A stretch of DNA of 64,000 nucleotides from Armatimonadota bacterium (GCA_039679675.1 JBDKUN010000065.1:32001-96000); one strand, 5' to 3'. Positions 1 through 64,000 are shown, counted from the first letter of the stretch. Program-made: numbers and translations. The notes: generated by a model not told the origin, from the sequence alone.

Positions 1-1145
1 TTATCAGCAACCCTGTACTTACTGGGTTCACTGCCGGAAAGATCATCTGGCTGCGAAACAACGAACCTGAAGCATATTCCCACGTCAAAAAGGTCCTGCT
101 GCCAAAGGATTACATACGCCTCATGCTCACAGGCGAGTATGCGACTGATGTCTCCGACGCATCCGGGACGGCCCTATTCAATGTAAGGGAACGAGCCTGG
201 TCCGACGAGATGCTTGACACTCTCGATATTCCAAGAGAGTGGATGCCCCGCGCTTATGAGTCACCGGAGATAACCGGACGAATAACCGCCGAAGCTGCTG
301 CTGTTTCTGGCCTCGAACCGGGCACGCCGGTCGTCGCAGGCGGCGGAGATAACGCCGCAAGCGCAGTTGGAAATGGGATAGTGGAACCGGGATTAGTCTT
401 CTCATCGATCGGAACATCCGGCGTCGTCTTTGCTTACGCCGATGAGCCTGCCGTCGACCCGAAACTGCGCGTCCATACATTCTGCCATGCAGTCCCGGGC
501 AAATGGCATGTGATGGGAGTAGTACTGTCTGCCGGAGGCAGCCTCAGATGGTATAAAGATGCTTTTTGCGAAGCCGAAAATGCAGTTGCCGGGCATACTA
601 ATCGTGATACTTATGATATACTAGCAGAGGAAGCAGCTGGCGTCCCTCCCGGATGTGAAGGGCTCATCTTTTTGCCGTATTTGACCGGAGAGAGGACCCC
701 TTATGCCGATCCTTATGCGCGCGGTGTCTTTTTCGGCATCACGCTCAGGCATAGCAAGCCGTATTTTGCACGAGCCGTGATGGAAGGTGTAAGCTATGCA
801 ATGAGGGACTCTTTCGAGATTATGAAAGAGATGGGGGTTCCGCTGGCCCAGGTCCGTGCTACCGGCGGCGGAGCTAAAAGCGCGCTCTGGAGGCAGATAG
901 AGGCCGATATTACCGGCAAGGAACATGTCACTGTCAATACCGGGGAAGGACCGGCGTTTGGAGCAGCGCTCCTCGCCGGAGTCGGAACAGGCGTTTATCC
1001 AAGTGTGACTCAGGCTTGCAAATCCGCCATTAGTGTGGAAAATTCTACTGAGCCAATTCAAAATAACATCCCGATATACGAGCGATACTACCGTGTTTAC
1101 CAGGATCTTTATAAATCGCTCAAGCCTGACTTCAGGCTGGTATAG
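1..1145 (+). CDS. xylB: Xylulokinase (FGGY carbohydrate kinase), 5' end outside window
   Basis: Motifs GGGDNAASAVG, SIGTSG, FLPYLTGERTPY, TGGGAKS; the frame is open from the window start. Confidence 0.9.
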   Translation, partial: ISNPVLTGFTAGKIIWLRNNEPEAYSHVKKVLLPKDYIRLMLTGEYATDVSDASGTALFNVRERAWSDEMLDTLDIPREWMPRAYESPEITGRITAEAAAVSGLEPGTPVVAGGGDNAASAVGNGIVEPGLVFSSIGTSGVVFAYADEPAVDPKLRVHTFCHAVPGKWHVMGVVLSAGGSLRWYKDAFCEAENAVAGHTNRDTYDILAEEAAGVPPGCEGLIFLPYLTGERTPYADPYARGVFFGITLRHSKPYFARAVMEGVSYAMRDSFEIMKEMGVPLAQVRATGGGAKSALWRQIEADITGKEHVTVNTGEGPAFGAALLAGVGTGVYPSVTQACKSAISVENSTEPIQNNIPIYERYYRVYQDLYKSLKPDFRLV

Positions 1146-1162
1146 GTTAGGAGATTTTGAAT

Positions 1163-1807
1163 ATGAAATTTTTCGTTGACACTGCCAATGTCGAAAATAT
1201 TCGCAAAGCCTGCTCCTGGGGTGTGGTTGACGGCGTAACAACCAACCCGACTCTCGTTGCTAAGGAAGGCCGCGACTTCAAGAAGACAATTCTCGAAATC
1301 TGCAGCATTATCAACGGCCCTGTGAGCGCAGAAGCGGTCAGTCTCGACGCTGAAGGTATGGTCCGGGAAGCACGAGAGATTGTAGAATGGCATGAAAACA
1401 TAGTCATAAAGATCCCCATGACAAAGGACGGCATGGTTGCGGTCCGCAAGCTATCAGACGAGGGAATTCGGACTAATGTAACGCTTATATTTTCTCTAAA
1501 CCAGGCGCTTATCGCCGCCAAAGCCGGAGCAACTTACATAAGCGTCTTTGTCGGTAGGCTCGATGACGTGGGACACGAAGGAATGGATGTGGTCCACGAC
1601 ACGGTTCAGATGCTGGACACGTATTCGTTCGATTCAGAAGTGATTGTGGCGAGCGTGCGCCATCCCCTTCATGTAGTCCAGGCGGCCAGAGTCGGCGCTC
1701 AGGTCTGCACGATCCCGTTTGCTGTGCTCGACCAGATGTTCAATCATCCATTAACGGATGTAGGGATAGAAAAGTTTTTGAAAGACTGGGAGTCGGTTCC
1801 CAAATAG
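1163..1807 (+). CDS. tal: Transaldolase / fructose-6-phosphate aldolase family (short type)
   Basis: [21 protein letters not shown] Schiff-base Lys, [23 protein letters not shown] before ATG 1163. Confidence 0.9.
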
Positions 1808-1872
1808 ATTCAAAACATTACTCACCGGCCTTACATGCCAGTAGCCGGTCTGAAATTCAAAGGTGAATCAGA

Positions 1873-2985
1873 GTGATTATTGGAATTCCGAAAGAAATCA
1901 AAGTAGAAGAGGACCGCGTAGCCGCGGTTCCGGCAATCGTGGAGTCGCTTGTGCGCTCCGGTCATGAAGTCATTGTAGAGACCTGCGCGGGATGCGGTAT
2001 CGGCCTCACCGATGACGATTATAAGGACGCAGGCGCAAAGATTGCGGCAACCGCGGCGGAAGTATACGCTGCCGCCGATATGATCGTAAAGGTAAAAGAG
2101 CCTCTCCCCAAGGAGTATGGGCTTATCAAGAACGGTCAGGTGCTGTTTACGTATTTCCATCTTGCAGCAGACCAGGAATTGACCAAGGCGATGATGGACA
2201 GCGGCGCCGTCTGCATAGCCTACGAGACGATAGAGGCCCCTGACGGTTCTCTGCCGCTTCTTACCCCTATGAGTGAAGTCGCGGGCAGAATGGCGGTCCA
2301 GGAGGGTGCAAAATACCTCGAACATCCGATGGGTGGCAAAGGCGTTCTGCTCGGAGGAGTTCCCGGCGTAGCACCAGCTAATGTGGTAGTTATCGGCGGC
2401 GGTATCGCAGGCACAAGCGCAGCGAAGATCGCAGCCGGTATGGGCGCTAACGTCATAGTAATCGACATAAACATAGACAGACTCAGGTATCTCGACGAAA
2501 TACTGCCGGCAAATGTTCAGACTCTTATGTCCAACAGCTACAACATCCGCTCCGCAGTGAAGAATGCCGATCTCGTGATCGGCTCGGTGTTGAGGCATGG
2601 AGCAAAAACACCTGTTCTCGTAACCCGCGATATGCTGAAGCTTATGAAGCCGAAGTCCGTGATCGTCGATATCGCAGTCGACCAGGGCGGATGTTTCGAG
2701 ACAACACATCCGACTACCCATACCGATCCGACTTTCGTCGAAGAGGGTATTATACACTACTGCGTAGCCAACATGCCCGGTGCAGTAGCACACACATCGA
2801 CATATGCGCTCACGAATGCGACTGCTCCTTATATCCTGCAGCTTGCAAACAAGGGTTGGAAGCAGGCGCTCAAGGACAATCCCGGACTGCTCAAGGGGCT
2901 TAACGCCGCTTACGGTAAACTGACCATATCCGCCGTTGCAGAGCTTTTTGGTCTTAAGGCATATTCACCCGAATCTGTGATGTAA
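1873..2985 (+). CDS. ald: Alanine dehydrogenase
   Basis: IGIPKEIK, VKVKEP, LFTYFHLAA, PMSEVAGR, DQGGCFET, VANMPGAV. Confidence 0.95.
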   Translation: MIIGIPKEIKVEEDRVAAVPAIVESLVRSGHEVIVETCAGCGIGLTDDDYKDAGAKIAATAAEVYAAADMIVKVKEPLPKEYGLIKNGQVLFTYFHLAADQELTKAMMDSGAVCIAYETIEAPDGSLPLLTPMSEVAGRMAVQEGAKYLEHPMGGKGVLLGGVPGVAPANVVVIGGGIAGTSAAKIAAGMGANVIVIDINIDRLRYLDEILPANVQTLMSNSYNIRSAVKNADLVIGSVLRHGAKTPVLVTRDMLKLMKPKSVIVDIAVDQGGCFETTHPTTHTDPTFVEEGIIHYCVANMPGAVAHTSTYALTNATAPYILQLANKGWKQALKDNPGLLKGLNAAYGKLTISAVAELFGLKAYSPESVM

Positions 2986-3020
2986 TCGCAGTGCTTATTG
3001 TATTTTGGTTATAAATACTG

Positions 3021-3047
3021 AGGGCGGGGTTTAAACCCCGCCCTTTT
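3021..3047 (+). terminator. Hairpin/terminator after ald
   Basis: agggcggggttt/aaaccccgccct palindrome followed by T run. Confidence 0.6.
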
Positions 3048-3077
3048 CGTCCAAAACAGACTCTGAAAGGGAAAAAC

Positions 3078-4412
3078 ATGATACTTCGAGCACACGTCAT
3101 TGTACCTGTGACAGAAGACCCTATAGAAGGCGGGGAAATCTTTATTAAAAATGGCCGCATCGAGGCTATTGGCGAGGATTTATCAGCTTCTTTACCTGAT
3201 GAGCCTGTCGAGGATCTGGGCCATGCAGCAATACTCCCCGGCCTTGTGAATGCGCACACACATCTGGACTATACCGTTTTGAGAGGCATGGTGGATGATG
3301 AACCGTTCATGCCATGGATCAGGCGGTTGACCGACATCGGCAAGGAGATGCAGCAGGAAGACTTTCTTGCATCTGCCCGTCTGGGGCTTCTCCAACTCGT
3401 CCGCTCCGGTGTAACAGCCATAGGAGACTCCACATTCTCCGGAGCTGTCGTCGAAGCAGCCCGTGAGGCGGGGCTGAGAGGCATTGTATATCAGGAGACT
3501 TTCGGAGCTGACCCAACCCAGGACTACAAAGACCAGGTCGATCTGCTGGCTGAAAAAGTGACAGAACTCCGGGGTAATTCAGGAGACCGGATCACTATCG
3601 GAGTGTCACCGCATTCTGTTTACACTTCCAGTGAGCGGCTTCTCAGGCTGGTAGCCGACCTCGCACTCGACCAGGGGCTTCCTGTCGCTCTCCACGTCTC
3701 GGAAACACGCGATGAGGTTGTTCTGATCGAAAGCGCAGAAGGCCATATAGCTGATTTTTACAAGCTTTTCAGATTCGACTTTGAAGCTCGTGGTATGTCT
3801 CCTGTAGCTTATCTTCATGATATTGGGCTGCTCAACAGCAATACACTAGCAGCACACTGCGTCCACATCAATGATAATGACCTGGATATGCTCGCCGCGA
3901 GCGGCACTCGTGTCGCCCACTGTCCCAAGTCCAATGCAAAGCTCGCAGTAGGCACAGCACCGCTGGAATCGATAATCGAAAGGGGTATTCTGACGGGAAT
4001 CGGCACCGACAGCGCTGCAAGTAATAATGCGCTCGATATGTTCGAAGAAATGCGCTTTGCAGTACTTGCGCAGAGAGCCATCAATGAAGATGTGAACGCA
4101 TTGAATGCCAAACAGATACTCGAACTGGCTACGCTCGGCGGAGCAGCCGCGCTTGGTATGGATAGCGAGATTGGAAGTCTGGAACCTGGAAAACAAGCCG
4201 ACATAATAGCTGTCGATCTATCTTCCCCGGCGGTATTTCCGACTATAGACCCCTACTCCGCGCTGGTCTATTGCTGCTCGGCGTGCGATGTGATGATGAA
4301 TATGATAGGTGGAGAGATAATCTACCGGTCGGGACAATATTTTAAGGTCGATGCGGATGAAATCAACCGGCAGGCGTCGCTTACGGCAGCGAAGATCGCG
4401 CCAGTTGGGTAA
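3078..4412 (+). CDS. Amidohydrolase, MTA/SAH deaminase-like
   Basis: PGLVNAHTH, PHSVY, LHVSET, AHCVH, HCPKSNAKL, GTDS, GSLEPGKQAD. Confidence 0.8.
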   Translation: MILRAHVIVPVTEDPIEGGEIFIKNGRIEAIGEDLSASLPDEPVEDLGHAAILPGLVNAHTHLDYTVLRGMVDDEPFMPWIRRLTDIGKEMQQEDFLASARLGLLQLVRSGVTAIGDSTFSGAVVEAAREAGLRGIVYQETFGADPTQDYKDQVDLLAEKVTELRGNSGDRITIGVSPHSVYTSSERLLRLVADLALDQGLPVALHVSETRDEVVLIESAEGHIADFYKLFRFDFEARGMSPVAYLHDIGLLNSNTLAAHCVHINDNDLDMLAASGTRVAHCPKSNAKLAVGTAPLESIIERGILTGIGTDSAASNNALDMFEEMRFAVLAQRAINEDVNALNAKQILELATLGGAAALGMDSEIGSLEPGKQADIIAVDLSSPAVFPTIDPYSALVYCCSACDVMMNMIGGEIIYRSGQYFKVDADEINRQASLTAAKIAPVG

Positions 4413-4456
4413 GATTGTGTTGGCGGCGATCATAAACCTGTAAAAGAGGATAAGAT

Positions 4457-5185
4457 ATGGCTTTCTCAAAAGAGCAAATGGCAAAAATGATGGATTACAC
4501 ACTGCTCAAGCCGACGGCAACCAGAGATGATGTGCTCAACTTCTGCGAACAGGCGAAAGAGCATCATTTCGCAACTGTTGTCGTGTTTCCGTTCTGGCTT
4601 CCGGTCGTGGCGCGTGAACTCTCTGGGACTGACGTAAAACCTGCGACTGTGATAGGCTTCCCTTACGGTGCAAACGGCCGCGCGGTCAAGCTCTACGAGA
4701 TGCGCGCAGCGGTAACGAACGGCGCATCCGAAATAGATGTCGTAATGAATATATCCGCCCTCAAGTCCGGCGAGATCAGCATAGTAGAAAGGGAAATAAC
4801 GGAACTGGTGGATACGACCAGGGCGCTCGGAATGACGGAAGATGCAAAGCGCGTTCTCATCAAGATAATCATCGAGGCTTATTACCTTACCGATGATGAA
4901 AAACGGATCGCCTGCCAGATCATCCAGAACGCCGGCGCGGACTTCGTCAAGACATCGACGGGAACCGCTCCCGGCGGCGCTACCATAGAGGACATACGGC
5001 TGATACGGGATGTCGTAGGCCCAAGTATGGGTGTGAAAGCTGCCGGAGGCATAAGGACTCCCGCGCAGGCGGTAGCAATGCTCGATGCAGGCGCAAACAG
5101 GATCGGTACGAGCGCAGCAGTCGATATAGTTGAAGCTTATCGTCCCGAAGACTTTATGCAGTCGGCCGAAAGACGCCGGAGGTAG
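4457..5185 (+). CDS. deoC: Deoxyribose-phosphate aldolase
   Basis: DYTLLKP, VIGFPYG, EIDVVMN, ADFVKTSTG, VKAAGGIR, RIGTS. Confidence 0.95.
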   Translation: MAFSKEQMAKMMDYTLLKPTATRDDVLNFCEQAKEHHFATVVVFPFWLPVVARELSGTDVKPATVIGFPYGANGRAVKLYEMRAAVTNGASEIDVVMNISALKSGEISIVEREITELVDTTRALGMTEDAKRVLIKIIIEAYYLTDDEKRIACQIIQNAGADFVKTSTGTAPGGATIEDIRLIRDVVGPSMGVKAAGGIRTPAQAVAMLDAGANRIGTSAAVDIVEAYRPEDFMQSAERRRR

Positions 5186-5194
5186 GCATATTTA

Positions 5195-5971
5195 ATGGAA
5201 TCGCCAAGGACCTACCGCGCGACGGCAATCGTGCTTCGCCGCATAAATATCGGGGAAACGGACAGAGTCATTACTCTTTACACGCGAGAGAAAGGAAAGC
5301 TCTCTGCGGTTGCCAAAGGCGCAAGAAAGCACTTGAGCAAGCTGGCCGGTCCGACCGAAATGTTCACCTATGGCCGGTATTTTCTCGCTGCAGGACGCGA
5401 TCTCGATATAATCACCCAGGCTGAGGCAAAAGAGTCCTTCCCCGCCATCCGCCGGGACCTAGACCGAATAGCCCATGCAACCTACATGGCTGAGATGATA
5501 AATGCCTTTGTCGAAGAACGGGATGCCAACTACGGGCTTTTCGACACACTGCTTTCGTCTCTCTATCTTCTCGAAAGTGAAATCGATCCAACGATAGTTG
5601 CTCGGCATTTCGAGCTGAAGATGATGTCTATGATGGGCTACAGGCCTGAGCTGGACAGGTGCTTAAGGTGTGATGCGGAACCCTCCGGCGATGGGATCGA
5701 CTTCAGTCCATCCCTCGGTGGGAGAGTCTGTGCAGAATGCGGACCGATACCGGACGACGCCATACATATGAGCGAGGAAGCAGCCCAGGCTATGCGCACA
5801 CTGCTCACAGCTGAACCACGGATGCTGAGAAACCTTGATTTTTCTGATGAAGTGAGGAAAGAGCTTTTCAGAGCGATCCGGAGGTATGTCCGCTACAGAA
5901 CCGACCGCGAACTGAAGAGTTCGGAATTCATCCAGGCGTTAGCGCTTATGGGAACCGAGAGCGATCAGTAG
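5195..5971 (+). CDS. recO: DNA repair protein RecO
   Basis: AIVLR..GETDR, AKGARK, FELK, GYRPEL, CxxC...CxxC zinc site. Confidence 0.93.
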   Translation: MESPRTYRATAIVLRRINIGETDRVITLYTREKGKLSAVAKGARKHLSKLAGPTEMFTYGRYFLAAGRDLDIITQAEAKESFPAIRRDLDRIAHATYMAEMINAFVEERDANYGLFDTLLSSLYLLESEIDPTIVARHFELKMMSMMGYRPELDRCLRCDAEPSGDGIDFSPSLGGRVCAECGPIPDDAIHMSEEAAQAMRTLLTAEPRMLRNLDFSDEVRKELFRAIRRYVRYRTDRELKSSEFIQALALMGTESDQ

Positions 5972-6008
5972 CAGGTTCTATTGTTTCAGAACGCTGAGTG
6001 TAATCATT

Positions 6009-6048
6009 AAAAAGGGCGAAGGAGTTGATTTCCTTCGCCCTTTATTTT
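6009..6048. terminator. Bidirectional intrinsic terminator between convergent recO and hppA
   Basis: aaaaagggcgaagga...tccttcgcccttt hairpin flanked by A and T runs. Confidence 0.8.
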
Positions 6049-6070
6049 AGCTTAACTCTTTTGATATGGA

Positions 6071-8530
6071 TTAAGCGTTAACTTTCTCTTTCTCGCCCTT
6101 GCAGCAGCAGCAATCCGATGACTTTGGCCCATCGGTTGTGCCAGCGTCAATTCCACCGCGTTTGCTCCACATGGTCGCACCGATAAGCGCAAGAGCAGCA
6201 GCCACAACAATTACTGTTCTTGTGGCTATTCCCAGCGATGGCTGTATGACTATCGGGGCAAGAAGAATCGCAACAAGGTTCATAACCTTGATGAGCGGGT
6301 TCAACGCAGGACCGGCTGTATCCTTGAAAGGATCACCAACTGTGTCGCCCACGACTGTGGCTTTATGCTCTTCGGTACCTTTACCTCCGAACATACCGTC
6401 TTCGATCTTCTTCTTTGCGTTGTCCCAAAGTCCACCAGCGTTTGAAAGCAAAACTGCCATCAACTGGCCGGAAAGGATCGAACCGGCAAGGAATCCGCCG
6501 AGTGCGGCTGCGCCCTTGATCGGATCGCCATAGCCAAGACCGAAACCTACAAAAATCGGCGCTGTAACAGCCAATACTGCAGGGCTCAGAAGCTCCTTCT
6601 GAGCAGCAGCGGTCGAGATAGCAACGCAGCGCTGATAATCAGGCATGCCTTTTTCGGAACCGCTTCGAGGATCATAGTCCATAATGCCCTTGATCTCTCT
6701 GAACTGGCGGCGGACTTCTTCAACAAGCTGGAAGGCCGCACGGTTTACCGCGTTTATAGCGAATGAACAGAAGAGGAACGGCACCGCGCCTCCGATCAGG
6801 AGACCGATGAATACCTCTGTCCAGTCCACACGAATACCGATATTGAGAATCTGGGCATCTGCCATAAACGATCTGAAGAGCGATGTGGCCGCGATAACGG
6901 CTGTAGCAATCGCGAGACCCTTTGTAAGAGCCTTTGTGGTGTTACCTACCGCGTCGAGCTTGGCAACGATCTTGTTAGCGTTGCTGTCCTCTCCCTCGTC
7001 CTTCAGAGCACCGGACATCTCGAAGATTCCGTTTGCGTTGTCAGAAATCGGTCCGTAGGTGTCCATTGCAAGCATAAAGCCTGTGGTAGCCAGAAGTCCG
7101 AGACCGGAGAGAGCGATTCCGTATGCTGCCATGGCAGGATTGTTAGGGAAGAGAAGCATTGCGGCAAGGATACTTGCACATATTGCGATGATTCCCCAAA
7201 CGCTCGACTCAAGGCCTGAAGCAAATCCACTCAAAATAACGGTAGCTGGACCGGTCTTTGCAGACTTTGCCGCTTCCGTAACAGGTTTCTTATCGATAGC
7301 AGTGAAATGCTCGGTAATCTTGCCGATCACAAGTGCAAGGATAATACCGACGAGGTTTGCAGCCGCAAATCTCCACCACTCAAATCCCGGAATCGGAACT
7401 TTTGTAAAGATATAGTTGGAAACAACAAAAAATCCAACCGTTGCGAGAAGAGCAGAGATCTGGAAGCCCTTGTTAATCGGCTTCATCGGGTCCATGCTCA
7501 TGTCATCTTTGCCTCTTACTGAATAGATACCGATAATGGACGCAACAACGCCTACGGCCCTGATAATAAGAGGATAAACGACCAGTGCAAGTCCTGCGGC
7601 ACCAAGGTGAAGCATGTTAGCAGCGGCAGCACCAAGGATGATCGCAGCAACCAGCGTTACTTCGTAGCTCTCGAACACGTCTGCAGCCATACCGGCGCAG
7701 TCACCAACGTTGTCTCCGACATTATCAGCAATCGTAGCTGCATTTCGGGGATCGTCCTCAGGTATGCCCTGCTCGACTTTTCCGACGAGGTCAGCGCCTA
7801 CGTCAGCAGCCTTCGTATAGATACCACCACCGATCCTCATAAAGAGTGCGGCGAGACATCCGCCGAAACCGAAACCGATAAGGACCTTCATCGACTGATT
7901 GCCGAAGAGGAAGAACACAAAACATGCGCCGAGGAGCCCAAGACCCACTGTCGCCATACCGGAAACGCCGCCTGCGCGGAACGCGATATAAAGCGCCTTC
8001 TTGAAGCTGCTCAGAGCTGCATTTGCAACACGGACGTTGGCTCTTACAGCCATCATCATGCCGACATAACCGGCAATGTAGGAAGCAGCTACGCCAAGTA
8101 CAAATGCGAACGCAACGCCCATATAAATCGGCATCGCGCACCCTGGATAGCTGCCGAACCCTGGCACATTCCTGTAAAGGAAGAACAGGCCGATAGCTAT
8201 AACGATGACAAACCATACCATCGTCTTTACCTGACGCTTCAGGTATGCCTTAGCTCCTTCCTGAACGGCATGGGAAACAGAGACCATTCCCTTTGAGCCG
8301 GGGTCTTCCTTCATAATGCGTAAACACCATATGATTCCAAAGGCCAATCCGATGAGAGCGCATACAAGCACTATCTTAATTGATGGCCACATCATATCGA
8401 GCTCATTAAAATTAGGAAGCTCGATAGCTTCGCTGGCCCAAGACACGCCCGGCAGCGCCAAGAGTGCCAGTGCGCTCATCCCGATAATCATCGAGAGGCG
8501 TTTAACCAGCCCTTTTCGTGCAGTTCGCAA
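6071..8530 (-). CDS. hppA: Membrane-bound proton-translocating pyrophosphatase, probably K+-independent
   Basis: GGGIYTKAADVGADLVGKVE, DNVGDNVGD, DTVGDPFKD; GNTTKA has Lys at the K+-dependence position; TTG start at 8530 after GGAGGAGG. Confidence 0.93.
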   Translation of the reverse strand: MRTARKGLVKRLSMIIGMSALALLALPGVSWASEAIELPNFNELDMMWPSIKIVLVCALIGLAFGIIWCLRIMKEDPGSKGMVSVSHAVQEGAKAYLKRQVKTMVWFVIVIAIGLFFLYRNVPGFGSYPGCAMPIYMGVAFAFVLGVAASYIAGYVGMMMAVRANVRVANAALSSFKKALYIAFRAGGVSGMATVGLGLLGACFVFFLFGNQSMKVLIGFGFGGCLAALFMRIGGGIYTKAADVGADLVGKVEQGIPEDDPRNAATIADNVGDNVGDCAGMAADVFESYEVTLVAAIILGAAAANMLHLGAAGLALVVYPLIIRAVGVVASIIGIYSVRGKDDMSMDPMKPINKGFQISALLATVGFFVVSNYIFTKVPIPGFEWWRFAAANLVGIILALVIGKITEHFTAIDKKPVTEAAKSAKTGPATVILSGFASGLESSVWGIIAICASILAAMLLFPNNPAMAAYGIALSGLGLLATTGFMLAMDTYGPISDNANGIFEMSGALKDEGEDSNANKIVAKLDAVGNTTKALTKGLAIATAVIAATSLFRSFMADAQILNIGIRVDWTEVFIGLLIGGAVPFLFCSFAINAVNRAAFQLVEEVRRQFREIKGIMDYDPRSGSEKGMPDYQRCVAISTAAAQKELLSPAVLAVTAPIFVGFGLGYGDPIKGAAALGGFLAGSILSGQLMAVLLSNAGGLWDNAKKKIEDGMFGGKGTEEHKATVVGDTVGDPFKDTAGPALNPLIKVMNLVAILLAPIVIQPSLGIATRTVIVVAAALALIGATMWSKRGGIDAGTTDGPKSSDCCCCKGEKEKVNA

Positions 8531-8753
8531 CGTTAACCTCCTCCAAATACTCGTGGCCATCAATGGCCACACGAATAAAATGCCGCGCGTTATCTACAGC
8601 AACGCTGCGGCAACTTAGCGAATCATTCGCCTATAAACCAACGAAATTATATGCCTCTGCAACTGTTTATGTCAATCTCAACCACTCATCACTTCTTACA
8701 AAGAAGGTTCTTTGGCGAACAAGATCGAAGTTTTTACTATGAAAGGGATCAAT

Positions 8754-9692
8754 ATGGACAAAGTATCATATAACGGCTGGCCTAACTGCGTCAGAATATC
8801 CAACGGCAGTGTTGAGCTTATAATCACCACCGATGTCGGGCCGAGAATTATCCGGTACGGGTTTATTGGTCAAGAAAACGAGCTTTATGAGTTTTCTGAC
8901 CAAGCCGGAAAGACAGGCGGAGATGAGTTCAGGCTGTACGGCGGGCACCGGCTTTGGCTTGCCCCCGAAAAGAAAGACCTTACCTACTTCCCGGATAACT
9001 CCACAGTAGATTACGAAACAGATAACGACACGCTGAGGTTGATTCCGCGTATCGAGGACACTACAGGCGTTCAAAAAGAACTGCTTATTACCCTTAATCA
9101 GGATGACGGCAGCGTCAAAATGGTGCATAAAGTTACCAACCGCTCCAGCCGCAGCATTGAGCTGGCTCCATGGTCTATCTCAATGATGGCGCCGGGCGGT
9201 TTCGGGATTATTCCGCAGGAGCCTTATTCACCGCATCCCGACATACCGGATTACCCCGGCCAGGTCATAGACACTAAATACTATCTGCCTGTCAGAACGA
9301 TGGTGTTGTGGTCATATACCAATCTGAGCGACCACCGGCTGCAGTTCATGCCTAAGTACATCACACTTAAGCAGGACAAAAACACCACACGACCGATCAA
9401 GCTAGGGCTGAGCAACTCACTGAAATGGGCCGCATATGCCAGGAACAGACATTTGTTCATCAAGACGTTCCCATATGACTCGGAAGCAGCCTACCCGGAC
9501 AACGGATGCAATTTCGAGATATTCACAGACAACAAATTTATGGAAATCGAGAGTCTTGGCGCGCTTGGAACATTACCTGCCGGTAAAAGCGTCATTCATG
9601 AGGAAGACTGGTTACTTTTTGATAATGTTGATGTTGACCAGACAGAAGAAAGCATCGACGCGAGCGTGCTCCCTAAGGTTTTTGCTGATTAA
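8754..9692 (+). CDS. Conserved protein, galactose-mutarotase-like/DUF4380-like
   Basis: DVGPRII, YGGHRLWLAPE, YPDNGCNFE, EIESLG motifs. Confidence 0.6.
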   Translation: MDKVSYNGWPNCVRISNGSVELIITTDVGPRIIRYGFIGQENELYEFSDQAGKTGGDEFRLYGGHRLWLAPEKKDLTYFPDNSTVDYETDNDTLRLIPRIEDTTGVQKELLITLNQDDGSVKMVHKVTNRSSRSIELAPWSISMMAPGGFGIIPQEPYSPHPDIPDYPGQVIDTKYYLPVRTMVLWSYTNLSDHRLQFMPKYITLKQDKNTTRPIKLGLSNSLKWAAYARNRHLFIKTFPYDSEAAYPDNGCNFEIFTDNKFMEIESLGALGTLPAGKSVIHEEDWLLFDNVDVDQTEESIDASVLPKVFAD

Positions 9693-9793
9693 TGAGAGCG
9701 AATGCTACAATAACTTAGTATTTAGGCGTCTATTATCCATGGGCAAGATTCTGCCCTAACTTTGTCGTTGTTGAAAGGAGACGTGTACTGAGC

Positions 9794-10795
9794 ATGTCAC
9801 GTAGAAATATTTACTCATATATACTGGCCTTCTTTTTTGTCGCGCTTTTCTTTGCGATATCTTCAACCTGCGCCCGATCTGCAGGGCTGATAGAGGACAA
9901 ACAACCAACATGGTCGCCGGACGGCAAGAGGATTGCATTCGTCTCCAACAGGCTTCTGCCCGAAAATGCACCCGAAGGGTCTTCCAACATATGGGTGGCC
10001 GATGCCGACGGCAGCAATTTGCAGCAGATCACGTATCAGGGAGCAAATCAGTTTCCGTCATGGTCACCGGACGGCAAAAAGATCATCTTCCAGAGCGGAA
10101 AGTCTATATGGCTGGTCGAGATCAGCACAAAACAGTTCACGCAGCTTACGAGTGGAGACAGAGGCTGGTATACCCCTGATTGGCATCCTAAAGACATAGG
10201 AAAAGTTATCTGTTCCTACCAGACACAGATCAGCAGCGACAACGACCTCGCGGTTATAAACCCATTGACTATCCTTACACGCGAATCGGGCGCGCAGACT
10301 GTTCGTGACAGATACGGTGACGACAATATGCCCCGCTGGTCAAAAGACGGCACGAAGATTGCGTTCATCGGCAAAACATCGGACCTATCTACCGGGACAG
10401 ATAATTTCTACCTTATGACGATCAGCGCGGATGGGACAACACTAAAAACACACTGCAAACTCGACAAACCAAGCGGGCGCCCGTCCTGGTTCTATTCGGG
10501 TGACTCTGTTGTCCTCGATAACGGCGTAGTCTGTGACCTCGCCACCGGCAAGACGCACGATCTATTCGAAGATAAGATCAGTGACCCTGATCTATCCCCG
10601 GATGGCCGTATGGTAGCCTACAGCCAGACTGTAGATGACGGTGGAAATTTTATATTCACCCGCAAATTGAGCGGTGAGGACAAAAAGCAGATAACAACAG
10701 TGCCGCCAGAGCCCGTCAAACCGGCTGAGCCAGCCAAACCTGCCGAGCCGTCTGTGAAGGACCAGCCTGAACCGGCTGTAAAAGATGCGAAGTAG
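9794..10795 (+). CDS. Exported TolB-like beta-propeller (PD40 repeats) with Pro-rich tail
   Basis: Signal peptide; repeated PxWSPDG; C-terminal KPAEPAKPAEP. Confidence 0.8.
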   Translation: MSRRNIYSYILAFFFVALFFAISSTCARSAGLIEDKQPTWSPDGKRIAFVSNRLLPENAPEGSSNIWVADADGSNLQQITYQGANQFPSWSPDGKKIIFQSGKSIWLVEISTKQFTQLTSGDRGWYTPDWHPKDIGKVICSYQTQISSDNDLAVINPLTILTRESGAQTVRDRYGDDNMPRWSKDGTKIAFIGKTSDLSTGTDNFYLMTISADGTTLKTHCKLDKPSGRPSWFYSGDSVVLDNGVVCDLATGKTHDLFEDKISDPDLSPDGRMVAYSQTVDDGGNFIFTRKLSGEDKKQITTVPPEPVKPAEPAKPAEPSVKDQPEPAVKDAK

Positions 10796-10884
10796 CTTTT
10801 AGTTTCAGAGTGTTGAATCGCGAGATGCGCGAAGAAGCACGAAAGACGCGAAAATGGGATTAGTGGAGACTCGTAGCTTCCTGA

Positions 10885-10930
10885 TGCTTCGGGACCGCAG
10901 TTCGTCCCGAAGCACGAATCTCCACCAATC
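10885..10930 (+). repeat. REP-like palindrome family A, copy 1
   Basis: tgcttcgggac-cgcagttc-gtcccgaagca plus tail cgaatctccaccaatc; recurs at 11234, 51221 and (inverted) 63615. Confidence 0.9.
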
Positions 10931-10986
10931 TAAAAAAGTTGGCTTCTACCGCACCAAAGATTCCATCACAATCATTCACAAGACGC

Positions 10987-11196
10987 TTATCGTAGAATTC
11001 GCCAAATAATCTGTGCAATCCACCACCCAAAAATAACTGCACCCGCACTAATGATACCAACACCTATAGCTATGTATTTCGAGAAGCGTTTCTGCACAGA
11101 TATTGAGATGTATCTAAGCAAAAAACAAGTTGCCCCAAAAACGCATATACATTGTATCAGTAATGCTACAATGATCCTAAAGACTGTATAAGTCAT
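10987..11196 (-). CDS. Small AT-rich two-TM membrane protein (69 aa)
   Basis: Two hydrophobic segments; AAGGA RBS upstream; lies between two family A repeats. Confidence 0.55.
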   Translation of the reverse strand: MTYTVFRIIVALLIQCICVFGATCFLLRYISISVQKRFSKYIAIGVGIISAGAVIFGWWIAQIIWRILR

Positions 11197-11233
11197 AGTA
11201 CGCTATCCTTTATCAACCTAATTCATTAAGGGT

Positions 11234-11278
11234 TGCTTCGGGACCGCAGTTCGTCCCGAAGCACAATTCTCCACCAAT
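11234..11278 (+). repeat. REP-like palindrome family A, copy 2
   Basis: Core identical to 10885-10914, tail caattctccaccaat; abuts the deoB stop. Confidence 0.9.
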
Positions 11279-12457
11279 TCACCCGTTCCCTATTTCCCGC
11301 AAAAAACTCTTTCCGTTTTTCATGTGCGGCAGGGAAAGGGCTTCGGCTATGGTTGCGGCAACATCCGAGAAAGTTTCCCTCACCCCCAGGTCGACACCTG
11401 CTTTAAGCCCTGGGCCAATTACGATAAGCGGGACATATTCCCGGCTGTGGTCGGTGCTCGGCGTAGTAGGATCGCAGCCATGGTCTGCTGTTATTATCAA
11501 CAAATCCCCCATTTCGAGCGCAGTAAGCAGCCTCGGAATCTCCTGATCGAACGCTTCGAGCGCTGCTGCATATCCTTCGGGGTCATTTCTGTGGCCGTAG
11601 CGCATATCGAAATCGACAAGATTCGAGAATATCAATGCGCCCTTTCGGGATTCAACCTCACGAATAGTCACTTCTGTGATCTCGGCATTTCCAGCAGCAT
11701 GTATTGCACGGGTCACTCCACGGCCTGCAAAAATGTCCTCTATTTTTCCTATTGCAACTACTTCCCCACCCTTCTTCTCGACATAATCGAGAAGAGTCTC
11801 TTCCGGCGGGGCCAGCGAAAAATCCCTGCGGCGCGGTGTCCTCGTGAAGCTACCCGGCTCGCCGATAAAAGGCCTTGCTATGACCCTTGCAACGGCGTGG
11901 GGGCCGGAGAGAATGCGCCTGGCGGTCATACACCAGCGGTACAGCTCATTTACCGGCACGATGCCCTCATGCGCTGCAATCTGAAACACACTGTCTGCTG
12001 ATGTATATACTATGGGACTTCCTGTTTTCAGATGTTCAGCACCCAACTGCTCGATTATCACTGTTCCAGAGGCCGGAATATTGCCGAGCGTCTTCCTGCC
12101 TATTTCTTTCTCGAACAGGCCGAGCACATCCTGTGGAAAACCGTTCGGATAGACCGGAAACGGTTGGTGCGTAATGATCCCGGCCAGTTCCCAGTGACCG
12201 ATAGTCGTGTCTTTCCCGGCGGAACGCTCTGCCATTTTACCATAGCAAGCCAGCGGATGAGGGACAGCGGGCACTCCGTCTATATTAATGATGTTACCGA
12301 GTCCCAACCGCTCAAGGTTCGGCAGGTTTAATCCTCCTACGGCTGACGCTATATGCCCGAGCGTATTGCTTCCGGCATCTCCATAGCTCGCGGCATCCGG
12401 CAGTTCCCCTACCCCGAGTGAATCTAGGACGATGATTATAGCACGGGATATTTTCAT
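11279..12457 (-). CDS. deoB: Phosphopentomutase
   Basis: [53 protein letters not shown]. Confidence 0.96.
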
Positions 12458-12460
12458 AGA

Positions 12461-13351
12461 CTATGCCCTTGGGTGAGATTTTCTATATACTTCACGCAGG
12501 TGGTCGCGCGTGACATGGGTATAGACCTGCGTCGTTGCAATATCTGCATGCCCCAGCATCTCCTGTATCGACCTTATGTCCGCGCCGTGCTCCAGAAGAT
12601 GCGTCGCAAATGAATGCCTGAGCACGTGAGGAGTTATTTGCTTGGTTATCCCTGCAGATTCCGCATGCTTTTTGACGATCTTCCAGAAGCTGACCCTTGT
12701 CATAGGACCGCCGAGGCGCGTAATAAACAAATACTCGTTCCTCCGGCCTTTTGCGAATACCGGTCGGCTCTCGTTCAGATAACGGCGGATCATCCCGACG
12801 GCTATATCGCCTATCGGCACGACACGCTCTTTGGAACCTTTTCCGACACATCTCACAAACCCTACACCCAGGTTCACATCGTTCGTGAGCAGGTTTACAA
12901 GCTCGGACACCCTGAGTCCCGTCGCGTACATCGTCTCAAGCATCGCCCGGTCTCTTATTCCGTTGGGCTCGGACAGGTCAGGCTGGTTTAGGAGCCTGAC
13001 GATATCGTCTTCAGTGAGTATCTTCGGAAGCGGTTTTGCCGGCCGAGGGTTCTCGATAAAACCTGCGGGATCGCCTGAAATATCACCTTCGCGCTGAAGA
13101 AACTTGAGAAATGTTCTAAGAGCAGCGAATTTTCTTTCCACGCTCGCTGCAGCATACTTCTCGCGACGGAGTCTTGCGATAAACTGAGTAATGAGCTCTT
13201 CACGAATGCCTTTGACCGTGTCTACACCCATTTCGTCAGAATATGCGGCAAACTGGGCGATGTCCCGCGCATAGGAAGCTATGGTATTCTCCGAAAGGCC
13301 GCGCTCGACCATAAGATAATCGAGAAATTTCTGAATATGGGCGTCCATCAT
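12461..13351 (-). CDS. xerD: Site-specific tyrosine recombinase XerD
   Basis: RDRAMLETMYATGLRVSEL, GKGSKER, HVLRHSFATHLL, LGHADIATTQVY, HPRA terminus; next to deoB. Confidence 0.93.
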   Translation of the reverse strand: MMDAHIQKFLDYLMVERGLSENTIASYARDIAQFAAYSDEMGVDTVKGIREELITQFIARLRREKYAAASVERKFAALRTFLKFLQREGDISGDPAGFIENPRPAKPLPKILTEDDIVRLLNQPDLSEPNGIRDRAMLETMYATGLRVSELVNLLTNDVNLGVGFVRCVGKGSKERVVPIGDIAVGMIRRYLNESRPVFAKGRRNEYLFITRLGGPMTRVSFWKIVKKHAESAGITKQITPHVLRHSFATHLLEHGADIRSIQEMLGHADIATTQVYTHVTRDHLREVYRKSHPRA

Positions 13352-14985
13352 ATTTTCCGGTAGACCTTTATCGTCGGTGACATATACTTCAGGTCATGCG
13401 GCAGGTTTTCGGTCGGACCGAAGGAGATATTGAAGGCTTTCAGATCTCTTTTGAATACTGCAACCTCTTTGTAAGACTTTTTCAAGCCTTCCAAAAACTT
13501 CATAGCGCTTGGAACCTGCAGCCGAACGGCATCTTCATACTCAAAATCGGTCATTACGATATATTCCGGCATTTCCTCATTCACAATCGACGGGTCCCAT
13601 TCCCCGCCGGGACCGGGGTTGACCTTGATACTGTAGCGCGAGTTAAGCGTCCCCTGAAACCGGTCGCTCCGGTTTACAGCCGTAGAGTCCGGCGAGATCG
13701 GTGGAGTATAAAACCACGGCACAGTCGGAAGCCCGATTGCAGCTGACGGCTTTATATTATCACTGAACCACTGCGCAGCCTGTGTTCTCGTGTCCGGTGC
13801 CAGGAACAGCAGGTCGAAAGATATCGCATAAATGCAGGTATAGCCTACTGCAGCAACGCATATACCGGCCCAGACCCACCTGAGCATCGCCGTCCCCTGC
13901 TCTTTCGCCACCTGGTAGACTTCCACTATCATACGGCCGACGAGTACCGCAAGAGGCGGAAGTATCAGGATCATATAGCGGGCGAACCTTACTTCCGACA
14001 TTGAGATCATCGCGTAGTAAGGAAGCACGAACGACAGTATAAGCCAATCAGCCGGTTTCCGGCGTACTACAGCCAGTGCGACTGCAGCAAGGACCACCAC
14101 AAGCAGAAATACCCCAAGCCCATAACCGAGCGAGTTGGAAAGAATATCGAGCCAGCCGGGACCCTTCCCCACAAACACAAGCCCATGCCCGCTTCCCGCG
14201 TGCCTTAGCTCGTAAGTAAACCCTTCGATGAACCGACCAGGACGAATAAGGACCGCCGGTGTAGAGATAAGAAATCCGGTCAGGAACGAGGGTGCTATCA
14301 TCCAAAACCTAGAGTCTTTCAGCCGCTTCAGGACTGAGACCTTGCCTTCTCTCAAAAAATGAGCCAAGAGAACTGGGATCAGCACAACTCCCGCGTTATA
14401 TTTGGTACCTGCGGCGATACCTGCCACGATGCCTGCCGCAATGTACCATTTAGGAGCCGGTTTTGCGATAATCATCGCTGAAGCAAGTAACGTTACAGCT
14501 ACCCAGAATGCGGCGGGGACATCTACCGTTGCAAAATGAGAGTGAACGATGTGAAGCGGAATGATGGCCATAATGACGGCAGCTAACACGCCTGCCGCAC
14601 GTCCGTAAAGCCGGTTTGCGGCCCCGTAGACGGCCAAAACGGTCAGCGTGCCGAGAATAACGACGGTAAGCCTGGCAATCAGATAGACACTGACAAGCGT
14701 TTTGTCTATCGTTACCCCGTAATACGGCGCGGTATGAACCGCAAGCGCGCCGAGGTTCATATATCCTGACGGATAATTATAGAAACCAGGGTCGAGCTGA
14801 AACGAAAATGGGTCGATCCTCAGCATAGCACCGATCTGGAAGATTTCATCCGGATGGTATGTAAACTGATGAAAAGCGTCGGGCAAACCCCAGTGGATAC
14901 CCCATATACGGAGTACAAACGCAGTGATCGTTATAAAAGTGACTGCAGCAGTCACCCATAGCTTTGCGGCAGGTTGTTTCTTCAT
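13348..14985 (-). CDS. GT-C superfamily (ArnT/PMT-like) membrane glycosyltransferase
   Basis: HPDE loop motif, YNYPS, HSHFATVD, TKY, RY motifs, many TM segments; ATG overlaps the upstream stop (TAATG at 14983-14987). Confidence 0.8.
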   Translation of the reverse strand: MKKQPAAKLWVTAAVTFITITAFVLRIWGIHWGLPDAFHQFTYHPDEIFQIGAMLRIDPFSFQLDPGFYNYPSGYMNLGALAVHTAPYYGVTIDKTLVSVYLIARLTVVILGTLTVLAVYGAANRLYGRAAGVLAAVIMAIIPLHIVHSHFATVDVPAAFWVAVTLLASAMIIAKPAPKWYIAAGIVAGIAAGTKYNAGVVLIPVLLAHFLREGKVSVLKRLKDSRFWMIAPSFLTGFLISTPAVLIRPGRFIEGFTYELRHAGSGHGLVFVGKGPGWLDILSNSLGYGLGVFLLVVVLAAVALAVVRRKPADWLILSFVLPYYAMISMSEVRFARYMILILPPLAVLVGRMIVEVYQVAKEQGTAMLRWVWAGICVAAVGYTCIYAISFDLLFLAPDTRTQAAQWFSDNIKPSAAIGLPTVPWFYTPPISPDSTAVNRSDRFQGTLNSRYSIKVNPGPGGEWDPSIVNEEMPEYIVMTDFEYEDAVRLQVPSAMKFLEGLKKSYKEVAVFKRDLKAFNISFGPTENLPHDLKYMSPTIKVYRKI

Positions 14986-15611
14986 TAGTCCGGGCAACCT
15001 TCCTTTGCTGCTCGTGAGGTTTTCGACTTTTTCGGACACATCGTTAGCTGGATCAGGATAAATATGCCAACAGCCATCAGAACATCGCCAATGCTGAATA
15101 TCCCCGAAAACACCTTTGAAAGCCCACATGGAAGAGCATCCGTAATGAGTTTAGGCACCGGTATAGTATCTCCCAGGAAATTGAATTTTGACCAGGCGCT
15201 ACCAGACATTACGATGTGTCTCATACCTTCTGACCGATTCAATACATCCGCCACTCCCGCTATGGCAGCGGCTTTTTCGGAAACAGGCATCTTTCCAGCG
15301 TTAAGCACTATCGGAAACAGGTTCAACACCCATCCGGCCAGGAACCACTTCATCCCCGGCAGTTTTCTATTCGCCCAGAAAAATACAAGAAACGCAATGC
15401 TCGCGATTATGTGCAGCAGGCCGGTCAGATGGGACCAGAGGATGGTTTTACCTAAATATTTCCCCAACACCATGGAAACGATGATAATGAACGCCGGGAT
15501 AAAGACAAGCCACAGGCTTTTTATCTCCAGATCCGCAAGCCGCCGGAGCCGCCCGCGGCGTATGAGCGCTATTATAATCGAGAGAATACCGGCCTCAAAC
15601 GCCAATTTCAC
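14985..15611 (-). CDS. DUF5317-like membrane protein with signal-peptidase-II-like motifs
   Basis: Hydrophobic; GxxLN...NAGKMPV, FLGDTI, IFSIGDVL; likely start GTG 15611 or TTG 15605 overlapping the upstream gene end. Confidence 0.75.
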   Translation of the reverse strand: MKLAFEAGILSIIIALIRRGRLRRLADLEIKSLWLVFIPAFIIIVSMVLGKYLGKTILWSHLTGLLHIIASIAFLVFFWANRKLPGMKWFLAGWVLNLFPIVLNAGKMPVSEKAAAIAGVADVLNRSEGMRHIVMSGSAWSKFNFLGDTIPVPKLITDALPCGLSKVFSGIFSIGDVLMAVGIFILIQLTMCPKKSKTSRAAKEGCPD

Positions 15612-16293
15612 ACCTGCCTTCATTCTTTTCAAGGACTTTCAAAAATGCATCCACAACTGAAGGATCGTATTTATTACCGAAACCACTTTTTATCTGCAAT
15701 ATAGCCTCTTCCTTCGGCTGAGACTGATGATATGGTCTGTCCGAAATGATGGCATCATAATCGGTAGTTACAGCAAGAATACGTGATGCAAGAGGTATAT
15801 CCTCACCCGACAACCCATCAGGATAGCCGGTCCCATCCCAATGTTCGTGGTGATGAAGGATCGAATCCCTCAAAAATGAAAGCGACGGCACTGCCTGTAC
15901 CATATCCGCACCGAGTGTCGAGTGACTCTTTACTTTCTCCCACTCAACAGGAGTCAGAGGCTCGCTCTTGTTGAGCAGCATTGCCGGAACATTCACCTTC
16001 CCGATGTCCCTCAAAAGCGCGGCATATTCTATCTCCAGCCGTTTATCTGTATCTATCCCCAGCTCATCCGCAACAGCAGTCGCATACTCGGCTACCCTCT
16101 TTGCATGGCCGATGGTACCAGAGTCCCTGGTTTCGACGGCAGCCGCAAGAGCATAAAGCGCCTTTTTGAAGGCTAACTCCATCTTGCGAGGTTGATAGAA
16201 GCTGGAATAATACCAACTTCCAAAGGTTATGATCGCAGCAACAGCCACCGCGATTATAACCGGCGGTGTCCACTGGCTAGCCATTGCCTCCAA
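15595..16293 (-). CDS. Single-TM HD-GYP domain protein with degenerate HD motif
   Basis: ETRD...GH, LRDIGK (H to R), HHHEHWDGTGYP, SDRPY; start ATG 16284 or TTG 16293. Confidence 0.85.
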   Translation of the reverse strand: MEAMASQWTPPVIIAVAVAAIITFGSWYYSSFYQPRKMELAFKKALYALAAAVETRDSGTIGHAKRVAEYATAVADELGIDTDKRLEIEYAALLRDIGKVNVPAMLLNKSEPLTPVEWEKVKSHSTLGADMVQAVPSLSFLRDSILHHHEHWDGTGYPDGLSGEDIPLASRILAVTTDYDAIISDRPYHQSQPKEEAILQIKSGFGNKYDPSVVDAFLKVLEKNEGRCEIGV

Positions 16294-17824
16294 CCCTTAT
16301 CCCCTCCCTGTCGACCATCTTGAGAAATGCATGCACAACATCCGGTGAAAATTGCGATCCGGCGCCTCTTCTAAGCTCGTTGATCGCATCATCGACACTA
16401 AGCGGTTCTCGATATACTCTGCGTTTCGGAGCGCCGCAGACAGGGCATACTTCCGGGCGCTCGCCGTTTTCAGCCTTGAAACCGCATGCATCGCACTCCC
16501 AGTCCACGGACATCTCCCGGTCATCCGTCATAGCATCGAATGCATCCGCAACAGCGATAATTGCGGCCTCCAGCGGAACTCCGCCGTTTTTCACTCCATC
16601 GTCAGGATAACCCGCACCATTTGCCCATTTGTGGTGATACTTTATCCAGTCTACTGTCTGGTTCAAAAAGTCGATATGCTCGACAATTTCTGCGCCTTTT
16701 ACCGGATGCTCTTTGATCTTCGACCATTCCTCATCCGTCAGCTTTCCAACTTTGTCCAGGATTTCCTCAGATACTCCCACTTTTCCGATGTCATGCAGCA
16801 GCCCAGCATAAGGCATAAGCATAATCGTCTCGGTGGAAAGCCGGAGTTCTCTTGCAAGCCGCTCTGAAAGCTCAGCAACGCGCTTCAGGTGCCCTCTTGT
16901 ATACGGATGGTAATGCTGCATATAGGTACCTAATGTGGCGATAGTATCCATATACATTTTCTCTCGCTCGACAGCTCTCTGAACCGCGAGACGGAGTGAA
17001 AGAAACGGCCCAAGCGCAACTAATCCACTCAATATACCGACATGAAGATACAGATAGATCAAAAGGACCGTGACCGGCGGAAGCAGCAGATATTGGCTCC
17101 ATGTCAGGCGGACGCTGCCCAGAAGCAAGATTTTCAACCTCAGGACAAAGCTGTACCAATCACTGCCTTTTTTAGGCGATTGAGGCTCATTTACCAGAGC
17201 TGCAGCAGCGCACCGCGCTTCATCAACTATAAAATATGTAATTATGCCGACTAAAAACGGCAGCGCGGCATGCAGGAAAAGCATGCTGTTTGAAGCGGAC
17301 ATAAAGTACCGCTGATCCAGAACATGCCCCCCTACGCATCTGTACGCAAGAGCTGCAAGTCCCACATTTATTACATCAAGCGCAGTATTGGCGATTATGA
17401 TTTCAAGTGCCCAGAAAAACGGATAATTCGCTCTACCTTCCCAGGCACCCGCTAAAGTCCTGATAATACTGTGAAGGCGGGTCGTTCCGGTATCTGATTC
17501 ATGGTTTTTCAGCCACCTGGCACACACCCATCCGGTAATATTGACGACAGGTAAAGGAATTGCGGCGACGAGCATTGCGAGGACAGGTCCGAACAGCACC
17601 ATTGCAGCCCAATGCATGGGAACGCTTATCGTTACTTCTCCCAAGCCATGCGGCACTGTAATAGGAGTTAGCTCCGACCATATTGCAAGTATTGCAAAGG
17701 CTAATGCCCCTTTCCAGACACCTGCCTCAGGCGGAATCACCCATAGCATTACGACTGCTATAGCCACCGCGGTCACTATCGATCCGCGGTAAAATAGATG
17801 AAACGACCTCTTACTACTTGCCAT
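16277..17824 (-). CDS. Multi-TM sensor plus HD-GYP phosphodiesterase with rubredoxin-like insertion
   Basis: Several hydrophobic segments, LLHDIGK, EHP, HHK..GAGYP, ADAFDAMT, inserted CDAC-x12-CPVC. Confidence 0.88.
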   Translation of the reverse strand: MASSKRSFHLFYRGSIVTAVAIAVVMLWVIPPEAGVWKGALAFAILAIWSELTPITVPHGLGEVTISVPMHWAAMVLFGPVLAMLVAAIPLPVVNITGWVCARWLKNHESDTGTTRLHSIIRTLAGAWEGRANYPFFWALEIIIANTALDVINVGLAALAYRCVGGHVLDQRYFMSASNSMLFLHAALPFLVGIITYFIVDEARCAAAALVNEPQSPKKGSDWYSFVLRLKILLLGSVRLTWSQYLLLPPVTVLLIYLYLHVGILSGLVALGPFLSLRLAVQRAVEREKMYMDTIATLGTYMQHYHPYTRGHLKRVAELSERLARELRLSTETIMLMPYAGLLHDIGKVGVSEEILDKVGKLTDEEWSKIKEHPVKGAEIVEHIDFLNQTVDWIKYHHKWANGAGYPDDGVKNGGVPLEAAIIAVADAFDAMTDDREMSVDWECDACGFKAENGERPEVCPVCGAPKRRVYREPLSVDDAINELRRGAGSQFSPDVVHAFLKMVDREGIRVGGNG

Positions 17825-17953
17825 TCAAACCATGTGGGCTGTCTAGAGCTTAATTTCGATGCTAGAGCAATGGCTCTAGTCTATAGTATGCCATCTTTGA
17901 AGCGTAACCTCTATCGGTAAAGACGGCGAATATTTTAGCATAATAATAAAATT

Positions 17954-18240
17954 ATTGAGCCAACGGCAGCGACAGTTTTATTTCAGGAACTGCTGTGTAC
18001 CTGCATACATCCATCAGTTCAATAATTGTAAACTATGGTGGTGGCCACTGTCTCCATGTGGCTCCGCAGGTTGCAGCCAGTGTCGCCAATGCGATCAGTA
18101 CCTTGAACAGGCGTTTCATGTTTTTCAACCCCTTTCGCGTGATACTACCCCTTACCGCTCAGATGGGGTGCATTCATCGCTTCGCTCGGGTTGACTTTTC
18201 CGCTCATTTTTGGATCTGCCGCTCGCGCCGTTGGCTCAAT
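17954..18240 (-). promoter_or_regulatory. Long-range inverted repeat enclosing the small peptide gene
   Basis: attgagccaacggc (17954-17967) is the exact reverse complement of 18227-18240; pairing extends about 8 bp past a 3-nt bulge with a G-U pair on the minus transcript. Confidence 0.75.
18033..18119 (-). CDS. Unannotated 28-aa secreted peptide precursor MKRLFKVLIALATLAATCGATWRQWPPP
   Basis: AAAGGGG RBS then ATG; basic N-region, hydrophobic core, GA, short Trp-rich tail; same strand as flanking genes. Confidence 0.8.
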   Translation of the reverse strand: MKRLFKVLIALATLAATCGATWRQWPPP

Positions 18241-18247
18241 TTGAAAA

Positions 18248-18901
18248 CTATTCTTTAGTTATCAATGTGGTTCGCCGGTTAATGGCATCCAGTGTAGCAT
18301 TAACCACAGCTTTCCATAAATCCTGCCTGACTATCGCGGAACCTGTTAAATAATCATCCCCGCGGTTCGTGACAAAATTGATCAATACTACAACAATATT
18401 CTTTCCGGCAAGATTGACTCCTGTGGTCATGTCTTCGACTACCATAGTACCGTCAGCCGCGCCTGCATCTTCGACCGCGCGCAGCGTTGCAGTCGCAATG
18501 AGCTTCATCTGGCTACTGCTCGAGCTTAAGCCCGTAGCAGTTCCCGTGTAAGCCACACCGTCTCTCCCTAAATGGACCGTAGCCTCTGCTCTGCTCCCTT
18601 CAAGAGAGATCGAAACGTCTGAAAACTTTAATCTGCCCTGCTCCTTTTTCTCATTACCCTGAAGTTGAGCTACGCTGACCTTTCGATGATCCAGCTGGAC
18701 GCCAAGTTTGGCCATAACCGCCGATTCGATGTCACGCACAACCTGTTTTGGGGCTCTACTTGCTTCCGTCAGAACGTGAATCTCCTCGATCTCTCCATCA
18801 TCGCCGGAAACTACCCGCGCAGATATCACATCGCGCAGCCGGCATATAACGGACTCAACATCAATCAGGTCGTCGATATTTTCTTTTCTTTCGACTGCCA
18901 T
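18248..18901 (-). CDS. Conserved cytoplasmic protein (PKQVVRDIES motif), C-terminal half resembling the LeuA allosteric domain
   Basis: EIHVL...PKQVVRDIES...DHRKVSVAQL; duplicated beta-beta-beta-alpha pattern ending AVVNATLDAINR; AAAGGAG RBS. Confidence 0.7.
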   Translation of the reverse strand: MAVERKENIDDLIDVESVICRLRDVISARVVSGDDGEIEEIHVLTEASRAPKQVVRDIESAVMAKLGVQLDHRKVSVAQLQGNEKKEQGRLKFSDVSISLEGSRAEATVHLGRDGVAYTGTATGLSSSSSQMKLIATATLRAVEDAGAADGTMVVEDMTTGVNLAGKNIVVVLINFVTNRGDDYLTGSAIVRQDLWKAVVNATLDAINRRTTLITKE

Positions 18902-19035
18902 TCTCCGCTCTCCTTTCGCCGCTACTTCCTTAAAGCGGCGCCCTCTCTTTTCCTCGCTTCGCCATTCGTGACTTTTATCGTCCGAATGGTCCTTTGCCTG
19001 AAAACCGGCTATATAATTCTTGCACCGTTCTTCAG

Positions 19036-21126
19036 CTACCCACGGAATATCGCTTTGAACTCCGATGCAAGATTATCTTTTATTTTTTCAAGAACAGCGT
19101 TGATTTCCTCGTCCTTAAGTGTACGTTCTTTCGATCTGAAAACTATTGAGAGTGTCAGACTCTGCTCATCCTCGCTCACATGCGGGCCGACATATACGTC
19201 CAGAAGGCTCACATCTTCAAGAATAGCCCCACCTGCTTCGATAACTGCTCTTCTGATGTCACCATAGGGCACATCCCGCTTCACAACGGCAGCAATATGC
19301 CTGTAAAGAGCCGGGAACTTCGGAAGATGTTCGTATACTATCTTCTCAGGAACAAGAGACTTCAGTTTCTCAACACTCAGTTCAAATATATACGGACGTC
19401 CCTTTATATCCAGCTCGTTTATGACTTCAGGAGCGACTTCACCGATGATACCTATCTCTGCATTACCGGCTGTAATCTTTGCGGCTCTGGTCGGGTGAAG
19501 CATAGGGTGCTCAGTGCGCTCGAACCTCACACCGGAAATCTTCAATCTGTCGAAGATATTCTCGACAACTCCCTTTATGAGATAAAAATCAGCCGCCATC
19601 GCTTCTTTATCCAGGTTCCAAGAGTTTGACCACTGATTTCCGACCATTGCACCTGCCACTGACAGCCACTCGGTCACAGCTTTGTCCTTTTCCAGCCAGC
19701 GATAGACTTTACCGATCTCGTAGATGCTCATATCACGGATCCCGTTCGCCTGGTTCCTCACGATGACCCGGAGCAGGTTCGGTGCAATCATTGTCCTCAT
19801 CCCCGCTGTTTCCCAACTGAGCTGGTTTCGCACGAAGATAGAGTTTTCCTGACCGGCGATTCTGATGCTGTTATGATCTATAAGGCTGTGTGTAAGGACT
19901 TCCTGCATCCCTGAGGACATAAGCGTCCGCCGCATTTCCTGCACGAAAAGCCCCATGTCGCTGTCTTTGCCCTGGAACGGCGCAGGCGGAAGAGTGCTGC
20001 CGATGCTCTCATAGCCATAAGCTCTCGCAATCTCTTCGATCACATCTGCCTCGAGCCGTATATCCGGCCTGAACGTCGGAACCGTTACGACAATATCTTC
20101 ATCTTCAAGAGTTGCAGGTATCTGGTACACTTCAAGGAATGACACCATTTCCTGGGCACTCAAAGAGGTGTCGAGCATTGCGTTTACCCGTTCAGGGCGG
20201 ACAGTAACCTTGAATATGTTATCTTTGGCAGGATACAGGTCTACAAGGCCTTCGGCTATTTCGCCGTCAGCCAGGTCCCGCATAAGCTCAGCGGCTCGTT
20301 TGGCTACCATGTCAGCTGTGCCGATATCCACCGAACGCTCAAACCGGTAACTGGACTCTGTTACGATACCGAGCTTCTTTGAAGTCCTTCTGATAGAGAC
20401 CGGATTAAAGTGCGCAGACTCTATGAGAATATTCTTCGTGTCGGGTTTTACCTCAGAATCAAAGCCGCCCATAATCCCTGCAAGCCCGACAGCGCGGTTT
20501 TTATCAGCAATAACGAGCATGTCAGAACCCAGCTCGCGCTCTTCACCGTCAAGAGTAGTCAGCTTCTCGCCGGCATTTGCGCGACGGACTATGATCTCTT
20601 TCCCCTCCAAGAGGCTGTAATCGAACGCATGCAGTGGTTGTCCCATCTCAAGCATCACATAGTTGGTGATATCCACTATGTTATTGATCGGCCTCATGCC
20701 TGCGCGGATCAGCCGGTTCTTCATCCAGGCTGGGGAATCCTTTACCGTCACATTGCGGACAACGACGCCGACATACCTGTCACAGAGGTCAGGATCTTTA
20801 ATAGTGATCTTTATCTCCGATGCGGATGAAGGCGGAACGCCTGAAGCTTCAGGCTGGGGTATTTTGACGGGGCTTTTGGTAAAAGCGGCGACTTCGCGGG
20901 CGACACCGATAAGCGACAGCCAGTCCCCTCGGTTCGGCGTGACTTTCGTAAGCATCACGCGGCTGTCCACAGCATCAGGCATGCCTCCTGCGTGGGAGAC
21001 CTCTTCACTTTCCATCGAAGAGATCTCCTCGACCTCAAGCCCGGCCATAGTAAGCTTATCAGCCAACTCCTCGACTGATCCGCCTGTCTCTACATATTCA
21101 TTAAGCCATTCAACTGGAACTCTCAT
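19036..21126 (-). CDS. pheT: Phenylalanine-tRNA ligase beta subunit (short form without B2 OB domain)
   Basis: TPNRGD, INNIVDITNYV, GQPLHAFD, RFERSVD, RPDI...EEIAR, FDX-ACB C-terminus. Confidence 0.95.
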   Translation of the reverse strand: MRVPVEWLNEYVETGGSVEELADKLTMAGLEVEEISSMESEEVSHAGGMPDAVDSRVMLTKVTPNRGDWLSLIGVAREVAAFTKSPVKIPQPEASGVPPSSASEIKITIKDPDLCDRYVGVVVRNVTVKDSPAWMKNRLIRAGMRPINNIVDITNYVMLEMGQPLHAFDYSLLEGKEIIVRRANAGEKLTTLDGEERELGSDMLVIADKNRAVGLAGIMGGFDSEVKPDTKNILIESAHFNPVSIRRTSKKLGIVTESSYRFERSVDIGTADMVAKRAAELMRDLADGEIAEGLVDLYPAKDNIFKVTVRPERVNAMLDTSLSAQEMVSFLEVYQIPATLEDEDIVVTVPTFRPDIRLEADVIEEIARAYGYESIGSTLPPAPFQGKDSDMGLFVQEMRRTLMSSGMQEVLTHSLIDHNSIRIAGQENSIFVRNQLSWETAGMRTMIAPNLLRVIVRNQANGIRDMSIYEIGKVYRWLEKDKAVTEWLSVAGAMVGNQWSNSWNLDKEAMAADFYLIKGVVENIFDRLKISGVRFERTEHPMLHPTRAAKITAGNAEIGIIGEVAPEVINELDIKGRPYIFELSVEKLKSLVPEKIVYEHLPKFPALYRHIAAVVKRDVPYGDIRRAVIEAGGAILEDVSLLDVYVGPHVSEDEQSLTLSIVFRSKERTLKDEEINAVLEKIKDNLASEFKAIFRG

Positions 21127-21172
21127 ATTGCCTCAAAATGGAAAGTATAGCCTTCCATCAAACTTCTCACTT

Positions 21173-22189
21173 CTAAAACTGGGCCAGGAACCTGAGATCG
21201 TCCTCCATAAACAGGCGGAGATCGTCTATCTGGTGTTCGATCATAGGCATCCGGTCTATCCCAAGCCCGAATGCAAACCCACTGTATATCTTCGGGTCCA
21301 TTCCACTGTTTGCCAACTCGTTAGGATGGATCATTCCGGCTCCGCCGAGCTCCAGCCACCTGCCGCCGCCGATACTGACGGCAATCTCCGCCCCAGGTTC
21401 GACAAATGGGAAGAAATCCGGTCTGAACCTGGTTTTGGCATCCGGGCCGAACATCTCGCGGCAGAAATGGTCCAGCGTCCCTTTCAGGTCGGCGAAGGTA
21501 ATGTTTTTACCTACTGTAAAGCAATCGACCTGATGGAACGTGTGGCCGTGCGTTGCATCGACAGCTTCATAACGATAGCATTTGCCCATCGTGCATATTC
21601 TGAACGGGGGTTTTCTCTTCTCATACACCCGCTTGTGCGAAGCAGTGGTCTGAGTACGGAGAAGATAGGTGCTGCGCACATCGTGAGTATCCCTGTCGGT
21701 GACATAGAACGACATCTGCTCATCCATCGCTGGATGCTCTTCGGGATAATTCAGTGCTTCGAAGTTATAATGGTATGACTCGATCTCCGGGCTTTCTACG
21801 ACCTCGTAGCCCATTCCGATGAAGATACTTTTGATCCGAGCCATCGTCTCGACGAGGATATGCGGTTTTCCGGTCTTGTATAACCTTCCAGGCAGTGTAA
21901 CATCAATCGATTCTGCTTGTATACGGCGTTCTGTCTCTTCTGAGGCAAGCCTTGTCCGGCGTTCGGATATTACTGCCTCCAGTTCGGACTTTGCCTCGTT
22001 AACGCAGCTTCCAAACAGAGGCCGCTGTTCCGCCGGAAGCTCTCCGACGGTCCTCAGAAGCTGAGTCAGCCTGCCTTTTCGACCAAGGTACTCGACCTCA
22101 ATCTCATCCAGCTCTTTAGTAGCCTTCGCAGTCTCTATTCGCCCGGATGACTCCTTCACAAGATCGGTTATCGTGTTGAATTCAATCAT
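21173..22189 (-). CDS. pheS: Phenylalanine-tRNA ligase alpha subunit
   Basis: YLGRKG, NFEALN..HPA, LLRTQT, FRPDFFPFVEP, GFAFGLGIDR; ATG 22189 after GGGAG. Confidence 0.96.
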   Translation of the reverse strand: MIEFNTITDLVKESSGRIETAKATKELDEIEVEYLGRKGRLTQLLRTVGELPAEQRPLFGSCVNEAKSELEAVISERRTRLASEETERRIQAESIDVTLPGRLYKTGKPHILVETMARIKSIFIGMGYEVVESPEIESYHYNFEALNYPEEHPAMDEQMSFYVTDRDTHDVRSTYLLRTQTTASHKRVYEKRKPPFRICTMGKCYRYEAVDATHGHTFHQVDCFTVGKNITFADLKGTLDHFCREMFGPDAKTRFRPDFFPFVEPGAEIAVSIGGGRWLELGGAGMIHPNELANSGMDPKIYSGFAFGLGIDRMPMIEHQIDDLRLFMEDDLRFLAQF

Positions 22190-22438
22190 ATTACTCCCAA
22201 CACAACAATCAGAAGGGTGTTGTAAGTCCCATGCGGGACTCTCCCATAGATTTTCAGATGTCACGAGAACTATCAGATAAACCTATAATATAAAAACCCA
22301 ACGACCAATGACCAAAACAACAGTCCTACCTTGAATCATTCCAATGCTCCTGGTAGATCAACTGCTTCGGTTATTGTACGTTGGGCGATAAATTTTAATG
22401 CGGGTCTATCGGGGTTATTCCCCGTGACCCATCTCATC

Positions 22439-22798
22439 TTATGCTGATACCTGGGCTCTCGCCTGTTCTACAAGCTGAGAAAATGCCTTGGCATCATTGA
22501 TAGCCATCTCAGAAAGCATCTTTCTATCCAGTTCTACACCTGCTTTAGAAAGTCCTTCTATAAATCGGCCATATGTCAGGCCTTGCTCTCTGCATGCGGC
22601 ATTGATTCTTGCGATCCACAGTCTGCGGAACTCCCGCTTCTTGTTTCGCCTGTCACGATAAGCATACTGCATGGAGTGCATGACTGCTTCTTTAGCTGTC
22701 TTGAACAGCCTGCTTCGTCCACCCCAGTAGCCTTTCGCTCTTTCCAGCACCTTCTTATGGCGCTTATGCGTCATTGTGCCGCGTTTCACGCGTGGCAT
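22439..22798 (-). CDS. rplT: 50S ribosomal protein L20
   Basis: MPRVKRG, AKGYWG, AYRDRR..KR.FR.LWI.RINAA. Confidence 0.98.
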
Positions 22799-22877
22799 GT
22801 ATCCGTTCTCCTAACTTAGAGTTATTAATAAACTCAAAACTTTGTATTTACGTAAGAGTTCACACTCTACAACAACA

Positions 22878-22938
22878 TCACCCTGAAATAATTCAGGGCC
22901 CATCCCTCTCCTGGGTTCCGAATCAAGTTCGGAATGAC
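22878..22938. repeat. REP-like family B doublet in the rpmI-rplT spacer
   Basis: tcaccctgaaataattcaggg and ttccgaatcaagttcggaatgac; related unit cctgaatcaagttcagggtgac at 63660-63681. Confidence 0.65.
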
Positions 22939-22971
22939 ATTACGACGGTTCGGGATGATGTAAAACACCTT

Positions 22972-23169
22972 TTAGGTTCCGGGCATCATCCTTTTGATCT
23001 TCTTGAGATCACCTTTTGTGACCGCGGTCTCTAACTCAAGCCGACGCTCACGTGAGGATGATTTCTTCATCATAAGGTGGTTCATTCTAGCATGTCCGTG
23101 AAGGATTTTTCCACCCGCACTAATCTTGAACCGCTTTGCGGCGGTCTTCCTCGTCTTAATCTTAGGCAC
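22972..23169 (-). CDS. rpmI: 50S ribosomal protein L35
   Basis: MPKIKTRKTAAKRFK; between infC and rplT. Confidence 0.97.
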   Translation of the reverse strand: MPKIKTRKTAAKRFKISAGGKILHGHARMNHLMMKKSSSRERRLELETAVTKGDLKKIKRMMPGT

Positions 23170-23198
23170 GTTTTACCTCACATCAAATAAAAGTCAGC

Positions 23199-23717
23199 TT
23201 ATACAGCCGACTTTGGGCTAAGTATCATCGTCATCGTCCGGCCTTCCATGGAAGGCGCTTTCTCTACTACAGCGATCTCCTGCGATTCCTCGGCGATCCG
23301 CTGAAGCGACTTTTTGGCGAACTCAGGATGAGTAATTTCCCTACTCCTGAAGATGACAGTAAATTTGACCTTGTCACCTTCTTTGAGAAACTTCAGTGCA
23401 TTTTTAAGTTTGAACTGGAAATCATGCTCATCAATCCCCGGCCTCATTCGGATACTCTTGACTTCCGAGGCTTTCTGCTTCTTGTGAGCTTCCCGTTCAC
23501 GCTTTCCCTGTTCATACTTCCACTTCCCGTAATCCATTATGCGGCATACGGGTGGGTTAGCTGTTGGTGCAACCTCAATCAGGTCTAATCCCTTTTCCCG
23601 TGCAAGCTCAATGGCCTGTCTGAAAGGCACGACGCCGACTTGCGCCCCTGCGTCATCGATTAACCTGACTTCCCGGGCACGGATCCTCTCGTTTACCCTG
23701 AAATCTCCTCTGCTTAT
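23199..23717 (-). CDS. infC: Translation initiation factor IF-3, non-canonical ATA start
   Basis: Frame extends upstream of 23630 as ISRGDFRVNERIRAREVRLID; GAGGTG RBS before ATA 23717; PPVCRIMDYGK. Confidence 0.93.
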   Translation of the reverse strand: MSRGDFRVNERIRAREVRLIDDAGAQVGVVPFRQAIELAREKGLDLIEVAPTANPPVCRIMDYGKWKYEQGKREREAHKKQKASEVKSIRMRPGIDEHDFQFKLKNALKFLKEGDKVKFTVIFRSREITHPEFAKKSLQRIAEESQEIAVVEKAPSMEGRTMTMILSPKSAV

Positions 23718-23795
23718 AGTCGTCTCACCTCAAGTTCGGCTGAAGCACTATAAGTGCTCTTCCTGCCGGATTTTCCCTGTTAGTATAACTGACCA

Positions 23796-25517
23796 TCAAG
23801 AAGCTGTCAACTCCCCTGTAAGGTCCATTATAAATTTATCTACCGGTTTTGCACCGATATCACCTTTGTCGCGGGAGCGGACGGACACCTGGTCCTCTGC
23901 TATCTCTCTGTCACCTACTATCAGCATATATGGTATCTTCTGAAGCTGTGCTTCTCGAATCTTATACCCCGTCTTTTCGTTTCGTGTATCGACCGTTGCT
24001 CTGAAACCTTTTTCGGCAAGCCGGGCAGCCACTTTATGAGCATACTCCTGATGCCTGTCTGCAATCGGAAGGAGTATTGCCTGCACCGGAGCAAGCCAGA
24101 GCGGGAATGCACCGGCATAATGCTCGACCAGCACGCCGAAGAACCTTTCAATCGATCCCAGAAGCGCTCTGTGGATCATTATCGGGCGGTGCGCCTTGCC
24201 GTCTTCACCGATGTACTCGATGTTGAACCGTTCAGGCTCATTGAAATCGACCTGAATGGTGCTGCACTGATGTTCCCTGCCGAGTGCGTCTTTAATCTTG
24301 ACGTCGATCTTCGGGCCGTAGAACGCGCCGCCGCCCTCATCGACCTTGTACTCAAGCCCTTTGTGTTCCAGAGCCTTCTTAAGAGCATCCGTAGCTTCAG
24401 CCCAGCTCTCCAGCGTCCCGACATACTTGTCTTCAGGCCGTGTCGAGAGGTATATGCCGTACTCATGGAACCCGAAATGGCCCAATATGTCGATTACGAA
24501 GTCCAGAAGACTGATTATCTCGTCGTCGAGCTGATCCGGCGTGCAGAAAATGTGCGCATCATCCTGTGTAAAGCCGCGCACTCTCATCAGGCCATGCAGC
24601 GTACCGGAGCGCTCGAACCGGTATACAGTTCCAAGCTCTGCCCATCTGATCGGAAGCTCTCTGTAGCTCCTTAATCTTGTTTTATAAATGGCAAGATGGA
24701 ACGGGCAGTTCATCGGCTTGATTCTGTAAGGAGCGCCTTCGACTTCCATCGGGCCGTACATGCTCTCGGAGTAGAAATCGAGGTGTCCGCTCGTCACCCA
24801 TAGGTCCTGGCGCGCGATATGCGGAGTCTGCACTAGCTCGTAGCCGCCTTTAAGGTGAGCATCCCGCCAGTAGTCTTCCATTATCTTCCGCATCAGTGCG
24901 CCCTTCGGATGCCAAAGCACGAGCCCTGGGCCTACTTCTTCATCGAACGAGAAAAGCTCAAGTTCTTTCCCCAGTTTCCTGTGGTCGCGCTTCTCTGCCT
25001 CTTCGAGCCGATGCAGATGTTCGTCCAACTCAGCCTTTGTAGGCCACGCTGTCGCGTAAATCCGCTGAAGCATCGGGTTCTTCTCGTCACCGCGCCAGTA
25101 TGCACCGGCGATAGAAAGAATCTTGAACGCGCCGATCTTACCTGTGCTCTCGACGTGCGGGCCGCGGCACCAGTCTACGAAGCCGTTTTCCTCATATATG
25201 GTCGATGTCTCGTCCTCATTCTCTCGGATCAGCTCCAATTTGTAAGGCTGGTCGGCAAAAATCTTCTCAGCCTCAGGCTTCGTTACTTCCTTACGGACAA
25301 ACTTATTGTCGGCCTTCACGATTTTTGCCATCTCGGCTTCGATCTTTTCGATGTCTTCCGGCACGAACGGCTCCGGCTTGTCGAAATCGTAATAAAAGCC
25401 GTCCTCAATAGGTGGCCCAATTGCAATTTTCACCTCAGGGAACAGGTTCTTCACTGCGTGCGCCATAACGTGCGCCGCAGAATGCCGCATCATTTCAAGA
25501 GCATCTGTCTTTTCCAT
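23796..25517 (-). CDS. thrS: Threonine-tRNA ligase (no N-terminal TGS domain)
   Basis: RHSAAH, CRGPH, RDHRKLG, KPMNCP, RVRGFTQDDAH, HRALLGS; ATG 25517 after GGAG. Confidence 0.96.
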   Translation of the reverse strand: MEKTDALEMMRHSAAHVMAHAVKNLFPEVKIAIGPPIEDGFYYDFDKPEPFVPEDIEKIEAEMAKIVKADNKFVRKEVTKPEAEKIFADQPYKLELIRENEDETSTIYEENGFVDWCRGPHVESTGKIGAFKILSIAGAYWRGDEKNPMLQRIYATAWPTKAELDEHLHRLEEAEKRDHRKLGKELELFSFDEEVGPGLVLWHPKGALMRKIMEDYWRDAHLKGGYELVQTPHIARQDLWVTSGHLDFYSESMYGPMEVEGAPYRIKPMNCPFHLAIYKTRLRSYRELPIRWAELGTVYRFERSGTLHGLMRVRGFTQDDAHIFCTPDQLDDEIISLLDFVIDILGHFGFHEYGIYLSTRPEDKYVGTLESWAEATDALKKALEHKGLEYKVDEGGGAFYGPKIDVKIKDALGREHQCSTIQVDFNEPERFNIEYIGEDGKAHRPIMIHRALLGSIERFFGVLVEHYAGAFPLWLAPVQAILLPIADRHQEYAHKVAARLAEKGFRATVDTRNEKTGYKIREAQLQKIPYMLIVGDREIAEDQVSVRSRDKGDIGAKPVDKFIMDLTGELTAS

Positions 25518-25521
25518 AAAA

Positions 25522-26511
25522 TCATCTATCTCCAAAACCATCGGGGTGGTTTTTATGCCACTGCCAGGCGGTCTCAATTATCGTTCTCAGTTCCGCGTAC
25601 TCAGGTCTCCATCCAAGCTGCTTTTTGATCTTATCAGAGCTTGCCACAAGCCTTGCGGGGTCCCCTGCCCTTCTTGGAGCATCGACCGCTGCTATTTTCT
25701 TTCCGGTAACTTCCTCTGCAACGGTAATTACCTCTTTGACGGAATAACCGCTCCCATTACCCATATTATATACGTCGCTTGAGGCACCGGATTCCAGCGC
25801 TTCGAGCGCCAAAAGGTGCGCTTGGGCAAGATCGGTCACATGTACATAGTCCCTTATGCATGTGCCGTCCGGCGTTGGCCAGTCCGTGCCGAATATTGCT
25901 ATATTATCGCGTTTACCGAGGGCTACGTCCAGCACAAGCGGTATCAGATGGTGTTCCGGCTTATGGTCTTCTCCTATCGCGCCCGATGGGTCAGCCCCTG
26001 AAGCATTAAAGTATCTTAAGGCTGTCCACTTGAGTCCGTATGCATGATCATATTCGGTTAAAATATGCTCCAGCATAAGCTTCGATCTGCCGTAAGGGTT
26101 TGTCGGGTTCTTTGGGTGGTCTTCAGGGATAGGCACTGCCTCCGGTTCACCGAAGACTGCTGCTGTCGAGGAGAAAATCATCCTCTTGACTCCGGCTGCG
26201 AGCATCTCCTGAACCAGAGTAATGCTGTTCTGAATATTATTAATGTAGTATTTCTGAGGGTCCTTGACCGATTCGCCTACGTCAGCAAACGCTGCAAAAT
26301 GCATTACGGCATCGATCGGATATTTTGCAAAGACTTTTTTCAGGAGCCCGGCATCGCCGATGCTTCCGATAACGGTTTCACTTCCGCTCGACGCTTTGGT
26401 ATGCCCGAATGACAAATCATCGAGGCAGACTACCTGCCTGCCATGGCCCATCAGATGCTTGACAGCATGAGAGCCCACATATCCCAGCCCGCCGGTTACA
26501 AGAATCGCCAT
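25522..26511 (-). CDS. galE: UDP-glucose 4-epimerase
   Basis: ILVTGGLGYVGSH, HFAA, FSSTAAV, YGRSK, LRYFNASGA, DGTCIRDYVHV. Confidence 0.95.
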   Translation of the reverse strand: MAILVTGGLGYVGSHAVKHLMGHGRQVVCLDDLSFGHTKASSGSETVIGSIGDAGLLKKVFAKYPIDAVMHFAAFADVGESVKDPQKYYINNIQNSITLVQEMLAAGVKRMIFSSTAAVFGEPEAVPIPEDHPKNPTNPYGRSKLMLEHILTEYDHAYGLKWTALRYFNASGADPSGAIGEDHKPEHHLIPLVLDVALGKRDNIAIFGTDWPTPDGTCIRDYVHVTDLAQAHLLALEALESGASSDVYNMGNGSGYSVKEVITVAEEVTGKKIAAVDAPRRAGDPARLVASSDKIKKQLGWRPEYAELRTIIETAWQWHKNHPDGFGDR

Positions 26512-26867
26512 AGGTTCCCCCTGTGATACCCTGTACAAACTTTAAACTGGTAAAGCGTTGCTCTACCAGTCAATACTCAAAGATGCTTGTTCCACAGTCT
26601 TGGAAATAATAAAACCGACTGTTACTTCCAGCACTCCGACAGGCACTAATATACCACTTTCTCTCATATATTGGCAATAATTCGGTTAGCACAACGATCA
26701 AACAACCACCAGACACAACCATATCCGGCCACGCATTTACCTCATTACAGATAACTTTATCTCTATAATTTACTCCTTGTCCCACATTGCCTATTGCAGA
26801 GTTAAATATACATGATATATTGTAGTAAGCGAGCATTCTGTAAACTATTATACTACGACTAAAGAGG

Positions 26868-27560
26868 TTGATTATGAAAATATCAAATGTTTCAATCATG
26901 ATTGCGCTGATATGCGTTATGTCGTGCTCCACGGCATTGTTTGCACAGACCCGAACCACGCCTGTAGAGGTGCAAAACACGCCCAATGTGAAAGTAGATC
27001 CGAGCGGAAACACCGTAAAAATAGACAATACAGGCAATACCGTGCAGGTAAGCGGCACACCGAATGTAAATGTGACGAATACACCTAATGTGAATGTAGG
27101 GACCCTGCCAGCAGTGAAGGTCGATCCTAACCAGAACACTATTAGGATCGATTCCACACAAAACACGGTAAAAGCACCTACGATGAGCAACCAGTTGGTA
27201 TTATGGACCAGCCAAGCCTTGCCACATGGCAGTACTATATCTTCCGGCATATTAAGCTGCACCGGATACAAAGAGCTGAGGATAGTAGCGACGCTTCCTT
27301 CAGCAGTGAATGATGCCGGAAACATTCAGATCAATGTCCGGTTTCAGATGCCGAACACCGGTGGTTATTACCTGATGGGAAAAGGCAGCTTCGCTACGCC
27401 AACTACTCCGCTGATACCTTATGCCAATTTCACGCAGTCCGGTGGAATGGCGCTTATGATTGTTCCTATTATGAGCAATAATGTAATGATCGAAATAGTG
27501 AATAACACAACTGCCACTGATACAACCGTCAGCGCAGCATGGGTGTACATGGTCAACTAA
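26868..27560 (+). CDS. Exported protein with N-terminal Val/Asn/Thr-rich repeats
   Basis: Signal peptide; repeats TPNVKV/TPNVNV and VKVDPxxNTVKID; GAGG RBS. Confidence 0.7.
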   Translation: MIMKISNVSIMIALICVMSCSTALFAQTRTTPVEVQNTPNVKVDPSGNTVKIDNTGNTVQVSGTPNVNVTNTPNVNVGTLPAVKVDPNQNTIRIDSTQNTVKAPTMSNQLVLWTSQALPHGSTISSGILSCTGYKELRIVATLPSAVNDAGNIQINVRFQMPNTGGYYLMGKGSFATPTTPLIPYANFTQSGGMALMIVPIMSNNVMIEIVNNTTATDTTVSAAWVYMVN

Positions 27561-27586
27561 TCCGCTTCAACCGGGAGAAATCGGTT

Positions 27587-28825
27587 ATGAGAATATTTAT
27601 TTGTGTATTTGCGGCGTTATGCCTGCTTACGACTGCATCTACCTTACAGGCTGCGACGGCATATACCGATGCTGATTCATTTACCGCGGCTGTTGCGGAA
27701 CAAGGTCTCAATTTTGTGCTTTGTTTTGATTCGCAGGCTTCGGGGTCAAGTGCCACCAGCTTCGGCATGCTGAAGCTAACTGCAGACGGGCTTCAGTCCA
27801 ATGGCTCAACCCGGATTACAGTTCAGCCTGTTATCACCAATACATATAGTACGACAAGCGGTCAGAATGCGATTGGAGGGTCAGGCTCCAGGGAACAGTT
27901 CCTTGCGGGAAATGGAGACAAGATTGTTTTCAATCTTTCGCACCCAGTGCACGCATTCGGATTACGACTGATCGGCAACCCCAGCCCGACTGGGACTCCT
28001 GCCATACCGTTCTGGCGGATGCACGCGAATGCAGGCTCCGGTTTCGACGTCCTGAGCGCAACAGAACCATTTCAGATACTTAACAAAGGCAATGATGTAT
28101 ATTTTCTGGGAATAATCTCAAAAGAAGCTTTTGACCAGGTGGAATTGTGCTCTGACAATGACCCGACAGCCATATTCAGCTTCAATGTGGATGATATAGT
28201 GGTGGCTGCGGATGTCAAAGTGCTCAATCTGGCTCAGGTAAAATCAGCCGAGCCTCAGGCAGTAGTGATACCGGGTGCAGTGGTTACGCGAGTCCATTCC
28301 GACAGGTTCAACGTGGAAACACAGGACCGTGCCTGCGGGCTGGCTGTAATGGGAAGCGGCACTACGAGGGGTAAGGAAGTGTCCGTCTTTGGCGAACTGC
28401 TGTGCAATGCTGATGGCGAGCGCGTCTTGAACCTGATACACCTGATAGACGAATGCGACCCTGAACCCGGCATTCCAGCTCCGCTTGGAATGACCAATCG
28501 GTCGGTCGGAGGAGGGTCGCCCGCAGGTTTTCAGATCGGATGCGACGGTGGCACAGGGCTCAATAATATCGGGCTGGATGTGACAATCTGGGGCGAAATT
28601 ACCGATATTGCATCCGATTTCACCTGGATGATTATTGACGACGGCTCACACCGTGATAATGGGACAGCACATTTGGGCATCAAAGTTGTCGGGAGTATAA
28701 ACGCGCGGTCAAGGCAGGTCGGAGACCGCATAAAAGTTCAGGGCTCATCGTCTATCTTTAAGTCCGGGACAAAATACTATCCGGTAATAAAGGCAGCTCA
28801 GCCTTCCGATATTACCGGCATTTAG
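27587..28825 (+). CDS. Exported protein with C-terminal OB-fold-like modules
   Basis: Signal peptide MRIFICVF; PLGMTNRSVGG...GLNNIGLDVTIWG...IDDGS pattern. Confidence 0.65.
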   Translation: MRIFICVFAALCLLTTASTLQAATAYTDADSFTAAVAEQGLNFVLCFDSQASGSSATSFGMLKLTADGLQSNGSTRITVQPVITNTYSTTSGQNAIGGSGSREQFLAGNGDKIVFNLSHPVHAFGLRLIGNPSPTGTPAIPFWRMHANAGSGFDVLSATEPFQILNKGNDVYFLGIISKEAFDQVELCSDNDPTAIFSFNVDDIVVAADVKVLNLAQVKSAEPQAVVIPGAVVTRVHSDRFNVETQDRACGLAVMGSGTTRGKEVSVFGELLCNADGERVLNLIHLIDECDPEPGIPAPLGMTNRSVGGGSPAGFQIGCDGGTGLNNIGLDVTIWGEITDIASDFTWMIIDDGSHRDNGTAHLGIKVVGSINARSRQVGDRIKVQGSSSIFKSGTKYYPVIKAAQPSDITGI

Positions 28826-29502
28826 CATATATGCGAGGACAGAGCCTCCATCAACTGGACGATCTTCGATTCATCCTTTCGTCCGGGAGCTGTCTCGGCG
28901 CCTGTCAGAACATCCACACCGAAAGGGTTTGTCGCGGCGGCGATGGAGGCGATGTTATCGGGATTTAGGCCTCCAGCCAGAATGACCGGGACTTCGCTCT
29001 CCCGCTGCACAGTCTTGAATGTGGAAAGATCGACAACTATACCTGAACCGCCGGGTCGGGCCTCAGTATATGAGTCCACAACGATTGCGGCTATCTCCGT
29101 TCGGGAAAGTTCACGGGCAGCGAGGACAGGGTCGGTGATCTCAAAATCACAATTGCCGCTCTTATCGAACCGCAGAGCCTTGATCGTCCTGATGCCTAGC
29201 GCACTCAACTCCTTTGCCGTCCGCCGCACGTCCGCCAGCGTTTCCCTGTAATGCAGCTGAACAATTCTCGGGCGCAACTCATCAGCCAGAGCCAAAACCT
29301 TGTTCACCGGACCGCCTGTAACTATGCAGGCTTCTGCGGGAGCTGAGACCAGGCTGATAAGCTCTTTTGCTTCACTTGCAGTCAGGTTCCACGGCACCGG
29401 CTGCGGGTATTCCACGACGAACCCCACCATGTCCGCACCCGCCTTCACGCATATATCGACATCCTTTTTGTTCATCAAGCCGCAGATTTTGACCTTTATC
29501 AT
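28822..29502 (-). CDS. trpF: Phosphoribosylanthranilate isomerase
   Basis: VKICGL, VQLH, GGSG, ILAGGLNPDN, GVDV..G.E..PG.KD. Confidence 0.93.
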   Translation of the reverse strand: MIKVKICGLMNKKDVDICVKAGADMVGFVVEYPQPVPWNLTASEAKELISLVSAPAEACIVTGGPVNKVLALADELRPRIVQLHYRETLADVRRTAKELSALGIRTIKALRFDKSGNCDFEITDPVLAARELSRTEIAAIVVDSYTEARPGGSGIVVDLSTFKTVQRESEVPVILAGGLNPDNIASIAAATNPFGVDVLTGAETAPGRKDESKIVQLMEALSSHIC

Positions 29503-30206
29503 GCCTGCTGTTCCTTTAGTTCGCTTAGTTTCCGGTACATGGCAGCCGGGTCGTCGGCACGAAGGATGGCAGTCCCCACCAAGACAGCATGCGCGCCCGC
29601 CGCTGCCGCCCGCCGGACATCACAGGGAGAGCTTATGGAGCTTTCGCTCACTATCAGCGCTTCCGGCCATGCCAGAGCAGCGAGATTTTCTGTCCTGGAG
29701 ACATTTCCGCCGTCTTTTTCCAGTTCGAGTATGTTGCGGTTGTTGATCCCTAGAAAAGTGGGCTTCAGTTCGTTAGCGATCCTTATTTCCGCCTCATTAT
29801 GTGTCTCGACCAGCGGTTCCAGGCCCAGCGATAACGCTTTCTCGAACAGTTTGAACAATACGCTTTTCTCCATCATTGCCGCAATCAGCAGCACGGCAGC
29901 AGCGCCCATATCCACGCTCTCCTGCACCTGCTCCACGGTCGTAATGAAGTCTTTGCGCAGCACAGGGACCGTCACCGCATGCGAAATGCGGCTGAACAGC
30001 TCCGGCGAACCCCCGAAATGCTCCGCTTCCGTCACCACCGAAAGTGCAGGCGCGCCTGCCGCCACAAGCTCCACAGCAAACGCGACAGGATCTCTGCCGG
30101 AGAGCAAATCCCCCTCTCCGGGCGATTTGCTCTTGATATCAGGGATAACCGGCGTTTTTTCCACCCTCAGTTTTTGCCGCAGTGCCGTTGTGTAACTGCC
30201 TGCCAT
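29499..30206 (-). CDS. trpC: Indole-3-glycerol phosphate synthase
   Basis: KSKSP, LSVVTE..HFGGS, LRKDFI, GINNRN, SES; conserved Glu of IAExK appears as IPDIK. Confidence 0.88.
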   Translation of the reverse strand: MAGSYTTALRQKLRVEKTPVIPDIKSKSPGEGDLLSGRDPVAFAVELVAAGAPALSVVTEAEHFGGSPELFSRISHAVTVPVLRKDFITTVEQVQESVDMGAAAVLLIAAMMEKSVLFKLFEKALSLGLEPLVETHNEAEIRIANELKPTFLGINNRNILELEKDGGNVSRTENLAALAWPEALIVSESSISSPCDVRRAAAAGAHAVLVGTAILRADDPAAMYRKLSELKEQQA

Positions 30207-30207
30207 G

Positions 30208-31239
30208 TCAGTTCACCGAAGCGTAGTCTTGAGAAGCGGTGATAAGCTCTTCCAGCTTGCGCTGTGCCAGTCCGCTGTCGATTATCTCGCCTGCGCAACC
30301 GATTCCTTCTTTAAAGGAAGCTGCCTTATCACCGATCATCAGTGCCCCAGCGGCATTTAGGATGACGGCCTGGCGGCGCGGGCCTTTATCTTTGCCGGAG
30401 AAAACATTTCTTATCATCTCAGCATTTTCCTGCGGAGTTCCCGTGGCAATCTCTTCCAGTGAGCAGCGAGTCAAGCCGAAATCTTCCGGGCTGATCTCAT
30501 AAGTAGATATCTCACCATTTTTGAGCTCGTTGACTCTTGTTTTGCCCAGAAGCGAGATCTCATCCATCCCGTCCAACCCATGCACGAAAAGCGCTCTGTC
30601 GTACCCTATCGACGAGGCAACACGTGAGACCGTGTCCAGAATCTCCGGCTTATAAACGCCCATAACATGCCTGCTTGCTTTGGTAGGGTTGATAAGCGGG
30701 CCTATGATCGTATAGAAAATCGTTTTTATCCCCAGGTCTTTCTCCGGAGGAAGCACCTTGCACATGACAGGATGAAACAGCGGAGCATAAAGAAAAGCTA
30801 TGCCGATGTCTTCGATCATCTTTTCGACCGATTCCGGTGTCTGGTTGATCTCGACATTCAGCGCTTCCAGCACGTCAGCGCTGCCGGACAGGCTGGCAAT
30901 GGAGCGGCTGCCGTGTTTGGCCACGGGAATCCCAGCTGCTGCTGCCACAAAAGCTACCGCGGTCGAAATGTTGAATGTGCTTAAGCCGCCTCCGGTGCCG
31001 CATGTGTCCATAAGCTCTCCATCGACCTTCGGGTCGATCTTGATGCAGTTGTCCCGCATAGCCTTGGCTATGGCTGTAATCTCCGTCAGCGTCGGACCCT
31101 TCATCAAAAGAGCCACCTGAAACCCCGCGATCTGCACATCGCTCAACTCGTCGTTCTTAATAGCCACGATCAGCTTATAAATATCCTCCGCAGTCAGATC
31201 CTGCTTAGTTGTAAGTTTACGTAAAACACCTTTAACCAT
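30208..31239 (-). CDS. trpD: Anthranilate phosphoribosyltransferase
   Basis: DTCGTGG, NIST, AKHG, SGSADVLE, GPLINP, GLDGMDE. Confidence 0.95.
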   Translation of the reverse strand: MVKGVLRKLTTKQDLTAEDIYKLIVAIKNDELSDVQIAGFQVALLMKGPTLTEITAIAKAMRDNCIKIDPKVDGELMDTCGTGGGLSTFNISTAVAFVAAAAGIPVAKHGSRSIASLSGSADVLEALNVEINQTPESVEKMIEDIGIAFLYAPLFHPVMCKVLPPEKDLGIKTIFYTIIGPLINPTKASRHVMGVYKPEILDTVSRVASSIGYDRALFVHGLDGMDEISLLGKTRVNELKNGEISTYEISPEDFGLTRCSLEEIATGTPQENAEMIRNVFSGKDKGPRRQAVILNAAGALMIGDKAASFKEGIGCAGEIIDSGLAQRKLEELITASQDYASVN

Positions 31240-31240
31240 C

Positions 31241-32032
31241 TTAACCCTTCCTCACTTCCTCTGATACAATAGCGTCCTTCATAGCACGCACATATTCCGA
31301 GACATGCGGCACGCACTGCGCCCCATATCGCCCCACTATTTCCACAATTGCACTACCGACGATCACTCCATCAGCAAACCCGGCCATTTCCGCGGCCTGT
31401 CCGGGTGTAGAAATGCCGAAACCGACAGCGCAGGGAATCTCCTTGACACCCTTTACGATCTTAATCATCTCCTCCACGCCGCTCCCGATGTCGCTCCGTA
31501 CGCCGGTCACGCCCAGGGATGAGACACAATAGATAAAACCTTGAGCCTCTTTTGCGATCATACATATGCGCTCTCTTGACGTCGGCGCAACCATCGAGAT
31601 AAGAGTGACCCCGTGTTGCGCGCAGAAAGGCTGCAGCTCTTCTTTTTCTTCAAAAGGCACATCCGGCACGATTACAGCGTCGATCCCGGTCTCAAGGCAC
31701 CGTTTCATGAACCTGTCCACACCGTATGTAAAGATAGGGTTGGCATAGGACATAAAGGCCAGCGGAACACTGCAGTTTTTTCTGATACGGCCCGTCATTT
31801 CGAAGATATTGTCCGTCGTCGTCCCGCCGGAGAGCGCCCGGTTGTCCGCTTCCTGGATGACAGGTCCCTCCGCCACCGGGTCGGAAAACGGAATGCCCAG
31901 CTCGATCAGGTCTGCTCCTGCGTCAGCCATCGCATATACCAATTCCTCAGTCACTTCAAGCGACGGATCGCCCGCCGTGATAAACGGTATGAAGGCCTTG
32001 CCCCCGGAAAATGCCCTGTTCAGCTTATTCAT
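31241..32032 (-). CDS. trpA: Tryptophan synthase alpha
   Basis: [41 protein letters not shown]. Confidence 0.97.
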
Positions 32033-33209
32033 AGATATTCACCCCCCGATAGCGTGCGATTGCGGCCACATCCTTGTCTCCCCTGCCGGACAGGCAGATC
32101 ACCATAGTCGAGTTTTTGTCCATTTGCGGTGCGATTTTCCTGGCATAGGCCACTGCATGAGCGCTCTCTATCGCCGGGATAATCCCTTCCATGCGTGAAA
32201 GATATTCGAAGGCATCTACGGCTTCAGCATCCGTAACAGGCACGTACTCAGCCCTGCCGGAGTCGAAAAGCGCGGCATGTTCGGGCCCGACACCGGGATA
32301 ATCCAGCCCGGCAGAAATGGAATAGACCGGTGCTATCTGTCCGTACTCGTCCTGACAGAAATAAGACTTCATGCCATGGAAAATCCCGATACTGCCGTTC
32401 GCGATAGTGGCGGCATTCTTGTCTGTATCGACTCCGAGCCCTGCTGCCTCACAGCCTATGAGTTTCACATCAGGTTCTTTGATAAATTCATAGAACAGCC
32501 CCATGGCATTGCTTCCTCCGCCGACGCAGGCCAGCAGCACGTCCGGCAAATGCCCTTCTCTTTCCAGCATCTCCTTCTTTACTTCGCGTCCGATGACGCT
32601 CTGAAAGTCCCTAACGATCATCGGAAACGGGTGCGGTCCCATGACCGAGCCGAGAACATAGTGGGTATCGTGAATCCTCCGGCACCATTCGCGCATGGTC
32701 TCATTAACCGCATCCTTCAGCGTCTGCGTGCCGCTTGTGACGGCATGCACCTTCGCGCCGAGGATTTCCATGCGGTAAACATTGAGCGCCTGCCGCTCGG
32801 TATCCTCTTTACCCATGAATATCTCGCATTCCAGCCCCAGGAGCGTAGCCGCGGTAGCTGTGGCCACACCGTGCTGCCCTGCCCCGGTTTCGGCGATCAC
32901 ACGGGTCTTGCCCATACGCTTGGCCAGAAGCACCTGCCCCAACACGTTATTGATCTTATGGGAACCTGTATGGTTGAGGTCCTCCCGCTTCAGGTAAATT
33001 TTTGCGCCGCCCAGGTCTTTGGTCATCTTCTCTGCATAATAGAGCAGCGATGGCCGCCCGGCGTAATCTTTAAGCAGCGCGGCCAGTTCCGATGTGAACT
33101 GCGGCTCATCTTTTAACCGGTTATACGCATCCTCCAGCTCAAGGACGGCATTCATAAGCGTTTCCGGGATGTACTGCCCTCCGTGGATGCCGTATCTGCC
33201 TTTGGTCAT
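32025..33209 (-). CDS. trpB: Tryptophan synthase beta
   Basis: [47 protein letters not shown]. Confidence 0.98.
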
Positions 33210-33303
33210 ATTTCATCCTCCTCTGATACTGCTTTTAGAACCTATTCCTCGCACTACTACGATTCTTATTCCTTCTGCCTTCCCAATTTGGCCCCTGTAA
33301 TGC

Positions 33304-33337
33304 AAAAAAGCCGGGGACTAAGATGGGTGTCCCCGGC
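33304..33337 (-). terminator. Second terminator in trp leader
   Basis: Minus strand gccggggac-loop-gtccccggc followed by T6. Confidence 0.75.
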
Positions 33338-33358
33338 CTAAAATCAGCCTATATACAC

Positions 33359-33396
33359 AAAAAAGCCGCGAACCCCGCCTTGGAGCGGGCCGCGAC
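33359..33396 (-). terminator. trp attenuator terminator
   Basis: Minus strand gtcgcggcccgc..gcggggttcgcggc followed by T6; 5' arm complementary to ggagc just after the leader stop. Confidence 0.8.
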
Positions 33397-33445
33397 TTAA
33401 ATATTTTAGTTCTTACTTATCCGATAGCAAGCGCGCCGGCTCCAC

Positions 33446-33508
33446 CTAATTGGAGTAGCGCCACCACCACATATTATTGCAATTGTCTATCAGATAATAA
33501 GTATCCAT
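33446..33508 (-). CDS. trpL: trp leader peptide MDTYYLIDNCNNMWWWRYSN
   Basis: Three consecutive TGG codons in a 20-aa ORF upstream of trpB, followed by attenuator hairpins. Confidence 0.9.
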   Translation of the reverse strand: MDTYYLIDNCNNMWWWRYSN

Positions 33509-33516
33509 TTGATTGT

Positions 33517-33545
33517 ATTATAGCCAGTTACCACCGAGATTTCAA
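33517..33545 (-). promoter_or_regulatory. Sigma70 promoter of trp operon
   Basis: TTGAAA-17 bp-TATAAT, 8 nt before the leader ATG. Confidence 0.8.
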
Positions 33546-33745
33546 TGATAAATAGCAAAAATTATAGAAATTTTTCGTTGCCACAGCTATACATTAGTCT
33601 TACTGCAAAACATATGCCAAACAGCCTTCGATGGACCGAGGGATCCTGCCTCGGTCCTGATTCTCCAGGGCATCCATGCCCACTGCTATTTGTATCCTTC
33701 TGCGCGAGCTTTTTGCACCAAAGCATTTCAAATGTGTTTGAGCTG

Positions 33746-34141
33746 CTATGCCCATCGCTTTCTAACATAATTGCCTGCTTTGAAAGATATATACCAGGTT
33801 CCCAGAAAGAGAAGAAAGCCTAAACCATATACCAACAAAAAATATGATGTACTCCAGTGCTTTCCTGCATCAGCTAACCATGCAAGCAGAAATACAAATA
33901 CAATTAGGAATATAATCCGCTCTTTTTTATTACTTGGAAGAAGTGATCTCAGCCAAGATGGATCTTCGGAAAAAATACCATCAACAAACGGCCAAGTCCA
34001 TGCTAGCGGGACAAATAGGCATGTCAGCAGAATATTATATTGGCTATACCGATGGCACAGCATAAAATACCAAGGCGCAACTACAAGACTAAGTATGATT
34101 TGCAATACACGTATTAGCTTATATAAGGTAATATCTTTCAA
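33746..34141 (-). CDS. Small AT-rich 4-TM membrane protein
   Basis: 131-aa hydrophobic ORF, purine-rich RBS before TTG. Confidence 0.6.
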   Translation of the reverse strand: MKDITLYKLIRVLQIILSLVVAPWYFMLCHRYSQYNILLTCLFVPLAWTWPFVDGIFSEDPSWLRSLLPSNKKERIIFLIVFVFLLAWLADAGKHWSTSYFLLVYGLGFLLFLGTWYISFKAGNYVRKRWA

Positions 34142-34354
34142 TGCGCCTCTTCCTGCTCTTTCAGAACAAATACCTCTTTGCGGTCAATATTGCGTATCCG
34201 ATAGGTTAGCTTCGGCGCAAAATACGCGCGCCGAAGGATACAACATATGCCAAACAGCCAGAGTTGCAGCTACTTCGACGCTAATTGCATGCTTCGGGCA
34301 CGGTTTTTGCCGAAGTAGCTCAAGCAGCGAGCGTTGAAGCAAACAAAGAACCAC

Positions 34355-34833
34355 TTACAAGTTATTATTCAATTCTCGCAAAGCCCACTCAGCTTCTCTA
34401 CGAACGTAACCTTGTGGATCTTTCAAATAAACCTCAATAAGCTGTGCTGCTGACGGCATGCCTGATGCTGCAAGCGATTTGCATATTCCAACCTTACGAT
34501 AAGGGGAAGCATCATTTGCTAAATTCCTATGCGCTGATTCTGTTGCTTCCAGTGCTGCACGAGGCATACGCCCTAAAGCTAATAATGCTGCTCTTGCTAA
34601 AAAAGAGCTCGCCCCATAGGCCCAAGGTCATCAATTTGGGTAAATTCAACTAACCATGGAGCTTTGTCTGCATTGCAATCAATCCCGGCCTGTTCTATCT
34701 GGTTGAACAACACCCAAAATTCGGGATCATTCGTAATATCCCACCCTGCTTCCTCAATATTGGGAACCTCAGCCAAGCCTTCGACTGCTTTCCGAATCCG
34801 CTCAATACCAGAGATAAAACCATCTGTGGCCAT
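34355..34833 (-). pseudogene. HEAT-repeat-like protein split by a frameshift in a T6 run
   Basis: One extra T at 34599-34604 joins 34597..34833 to 34355..34567 (GRALFLARAALLALGRMP...YLKDPQGYVRREAEWAL); AGGAG RBS. Confidence 0.6.
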
Positions 34834-34884
34834 ATGTATATATTCTCCTGGCGGTAAATGCTATACTTTTTTGTATCCTTCGGC

Positions 34885-35295
34885 TCACTCTTCAATGCTT
34901 CCTCCTGCAGCAGAACCGTTTGCGCTTCTTCTTGATCTGCAGACCACAAGGCGGAGAATCGCCTGGAATATCAGTCCTGAGAATAACACCAGCGATACCG
35001 GCAGAAACCAACTTACGAAAATCCCCTCCACTGCAAGTGCCATGGGGACTGCATACAATGCACCTCGGACAACATGATCTGTATGCCAACTACTGCTTGT
35101 GCTATGATAAGAGATCAATCTTTCAATGCCTCCACCTGCAGAGAAACTGCCAAGTAAACTTCCGGCAATCCACGGAGTCAGGCTTGGAGCACTACTGATT
35201 GCCTTGTAACCTATTAGCAATCCGAAAATCTCAAAGCCGATGTAGCTCGCGAAGACAATGAAGCCACCTAGACGAAGAATGATGTATCTGTTCAT
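34885..35295 (-). CDS. Small 4-TM membrane protein
   Basis: 136-aa hydrophobic ORF, GAGG RBS. Confidence 0.6.
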   Translation of the reverse strand: MNRYIILRLGGFIVFASYIGFEIFGLLIGYKAISSAPSLTPWIAGSLLGSFSAGGGIERLISYHSTSSSWHTDHVVRGALYAVPMALAVEGIFVSWFLPVSLVLFSGLIFQAILRLVVCRSRRSANGSAAGGSIEE

Positions 35296-35537
35296 TTACA
35301 GAAATCCTCACTCGTTGCATATTCGTATTGTGCAGCTAACGTGCCTGTTAGTATCCCAATAACAAACCCTACCGCTGCACGAAGAGTCATCTGACCCGCC
35401 AGTCGGCTGATGGCAACTCTTTTGTATTCTTCAGCACGAGTTTTTTGTGCCAAAGCCTCATGATCGACATCCACGGCCTCATCTACTAGCTGAAAAGGCC
35501 GAGTTGAAGATTCAACACATGCGCCACAATCAGTCTG

Positions 35538-35840
35538 TCAGCGCAACCACAGCACAATCGTAACAAATAACTTGCCAATCAACTGCAGAGTGCACACAAT
35601 GATTAATAGTAACCTCATTTTATATAGCACACGTTTCATACCGCTATGTACGTCAATCTTATTACAAGGAGGCTTGATGAATACCATCATCAAAATCACT
35701 ATGGCATCTGCCACGCCTGTTAACCTAACCGGATTTGCGGATATACCAAGGAAATGCATATATGTACTAGTTACAAAGGACTCCACCGCTGCGATTAATA
35801 CAGATAAAGCACTAGCATTTTCATTAATTCTTGTCTGCAT
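35538..35840 (-). CDS. Small 3-TM membrane protein
   Basis: AAGGAG RBS before ATG 35840; hydrophobic. Confidence 0.55.
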   Translation of the reverse strand: MQTRINENASALSVLIAAVESFVTSTYMHFLGISANPVRLTGVADAIVILMMVFIKPPCNKIDVHSGMKRVLYKMRLLLIIVCTLQLIGKLFVTIVLWLR

Positions 35841-36114
35841 TGGTTGATTCTCCTTAGTGAGCTTTTTTACGGCTCTCCGCCGACACATTGATTATCTTAT
35901 AGCAACCAACCATCAAGATGTCAAGTAATGGTGGCATTTTTGGCATTTCAATGGCATAAACAGCAAAATACTTACCATTTTCCGAATGCAAAAAGTGTTG
36001 ACAGCATTACTGCAGCGGGAGTATAAAAGCTCATACTTTGTGTTCGTCCGGCTGAAAGATATTGCCGTTTCAGCCGAAAATCAGTAAGTAACGCATAAGT
36101 ATGGGAGAAGGTTT

Positions 36115-38400
36115 ATGTCAGGGATGCGGATGCCGGCCTGGTGGCTGCGCGTAATTGTTTCAGGAATTATTCTTTTAGGCGGACTGAACGTTGTATGGGC
36201 GGAAGAAGGGGAACAACATGACTTTGTTGAGTCGCCAGTGCCGCTCGGATACCCGGATGAACAGATTATCTTGCCCTTGAAAGGCAAGATCACCTATACG
36301 ATAAAGGTCAGCGGACAGACCGTTAGGGACGGCGGCGATGCGACCGTAACCACCGTTGCCAATATGCAGGCTACCACCACATTTGCAGGTGGAAAGACCT
36401 CAGTCGAGCGAAAGAGTTCATACAACGGCACTTTGACTTTTACTGCCGTGTACCATGAGACCGGCGAGAAATCTACAGGTGTTGAGACCATCAGCTTTAA
36501 CGATACTACCTCTTTGCCCATAAGCGAGGATGACCTGCAGGGTATTGTCGGGCGGGTAGCTGTCAGCAAGAAGCTCGGACGGGCCTGCTTCCAGCTAATG
36601 GAAAACAATTGGTCAGTGACAGATGATGATGCACCCACAGTCGTTCACGGCGCTGCCGGCAGCGCGACAACTCACGCCGGTTCATCCATTACTGTTCGTA
36701 TTCCCTATTATGCCGCGAGTCCAGGAACGGCATTTGCCAACTTTGCCAACAAGGCTGAAGCAACCGGAATCGGAGTGAACAATACACCCTTTGCTTTTAC
36801 CGAGGGAGGCGTCTTTGAAGTGCCGTGGAGTAACGGCGGCAGCAAGGGCAGCATGTCTGTACCGGTAGTGGCTGTGGTAGGTCCCGGATGTGTAATGGCA
36901 GACTCAATGCAATCGTTCAAGGCCCAGTGGGGAGATGCCTTAAAAGAAATACCTCTAATGCAGGGAACGCTTACAGTCGATTGGTCAGTCGGCGATGTGC
37001 CGGTGGAGCCAAAGATGATCATCTACCCGGTAGAGAAAGCCGTGTATCAGAAGTGGGTGCCGGTGCCGCGAATGCAGGACAACCCCAGCAACATCTATGG
37101 CTTGCCTCATCCGCTCTTGATCATGGCGGAGCTCAAGCCGCAGGAGAAGGGAAAACCTGCCCCGAAAGGACGCATCGACTTTTATCTTACTGGCGTGAGC
37201 GAGAACAAGGGCCGGTGCTGCAACTATCCGTTCGATGTGAGCAAGAAGACCGACCTGTGTTTTGCTGATGATCAGGGAGAAGGGATCGTCATCGACCCTA
37301 ATGACCCAAAACACGCCTACACGAGCGAGCGCGTCTCTCAGGCGGTGGTGATAGTCGAGTCCAAAGACTGCGGTGCTTACGGCAAGTTGAAGGCAGTCTG
37401 CGATGAGCTCAACCAGACTGCACAGGAAGAAACCTCAGGAAAGCAATTCCTGGCTATACCTCGTGATGAGAACGAAAACCATGTCTCCGATGCCTGGGAA
37501 GAAGAGAATGGCATACCTAATTATGATAAGGATTGGGACGAGGAAGAAGTTGCCGGACAGGATATAAAAGGCGATGGACTCTCCCTTTACCGGGAATACA
37601 GAGGCTTCGTAGTGCTGGATGGCAGCACACTGGCCTATAAGCGACTTTCACCCAAGGAAAAGGACCTGTTCGTTATCGACGAGAGCAACGTTTTTAACCA
37701 GCAACTCTGGAAACAGGCCTCTGGCATTACTGCTTACCGGCTCAATAACCAGCTTGTATTCAATCGAGGAGGACTCACCATAGACCGCATCGTCGATTAC
37801 AAGATGGGTGAGATCAAAGATTACCACAAATTTGCCGTGCGGCTGGTCGTCCCGCCGGGACTGGAAGACCCTGATAAACTAAGAAACGGTTACGGCACCT
37901 ATGGGTACTGCAGTAACGGCGACTGCCCGGAAGACGCCGATTATACGAAGATCTTCCCTGCGCGGCTGCGCCGCTACATCGGCCATATATACACATTCCT
38001 CGACCACGCGCTCAACCGGCCCGGTTCTGATGAGGACAAGCAACTGCAGGCATCCGGTATTCCTCACTCGCTGGCGATGAAAGCCTTCAAGCAAATGGGC
38101 GAAGATACGCGCGAGAAACTGGTGCAGCAGATGGTCACCGTCTGCGCCATACACGAGGTCGGCCATGCGTGCGGCTTGCCGGGGCATGAGGTAACGAACT
38201 CAGACGGCAGCAGCAGCGAAAGCTCAGAGGGCAACCCTATATGCCCGATGCGCTACCCGGATGAGTCGAATGAACTTGATCTAGGCATTCTGCAGGTGCT
38301 TTTCAAGATCGATGCGCCGCTTCCGCTGCAGTACGATCACTTCTGCACCGGCGGGCAGTATAATTGCCGGAAGAAGTTGAATGTGAAGGATAAATCATAG
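36115..38400 (+). CDS. Large exported protein with C-terminal zinc-metallopeptidase motif
   Basis: Signal peptide; DGLSLYREYRGF, KDLFV, HEVGHACGLPGH, CPMRY. Confidence 0.75.
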   Translation: MSGMRMPAWWLRVIVSGIILLGGLNVVWAEEGEQHDFVESPVPLGYPDEQIILPLKGKITYTIKVSGQTVRDGGDATVTTVANMQATTTFAGGKTSVERKSSYNGTLTFTAVYHETGEKSTGVETISFNDTTSLPISEDDLQGIVGRVAVSKKLGRACFQLMENNWSVTDDDAPTVVHGAAGSATTHAGSSITVRIPYYAASPGTAFANFANKAEATGIGVNNTPFAFTEGGVFEVPWSNGGSKGSMSVPVVAVVGPGCVMADSMQSFKAQWGDALKEIPLMQGTLTVDWSVGDVPVEPKMIIYPVEKAVYQKWVPVPRMQDNPSNIYGLPHPLLIMAELKPQEKGKPAPKGRIDFYLTGVSENKGRCCNYPFDVSKKTDLCFADDQGEGIVIDPNDPKHAYTSERVSQAVVIVESKDCGAYGKLKAVCDELNQTAQEETSGKQFLAIPRDENENHVSDAWEEENGIPNYDKDWDEEEVAGQDIKGDGLSLYREYRGFVVLDGSTLAYKRLSPKEKDLFVIDESNVFNQQLWKQASGITAYRLNNQLVFNRGGLTIDRIVDYKMGEIKDYHKFAVRLVVPPGLEDPDKLRNGYGTYGYCSNGDCPEDADYTKIFPARLRRYIGHIYTFLDHALNRPGSDEDKQLQASGIPHSLAMKAFKQMGEDTREKLVQQMVTVCAIHEVGHACGLPGHEVTNSDGSSSESSEGNPICPMRYPDESNELDLGILQVLFKIDAPLPLQYDHFCTGGQYNCRKKLNVKDKS

Positions 38401-38416
38401 TGCTATGAGATGCACC

Positions 38417-38449
38417 GAAAGCCCCGGAATACGAAAACCGGGGCTTTTC
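38417..38449. terminator. Terminator between convergent genes
   Basis: gaaagccccgg...ccggggcttttc. Confidence 0.75.
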
Positions 38450-38487
38450 TGCACTATATTCCCACAAAGCACCGATTGGAGCGCCTG

Positions 38488-39300
38488 TTATTTCACTTCC
38501 CGGTCACCTTCTACAAGGCCGAAGGCATACCACCAGTTCGTCACCGGTGATTTGCGGTAGATGACGTTCCTGACTCTGCCGCGATACTCGTAGCTCACGG
38601 TGCCGTCATTTCTCGAAAGCATCTCTCTAAACGCCCGTTTCAGCGACTCATTATTCTGCTTCATCGGTTCAAGAAAGATCAACTGCGGGTCCCAATCGAG
38701 CCCAACCAGAGGTTCAGAATTGAACGAGTAGAAGATCATCGTCTTATCGAGCGCCATTTCTTTTTCCAGCAGGCTACCGAGCTTGTCCAGGTAAACCGAG
38801 CTGCCGAGCATTCCTATGACTGCCCCATTTTTCATTACAGGCACAGCAACTATCGCGACAGCCTTGCCGGTAGATTTGCTGACAACCAGATCGCCGATAA
38901 CATCCTTTCCAGCGAGCAGCCGGGGAAAATAAGGCCGGTCCGAAAGATTCTCAGAGACATGTCCCTGCTCTACAGTCCAGTAAGCCCCATCCGGCAGCGA
39001 AAACCACATTGCCGCCGGGACACTCCTCTGCTCAACCCTCGCGAGCGGGCCTTTTATCTTGTTCCAGTCCAGAGTCCGGGCTTCTTCGGTACCGGCCAGT
39101 GTCTTGAGCGAATTTTCGATATCCTGCAGATGCCCGTCACTGATCGACATCAACGAAGCAAGCACGACTCTGCCGTCCACGCGTATCGAAACATTATTTG
39201 CCTGTGCAAACTTCGGCATGATGCATGCCAGAATCGATGCAACCACAGCCACCGCCGGGAAATACCTTGCGATCCTGCAGCTTGCTGTCCGGTTAGTCAT
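38488..39300 (-). CDS. Exported stand-alone Cache-domain protein
   Basis: Signal peptide; NLSDRPYF, VVSKSTGK..IVAVPV, G.V.YEY.G...YRKSPVTNWW; no downstream TM or output domain. Confidence 0.75.
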   Translation of the reverse strand: MTNRTASCRIARYFPAVAVVASILACIMPKFAQANNVSIRVDGRVVLASLMSISDGHLQDIENSLKTLAGTEEARTLDWNKIKGPLARVEQRSVPAAMWFSLPDGAYWTVEQGHVSENLSDRPYFPRLLAGKDVIGDLVVSKSTGKAVAIVAVPVMKNGAVIGMLGSSVYLDKLGSLLEKEMALDKTMIFYSFNSEPLVGLDWDPQLIFLEPMKQNNESLKRAFREMLSRNDGTVSYEYRGRVRNVIYRKSPVTNWWYAFGLVEGDREVK

Positions 39301-39322
39301 TTCAACCCTCCATTTTATTGAA

Positions 39323-40477
39323 TCATCCCAATATCCCAAGCACTCTGGCAACGATCTCGTCAAATGGAAGAGTCGCGAAATACACCAGTATCATGGGGAT
39401 AGCTGCCAGAAGCGCAATGACAATAACCGTCTTGTTGTCTGCGGCTACGATACGCATGTTCTGCACAATATCGAAGCTGTTTGCAAGGTCCGCCAGAGAC
39501 TGGATATCCGAGCTGCCCAGGACTGTTTCATCCTCAGGATGCAGTCCGCCGATCCATTTTTGATCGAACAACTTCGCATAATCCTCACCGAGGTCTCCAT
39601 ACTTCAGTATGCCGTTTGCCCTCAGCGCTACCAGCTTGCCGGTGAACACGAAAACCGGTGCGATTATGACCAGAACCGCGAGGGCTACATATACGGCCAT
39701 AATACCTGTAGCATTTGCAAGAACCAGCCCCCGGTAGGTTATGTGGTTCAACAGTGATGTGGAAATAACCGCGCCGCAGGCGAAACCTATCATGCCGAAC
39801 GGTATCTGGGCAAGCCCAAGGAAACCCAGCCCCCCCATCCTGTCCGGGTGGATCGGCACCAACTGTAAATCAAGCCTCGAAATCCTCCAGAGCAGGCCTG
39901 TCCATATCGCCAGCCTCCAAATCCACCTTATCAACAAGAATTGGAAGACCGGCAGGCTCACGAGGACGTAATACCAGCCTGCCGGAGTGATTTTGCCGCC
40001 TGCATAGTACCACGTATTCATCGAAGCCGGTAATATAATCTGTGAGCGGACCCCAATACTGGAGTAAATGAGCGCAAGGATGATGATTTCCGCTAAAACC
40101 GAGTTCTTTTGCGCTGTCGCATCTCGGACGGCGGAAGATAAAAGAGGCATATCCTCTTCGCGAGTGAGATCCGTCTTGATAAACTGCTCCAGCGCATCCC
40201 GCGTCCTCCTGCCTATCGGCATTTCCGCAATCACAAGGACCGGAATAGCAATCAAAATCCGGCCGTATACGCCGTAATCCCGAAAAAATGAGATGTCTAC
40301 GGCAGCCGGACCGTATATTGCCCATAGAATGAGCAGCGGAAACCAGGCAAGTATCATCAACATGAATGCGCGGACGGCTACACGGCCAGCCATCCCGGTA
40401 CGCCGTGACAGGGTGTGGAAAAGCCCGCCAGTGGACAGCGAGAACTCATTCAGTTCCTGTTGTTCCGGTGATTCCAT
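39323..40477 (-). CDS. Conserved multi-TM membrane protein
   Basis: HPDRMGGLGFLG and LGSSDIQSLADL motifs; probable start MESPEQ at 40477. Confidence 0.7.
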   Translation of the reverse strand: MESPEQQELNEFSLSTGGLFHTLSRRTGMAGRVAVRAFMLMILAWFPLLILWAIYGPAAVDISFFRDYGVYGRILIAIPVLVIAEMPIGRRTRDALEQFIKTDLTREEDMPLLSSAVRDATAQKNSVLAEIIILALIYSSIGVRSQIILPASMNTWYYAGGKITPAGWYYVLVSLPVFQFLLIRWIWRLAIWTGLLWRISRLDLQLVPIHPDRMGGLGFLGLAQIPFGMIGFACGAVISTSLLNHITYRGLVLANATGIMAVYVALAVLVIIAPVFVFTGKLVALRANGILKYGDLGEDYAKLFDQKWIGGLHPEDETVLGSSDIQSLADLANSFDIVQNMRIVAADNKTVIVIALLAAIPMILVYFATLPFDEIVARVLGILG

Positions 40478-40839
40478 CTGGTGGCGATCCTGTTCGTTAT
40501 TCCCCTGGCGAGAGCATAAGGAAGACCGATCAATAACAGGCCGACGATAATTGCCGGAATAAGACGCACTCGTTCGAAAATGAAATACTGCAGGATAAGA
40601 TCGATTATGACACCGATGATAAACGGTTTGAGGATATGCTGTAAGGTCAGCGCCCACAGCTCGCCACGGCGGTCAGGACGGAATATCAATCCAATAAAAT
40701 AAGGAGGCTCACCTGCTTTCGCATCTATCAATCCATCACGGACACCCAGCGCGATTGCAACGACAGGCTATATGATGAAACGGAGCCGTCCCGGCCCGCC
40801 AAGTCTTTTTGCCGCACCCTCAGCGATTTGAAGAAACAC
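40450..40839 (-). pseudogene. Small membrane protein with in-frame TAG
   Basis: AAAGGAG RBS, GTG 40839, VFLQ...RLGGPGRLRFII*PVVAIALGVRDG; TAG at 40768-40770. Confidence 0.7.
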
Positions 40840-40915
40840 CTTAGTCCGCTCCTTTCAGGCTTTGCTTACCCGCTGCCATATGCGGTGAAACTCATTACAG
40901 GAGCGTAAGTTCGGC

Positions 40916-40951
40916 TTGACATATATCGAATATTTGGCTAAAATACCAAAT
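40916..40951 (+). promoter_or_regulatory. Sigma70 promoter with probable ArsR operator
   Basis: TTGACA-17-TAAAAT; inverted repeat atttgg-8-ccaaat over the -10. Confidence 0.75.
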
Positions 40952-40967
40952 GTAGGGTGCAATTGAA

Positions 40968-41285
40968 ATGAAGAACAGAGAAAAATACAAAGCACGGGCG
41001 AAGATTATAAAGGCACTCGCTCACCCAAGCAGACTGATGATGATCGACTCACTTGCTGAAGGTGAAAAATGCGTCTGTGAGCTGCGTGATCTTGTCGGAT
41101 CGGACATCTCGACCGTCTCGAAGCATCTGACGCTGATGAAAGAAGCTGGGCTGGTAGAAGACAGGAAGGTGGGGCAGCAGGTGTATTACAAACTGCGCGT
41201 ACCCTGCATTATGAATTTCTTCAGTTGTATAGAAGCTGTAATGGAATCCAAAGCTAAAGAGCAAATATCCCTGGTCGGTAAATAG
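40968..41285 (+). CDS. arsR: ArsR/SmtB family repressor
   Basis: KALAHPSRL, CVCEL, TVSKHL, C-terminal CI..FF.C. Confidence 0.9.
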   Translation: MKNREKYKARAKIIKALAHPSRLMMIDSLAEGEKCVCELRDLVGSDISTVSKHLTLMKEAGLVEDRKVGQQVYYKLRVPCIMNFFSCIEAVMESKAKEQISLVGK

Positions 41286-41357
41286 AGTATATTTTTTGAG
41301 TTATATTTGGTTATATGGCAAAATCGCCAATAAAATAATATGTAAGGAGATAAGACT

Positions 41358-41594
41358 ATGAAAAAGAAGCTGCAGATTCTAGGCACAGGATGTCCCAAAT
41401 GCATGAAGCTGGCGGAACTCACCGAAGAAGCCGCTAAAGAGCTGGGCATCGAGTATGAAATCGAGAAAGTAAACGACATTAAAAAGATAATGGAGTTCGG
41501 TGTCATGATGACCCCTGCGCTGGCCGTCGATGGCGAAGTAAAAGTCGCCGGCAGGGTTCCGAACATCGAAGAGATAAAGAAGATGCTTGCATAA
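41358..41594 (+). CDS. Small redox-active disulfide protein (MTH895-like thioredoxin fold)
   Basis: ILGTGCPKC, GVMMTPALAVDG. Confidence 0.9.
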   Translation: MKKKLQILGTGCPKCMKLAELTEEAAKELGIEYEIEKVNDIKKIMEFGVMMTPALAVDGEVKVAGRVPNIEEIKKMLA

Positions 41595-41613
41595 GCGGTA
41601 TCTCGATACATAA

Positions 41614-42102
41614 ATGGAGTTAACCGGAATGAAAAACAATAACTGCTGCTCAGCATCGAGCACAACGACTGTCCTTGCCTGCTCAGGCGGCTCGAATGTC
41701 GGACAGATTGCTAATGAAGCCGCCAAACTGCTCGATACTGCCGGTGAGGCTAAATTCTTCTGTCTCGCCGGAGTTGGGGGACATATCAGCGGAATGATAG
41801 CATCGGTTGAAGGATGCAACAAGGTGCTGGTATTGGATGGTTGCCCGGTGGCTTGCGCCAAGAAAGCCATGGATGCGGCTAATATCAAAGGCTATACACA
41901 CATTACCGTCACCAATCTCGGCATTGAAAAGGTCCATGATTTTAAATTGTCCGATGAACAAATAAATCAAGTACTATCAGCATGCAGGGCTGAGATAAAC
42001 GGCTCATCGACACTTAAGGAGAATTCAAATGAAACAAAATTGGTGGAAACTTCTGGTGATAGTGGTTCTTGTCGTGGTGGTGGGTGTTGTTCTTGCGAAT
42101 AA
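41614..42102 (+). CDS. DGC-domain zinc-binding protein
   Basis: CSGGSNVGQ, CLAG, LDGCPVACAKK. Confidence 0.85.
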   Translation: MELTGMKNNNCCSASSTTTVLACSGGSNVGQIANEAAKLLDTAGEAKFFCLAGVGGHISGMIASVEGCNKVLVLDGCPVACAKKAMDAANIKGYTHITVTNLGIEKVHDFKLSDEQINQVLSACRAEINGSSTLKENSNETKLVETSGDSGSCRGGGCCSCE

Positions 42103-42442
42103 GGAAAAACCGAAAGCTGAAACAGCGGTCAAACCTGTTGCTGCAAAAGAACAACAGAAAAGCCTCCCCAAAATGATGGAGCTTGGCGCTGAGAAGTGTG
42201 TGCCGTGCAAGATGATGATGCCGATTGTCGAGGAGCTTCAGAAAGAATATAAAAACAAATTGGAAGTTGTGTTTATCGATGTCTTAAAAAACAGCGCTGC
42301 AATCGATAAATATGACATTAAGAGCATCCCAACACAGATATTTTTCGATAAGAGCGGCAAGGAATTCTTCCGCCATACTGGTTTCTTCTCTAAAAAAGAC
42401 GTGCTAAAGACCTTCGCGGAGCATGGTATCAAGCTCGACTAA
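42029..42442 (+). CDS. Exported thioredoxin
   Basis: N-terminal TM, CVPC, IPTQIF, RHTGF; AAGGAG RBS. Confidence 0.88.
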   Translation: MKQNWWKLLVIVVLVVVVGVVLANKEKPKAETAVKPVAAKEQQKSLPKMMELGAEKCVPCKMMMPIVEELQKEYKNKLEVVFIDVLKNSAAIDKYDIKSIPTQIFFDKSGKEFFRHTGFFSKKDVLKTFAEHGIKLD

Positions 42443-42466
42443 ACGAGGAACCGGGAGTCAAATAGT

Positions 42467-43162
42467 TTGGAACAGATTTGGATAACTCTTACCAAAGCGG
42501 TGGAAAGCTCAGCACTGATCGCGTTGAGCGCATCACTCGTGTGGGGAATCCTGAGTGTAGTGCTCAGTCCATGTCACCTGTCAAGCATTCCCCTTATCGT
42601 GGGATTCATCAGTGACCTGGGAAAGCTGTCTACACGCAAGGCTTTTTGGATCTCTTTGATGTTCGGCCTGGGGATTCTAATGACAATCGCACTGATCGGT
42701 GTGGCAACTGCCGCAATGGGACGGTTAATGGGAGATGTCGGGAGATACGGCAATTACGCTGTGTCCATAATTTTCTTTTTGGTCGGGCTGCACCTTCTGG
42801 ACATTATCCCGATGCCATTTTCAGGCCCAGCGGGCATCGGTATGAAGCGGCGCGGGATGCTTGCAGCCTTCATCCTTGGGCTCGTCTTTGGAGTTGCGCT
42901 CGGTCCCTGCACATTTGCTTATATGGCTCCGGTGCTTGCAGCGAGTTTCAAGGCGGCATCCACGAACCTTCTATATGGAATTCTGCTGCTGGCTTTTTAC
43001 GGTGTAGGGCATTCAGCAGTAATAGTGGCAGCGGGAACATCAACCGAAGCCGTGCAGCGCTATTTGAACTGGAACGAAAAATCGCACGGAGCGACTATTG
43101 TCAAGCGCATATGCGGCGCATTGGTAATTCTCGGCGGAGTTTATCTGATCTACAGAGCATAA
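42467..43162 (+). CDS. CcdA/DsbD-type transmembrane electron transporter
   Basis: LSPCHL and GPCT Cys pair, 6 TM. Confidence 0.85.
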   Translation: MEQIWITLTKAVESSALIALSASLVWGILSVVLSPCHLSSIPLIVGFISDLGKLSTRKAFWISLMFGLGILMTIALIGVATAAMGRLMGDVGRYGNYAVSIIFFLVGLHLLDIIPMPFSGPAGIGMKRRGMLAAFILGLVFGVALGPCTFAYMAPVLAASFKAASTNLLYGILLLAFYGVGHSAVIVAAGTSTEAVQRYLNWNEKSHGATIVKRICGALVILGGVYLIYRA

Positions 43163-43188
43163 TAATACGATAACAGGAGGAAGCTGCT

Positions 43189-44250
43189 GTGGCAGCAACA
43201 AATCGAGACCATAAAACTATAAATACGGCCAAATTACGCAGCCTCCAGCTTTTAAGGTTTGCAGTATTCGCGGCTGCCTGGTATGGAATCTATTGTTTTC
43301 TGCAGCCCGCTGCAGACTGGCTTACATATTCCCTCTTCGGATTCTCGAAGTTCAATCACATCGGAATGGCCGTGAACTTCTTCATCTTTGAGACTCCCAA
43401 AGTCCTGATGCTTCTGGTCCTGGTAGTATTCGGGATCGGCATCATCCGGTCTTATTTCACGCCCGAACGCACCAGGCAGATACTCGCGGGAAAAAGGGAA
43501 TCCGTGGGTAATGTGATGGCCGCAATGCTCGGCATCGTGACGCCGTTTTGCTCATGTTCGGCCGTACCGCTTTTCATAGGGTTTGTACAGGCAGGGGTGC
43601 CGCTTGGAGTTACGCTTTCGTTTCTCATAGCTGCGCCCATGATAAACGAGGTTGCCGTTGTCCTCCTGTTCGGCATGTTCGGCTGGAAAGTTGCAGCCGT
43701 TTATGTCACAACAGGGCTGTTTATTGCGATTTTCGCAGGCTGGATAATCGGAAGGCTCAAGCTGGAAAGGTTCGTCGAAGACTGGGTCTACGAGATGCAG
43801 ATGAGTCAGAGCAATCTTGAGACACAGAATATAGCCTGGGCGGAACGTGTCGATGCGGGAAAGACCGCTGTGCGGGAGATCGTCGGCAAGGTCTGGCCAT
43901 ATGTCATCGCGGGGATCGCAGTCGGCGCGGGAATCCATGGCTATGTGCCGGAAGGACTGCTGGCATCGTTTATGGGTAAGAGCGCGTGGTGGAGTGTTCC
44001 GCTTGCAGTCATCCTGGGTGTCCCCATGTACTCGAACGCTGCAGGTATCATACCGGTTGTGAGCGCGCTCATCGAAAAAGGCGCGGCACTTGGAACAGTC
44101 CTGGCATTTATGATGTCCGTTATTGGGCTGTCGCTGCCGGAGATGATAATACTTCGCAAAGTGCTGAAGATCAGGCTAATCGCAGTGTTCGTCGGTGTCG
44201 TCGCTGCGGGTATCCTCGTAGTCGGATACCTGTTCAACCTCATATTCTGA
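43189..44250 (+). CDS. ArsP/DUF318 family permease
   Basis: TPFCSCSAVP, APMINE, GAGIHG, GVPMY, LSLPE. Confidence 0.88.
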   Translation: MAATNRDHKTINTAKLRSLQLLRFAVFAAAWYGIYCFLQPAADWLTYSLFGFSKFNHIGMAVNFFIFETPKVLMLLVLVVFGIGIIRSYFTPERTRQILAGKRESVGNVMAAMLGIVTPFCSCSAVPLFIGFVQAGVPLGVTLSFLIAAPMINEVAVVLLFGMFGWKVAAVYVTTGLFIAIFAGWIIGRLKLERFVEDWVYEMQMSQSNLETQNIAWAERVDAGKTAVREIVGKVWPYVIAGIAVGAGIHGYVPEGLLASFMGKSAWWSVPLAVILGVPMYSNAAGIIPVVSALIEKGAALGTVLAFMMSVIGLSLPEMIILRKVLKIRLIAVFVGVVAAGILVVGYLFNLIF

Positions 44251-44262
44251 TGCGTCAACACC

Positions 44263-45366
44263 TCACCCCAGCCGTTTTTGGAACCTCGCGGCGGCAATAG
44301 TGAGAATCACTACACCGAGGCCGATGAGGATGAAGACCTGCTGCCAAAGTTCGCTCCAACCTGCTCCCCGTATGATAATCCCGCGCAGTATCTCAAGAAA
44401 ATAAGTGACTGGAATTATAGTCGTAATTGGGTAGATGAGAGCTGGCATGCTCTCGCGTGGAAAAACGAACCCCGACAATAAGACCGAGGGCATAATAATA
44501 AGAAACGACGCTTGGAAAGCTTGCACCTGGCTTTGCGCAAATGTGGAGATGAGCAGACCGAGCCCCAGCCCGGAAAAGAGAAAGACCGGCGCAACCGCTG
44601 CAAGAAGAAGTATGCTTCCGTGGATCGGGACGGCGAAAACAGTCCACATGAAGAGAAGAACGATAGCGATTTCCAAGAGCCCTAACACCGCGTACGGCAC
44701 GAGCTTACCTATCATAAGCCCAAATCGCCCTACTGGAGTTACCAGAAGCTGCTCTAGCGTCCCATTCTCTTTCTCGCGGACAATGGACAGTGCCGTAAGC
44801 ATCATAAGAACAATCTGCATTATGATCCCGACCAGTCCCGGCACGAAGAAGTTCGCACTCCGCATATCTGGGTTGAAAAGGACCCTCGGCCGAACGTCGA
44901 TCAATGGAGCAGCAGTTCGCCCTACTATCTCGCTGGAAAACTGTAGTCCAAGCGATAAGGCCGCGCTCTGAGCTCTCGATGCCACCTGTGAGTCGGAACC
45001 GTCTATCAGCACCAAAACCTGCGAGCCTGTCCCCCTGGCTACTTTTTCACTGAAGTCGGGAGGGATTTTAATCCCTACATGCGCGCGCCCGCTGACAATC
45101 TCATCCCGAAGCGCCTGATCTGAGCCCACATAATCTACCACATCAAAGTATTGGGTCGCAGTAAACCTGTCTATGAGATCGCGGCTCGCAGTCCTCTGGT
45201 CTTGGTTCAAGACAGCGGTCGGAATGTGCTTCACGTCCGTATCCAGCGCATAACCGAAGATAATGAGCTGAATTAAAGGAATGAAAAGTGCAAAAACGAT
45301 GGTGCTCGGCTCGCGCAGAACGTGGATGAACTCCTTGGCGGCGATGGCTCTCAACCCTCTAAACAT
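44263..45366 (-). CDS. ABC-2 transporter permease (YbhR/S-like)
   Basis: KEF...RE, FNP, IVREKENGTLEQLLVTP, LSGFVFPRESMP. Confidence 0.9.
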   Translation of the reverse strand: MFRGLRAIAAKEFIHVLREPSTIVFALFIPLIQLIIFGYALDTDVKHIPTAVLNQDQRTASRDLIDRFTATQYFDVVDYVGSDQALRDEIVSGRAHVGIKIPPDFSEKVARGTGSQVLVLIDGSDSQVASRAQSAALSLGLQFSSEIVGRTAAPLIDVRPRVLFNPDMRSANFFVPGLVGIIMQIVLMMLTALSIVREKENGTLEQLLVTPVGRFGLMIGKLVPYAVLGLLEIAIVLLFMWTVFAVPIHGSILLLAAVAPVFLFSGLGLGLLISTFAQSQVQAFQASFLIIMPSVLLSGFVFPRESMPALIYPITTIIPVTYFLEILRGIIIRGAGWSELWQQVFILIGLGVVILTIAAARFQKRLG

Positions 45367-46324
45367 TGTCTCCGCCTCCCAACTGTTCCGTTATGGAAAC
45401 GAAGACATCCTCCAGCGTAGCTGACATACCGTTTATCCGGCTTACATTGATTCCTTTCTCGCTCAAAGCTTGAACAACTGATGAGGGCTCCAGCGTTCGG
45501 TCAACAAGGAGATGAATCGCCTCACCAAAGAAGGTCGATGACCTGACACCACGTAAATTTCTCGCTACCTGAAGCGCCTTGGTCGGATTGTCGCTGACAA
45601 TTTCGATTCTTTTGGTGTCTGGCGGCGTGACACCCGGAAGAAGCTTCAGCTCAGAGGGCTTCCCTAGTGCAATCAGCCTGGAGAGATAAATATACCCGAC
45701 ATCAGTACAGCGTTCGGCCTCGTCCATATAGTGAGTGGTCACAAAAAGCGTGTGACCACTGGCTGATAGTTTAAAAAGCAGGTCCCAGAGCCGCCTTCTC
45801 GCTACCGGATCGATTCCAGCCGTCGGCTCGTCGAGAAAAAGTATTCCGGGTTCGTGGATCATGGAGCATGCGAGAGCAAGCCGCTGCCTCCAGCCGCCTG
45901 AAAGCATCCCCGCGCGCTGTGACATTCGGCTCGTTATGCCGACAACTTCCATAACTTCAGTTTTCCGCCTCTGAAGCCGTTCCCGGTTGAGTCCATATAT
46001 AGAGCCGTAAAAACTGAGGTTTTCGTCCACAGTCAGATCGCGGTACAAGCTGAACTGCTGGGACATATAGCCGATTCGGGGCTTCACACGGTCGGGGTAA
46101 CTTACAACATCGATGCCGTCCAGTGTTGCGGTGCCGGATGTAGGAGCCAGAAGCCCGCAGAGCATGCGGATTACGGTCGATTTGCCGCTGCCATTGGGGC
46201 CAAGAAAGCCGAAAATGGCTCCGCGCGAGACCTGGAAGCTCACATCCTTAACGGCTGTCAGGTCGCCGAACTTTCTGGTCAGATTGCTGCAGACGATGGC
46301 TGCATCCGGCTGTAAATTGTTCAC
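45359..46324 (-). CDS. ABC transporter ATP-binding protein
   Basis: GPNGSGKS, LSGG, LDEPTAG, TTH. Confidence 0.95.
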   Translation of the reverse strand: MNNLQPDAAIVCSNLTRKFGDLTAVKDVSFQVSRGAIFGFLGPNGSGKSTVIRMLCGLLAPTSGTATLDGIDVVSYPDRVKPRIGYMSQQFSLYRDLTVDENLSFYGSIYGLNRERLQRRKTEVMEVVGITSRMSQRAGMLSGGWRQRLALACSMIHEPGILFLDEPTAGIDPVARRRLWDLLFKLSASGHTLFVTTHYMDEAERCTDVGYIYLSRLIALGKPSELKLLPGVTPPDTKRIEIVSDNPTKALQVARNLRGVRSSTFFGEAIHLLVDRTLEPSSVVQALSEKGINVSRINGMSATLEDVFVSITEQLGGGDNV

Positions 46325-47619
46325 TTCAGGCGCACATCCGCCGACATTCCGGCGCGAATCTTGAGTTTTGGATTAGGGATTCGGACTTTTACTGCATATA
46401 CCTGCAGCGAGCGCTCCTCTTTTGTCTGCACGTTTCTTGGAGTAAACTCAGCTTCAACAGGAATCTGCTCGACAATGCCGGTTGTTCTGATTCCCGAATC
46501 GGTGACAACAGGCAACTTGCTTCCTACCTGGAGATTCCCAAGCTTCCCGCCGGGAATGTATACCTTAACGTAGATGTCGTGCGGGTCAACGATGGTTGCA
46601 ACAGTCTGACCTGGCTGAATTATGTCCCCTGCCTGCACATTGAGGATCTGAATCTGTCCGGCTCTCGGAGCAAATACTGCCCGCTCCCGAACATTGGCCC
46701 TAACCTGCTCGACCGTCGCCTGGGCTTGCCGGAGGGCTGCTCTTGCCTGCGCGATCTGTTCAGGACGCGTCCCCGCCTGAAACTCCTCTAGCGTGGCCTT
46801 CGCCTGGGCTACTCCTTCCTCGGCAGACCTTATATCCTCGGGCCGGGGGCCCTTCCTTACAAGTTGATAATTGGCGCTTGCCTGGTTGTACGCCTGCCTG
46901 GCTGCACGTATCTCTTCGGAACGTGTTCCTGCCAAAAGCTCGTTCAACTGCTCTTGTGCAGAACGCTCCTCTGCCTGTGCCGTTTCCAGCCTTGTGCGCG
47001 CTTCATCCAGAGTCTGGGCGGCAATAGCTCCCTGATCATACAGCTTTTGCGTTCTCTCAAGCGACCGCTCGGCCAATACGCGGGCTGCAACAGCGGCGTT
47101 ATAATTGGCACGCGCGCGGTTTATCTCCTGCGGCCTGGGTCCTGCCTGAGCCTCCGCGAGCTTGTCTCTCGCCTGCTCCATAGCAGCTCTCGCTGCCGCG
47201 ATCTCCTCTGGGCGGCTCCCGCGCTGAAGTTTTTCAAGTTGGCTCTCTGCCTGTCTTAGCGCGGCTCTCGCACGCTGGATTTCTTCTGGCCGTGGACCTG
47301 CCAGAAGGTCATTCAAGTGCGCTGCAGCCTGCTGACGGGTAGCTGCGGCAGCTTGAAGACTCTTTTCCAACTGTTCTGACTCGAAAGTAACAATCCGGTC
47401 GCCTTTACGAACGGTGTCGCCTTCTCTAGCAAGCGTTTTTGAGACCCTGCCGCCCACTGTGGAGCCGACAAGCGACTCCTCTGCCTCGATTGTGCCGGTG
47501 TAAACATCCTCGGACGATTTCTGCTTGTTGTACTGCCACACGAAAAGGAGGACAATAATCACAAGAACGATTACCGGTATCAAAAACCTCAGTTTGCGTG
47601 CAGTAAACTTAGCGCTCAA
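46321..47619 (-). CDS. HlyD-family membrane fusion protein with expanded alpha-helical repeats
   Basis: N-terminal TM, lipoyl halves, about six GxRxE(Q)I..A repeats, AEFTPRNVQT. Confidence 0.9.
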   Translation of the reverse strand: MSAKFTARKLRFLIPVIVLVIIVLLFVWQYNKQKSSEDVYTGTIEAEESLVGSTVGGRVSKTLAREGDTVRKGDRIVTFESEQLEKSLQAAAATRQQAAAHLNDLLAGPRPEEIQRARAALRQAESQLEKLQRGSRPEEIAAARAAMEQARDKLAEAQAGPRPQEINRARANYNAAVAARVLAERSLERTQKLYDQGAIAAQTLDEARTRLETAQAEERSAQEQLNELLAGTRSEEIRAARQAYNQASANYQLVRKGPRPEDIRSAEEGVAQAKATLEEFQAGTRPEQIAQARAALRQAQATVEQVRANVRERAVFAPRAGQIQILNVQAGDIIQPGQTVATIVDPHDIYVKVYIPGGKLGNLQVGSKLPVVTDSGIRTTGIVEQIPVEAEFTPRNVQTKEERSLQVYAVKVRIPNPKLKIRAGMSADVRLK

Positions 47620-47726
47620 TGCTTACTTACTTTCCGGCCAGAGTTTTCGCCATATTTAGTAGTATTCAGGTTTAATAATCTTAAGTGTAACAACCTGCCG
47701 TGTCAATATAAACTCATATTTTGGGC

Positions 47727-47757
47727 TTGACATTATTATGAGCATATGCCCATAATA
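47727..47757 (+). promoter_or_regulatory. Promoter with 24-bp palindromic operator
   Basis: TTGACA-18-CATAAT; tattatgagcatatgcccataata (one mismatch). Confidence 0.75.
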
Positions 47758-47775
47758 GCATGGAGGTCGACAGTA

Positions 47776-48495
47776 ATGGCAAGACGAGCAAACTGCAGGC
47801 GAGTGTGTTGTATGCCCGGAGCACGCTACTTCAAACCGCGCGGGATACCCCTTTCAGAGCTGGAAGAGGTTGTCCTGACAGTGGACGAACTGGAGGCCGT
47901 CCGGCTCGCTGATCTCATGCAGCTTTACCAGTCCCAGGCTGCCGAAAAGATGAATGTATCCAGGCAGACTTTTGGACGGATTATCGAATCGGCGCATCGC
48001 AAGATAGCACAGGCGCTAGTAGATGGTAAAGCGCTGAGGATCGAAGGCGGTGAGTTCGAACTGTCAGACCAACAGATCACCAGGAGGAAACAAATGAAAA
48101 TCGCAGTAGCATCGATGGATGGCACCACCATATCAGGCCATTTCGGACGCAGCTCATGTTTTATAATCTTCGAAACCGATGGCAAGGGAATAACGGGGAA
48201 GGAAATCAGGCAAAACACCTTCACTGCCCATGCACAAGGTGAATGTACGGGAGAGGAAAGGCACGAACACACCCATGAGCATGCTCATCACAGCCATTCC
48301 GCAATAGTAGAAGCACTGCATGATTGTGACGCAGTCCTGTGTTACGGCATGGGCTGGCGGGCTGCCCAGGATCTGGCAGCAAACGGCATAAAGGCCTATG
48401 TACTCGAATCGGAGAGTACGCCGGATGAAGCAGTGATGCAGTTCCTATCCGGCAGCTTGAAGGCAGCAGGCAGCTTCTGCAGATGTCATGAGTGA
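47776..48495 (+). CDS. DUF134 HTH domain fused to NifB/NifX-family domain
   Basis: [29 protein letters not shown]; then MKIAV..ISGHFGR, His-rich linker, GMG. Confidence 0.85.
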
Positions 48496-48566
48496 CATCC
48501 CCGGCAGGAATTAGCAGTCAGCTCCCTTTTTTACCGGAACACTAACCCGATTATGGCTGAACCGGG

Positions 48567-48776
48567 TTAGTGAGACATTCGATTATGCCTGGGCTCTTTA
48601 TGAAAATCATCCATCTCGGAGATCATCTGCTGGAAATTATCCGTGGTTTTGTCGGACTTTTTGCGTCTCTTTTTGAGTGAGCAAAAATCCTCACATCCGC
48701 TGCACCGGCAACTGTTTCCTGTAAGGTCGCACCACTCGACTGCGCCCGCAGACCACCAATAATCACATTGAGACAA
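48567..48776 (-). CDS. Small Cys-rich protein (69 aa)
   Basis: AGGAGG RBS before TTG 48776; six Cys followed by KKRRKK. Confidence 0.55.
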   Translation of the reverse strand: MSQCDYWWSAGAVEWCDLTGNSCRCSGCEDFCSLKKRRKKSDKTTDNFQQMISEMDDFHKEPRHNRMSH

Positions 48777-49128
48777 CTTGGACTGTCCTCCTAACAAGCT
48801 TTCTTGTACGCTATTATCGGCAGGAAAATCGCATAGTTGGAGGTAGTAAAAATTCTACGGAACTAATAGAAATAATATGCGTCATAGATACTGATGCCGA
48901 GCCGCCGGGTCAGTTATCTGAAGAATGACCTTGCCCGTTTCCATCCGATACAGCTTGACCCGGCGGTCCGGCAGAAGCGGAAAACCTCTTCACCCACCCC
49001 ACCCCATCACCGGGAACTATGTGATGCACAATTCGGTCAATTGATGGAAGATGGAAGATGCCATAAATTGACATCATTAGGGTCTCGTATTTATACTTTA
49101 TGCTATTGATCTCAACCAAAACCGAACA

Positions 49129-49647
49129 ATGGAGATAGAAATGGCGGAGAACATCACTCTCAAGTTCAGATACACCGAACAAGACTACATTGCAGCCATG
49201 CGGCTGTGGTATATTCGCGTTAAAAAGCTGCGCGTGAAGCTGGACGGCATAATAGCTCTTATTCTTGCAGTTTTTGGTGCAATTGCGTGGCATATGTTCG
49301 GGTATTCGATTGAGTTTCTGACGATTATCATTGTGGGCTGTGTGTTTCTTCTGTTAATCTTTATGGCAATGGTTGTCATCCCGCGCATAACCTTCCGCAG
49401 CCAGCCCAAATTCCGAGACGAATATCAGCTCAGGTTTACTGAAGACGGCATCGAGTTCAAGACTCAAAGCATAGACTCGAAACTCGAATGGAACCTCTAC
49501 AATCAACTCGTTGAAGATGACAAGACTTATCTCCTGATCTACGGCAAATCAATGTTTTCCGCTATTCCCAAGCGTGTTTTTGCAAATGAAGCTGAGGAAA
49601 TGAAATTCAAGGAACTTGTTAAGCGTAAAATAGCAACCTGTTGCTGA
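49129..49647 (+). CDS. YcxB-like membrane protein
   Basis: Two TM, then F.EDGI...W...IPKR.F. Confidence 0.75.
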   Translation: MEIEMAENITLKFRYTEQDYIAAMRLWYIRVKKLRVKLDGIIALILAVFGAIAWHMFGYSIEFLTIIIVGCVFLLLIFMAMVVIPRITFRSQPKFRDEYQLRFTEDGIEFKTQSIDSKLEWNLYNQLVEDDKTYLLIYGKSMFSAIPKRVFANEAEEMKFKELVKRKIATCC

Positions 49648-49721
49648 TAGTTTCTTCTATTCCCTGTTCCCTAGTTTGCGTGCAATCGTCCCACTGTCGT
49701 ATAATTAGCGGGAGGAAAAAC

Positions 49722-50747
49722 ATGAGAGTTCTCAGACTGCACGCGCCGCTTGATATGAGGATGCACGACGAACCTGTTCCTGTACCAGGACCGGGTGAAG
49801 CACTGGTCCATGTCGGATCGGTGGGCGTCTGCGCGTCCGATGTCCATTGGTGGCGGCACGGCAGGATCGGCGGAAACGTGCTTACAGACCCGCTGGTTTT
49901 GGGACATGAGGCCGCCGGTACTGTTGAATCTGTCGGAGAAGGGGTTCCATACCTGAAACCGGGGCAGCGGGTCGCAATCGAACCCGCCAAACCCTGCGGC
50001 AGGTGTGAGTTCTGCATGTCGGGCAACTATAATGTCTGTCCATCCGTAAAATTCTTCGGCACGCCACCGACTGACGGTTGTTTTAGAGATTACGTCGTCT
50101 GGCCAGCGTCGCTGATGCTTCCCATCCCCGATTCCATCTCGCTGGATGAAGCCGCTATGCTCGAACCGCTTGCAGTCGGGATTTACGCAGCGGACCTCGC
50201 AATGATCCGCGCAGAAGAGAAGGTAGCAGTCCTCGGAGCGGGGGCAATCGGGCTTTCAGTGATGCAGTCGCTCAAAGTCTGCGGCGCGGGAGATGTATTG
50301 GTGTGCGATCCTATCTCCGCCCGGCGCGAAACGGCGCTGAAACTTGGAGCGGACGAAGTTTGTGACCCATCCGAGGTGCATGAAGCCGCAAAAGCTATGA
50401 CTTCGGGACGAGGTTTCGATCTGGTCTTCGAATGCGCGGGAGATATTAACGCAGTGAGGGAGACAGCAAGGCTCGCGCGGGTGCTTGGGCGGGTTGTGAT
50501 CGTCGGTATTCCAAAGGAAGATGAGTATCCTTTCGATGCCGGATCAGCCAGAAGAAAGCAGCTCAAAGCCACATTCGTCCGCAGAAGCAATCTGACGGGA
50601 GAACGAGCTGTGGAGCTTGTGCATCGAGGCAAAATCAATGCGGCAAGCCTTGCAACCCATACGTTCCCGCTTGAAGACACCGATAAAGCAATGAAACTTG
50701 CCGAATCGAAGACGGACGGCGTTATCCGTGCCGTCATTCGGCTATAA
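49722..50747 (+). CDS. Zinc-dependent polyol (sorbitol/xylitol-like) dehydrogenase
   Basis: GVCASD, GHE, CGRCEFC..GNYNVC, EPL, GAGAIG; GGAGG RBS. Confidence 0.88.
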   Translation: MRVLRLHAPLDMRMHDEPVPVPGPGEALVHVGSVGVCASDVHWWRHGRIGGNVLTDPLVLGHEAAGTVESVGEGVPYLKPGQRVAIEPAKPCGRCEFCMSGNYNVCPSVKFFGTPPTDGCFRDYVVWPASLMLPIPDSISLDEAAMLEPLAVGIYAADLAMIRAEEKVAVLGAGAIGLSVMQSLKVCGAGDVLVCDPISARRETALKLGADEVCDPSEVHEAAKAMTSGRGFDLVFECAGDINAVRETARLARVLGRVVIVGIPKEDEYPFDAGSARRKQLKATFVRRSNLTGERAVELVHRGKINAASLATHTFPLEDTDKAMKLAESKTDGVIRAVIRL

Positions 50748-50774
50748 ATAATCTTGATACTGTAACTGGAGGCT

Positions 50775-51188
50775 ATGTTGGCTCATAATACTGACAAAAA
50801 CTGCTGTGCGGCCTGTGCTGAAAATGAAGCGCCCCTTAGGATATGGTGGGTGATCCCCGGTATTATCGGTGGAGTTGCTGCGGCAGCCATCTTCGCATAC
50901 CTGCATGTCCGCTTCGGAGGAATGGCTCCGATCCAGGCGGGAAGCACTGCAGCGACAAGCACTGGAATCTTCGTGATATCGTATCTGCTGCTCAGGCGTA
51001 TTCGCCCGCAGGAGAACCCCAGTTCCATAAAGGGACTGCTGCAGAGCACAGCCGTCGCACTCCCTGTCTTCGTGATGGCGTTCATAGGGCTTGCATACGA
51101 GATCGGCGTACTGGCGGATTTCACTGCGATGTACATCCTCGGAAGCTGGCTCGGAACTTCCGAAGCTGCAGAAAAAGCGGAGTGTTGA
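50775..51188 (+). CDS. Small 4-TM membrane protein; 3' end duplicated at 54832-54973
   Basis: GGAGG RBS, hydrophobic, N-terminal CCAAC. Confidence 0.7.
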   Translation: MLAHNTDKNCCAACAENEAPLRIWWVIPGIIGGVAAAAIFAYLHVRFGGMAPIQAGSTAATSTGIFVISYLLLRRIRPQENPSSIKGLLQSTAVALPVFVMAFIGLAYEIGVLADFTAMYILGSWLGTSEAAEKAEC

Positions 51189-51220
51189 GGTAAGCTATAG
51201 GATTCAGAATTCAGGATTTC

Positions 51221-51266
51221 TGCTTCGGGACCACAGTTCGTCCCGAAGCACGATTCTCCACCAATC
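51221..51266 (+). repeat. REP-like palindrome family A, copy 3
   Basis: tgcttcgggac-cacagttc-gtcccgaagca-cgattctccaccaatc. Confidence 0.9.
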
Positions 51267-51281
51267 CCTACATCTACACAT

Positions 51282-52337
51282 CTAAAACCACAACAAGCGC
51301 CTGAATCCGTGCAGCAGGACTATTACCAGGAAAAAGACATTTCGAGCAAGGAGTCCCAAAGCCGACAACTTAGGTGCGGACTGCTTCTCATTATTCGATA
51401 ATGCCTTTACAAGCCTTGTGCCGAGGTTTTCCATCCACAATACGCTTCTCGGCCACTCCACAATCCCGCTGAGCCAGTCCACAGGGATTCCATCCTTGCC
51501 TACACCAGCTCCTATAATCCCGCCGACTATCGCTGCAGTTGTATCCGTATCCCCGCCGCAGTGTATTACATCCAACACTGCAGCTCGGTAATCGTTCAAA
51601 TTTCTAAACCAGGCATAAAGAGCTACCGGAACTGTAGAATAGACATAACCGCTTACGCCTCTTTCCAATCCCATTCCGGTAGCGAATTCCTCAGTGGTAG
51701 CCCCCAACTCCGAACTCTCGACAGCCGCCGTGACAAGATTTATGAACTCTTCCGATTCGTCTCCGAGAAGACCAACTAACATATGCAGATAGTCCCTCGG
51801 ATTGGCTTCACCCTGCGCGGATAAATATGCTGCCAATGCAACGGCAAATGCGCCGTATTCGGCTTTGGGATCAGTGTGAGTAATCCGTGTCGATGCACGA
51901 ACCAGGTCACGCATCTTCTTCAGGTCGTCTCCGTAGCAAACGCCGATGATTGCACTCCTCATCGCCGGGCCGTTTCCAGCAGAAAAGACTCCGCTCCGGC
52001 TTGGTGAAGTGCCAATCAGCAACCTAAGTGCGGACTTCACCGTAGCCATCCCAGCACCGGCAGGAAGCATAATGAGCCAACGCTTCAACCTACTGGCAAA
52101 GCATTTGGTAAAGGCATCACAGTCTCCAACAGATTCGATTATAGACTGGGCAACCATACAGGTGTGCTCTGTATCATCGGATATCATCCCACGACCGAAG
52201 AAAAACCTGTACCCGTCGAGTTTCGGAAACACCCGTTTCTGCCGCTTTCTGGAAAGTCCCTCCACCGGCAGTCCAATTGCATCTCCCACCGCCGTGCCGA
52301 GAATGCAGCCTATTACTGAACGCTCCATGAAAGCCAC
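51282..52337 (-). CDS. ADP-ribosylglycohydrolase (DraG/ARH family)
   Basis: GDAIG, SDDT, GNGPAMR, THTDP, GGDTDT. Confidence 0.92.
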   Translation of the reverse strand: MAFMERSVIGCILGTAVGDAIGLPVEGLSRKRQKRVFPKLDGYRFFFGRGMISDDTEHTCMVAQSIIESVGDCDAFTKCFASRLKRWLIMLPAGAGMATVKSALRLLIGTSPSRSGVFSAGNGPAMRSAIIGVCYGDDLKKMRDLVRASTRITHTDPKAEYGAFAVALAAYLSAQGEANPRDYLHMLVGLLGDESEEFINLVTAAVESSELGATTEEFATGMGLERGVSGYVYSTVPVALYAWFRNLNDYRAAVLDVIHCGGDTDTTAAIVGGIIGAGVGKDGIPVDWLSGIVEWPRSVLWMENLGTRLVKALSNNEKQSAPKLSALGLLARNVFFLVIVLLHGFRRLLWF

Positions 52338-52338
52338 C

Positions 52339-52806
52339 TTACCCCCTCCTGAACCTCACCAGTATCACTTTCTGAGGACTTTCTATCTCCTTAAAAGCAT
52401 CGAGCATGACTTTTTCAGCTCTAGATGCGCTGAACCCTCCCGACCCGGCTCCGATGATAGGAAATGCCAGTGATTTAATGCCGAGTTCCTCGACAATCTT
52501 CATAGCGTTTACCACAGAACCTCGAATCGACCCTTCAGATGCTCTCCAAAGCATGTTGATCCCGGCTACATGGATGATTGCCTTGTAAGGAAGCCTCCCG
52601 GCAGAGGTGGCAACCGCTCCGCCGAGTGGAATCGGCCCAACTTTGGCAAGTTCCTTGAACGGCTGGTAACCAGCACGCTTCTTTATTGCCCCTGATACCC
52701 CTTGAGGGAGCAGAAGCCACCAGGGAATGATGTTTCTGTTCCAGGCATTTACGATGGCTTCCACAGGCTGATCGAGCAGATCGCCTTCGACTATCTTTAC
52801 ATCCAT
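52339..52806 (-). CDS. Macro domain protein
   Basis: VEGDL, AIVNAWN, GVSGAI, IIHVAG, AFPIIGAGSGG. Confidence 0.92.
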   Translation of the reverse strand: MDVKIVEGDLLDQPVEAIVNAWNRNIIPWWLLLPQGVSGAIKKRAGYQPFKELAKVGPIPLGGAVATSAGRLPYKAIIHVAGINMLWRASEGSIRGSVVNAMKIVEELGIKSLAFPIIGAGSGGFSASRAEKVMLDAFKEIESPQKVILVRFRRG

Positions 52807-52826
52807 TTTTCCAAATTCCTTGCTTC

Positions 52827-54023
52827 CTACTCATGCAGATGAAGCTGTGCCGACTTCTGACCGTCCTCTATTCTGATCAGCCGGTCCGGGTTTTGATACT
52901 GGGCAACCAGGTAGCGGGTCAGATCGATGTTCATCCCTTTCATCGATTGCAGAAACTCTATCTGCTCCCTGTCCATCGCTTTCTGGTGCTCTTCCTCTAT
53001 CTCGTTCACCATCCGTTTGGCAGAAGCATCCCTTTCCTGCTCGGCTTCAAGCTGACGCAGGGTCTCTTCGTAAGAAATTGACTGAAGTTGTATCTTATGC
53101 CGCTCTTCGGACTCCTCCATCTCCCGGCGCTGTTTTGCGCGCTCGGCTTCGCGTTCCAGCCGCAAGTCCGCAAGCTCCTGCGCCTGGTTTTCAGTCTCGG
53201 ATTCCAGTTTGAGCTTGGTCCTTGCCTCAATAGCCTGGTCGTGCATATTCTGAAGCGTCGCGCTCGCATGGTAGCCCCTGTACACGACCTTGTTGATCTT
53301 GTAGCCTATCCGCTCGCCCCGCTGGATTAACTGAGGATACGTTTCCAGGTCATTCAGCTTATTGGTCTGCTCTTTGAACCGCTCGAATGGGAGCGCTACA
53401 ACAAAGTCTATCACATCCGCAGTCACCGCATTGATGAAATCCGCGACTGGGTCGTGTGTCTGGTCCAGCATTTTTTCGATGTCTGTAAGCTCGAAGAAGA
53501 TCATCAGCTTGATGACCAGAAGCGCGTCATCAGCAGTCCGAACATCGCACACGTCAAAATACATCTGGTCGGGAATAATTCTGAGCTTGGCAAATCTGAG
53601 CGCACCGTAAACCTTCTTATTTGGGTCCTTCGGGTCTGACCCATGCCAGCAAAAATTGTGCAGCCACTCATTTGCCGCCGGAACATACATATCCGGCCCA
53701 CGGACAACCCGCCGGTCGACATGATCATCATCCTGCCGGTAGACGACGACGGCCTCGTTCGCATCTATGGCAAACGCCTTCTGCACAGAAATACTCTCAT
53801 GCAGAACAGGATTAAACCAGACCGACACCGGGCCGCGCAGATGCTCGCTTCGCCCGTTCTTATACACCACAGCCAAATATTCATCAGTCCCGGCAGCATA
53901 AAGCATCATTTTTTCGAGCTTGCGGCCGATAGTATAAACTCTTCTGGGACCGTCGATCATCTCGACTCTGCCCCGTTTGTCCCACACTGCTACACGTTCA
54001 CCCTGCCGAATTGTTGCGAACAC
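52827..54023 (-). CDS. Major-vault-protein-like / SPFH protein with coiled-coil tail
   Basis: AAAGGAGG RBS before GTG 54023; three beta repeats with GP motifs, VRTADDA shoulder-like domain, long charged helix. Confidence 0.7.
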   Translation of the reverse strand: MFATIRQGERVAVWDKRGRVEMIDGPRRVYTIGRKLEKMMLYAAGTDEYLAVVYKNGRSEHLRGPVSVWFNPVLHESISVQKAFAIDANEAVVVYRQDDDHVDRRVVRGPDMYVPAANEWLHNFCWHGSDPKDPNKKVYGALRFAKLRIIPDQMYFDVCDVRTADDALLVIKLMIFFELTDIEKMLDQTHDPVADFINAVTADVIDFVVALPFERFKEQTNKLNDLETYPQLIQRGERIGYKINKVVYRGYHASATLQNMHDQAIEARTKLKLESETENQAQELADLRLEREAERAKQRREMEESEERHKIQLQSISYEETLRQLEAEQERDASAKRMVNEIEEEHQKAMDREQIEFLQSMKGMNIDLTRYLVAQYQNPDRLIRIEDGQKSAQLHLHE

Positions 54024-54036
54024 TTTAAACCTCCTT

Positions 54037-54726
54037 TTATATCTCGAAATTGAATCCCTGCTCTGCAAGCTTCCGATATTTCTCCTCATCGAAGCTGTAG
54101 AGCCGTGCTGCTCGGTGCGCCACATCCTGCTGGACCTCGTCAAGCTCTACCAAAAGGTCCATGCCGAGTATCTTCTTTCGGAAATTCCGCTTGTCGAGCG
54201 TTGTTTCGAGGATAATTTCATACAGATGCTGAAGCTGAGAAAGAGTAAACCTCTCAGGAAGCAACTCGAAACCAATTGGCTGATACCTGACCTTTCCTTT
54301 CAGCCGTTCATGTGCCGTTTCGATTATCAGATTGTGGTCGAATACAAGCTGAGGCAGATCATCAACCGGAAACCAGAGCGCATTTCTGGCATCCGTCGCC
54401 GCTTGGATGTGGTGGTCATAGAGATTCACAAGCGCGTAGTAAGCAACACTCACTACCCTCTCCCTGGGGTCGCGGTCGACAGCGCCGAATGTATACAACT
54501 GCTCAAGATACACATCACCCACGCCGGTTTCTTCATGAAGTTCGCGGAGCGCTGCATCTTCGAGAGTTTCGTCGATATGAACAAACCCTCCCGGTAGCGC
54601 CCATTTTCCTGCAAACGGTTCCAGGTCCCTCTCGATAAGGAGGATTTTCAAATTCTCCTCATCAACCCCGAATACGACACAATCTACCGTCAGTGCCGGT
54701 CTCGGATACTCGTATGTATACGCCAT
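54037..54726 (-). CDS. nrtR: NrtR family regulator (Nudix plus winged HTH)
   Basis: [54 protein letters not shown]. Confidence 0.92.
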
Positions 54727-54744
54727 TGTGCATTCACCCCCTAC

Positions 54745-54793
54745 TTAGTGTATTCCCTACACTTATAATAGTGTAACATTCACACTATGTCAA
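54745..54793 (-). promoter_or_regulatory. Promoter with two tandem NrtR-type boxes
   Basis: TTGACA-17-TATTAT; palindromes ttagtgtattccctacactta (54745-54765) and atagtgtaacattcacactat (54768-54788). Confidence 0.85.
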
Positions 54794-55003
54794 GGAATAT
54801 TTTGATTTAATTGAAATAAATATTCAAGGTGCAGCCGTCGCTCTACCCGTTTTCGTGATGGCGTTCATAGGGCTTGCATACGAGATCGGCGTACTGGCGG
54901 ATTTCACTGCGATGTACATCCTCGGAAGCTGGCTCGGAACTTCCGAAGCTGCAGAAAAAGCGGAGTGTTGAGGATTTCAAATGTAAAAATCTATAAGCAT
55001 GAT

Positions 55004-55912
55004 TTAGAATCTAGATCCGCGCCTGATTCTTGACTTGAATATCAATGGCATTGCAAACACACCTGCAGCACATAACAAATGAAAGAATATTGCAGGCATC
55101 AGGTATGTTTTTGGATCAGGAAAAAGAAGGGAATAGGGCAAGTAGATAGCTATAAATATTCCGGGTCCAATAAAAAACCCGCCGACTAGCACTGCAATAA
55201 GCCCAAGCCATGCTTTAGATGATTTCCATTGATTGCTCACTGCCATACCGATAATAACTCCTACAAGCGAGCCTATAATAAACCCCAAAAACTCAAGAAT
55301 CGCCGGAATCCAAAAAGCTATCGGTCCCATACAAGTATTTTTATCTATCGGTTGTGCTGCCATAACAATAAACAGCAGAGCACCCGGAAAAGCACCGATC
55401 ACTGCGCCTGAAGCTATGTAGAACCAGGGCTTGAGCCTGTTCAACGCTTCAATCTGCTCCTGTTCTTCAGAAGGTGCTGCCTGCTCTTTTGTTTCGGCTG
55501 CTTGTTCTCCTGCTCCAATTGCAGCAGCTATCTGTGCAACTGAAACTTGTGATGGGAGCATCAATATAGTTATTAACAGCAGGATTATGCTGATTGCTGA
55601 TCTAAGTGATACCGAAAGCAGGATTAGGACAAGGAAGATCATCCACATCAGTTGCCATACCCTTGCCGCGGTCCCACCTTTTGTTATCATCATCCACCAG
55701 AAAAGCCCGATGAACAGGAATATCATACTTGCCGGACTAGCGTGGATATCAATGGGGATTTTTGCACCGGATAAAAGCAAATACAAATAAAACGAGCTTA
55801 TCAGCAGAAGCGCAATCAGGCCGATTACAGCTTTCAACCGCCATGCTCTGTCAGCTTGCCGCCATACTGTAAGCCTTATATCAGGATTATCATCCTGCCG
55901 CATCAGACCCAC
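55004..55912 (-). CDS. Multi-TM membrane protein of unknown function
   Basis: About 8 hydrophobic segments with an acidic linker; GGAGG RBS. Confidence 0.65.
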   Translation of the reverse strand: MGLMRQDDNPDIRLTVWRQADRAWRLKAVIGLIALLLISSFYLYLLLSGAKIPIDIHASPASMIFLFIGLFWWMMITKGGTAARVWQLMWMIFLVLILLSVSLRSAISIILLLITILMLPSQVSVAQIAAAIGAGEQAAETKEQAAPSEEQEQIEALNRLKPWFYIASGAVIGAFPGALLFIVMAAQPIDKNTCMGPIAFWIPAILEFLGFIIGSLVGVIIGMAVSNQWKSSKAWLGLIAVLVGGFFIGPGIFIAIYLPYSLLFPDPKTYLMPAIFFHLLCAAGVFAMPLIFKSRIRRGSRF

Positions 55913-55936
55913 CTCCGCTTACTTAATTATATTGAA

Positions 55937-57469
55937 CTACTCTTTCATCCTCTGCCGCACAATTTCGAGTATCTCCTGCACTAAGCAATCGCACTCGCTG
56001 CGGATTTCTGATGCGCGGCTGCTGAGATTCTGTTTCAACGCTTCGTCGCTGATCGACGGCAGGTTGATTTCAACGTTCAGGTTTGCGCCTTCACAGGCTG
56101 CGCGGGCCATCAGTGCGCCGACTCCGGCATCCGAGGCGGAATTGACGTTTCCTTTGGCTGCAATCGGCTTTAAGCAGCCGAGCAGAGTCCGCACTTCCGC
56201 CATTACGGAAAGCGGAACCTCAGTTGCACCCTTGTAAGCCTCCTGAAGCGCCTTTTCTCTAAGCTCGATCTCCTCCGGCGTGTCCTTCGGGAGCTTTATG
56301 GCGGCCATCACGGCATCGAACGCCTTCGCGTCGGCATCTATGGCGCTAGTAAGCTTCGATCTCGACCGTTCAGTTTGCTTAAGTGCTTCGGCAAGCTCCT
56401 CGGATACATCGGCATACTTCTTTCTGCCAACCGTCAACCTGCAGACCATCGAGCTGAGCGCTGCCGCGAGCGCTCCGGCAAGCGCGGAGACGCTTCCGCC
56501 GCCCGGCGCGGGAGATTTCGACGCAACTTCGTCTATAAACATCGTCGGGATGCTTTCCGCATCTCCCCCACCCCAAAGTTTGTTCTCAAGCACCTGCTCA
56601 TGGCTAAAGTTATCGAGCTGGAGATAATATTCCGCCGTGTTCACCATCGCTTCGAGCGGCACAAGCCCGATTATCTCGCTGTCCGTAACCGAAACACCGT
56701 AGCGGACAGCTTCTCGCTTAACGAACTCGAACGCATCGTGCATCGGTGTGCCTTTGTAGTTCGTCAGGTTCATCGAAACCTGCACACACCCACGCTCTCG
56801 AATCGCAAACCCGTTTGCCTTAACAAATCTGAACCCGCCGTCCTTGAACCTGATTCTCTTGGCGATCTTCTTTGCTGTGTCGAGGTTGTTCGTGTTGAGA
56901 TATATGTTATAAGCGATCAAAAAGTCGCGCACACCGACTGCCGTGGCACCTGCGGTCGGGTGGATTTTCGCCTCACCGAAGTCAGGATAGCGCGTGGGGT
57001 CAGTCTCGATGTCGTTTCTGAGCCCCTCGAACTGACCTTTCCGAACAACCGCCAGGTTTTCCCGTTCCGGTCTCGTGGCGGACTTCTCGTAAAGGTAGAC
57101 CGGAATTCCCAGCTTTTCGGCTATCTCCTGGCCGAGTTCGCGGCTAAGTTCAATGCACTCTTCTATGCTCACACCTGAGACGGGTATGAACGGAATGACA
57201 TCCGTCGCACCGATTCTTGGGTGCTCCCCTTCGTGCTTGTTCAGGTCGATCAACTCTGCTGCTTTGGCGCATCCGGCGAATGCGGCTTGCTTCACCTGAT
57301 CGGGCTCACCGACGAATGTTACAACAGCGCGGTTGTGATCGGCGTCCATCTCTTTTCCGAGGACGCGAACGCCCTCAACCCCGGCTATTGCGCCGACTAT
57401 TGCATCCAGAACTTCAGGCCGCCTCCCTTCAGAGAAGTTCGGCACGCACTCGACTATCCGCGACATCAA
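55937..57469 (-). CDS. ftcd: Glutamate formimidoyltransferase-cyclodeaminase fusion
   Basis: ECVPNFSEGR, DHNR, HPRIGATDV, VSMNL; SPAPGGGSVSA, N..SDAGV. Confidence 0.94.
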   Translation of the reverse strand: MMSRIVECVPNFSEGRRPEVLDAIVGAIAGVEGVRVLGKEMDADHNRAVVTFVGEPDQVKQAAFAGCAKAAELIDLNKHEGEHPRIGATDVIPFIPVSGVSIEECIELSRELGQEIAEKLGIPVYLYEKSATRPERENLAVVRKGQFEGLRNDIETDPTRYPDFGEAKIHPTAGATAVGVRDFLIAYNIYLNTNNLDTAKKIAKRIRFKDGGFRFVKANGFAIRERGCVQVSMNLTNYKGTPMHDAFEFVKREAVRYGVSVTDSEIIGLVPLEAMVNTAEYYLQLDNFSHEQVLENKLWGGGDAESIPTMFIDEVASKSPAPGGGSVSALAGALAAALSSMVCRLTVGRKKYADVSEELAEALKQTERSRSKLTSAIDADAKAFDAVMAAIKLPKDTPEEIELREKALQEAYKGATEVPLSVMAEVRTLLGCLKPIAAKGNVNSASDAGVGALMARAACEGANLNVEINLPSISDEALKQNLSSRASEIRSECDCLVQEILEIVRQRMKE

Positions 57470-57476
57470 AATCTCC

Positions 57477-58763
57477 TTACTGACGAACCAATTTCCCCTT
57501 CTTGATAACCATATCCACCGGATTTACACCAAACCTGTATGGGATTTCCCGGTAGTCGGATATTTTCATAATCAGCATATCGGCCTGTTTGCCTACTTCG
57601 AGCGACCCGATGATGCTATCTCTCCGTATTGCCTTCGCAGCGTTGAGTGTTGAGGCTATAATCGCTTCCTCCGGCGTAAGCTTCAGCTTAAGGCACGCCA
57701 AGCCGATAATAATCGGCATGCTCTCTATGGTGCAGGTTCCGGGGTTCAGGTCAGTTCCAAGCGCTACGGGCAGCCCGCGCTCGATCATCGCTCTCGCAGG
57801 AGCAAAGTCCGAGTTCAGGAAGAAACTCGCTCCTGGAAGGATCACAGGGACCACTCCTGCGCGCTTCATTGCATCCATTCCTTCCGGCGAGACATGGACC
57901 AGATGGTCAGCAGAGACCGCTCCGACCTCCGCTGCAAGCTCCGCACCGCCTAAATGAACGATCTCATCCGCGTGGATCTTGAGCATAAGCCCCGCTTCCT
58001 TCGCGGCTTCGAGGATGCGTCTGGAATCATCAACAGAGAATACACCTTTTTCGGTAAAAACATCGCAGAACTCCGCCAGCCATTTTTTACCGATCTCCGG
58101 TATAAGGGTTTTCACGAGCAGATCGACATATTCGCCGCGTTTCTCCTGATACTCCGGTGGAAACTCGTGCGCTCCCATATAAGTCGGCACAAGCTCGACA
58201 GGTTGCTCCAAAGCAAGCTGCTGGATGGTCATCAGCATCTTGAGCTCACCGGCATGGTTCAGCGCGTATCCACTTTTTACTTCGGCTGTCGTCGTCCCCC
58301 AGGCAAACATCCGGGCAAGCCGCGCTTTGGCCGAATCGACAAGATCATCAAGAGAAGCCTTCCGGGTCGCTTTCACCGTGGAATTGATACCTCCGCCCCG
58401 GCTGGCGATCTCCATATAAGGTACTCCCTGAAGCCTGAGCGTGAACTCTTCGGCTCTGGAACCGGCGTAGACAAGGTGGGTATGAGGATCGACGAACCCC
58501 GGCATAACGATTTTCCCGGCCGCATCGATGATTAGCGTCTCAGCGCCCGGCTCTACCCGGTAAATAACATCCCCGGTGCGCCCGATGTCGACGATCTTCC
58601 CGTCACGAACGGCTACTGCACCGTTTTTGATGACCTTGAGGTTCCACTCTTTGGCCGGAGTAACGACCTGAGCGGCATTGACTATAAGTAGATTTGGAGG
58701 CAAGTTATCCAAAACACTCTCCGTAGAATTTGAAATTTCAGGCGAGCTGCCTGCAAGAGTCAT
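57477..58763 (-). CDS. hutI: Imidazolonepropionase
   Basis: PGFVDPHTH, GGGINSTV, EVKSGY, GAH, HADE, SADHL, TDLNPG. Confidence 0.95.
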   Translation of the reverse strand: MTLAGSSPEISNSTESVLDNLPPNLLIVNAAQVVTPAKEWNLKVIKNGAVAVRDGKIVDIGRTGDVIYRVEPGAETLIIDAAGKIVMPGFVDPHTHLVYAGSRAEEFTLRLQGVPYMEIASRGGGINSTVKATRKASLDDLVDSAKARLARMFAWGTTTAEVKSGYALNHAGELKMLMTIQQLALEQPVELVPTYMGAHEFPPEYQEKRGEYVDLLVKTLIPEIGKKWLAEFCDVFTEKGVFSVDDSRRILEAAKEAGLMLKIHADEIVHLGGAELAAEVGAVSADHLVHVSPEGMDAMKRAGVVPVILPGASFFLNSDFAPARAMIERGLPVALGTDLNPGTCTIESMPIIIGLACLKLKLTPEEAIIASTLNAAKAIRRDSIIGSLEVGKQADMLIMKISDYREIPYRFGVNPVDMVIKKGKLVRQ

Positions 58764-58813
58764 TATATTGCAAAGCGGGAAGGATTGGAAGGTTGCCCGA
58801 CAAAGATTACATA

Positions 58814-60121
58814 CTAATAATTAATACCTGCGACAATGTCTCCCTTGCTGTCTCTATGAATGAAATGTCTAGAAGCATTCTGCTCCTTCGGGTCAAGAAC
58901 AGGTGTGCCATTGTTGTTAACACAGTCCGGGCCGACACTCCAAAGGGTATATTTGTCGCCATCCCTGCGATAGTTTAGTGGAGCTTTGAGCGCAAACATG
59001 TCATCAGGGACACTCTTCAAATAAGCGGGGCAGAGTTCAGAGAGTTTTGCCGGATAATTTCCGTGGTCCGCGTGATAAACCTGAAGCGCAAAAGCTGTTG
59101 CCAGAATATTGTTACGCGTCTGGTTGTCTGTATCGTAAAAGTAGAATATTCGCTCGTCCGGATAAATCATAAGAAGCATAAGAGCCGCGAATTTATCACC
59201 ATTGGCCATAGCCAGTGGACCCTTTGGCTCCTCTACCTCCGGGAAAACCGGCTTTGTCGCATAAGGCATCTGAACATTCTTGATGCACTGGTCCATATAG
59301 CCAGTGTATTTATCAAACACCTTGATTTTTACAGGTTCAGAAACCTTAGCCCACTCCTTTATATCTGAGTCCTTGCACTTTCCATTAAAACAGTCCTGCA
59401 AAAACAACAACTGCGCTTCTTTCTCGCATTTCAGTGACTCATGCAGTGGAAAATGGCGGTTCTGGATTTTCTGCATTCTTGCTATGGCCACTTTCGCCTG
59501 TGCGCCGGTAAGGTGCGGAATGGCGTCCCAGATATGTCGGCAAGTGATTTTTTGACATTTGACTCCGACAAGTCTTGATACGGTGTTGTTATCTCCATGA
59601 GCAATCAATTCACTTAAGAGCAATCCATCCTGACAGCTGTCTACTGCTCCAGCCCAATCGCCATTTGCCCTCTTTACCCGGCTTTCCAGTATCAAAAGAT
59701 ATGACAGGTTCATATAATTCAGATATTCGGGATACCTCGCGTCTATACCATATTTAAATGGCTGCAGATAATCGTATTTAAGCCCTTCCCGAAGCTTATC
59801 GAGCGCAGGCTGGTTTTTCCTAACAAAAGCAGCGATGTCTGAATCCGAGTATGTTTTCGACTGATTCCCCGGCAAGACAGCAGATTTCATCTTACCGGCA
59901 TCTTTCAAGTCTTTACCGACAGCCACGAAGTAATCGTACGCGTTCGGCGACGGCATTTTTACCACTGGTGGTTTGATCACCGGCATACGGGCAGAACCGG
60001 CCTTACTGCAACCTGAAATCGTGACAACCGGCAGTACAACACAGAGCATTAACGGCAACGATAACCTGTAAATACGACTCACACGGCACCTGCTCACTAC
60101 GCTTGCCTCCTGAGGATTCAT
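58814..60121 (-). CDS. Putative lipoprotein with pseudopilin-G-like C-terminal motif (paralog 1)
   Basis: Lipobox ISGC; NAYDYF; ALQVYHADHGNYP..L.EL.P.YL..VP.D, LWSVGPD. Confidence 0.7.
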   Translation of the reverse strand: MNPQEASVVSRCRVSRIYRLSLPLMLCVVLPVVTISGCSKAGSARMPVIKPPVVKMPSPNAYDYFVAVGKDLKDAGKMKSAVLPGNQSKTYSDSDIAAFVRKNQPALDKLREGLKYDYLQPFKYGIDARYPEYLNYMNLSYLLILESRVKRANGDWAGAVDSCQDGLLLSELIAHGDNNTVSRLVGVKCQKITCRHIWDAIPHLTGAQAKVAIARMQKIQNRHFPLHESLKCEKEAQLLFLQDCFNGKCKDSDIKEWAKVSEPVKIKVFDKYTGYMDQCIKNVQMPYATKPVFPEVEEPKGPLAMANGDKFAALMLLMIYPDERIFYFYDTDNQTRNNILATAFALQVYHADHGNYPAKLSELCPAYLKSVPDDMFALKAPLNYRRDGDKYTLWSVGPDCVNNNGTPVLDPKEQNASRHFIHRDSKGDIVAGINY

Positions 60122-60178
60122 TTGATTAATAAAAGACGCGGCTATGCATCAAATATTATAGTAGTCTGAGATAAGTTA

Positions 60179-60376
60179 GGGATCGACGAACCATGGTGTA
60201 ACGATCTTGCTGGGATGACCTTGAGGTTCCACTCTTTGACCGGAGTGACGACCTGAGCGGCATTGACTATAAGTAGACTTGGAGGCAAGTTATCCAAAAC
60301 ACTCTCCGTAGAATTTTAGATTTCAGGCAGCCTGCCTGCAAAGCCGTTATATTGCAAAGCGGGAAGGATTGGAAGG
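60179..60376 (-). pseudogene. Decayed duplicate of the hutI 5' end
   Basis: 60214-60376 matches 58629-58792 with ATG changed to ACG; 60179-60191 matches 58486-58498. Confidence 0.85.
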
Positions 60377-60391
60377 CTACCTGATCTCTAT

Positions 60392-61687
60392 TCACATATT
60401 AATACCCGCGACGATGTCTCCCTTGCTGTCTTGATCGACGTAATATTTCTCAGACGCGGTGTCCGATTTTGCCTTTGGATTAACAACAGGAACTCCGTTA
60501 TTGTTGACGCAGTCCGGGCCGACACTCCAAAGGGTATATTTGTCGCCGTCCAAACGATAGCTCAAGGGCGCTTTGAGCGTAAACAAATCATCTGGGACAC
60601 TCTTCAGATAACCGGGACAAAGTTCCGAAAGCTTCGCCGGATAATTTCCGTGGTCTGCGTGATAAGCCTGAAGTGCAAACGAAACAGTAAGAAATTCTTT
60701 CCTTGTCTGGTTGTATGTATCTGCGAACCAAAACCTCTCCCAGACCGGGTAAATTATTGAAAGAATAAATTCAGGAGTTACTTCAGTACCGGTTGTTGGT
60801 GAATTGCCTTTCACCTCCGGAAAGACCGGCTTTGACGCATACTGCAACTGGACGTTTCTGATGCACTGGTCCATAATATGTGTGTAATCATTAATCGTCC
60901 TGATTTTCGCTTGATCCGGTAACTTGTCCCAATCTTTTACATAAGCGTCCTTGCACTTCCCATTAAAACAGTCCTGCAAAAACAGCAACTGCGAAATTTT
61001 CTCGCGTTCCAGTGACTTATACAGTGGAAAATGATGCTTCTCAATATCCTGCATCCTTGCGACAGCATCTTTCGCCTGTGCGCTGGTTAGTTGTGGAATG
61101 GCATCCCAGATGTGCCGACCTGCAGCTTTCTGACAAGCGATCCCGACAAGCCTTCCCACGGAATTACTATCTCCATGAGCGACCATTTCACCGAGCATCA
61201 ACCCGTCCTGACAGCTATCTACAGCGCCAGTCCAATCACCCTTTGACAACTTCACCTGGCTTTCCAATGCCAGAAGATGCGATAAGTTCCTGTAATAATT
61301 ATATTCCGGGTATATAGCCTCAATACCATATTTAAATGGCTGCTGATAATCGTATTTAAGTCCCTCGCGCAGTTTACCAAGTGCAGCCTGGTTCTTTTCA
61401 ACAAGAGTTGCTGTCTCCGATTCCGAACTTGTCCCCTCTAGTGAAGCTTTTCTAATATGTTCGACATCCACCAAGGACTTACCGGCAAACACAAAATAAT
61501 CGTACGCGTTCGGCGAGGGCATTTTTATTACAGGGGGCTTAACTACCAGCATACGATCGAAGCTGGATTTACCACCAACTGCAATCGCGGCAACCGATAG
61601 TACAACACCGAGTATTAACGGCAATGATAACCTACAAATACGACTTACACGGCATCTGATCATTATTCTTGCCTCCTGAAGATTCAT
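60392..61687 (-). CDS. Membrane-anchored paralog 2 of 58814..60121
   Basis: Collinear similarity throughout; identical 30 nt around the start; no lipobox Cys. Confidence 0.7.
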   Translation of the reverse strand: MNLQEARIMIRCRVSRICRLSLPLILGVVLSVAAIAVGGKSSFDRMLVVKPPVIKMPSPNAYDYFVFAGKSLVDVEHIRKASLEGTSSESETATLVEKNQAALGKLREGLKYDYQQPFKYGIEAIYPEYNYYRNLSHLLALESQVKLSKGDWTGAVDSCQDGLMLGEMVAHGDSNSVGRLVGIACQKAAGRHIWDAIPQLTSAQAKDAVARMQDIEKHHFPLYKSLEREKISQLLFLQDCFNGKCKDAYVKDWDKLPDQAKIRTINDYTHIMDQCIRNVQLQYASKPVFPEVKGNSPTTGTEVTPEFILSIIYPVWERFWFADTYNQTRKEFLTVSFALQAYHADHGNYPAKLSELCPGYLKSVPDDLFTLKAPLSYRLDGDKYTLWSVGPDCVNNNGVPVVNPKAKSDTASEKYYVDQDSKGDIVAGINM

Positions 61688-61769
61688 TTGATTAATAAAA
61701 GACGCGGCTACGCATTAAATATTTCGCAGCTATAAAATAAGCCGGAAGAGTATATGCCATGTATCTCCC

Positions 61770-63416
61770 TTAACCTATTCTCGGCACCTTTACGCCGCGC
61801 TCATTGGCAACTTCGATAGCTTTCTCGTAACCAGCATCCACGTGGCGGATTACGCCCATTCCAGGGTCGTTCGTTAGCACCCGCTTTAGACGAATATCCA
61901 TCTCATCCGTCCCGTCTGCGACTATTACCTGACCGGCGTGGAGCGAATAGCCTATGCCAACGCCTCCGCCGTGGTGGAAAGACACCCAAGATGCCCCCGA
62001 AACAGCATTTACGAGTGCGTTTAAGACCGGCCAGTCGCCGATTGCGTCGGAACCGTCCTTCATGCCTTCGGTCTCGCGGTTCGGGGATGCGACGGAACCT
62101 GCGTCGAGGTGGTCGCGCCCGATGACTATCGGCGCGGAGACTTTCCCTTTTCTCACCAGGTCGTTTATGACAAGCCCGAACTTGTCCCGCTCACCGTAAC
62201 CCAGCCAGCAGATACGTGACGGCAGCCCCTGGAACGCAACTTTGTCCTCGGCCATCCGAATCCACCGCTCAAGCGATTTGTTCTCAGGGAAAAGCTCTAA
62301 AAGCGCTTCATCCGTCGTCAAAATGTCCTTCGGATCGCCGGAAAGTGCTGCCCAACGGAACGGCCCTTTTCCTTCACAGAAAAGCGGGCGGATATATTCC
62401 GGCACGAACCCCGGCACATCGAACGCATTCGCAACTCCAGCCTTCTTCGCCTGGCCTCTCAGGTTGTTTCCATAATCGAATGTTATGGCCCCGGCCTTCT
62501 GCATTCCGAGCATCGCTTCCATGTGCTGCGCCATCGACTTATAAGCCGCCGCAATGTAGGCTTTCGGATCGCGTTTTCTTAAGTCCAGAGCTTCTTCGAA
62601 GCTCATTCCCCCGGGAACGTAGCCGTTAAGCTCGTCATGTGCCGACGTCTGGTCAGTCAGCACGTCAGGAATAATGCCACGGTTTAAGAGCTCGACATGA
62701 ACCTCGCTCGCGTTTCCGACAAGCCCTATGGAGACCGCTTCACCGCTTATTTTAGCTTCATCGACCCATTTTAGAGCTTCTCCGAGGTTATCGGTCATCC
62801 TGTCGCAGTAGCGGGTATCGACGCGGCGTTTGATGCGTGATGGATCGACCTCGACACAGAGGCAAATTCCTTCATTCATAGTGACCGCAAGCGGCTGTGC
62901 ACCGCTCATGCCGCCCATACCGGCGGTCAGGACCAGCCTGCCTTTCAACGTTCCGCCGAAATGACGCTCGGCACATGCCGCCAGAGTCTCATAAGTCCCC
63001 TGAAGTATCCCCTGAGTGCCGATATATATCCAGCTTCCGGCGGTCATCTGGCCGTACATCGTGAGCCCCAGCCCTTCCAGCCTTCGGAACTCGTCACCGG
63101 TCGCCCACGCAGGAACCAAAAGCGAGTTTGCGATCAAGACTCTCGGCGCGTAAGAATGCGTGCGAAGCACCCCGACCGGCTTACCGGACTGGACAAGCAA
63201 AGTCTCATCGTTTTCGAGCTCTTTTAACGCGCGGACGATTGCGTGGTAACAGTCCCAGTTCCGTGCAGCCTTGCCGGACCCGCCGTATATGATCAAATCT
63301 TCAGGCTTTTCGCCCACTTCCAGGTTGTTCATCAGCATCCTGAGAGCAGCTTCCTGTTGCCAGCCCTTACAGGACTTTTCTGTGCCTCTCGGCGCTTTGA
63401 TTGGTGTATATGTCAT
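61770..63416 (-). CDS. hutU: Urocanate hydratase
   Basis: [47 protein letters not shown]. Confidence 0.98.
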
Positions 63417-63600
63417 GTCTAACCTCTGCTATACGAAGTCATCATCTTTCAGTTCGTTGATGGCCCAGGGGATCCATGCCCCATGCTATCTTTCATATCT
63501 CCACAGATTAGTGCATGTCCGTCACCTTCGGTGACGATGGCTCAAAATACCCGTGGTCCGGTAGGTCCACGGGTTAGCACGGAGACCGGCCACTACACTT

Positions 63601-63681
63601 ATTGGTGAATGTCGTGCTTCGGGACGAACTGCGGTCCCGAAGCATAAAATTTTCTGGAGCCTGAATCAAGTTCAGGGTGAC
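63601..63681 (-). repeat. Family A copy 4 (inverted) next to a family B unit
   Basis: tgcttcgggacgaactgcggtcccgaagca at 63615-63644; cctgaatcaagttcagggtgac at 63660-63681. Confidence 0.85.
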
Positions 63682-63699
63682 GTGGTTTTGTTCCCTACC

Positions 63700-64000
63700 T
63701 TACCAGACTATCTCTAGTATGCCTATTTTCCGCTCCACAGCATCGACTACGGTGTTTTTTCGCACCATTTCGGTGAGTGTGTCGATGTCAGGATAGAGAG
63801 GGCGGTCGTCTTTTAGGAATTCCACCTGTTTGCGTATCTCTTTGTGTGCGGCTGCTGTACCTTTGCCGGGTTTTAAGGGGGAGCGGAAGTCTATGGCCTG
63901 CGCCGCGCACATAAAATGAAGCGCCACGACGGATGCTGCGTTACCGAGCACATGGCGGAGTTTGAACGCTGCGCCTGCGCCCATCGAAACGTAATCTTCC
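63700..64000 (-). CDS. hutH: Histidine ammonia-lyase, C-terminal part
   Basis: EDYVSMG, AAQAIDFR, DDRPLYPDI; upstream of hutU. Confidence 0.9.
   Translation of the reverse strand, partial: EDYVSMGAGAAFKLRHVLGNAASVVALHFMCAAQAIDFRSPLKPGKGTAAAHKEIRKQVEFLKDDRPLYPDIDTLTEMVRKNTVVDAVERKIGILEIVW

Follow-up and report, generated by a model that had tools for sequence, protein, structure and literature searches.

Genes and promoter of the operon

Four genes on the minus strand of a 64,000-nucleotide stretch of Armatimonadota DNA (the window) form a single operon spanning 54793-51282, in which the gene for a 398-residue protein resembling the major vault protein (MVP), termed here mini-MVP, is placed between nrtR and two genes for a Macro domain protein and an ADP-ribosylglycohydrolase (ARH). 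The preliminary description had named these four genes; all are in place, three of them backed by Pfam. The operon and its control region comprise the following features.

54765..54793, minus strand: sigma-70-type promoter, TTGACA (54793-54788), 17-nt spacer, TATTAT (54770-54765)
54769..54787, unstranded: NrtR box 1, TAGTGTGAATGTTACACTA, a palindrome filling the spacer between -35 and -10
54746..54764, unstranded: NrtR box 2, AAGTGTAGGGAATACACTA, a palindrome abutting the -10 element downstream
54037..54726, minus strand: nrtR, 229 aa; Pfam NrtR_WHD 8e-29, NUDIX 2.4e-21
52827..54023, minus strand: mini-MVP gene (P0001), 398 aa, GTG start behind AAGGAGG
52339..52806, minus strand: Macro domain protein, 155 aa; Pfam Macro 2.4e-23
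51282..52337, minus strand: ADP-ribosylglycohydrolase (DraG/ARH family), 351 aa; Pfam ADP_ribosyl_GH 4e-64
51285..51359, minus strand: hydrophobic C-terminal tail of ARH, ..LLARNVFFLVIVLLHGFRRLLWF, Kyte-Doolittle mean 2.39 over 17 residues

The nrtR product combines a Nudix effector domain with a winged-helix DNA-binding domain, both matched in Pfam, and scores 177 bits against NCBIfam TransRepNtr, under the equivalog cut-off of 400. The longest open reading frame of mini-MVP runs from 54143 to 52827 on the minus strand; its likely start is the GTG at 54023, giving 398 aa, with AAGGAGG 7 nt and the nrtR stop 14 nt ahead of it. The tail of ARH follows a pattern of RN, a hydrophobic stretch and HG.RR. 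Each of the 28 ARH orthologues (E < 1e-60) from related loci ends in a similar tail, as recognised by eye, and 16 of them have a hydropathy mean above 1.8. An Rfam scan of 50700-55300 returned no match, and with it no counterpart of vault RNA.

The arrangement TTGACA-17-TATTAT is the sole promoter-like site in 50700-55100, matching at 11 of 12 positions. Two NrtR-type boxes had been described on it, and they were found as palindromes of the form TAGTGT-N7-ACACTA with centres 23 bp apart. With up to 2 mismatches allowed they are the only matches in the whole window, against a chance expectation of about 1, and at zero mismatches the pattern WAGTGT-N7-ACACTW matches these two sites alone in the 3.14-Mb genome. 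The motif is conserved as an operator in related loci. It is present in 54 of 80 (109 sites), mostly as a tandem pair 20-60 bp upstream of nrtR with a pair spacing of 22-23 bp, and reversed sequences, used as a control, contain it in 19 loci (31 sites); in two loci (L005 and L045) a perfect box is located 44-52 bp upstream of the mini-MVP gene itself. Most NrtR operators have a GT-N7-AC core in common (PMC2330246), and it is palindromes with this core that are placed on the operon promoter here. The binding of NrtR to DNA is described as suppressed by ADP-ribose for two members of the family (PMC2330246), and from this family knowledge the present operon would be under ADP-ribose control.

Predicted architecture of mini-MVP and its likeness to vault proteins

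In the whole-chain model (pLDDT 82.8), mini-MVP is composed of three repeats, an SPFH shoulder, a cap helix of about 110 residues and a conserved tail, and the protein is predicted to be soluble. The parts are encoded as follows.

53619..54023, minus strand: three vault-type beta repeats, residues 1-135 (about 1-40, 41-85, 86-135); N-terminal model pLDDT 92.9
53265..53615, minus strand: SPFH/shoulder domain, residues 137-253; fold match to stomatin SPFH and MVP shoulder
52932..53261, minus strand: long charged helix, residues 255-364, counterpart of the cap helix; DSSP on the model
52830..52931, minus strand: conserved C-terminal tail DLTRYLVAQYQNPDRLIRI...HLHE, residues 365-398; pLDDT < 50

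The sequence motifs quoted earlier for this protein (GRVEMIDGP, GRSEHLRGP, RRVVRGPDMYVP..NE, DVRTADDA, DPVADF and FERF) are all present in the translation, and the three beta repeats, SPFH-like part and long charged helix proposed along with them are seen in the predicted structure. The claimed lack of a transmembrane segment also agrees with the 19-residue Kyte-Doolittle search, which detected no membrane segment; its maximum mean of 1.68 at residue 193 falls within a confidently modelled SPFH helix. Conservation across the family is highest at the loop 126-155 and in the SPFH region 156-210. The loop W126-Q153, mostly within the repeat part and preceding the SPFH domain, is basic, proline-rich and highly conserved, and in alignment A1 the C-terminal tail equals the SPFH region in its low mean entropy (0.91 bits).

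The repeats of mini-MVP are weak by sequence alone, with hhalign relating R1 to R2 at E 0.024 and the remaining pairs non-significant; both the structure and the pooled repeat profile, which finds 3 matches, show them clearly.

Whether the protein is vault-like or a flotillin/HflK relative can be judged from the structural searches. The best 12 Foldseek matches of the whole model in the PDB were all MVP (E 4.0e-13 to 4.4e-9), flotillin being the first non-MVP match (E 2.1e-7). A collinear VIA alignment placed residues 1..369 of the model on MVP 322..762 (Z 13.2, rmsd 10.3 A, 349 aligned), with the helix 255-364 running along the MVP cap helix up to MVP residue 762. Among PDB matches MVP alone covered the full chain and was the only match to residues 1-81, whereas full-length prohibitin, HflK/C, erlin and flotillin aligned only from about residue 82. 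The N-terminal domain by itself gave 15 best Foldseek matches that were all MVP (TMq 0.57-0.68), the next match having a probability of 0.14, and a Foldseek-independent comparison retrieved 2 of 48,161 chains at Z >= 5, both of them MVP R1-R3 (Z 8.6, rmsd 3.3 A, 135 aligned; Z 6.5, rmsd 2.9 A, 134 aligned). These results argue for the vault-like assignment of the preliminary description. Residues 147..256 of the model, in the shoulder part, also superpose on the stomatin SPFH domain, with 109 positions aligned at an rmsd of 1.8 A and a Z of 13.3.

At the sequence level the connection between mini-MVP and MVP is weak, with an identity of 13-18%. Nothing in Pfam scored above cut-off for the window protein: Vault_3 stayed at 14 bits (E 0.058), its cut-off being 28.8, and MVP_shoulder and Band_7 gave no match. 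Vault_3 exceeded the Pfam cut-off in three homologues (P0040, P0133 and P0127), and among 57 diverse family members Vault_3 was present in 6, MVP_shoulder in 2 (at E 0.01 or better) and Band_7 in 18. The family profile ran collinear with MVP in the PDB (positions 133-271 on MVP 463-599) at a weak E of 0.32-2.3; phmmer and a narrower family profile found no MVP. Against 20 myxobacterial true-MVP frames, taken from 20 of 21 loci (L100 was dropped), hhalign gave a collinear alignment with a probability of 66% and E 5.6e-5, and a second comparison gave 52%.

The order of parts is that of eukaryotic MVP (rat, human and rabbit; PDB 4v60, 9bw5, 9mxj, 9z4w, 9r86), where tandem beta repeats, antiparallel modules of about 45-55 residues, lead into an SPFH-like shoulder, which is followed by the long cap helix and the C-terminal tail; it too has no membrane anchor. 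MVP self-assembles into two-fold barrel particles with 39-mer half shells. Eukaryotic MVP is however about 860-890 aa long with 9 repeats (R1-R9) and a cap helix of about 155 residues, as compared with 398 aa, 3 repeats and about 110 residues in mini-MVP; with three repeats in place of nine, a vault-sized barrel is therefore excluded. HflK/C, flotillin, stomatin, prohibitin, erlin and QmcA also present an SPFH domain followed by a long helix, which in these cage proteins builds ring or dome oligomers, and the structural match to them is strong from residue 82 of mini-MVP on. They are nevertheless membrane-anchored and lack the two N-terminal repeats, in contrast to the predicted soluble mini-MVP, whose N-terminus is made of beta repeats where classical SPFH/Band 7 scaffolds have their membrane anchor.

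Full-length bacterial MVPs (Myxococcales, Cytophagales, Oscillatoriales) also have vault repeats and a shoulder, and the available portions of the reports on them describe no NrtR or ADP-ribose context (PMC3762200; 10.1101/872010). The Pfam MVP_shoulder model passes in 31 of 301 Myxococcota genomes, in open frames mostly of 700-1000 aa; because it passes there and fails in the mini-MVP family, the latter is considered a family apart. Two Myxococcota genomes (G001 and G002) each carry a true MVP together with a mini-MVP relative. Homologues of MVP have reportedly been found in phages as well, according to one 2023 preprint.

Cassette acquisition and gene neighbourhoods

The four genes entered together as a horizontally acquired cassette of 3.78 kb, which is flanked by 142-nt direct repeats. 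The repeats in and around it are the following.

51049..51190, unstranded: 142-nt direct repeat, left copy; this one is the genuine 3' end of gene 50775..51188, which encodes a membrane protein
51221..51268, unstranded: one copy of a dispersed hairpin repeat, about 48 bp long, in the gap that separates the ARH stop from the left direct repeat
54832..54973, unstranded: right copy of the 142-nt direct repeat, duplicating the 3' end of 50775..51188; right edge of the cassette

The two copies of the direct repeat are 97% identical and 3783 nt apart. In a genome of the same genus (G604) the operon is absent and, by alignment, the 142-nt sequence is single-copy, with flanks 90-94% identical. The hairpin repeat has numerous copies of 88-96% identity in G000 and G604. 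No integrase or defence gene is contained in the cassette.

The mini-MVP family comprises 1276 representatives at 50% identity, in which the repeat number, as counted by the repeat profile, steps through 3, 5, 7 and about 9-10. Its distribution is patchy over at least 7 phyla, with a member in 1 of 301 sampled genomes of its own phylum (the genome that contains the window) and in 11 of 301 Planctomycetota. Searches of 50,697 phage records, 72,556 plasmids and IMG/VR returned no relative, and mini-MVP was unmatched in PADLOC.

Gene neighbourhoods were surveyed in 80 loci, covering 80 of the 211 matching genomes, with 57 loci falling in the window's clade and 23 in a sister clade. The linkage to ADP-ribose genes suggested for the window does recur: 49 of these loci have nrtR on the strand of the mini-MVP gene, all 49 within the window's clade (49 of 57 rows). 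Other neighbours in the 80 loci were PncA (45), a non-NrtR Nudix protein (39), ARH (36), NadE (31), Tpt1 (29), PncB (26), microbial PARG (15), Macro (10) and NADAR (8), and nearly all such neighbours (nrtR, NAD salvage, ADP-ribose erasers) share the strand of the mini-MVP gene. Loci with nrtR usually add both NAD salvage genes and ADP-ribose erasers, 12 of the 49 being without any eraser, and in PVC loci the neighbours are mostly the ordinary NAD salvage genes PncA, PncB and NadE. NAD and ADP-ribose neighbours are absent from the 23 sister-clade loci, whose proteins commonly bear an N-terminal MshEN domain; the link to ADP-ribose is therefore a trait of one clade and not of the fold.

This setting resembles the NrtR regulons described by Rodionov et al. 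2008 (PMC2330246), in which an autoregulated repressor of Nudix and winged-helix domains acts on a GT-N7-AC operator and controls pncA, pncB, nadE and ADP-ribose-linked genes, as in mini-MVP-type loci. What the window operon and PVC-type loci add to such a regulon is a vault-fold protein and ADP-ribose erasers; that paper mentions neither Planctomycetes nor band 7 proteins (PMC2330246).

Proposed role in ADP-ribose metabolism

Behind its keyhole loop, human MVP has an SPFH pocket that takes up NAD+ and ADP (PMC12280208); native human vaults carry ADP-ribose in this pocket, and TEP1 is a NADase (10.64898/2026.05.01.722283). Human MVP, which houses PARP4 and TEP1 (PMC12280208; 10.64898/2026.05.01.722283), is tied to NAD+/ADP-ribose much as the mini-MVP gene adjoins ADP-ribose genes; the operon differs in having no counterpart of PARP4, TEP1 or vault RNA. 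In a profile alignment of low significance, the loop W126-Q153 occupies the position of the human pocket loop and, of the 12 human pocket residues within the alignment, no more than 3 recur: K506/K132, D521/D152 and P508, the last being P in the family consensus and Y139 in the window protein. R504, R507, H509, R511, L517, F522, P565 and K573 differ, and W545 is gapped. Any nucleotide site of mini-MVP would not be residue-for-residue identical to the human one.

We favour, at a probability of roughly 0.6, the reading of mini-MVP as a soluble three-repeat member of the NrtR regulon that forms a ring or dome and serves as a buffer of ADP-ribose-type nucleotides or an organiser of erasers. A rise in free ADP-ribose, as NAD+ is being consumed, would cause NrtR to leave the DNA, whereupon mini-MVP, Macro and ARH would be made together. 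By analogy, the subunits may pack laterally into a ring or dome, in which two halves could be joined via the N-terminal repeats; to our knowledge, all SPFH and MVP proteins characterised so far that carry a helix of this kind assemble laterally. The conserved loop and shoulder region may bind ADP-ribose-type nucleotides, as the human MVP shoulder does, and we infer a physiological role in buffering these nucleotides or organising the ADP-ribose-removing enzymes under NAD+/ADP-ribosylation stress. As regards the miniature cage tied to reversal of ADP-ribosylation that had been envisaged at the outset, the vault-like fold, as predicted, and the recurrent ADP-ribose gene link hold good, and the cage and its function, including a conceivable action during toxin or phage attack, keep the conditional standing just given. 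Nothing that the preliminary description had listed as counter-evidence was encountered.

Rather unlikely, in our estimation, is a scaffold of the NrtR regulon that has the vault fold and binds no nucleotide, its ring or dome caging or docking hydrolases or ADP-ribosylated substrates, either as a dome over an ARH whose hydrophobic tail anchors it in the membrane, comparable to the caging of FtsH by HflK/C, or with the ARH tail as a cargo-loading peptide in encapsulin style. The tail is kept in this operon and in 28/28 orthologues, the transferred cassette retained exactly mini-MVP, Macro and ARH with their regulator, the human pocket residues are mostly unconserved, and SPFH domes enclosing a partner enzyme are established from HflK/C-FtsH structure entries; however, mini-MVP has no membrane anchor, this type of ARH was found in only 28 of 57 clade rows (within the DNA examined), and 12 of the 49 nrtR loci are devoid of erasers. 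A lower chance still is given to a mobile accessory module for conflict, protecting against phages, toxins or competitors that deplete NAD+ or ADP-ribosylate their targets, with mini-MVP as sensor, decoy or sequestering shell and not as a housekeeping component of NAD metabolism. The horizontal gain between direct repeats, the absence from the same-genus genome and the patchy distribution would suit it, as would the reversal of ADP-ribosylation by Macro, ARH, PARG and NADAR and the sensing of an NADase product by NrtR, but the PADLOC result, the lack of relatives in phage, plasmid and IMG/VR collections, a cassette free of integrase and defence genes and the ordinary NAD salvage neighbours of PVC loci weigh against it.

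Quite improbable is an ordinary membrane scaffold of flotillin, HflK or stomatin type, whose likeness to vaults would reflect the common SPFH-plus-helix and whose ADP-ribose neighbours would be incidental. SPFH crystal structures do reach VIA-align scores equal to that of MVP, no Pfam model matches more of the relatives than Band_7, and one homologue is annotated 'Band 7 domain-containing protein'; yet there is no membrane segment, the N-terminal part is matched by MVP alone, nrtR accompanies the gene in most of the clade and two loci have boxes directly upstream of it.

Beyond the favoured reading of an NrtR-regulated ring or dome, it may tentatively be entertained, as a minority view, that vault shells are an ancient NAD+/ADP-ribose device, the mini-vault being induced by ADP-ribose, binding ADP-ribose or NAD+ in its shoulder and housing or organising the tail-bearing ARH and Macro. 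If true, the mini-vault would correspond in prokaryotes to the eukaryotic vault, which has PARP4, the NADase TEP1 and an MVP shoulder that binds ADP-ribose, and control of ADP-ribose chemistry would be the core function of vaults that has long been sought; the cassette could let the long-unexplained link of vaults to NAD and ADP-ribose be probed in bacteria. The parallel with PARP4 drawn in the preliminary description is itself reinforced, as the shoulder of human MVP is itself described as a binding site for NAD+, ADP and ADP-ribose (PMC12280208; 10.64898/2026.05.01.722283).

Operon, promoter and signs of transfer

The 398-aa protein, hereafter mini-MVP (MVP, major vault protein), is the second of four genes on the minus strand.

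Features of the operon
51282-54793, minus strand: four-gene operon, genes tightly packed
54793..54765, minus strand: promoter TTGACA-17-TATTAT, the sole promoter-like site within 50700-55100
54726..54037, minus strand: nrtR (Pfam NrtR_WHD 8e-29, NUDIX 2.4e-21)
GTG start at 54023, readable from 54143, minus strand: mini-MVP ORF (nothing above cut-off in Pfam or NCBIfam)
52806..52339, minus strand: Macro domain gene (Pfam 2.4e-23)
52337..51282, minus strand: ADP-ribosylglycohydrolase (ARH) gene (Pfam 4e-64)

The GTG at 54023, with AAGGAGG 7 nt and the nrtR stop 14 nt ahead of it, yields 398 aa, the length first counted in the preliminary description, and all the motifs quoted there for the protein were recovered in the ORF translation. 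Two 19-bp palindromes (TAGTGT-N7-ACACTA) sit at the promoter, one filling the spacer and the other directly following the -10 element; both contain the GT-N7-AC core, a feature of most NrtR operators according to Rodionov et al. (PMC2330246). Exact boxes of this type occur nowhere else in the 3.14-Mb genome. At one mismatch no enrichment was observed there (13 matches vs 19 in the control), the matches being mostly a repeated element at contig ends, and in this genome the exact two sites alone are meaningful. A 19-mer, AAGTGTCATAAATCCACTA, is repeated in the genome at C9:6-24, C17:104-122, C24:24344-24362, C44:95-113, C31:67732-67750 and C62:56041-56059 (C, contig), four of the six copies being no more than ~120 bp from one end of their contig. 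Rather than an NrtR site, this 19-mer is probably the terminus of a repeated insertion element that interrupted the assembly.

The Nudix box of the window's NrtR (54523-54591, residues 46-68) looks intact by eye against the consensus GX5EX7REUXEEXGU, and judging from its sequence the regulator may retain ADP-ribose pyrophosphatase activity. Rfam returned nothing at E 0.1 or better across 50700-55300, hence a candidate vault-RNA-like gene is absent from this interval. No RNA data set was listed as containing the operon; two DNA sets contain it, and the assembly may derive from them.

A housekeeping gene nearby has its best named matches in Armatimonadota, at 95% and 70% identity. The mini-MVP gene was absent, at E 1e-20 or better, from a sample of 300 further genomes of the window's phylum, and it was present in 11 of 301 Planctomycetota genomes. 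In a genome of the same genus both flanks are matched at 90-94%, with 165 bp standing in place of window 51182-55030. The inserted 3783 bp lie between 142-nt direct repeats (51049-51190 and 54832-54973, 97% identical), which are the duplicated 3' end (last ~140 nt) of a small membrane-protein gene at 50775-51188; the pseudo 3' end of that gene (54832-54973) now stands upstream of the nrtR promoter. Since the insertion has flanking repeats and is absent from the same-genus genome, regulator, mini-MVP, Macro and ARH moved as one unit, and this joint movement is an argument for their working together. A hairpin of ~48 bp (51221-51268, core CTTCGGGAC...GTCCCGAAG) separates the ARH stop from the left direct repeat. 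This REP- or MITE-like element, of which both the window's genome and that of the same genus have many dispersed copies (88-96% identity), may act as a terminator.

Predicted fold and likeness to the major vault protein

The whole chain was modelled with AlphaFold2 from 40 homologues (pLDDT 82.8) as beta strands to residue 135, an alpha/beta domain at 137-253 and a single helix at 255-364, followed by a tail of low model confidence. In Foldseek searches of the PDB the top 12 matches to the whole chain were all MVP (E 4.0e-13 to 4.4e-9), and flotillin, stomatin, erlin and HflK/C ranked after them, from 2.1e-7. VIA-align placed model residues 1..369 onto MVP 322..762 (Z 13.2, rmsd 10.3 A, 349 aligned), a span comprising R7-R9, the shoulder and the cap helix. 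For prohibitin, HflK/C, erlin and flotillin, SPFH cage proteins taken at full length, the alignment began only at about residue 82. Isolated SPFH domains scored as high as MVP (Z 13.3), and the middle of mini-MVP is therefore an SPFH domain, as is the MVP shoulder likewise.

In these models the N-terminus is the decisive part for likeness to MVP. Folded alone (35 sequences, pLDDT 92.9), it gave 15 best Foldseek matches that were all MVP (TMq 0.57-0.68, only one of the 15 at E 0.001 or better), and the following match had a probability of 0.14. Exhaustive comparison with 48,161 chains left two at Z of at least 5, both MVP R1-R3 (Z 8.6 and 6.5), spanning 134-135 of the 136 N-terminal residues.

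As judged from profile comparisons, the sequence-level link to MVP is weaker than the structural one. Vault_3 matched the window's protein at E 0.058 only, and three homologues (P0040, P0127, P0133) passed its cut-off; among 57 diverse relatives Pfam recognized Band_7 in 18, Vault_3 in six and MVP_shoulder in two. A profile from these 57 placed positions 133-271 on residues 463-599 of PDB MVP chains at E 0.32-2.3, and hhalign against true-MVP frames from Myxococcota (20 of 21 loci, L100 dropped) was collinear, with probabilities of 66% and 52% for the two family alignments, A1 and A2. PDB searches with phmmer (single protein) and with a profile of 40 close homologues gave coiled-coil noise only, NCBIfam and PADLOC contained no match for mini-MVP, self-comparison of A1 by hhalign returned no off-diagonal match, and pairwise repeat profiles were weak. 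The protein is therefore named MVP-like by architecture and predicted fold, as a member of a separate family.

This family is large: of 5474 candidates in a word-indexed search, 1700 reached E 0.001 or better, and an exhaustive search gave 1276 cluster representatives, of which 289 reached E 1e-30 or better. A profile derived from the three repeats of the family, which finds three units in the window's protein by construction, detected 5 (490 aa), 7 (610-629 aa) and ~9-10 units (690-809 aa) in proteins outside the profile; the repeats are thus modular, as in MVP, and relatives with 3, 5, 7 and 9-10 repeats close a structural gap that separated SPFH rings from nine-repeat vaults. Of 301 Myxococcota genomes sampled, 31 contain true MVPs, recognized by Pfam MVP_shoulder, and in two genomes of that phylum, G001 (loci L079/L087) and G002 (L063/L088), a mini-MVP relative occurs alongside a canonical MVP (MVP_shoulder scores of 97.8 and 70.2 bits and open frames of 859 and 1024 aa, respectively). 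Neither the window's genome nor any of three that carry the NrtR-linked gene gave a match to PF11978, the canonical MVP family, an absence that says little because 14 control genomes were equally blank. Searches of cultured phages, PLSDB plasmids and IMG/VR yielded no relative of mini-MVP.

Two clades and their gene neighbourhoods

A relative is encoded on 211 stretches of a species-representative genome collection, and the best 80 of the 211 were examined. A quick maximum-likelihood tree was built from 80 rows, namely the window's protein and 79 of these loci (L025 dropped). At 100% SH-aLRT it supports a split into clades of 57 and 23 rows, and it places the window's protein in the 57-row clade, to clade level only. 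In that clade (56 locus rows and the window) nrtR lies on the mini-MVP strand in 49 loci, and several loci without it have DNA ending upstream. At least one ADP-ribose-removing (eraser) gene accompanies 37 of these 49, and at least one NAD salvage gene (PncA, PncB, NadE) 43. All tabulated neighbour ORFs except one share the strand of the mini-MVP gene.

Neighbouring genes among the 80 loci examined (best 80 of 211)
PncA: 45/80
non-NrtR Nudix: 39/80
ARH: 36/80
NadE: 31/80
Tpt1/KptA: 29/80
PncB: 26/80
microbial PARG: 15/80
Macro: 10/80
NADAR: 8/80

The box motif was found at 54 of these best 80 loci (109 sites) vs 19 (31 sites) in a reversed-sequence control, mostly paired, 22-23 bp apart and 20-60 bp ahead of nrtR; at L005 and L045 a perfect box stands 44-52 bp ahead of the mini-MVP gene itself.

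The 23-row sister clade (Gemmataceae, Myxococcota, others) has neither nrtR nor any of the tabulated NAD/ADP-ribose neighbours, and no other gene is conserved beside it, the most widely shared being common to no more than 4 of its 23 loci; the fold is not everywhere tied to ADP-ribose genes. Its proteins bear N-terminal extensions, and four of seven tested, from Gemmataceae and others (L054, L058, L060, L077), are fused to MshEN (Pfam E 3.6e-13 to 1.4e-17). The MshEN domain is a c-di-GMP receptor, and such a fusion would give this fold a second link to nucleotide signals.

In the ARH of the NrtR operons a conserved hydrophobic tail (window 51285-51359), reading RN, a hydrophobic stretch and HG.RR, often with a ..LLPPY end, was seen in 28 of the 28 orthologues examined (loci L001-L057); this tail could serve as an anchor or as a docking peptide.

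A putative ADP-ribose response and its bearing on vaults

The function of vaults has been open ever since their discovery. Recent work (2025-2026) reports that the human MVP shoulder binds NAD+, ADP and ADP-ribose, and that both vault enzymes PARP4 and TEP1 consume NAD+ (PMC12280208; 10.64898/2026.05.01.722283). In this bacterial family the vault fold and ADP-ribose are linked independently and through regulation: the three-repeat MVP miniature stands under an ADP-ribose-sensing repressor and adjoins ADP-ribose erasers and NAD salvage genes. Earlier reports already describe full-length MVPs of bacteria and phages (PMC3762200; bioRxiv 10.1101/872010; bioRxiv 10.1101/2023.11.10.566534). Subscription journals and supplements aside, literature searches found no link of NrtR with SPFH, band 7 or vault proteins and nothing relevant on MVP with ARH, macrodomains or bacterial ADP-ribose hydrolases, and a three-repeat family under NrtR control is absent from the searchable literature.

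ADP-ribose frees NrtR from its operators (PMC2330246); NAD+ cleavage, by raising ADP-ribose, would derepress the operon. Mini-MVP might then assemble into a soluble ring or small shell, by analogy with SPFH/MVP proteins with such helices, which form rings, domes or barrels (titles of the matched PDB entries; PMC3762200). Prediction with three copies of residues 1-300 and two ADP-ribose molecules gave a median of 0.41 vs a mark of 0.42, with three controls at 0.00 and no interface returned, an outcome that does not weigh on assembly either way.

The most conserved region of mini-MVP, loop 126-155 with SPFH 156-210, may bind ADP-ribose-type nucleotides or position the hydrolases. Human MVP takes up NAD+ and ADP, with tens-of-micromolar affinity, in a pocket that lies behind the keyhole loop where adjacent shoulders meet (PMC12280208); a further report (10.64898/2026.05.01.722283) places ADP-ribose in that pocket in native vaults and has TEP1 convert NAD+ to ADP-ribose inside the vault. 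A low-significance profile alignment puts loop 126-155 and SPFH 156-210 on the MVP keyhole loop and pocket, and in this low-significance alignment at most 3 of 12 human pocket residues are identical in mini-MVP, a mismatch that, as read from sequence, counts against the ligand-binding part of the proposal. The sister clade, in which ADP-ribose genes do not accompany the fold, likewise speaks against that part.

Mini-MVP offers a small bacterial system for probing the connection between vault fold and ADP-ribose, and it could be used as a compact self-assembling protein shell. Being small (398 aa), predicted soluble and present in cultured strains, with orthologues in Adhaeretor mobilis, Poriferisphaera sp., Haloferula rosea and Algisphaera agarilytica, it makes assembly, ligand binding and physiology directly testable.

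Several of the nearest ESM Atlas clusters to mini-MVP bear MVP_shoulder and Vault_3. The nearest one (404 aa, score 0.99, TM 0.75, 463 members) is labelled mostly Eukaryota, most commonly Mollusca, and other short Band_7 plus Vault_3 clusters carry labels of Rotifera, Haptophyta and diatoms; such labels may reflect genuine mini-MVPs of eukaryotes or else eukaryote assemblies that contain bacterial DNA.
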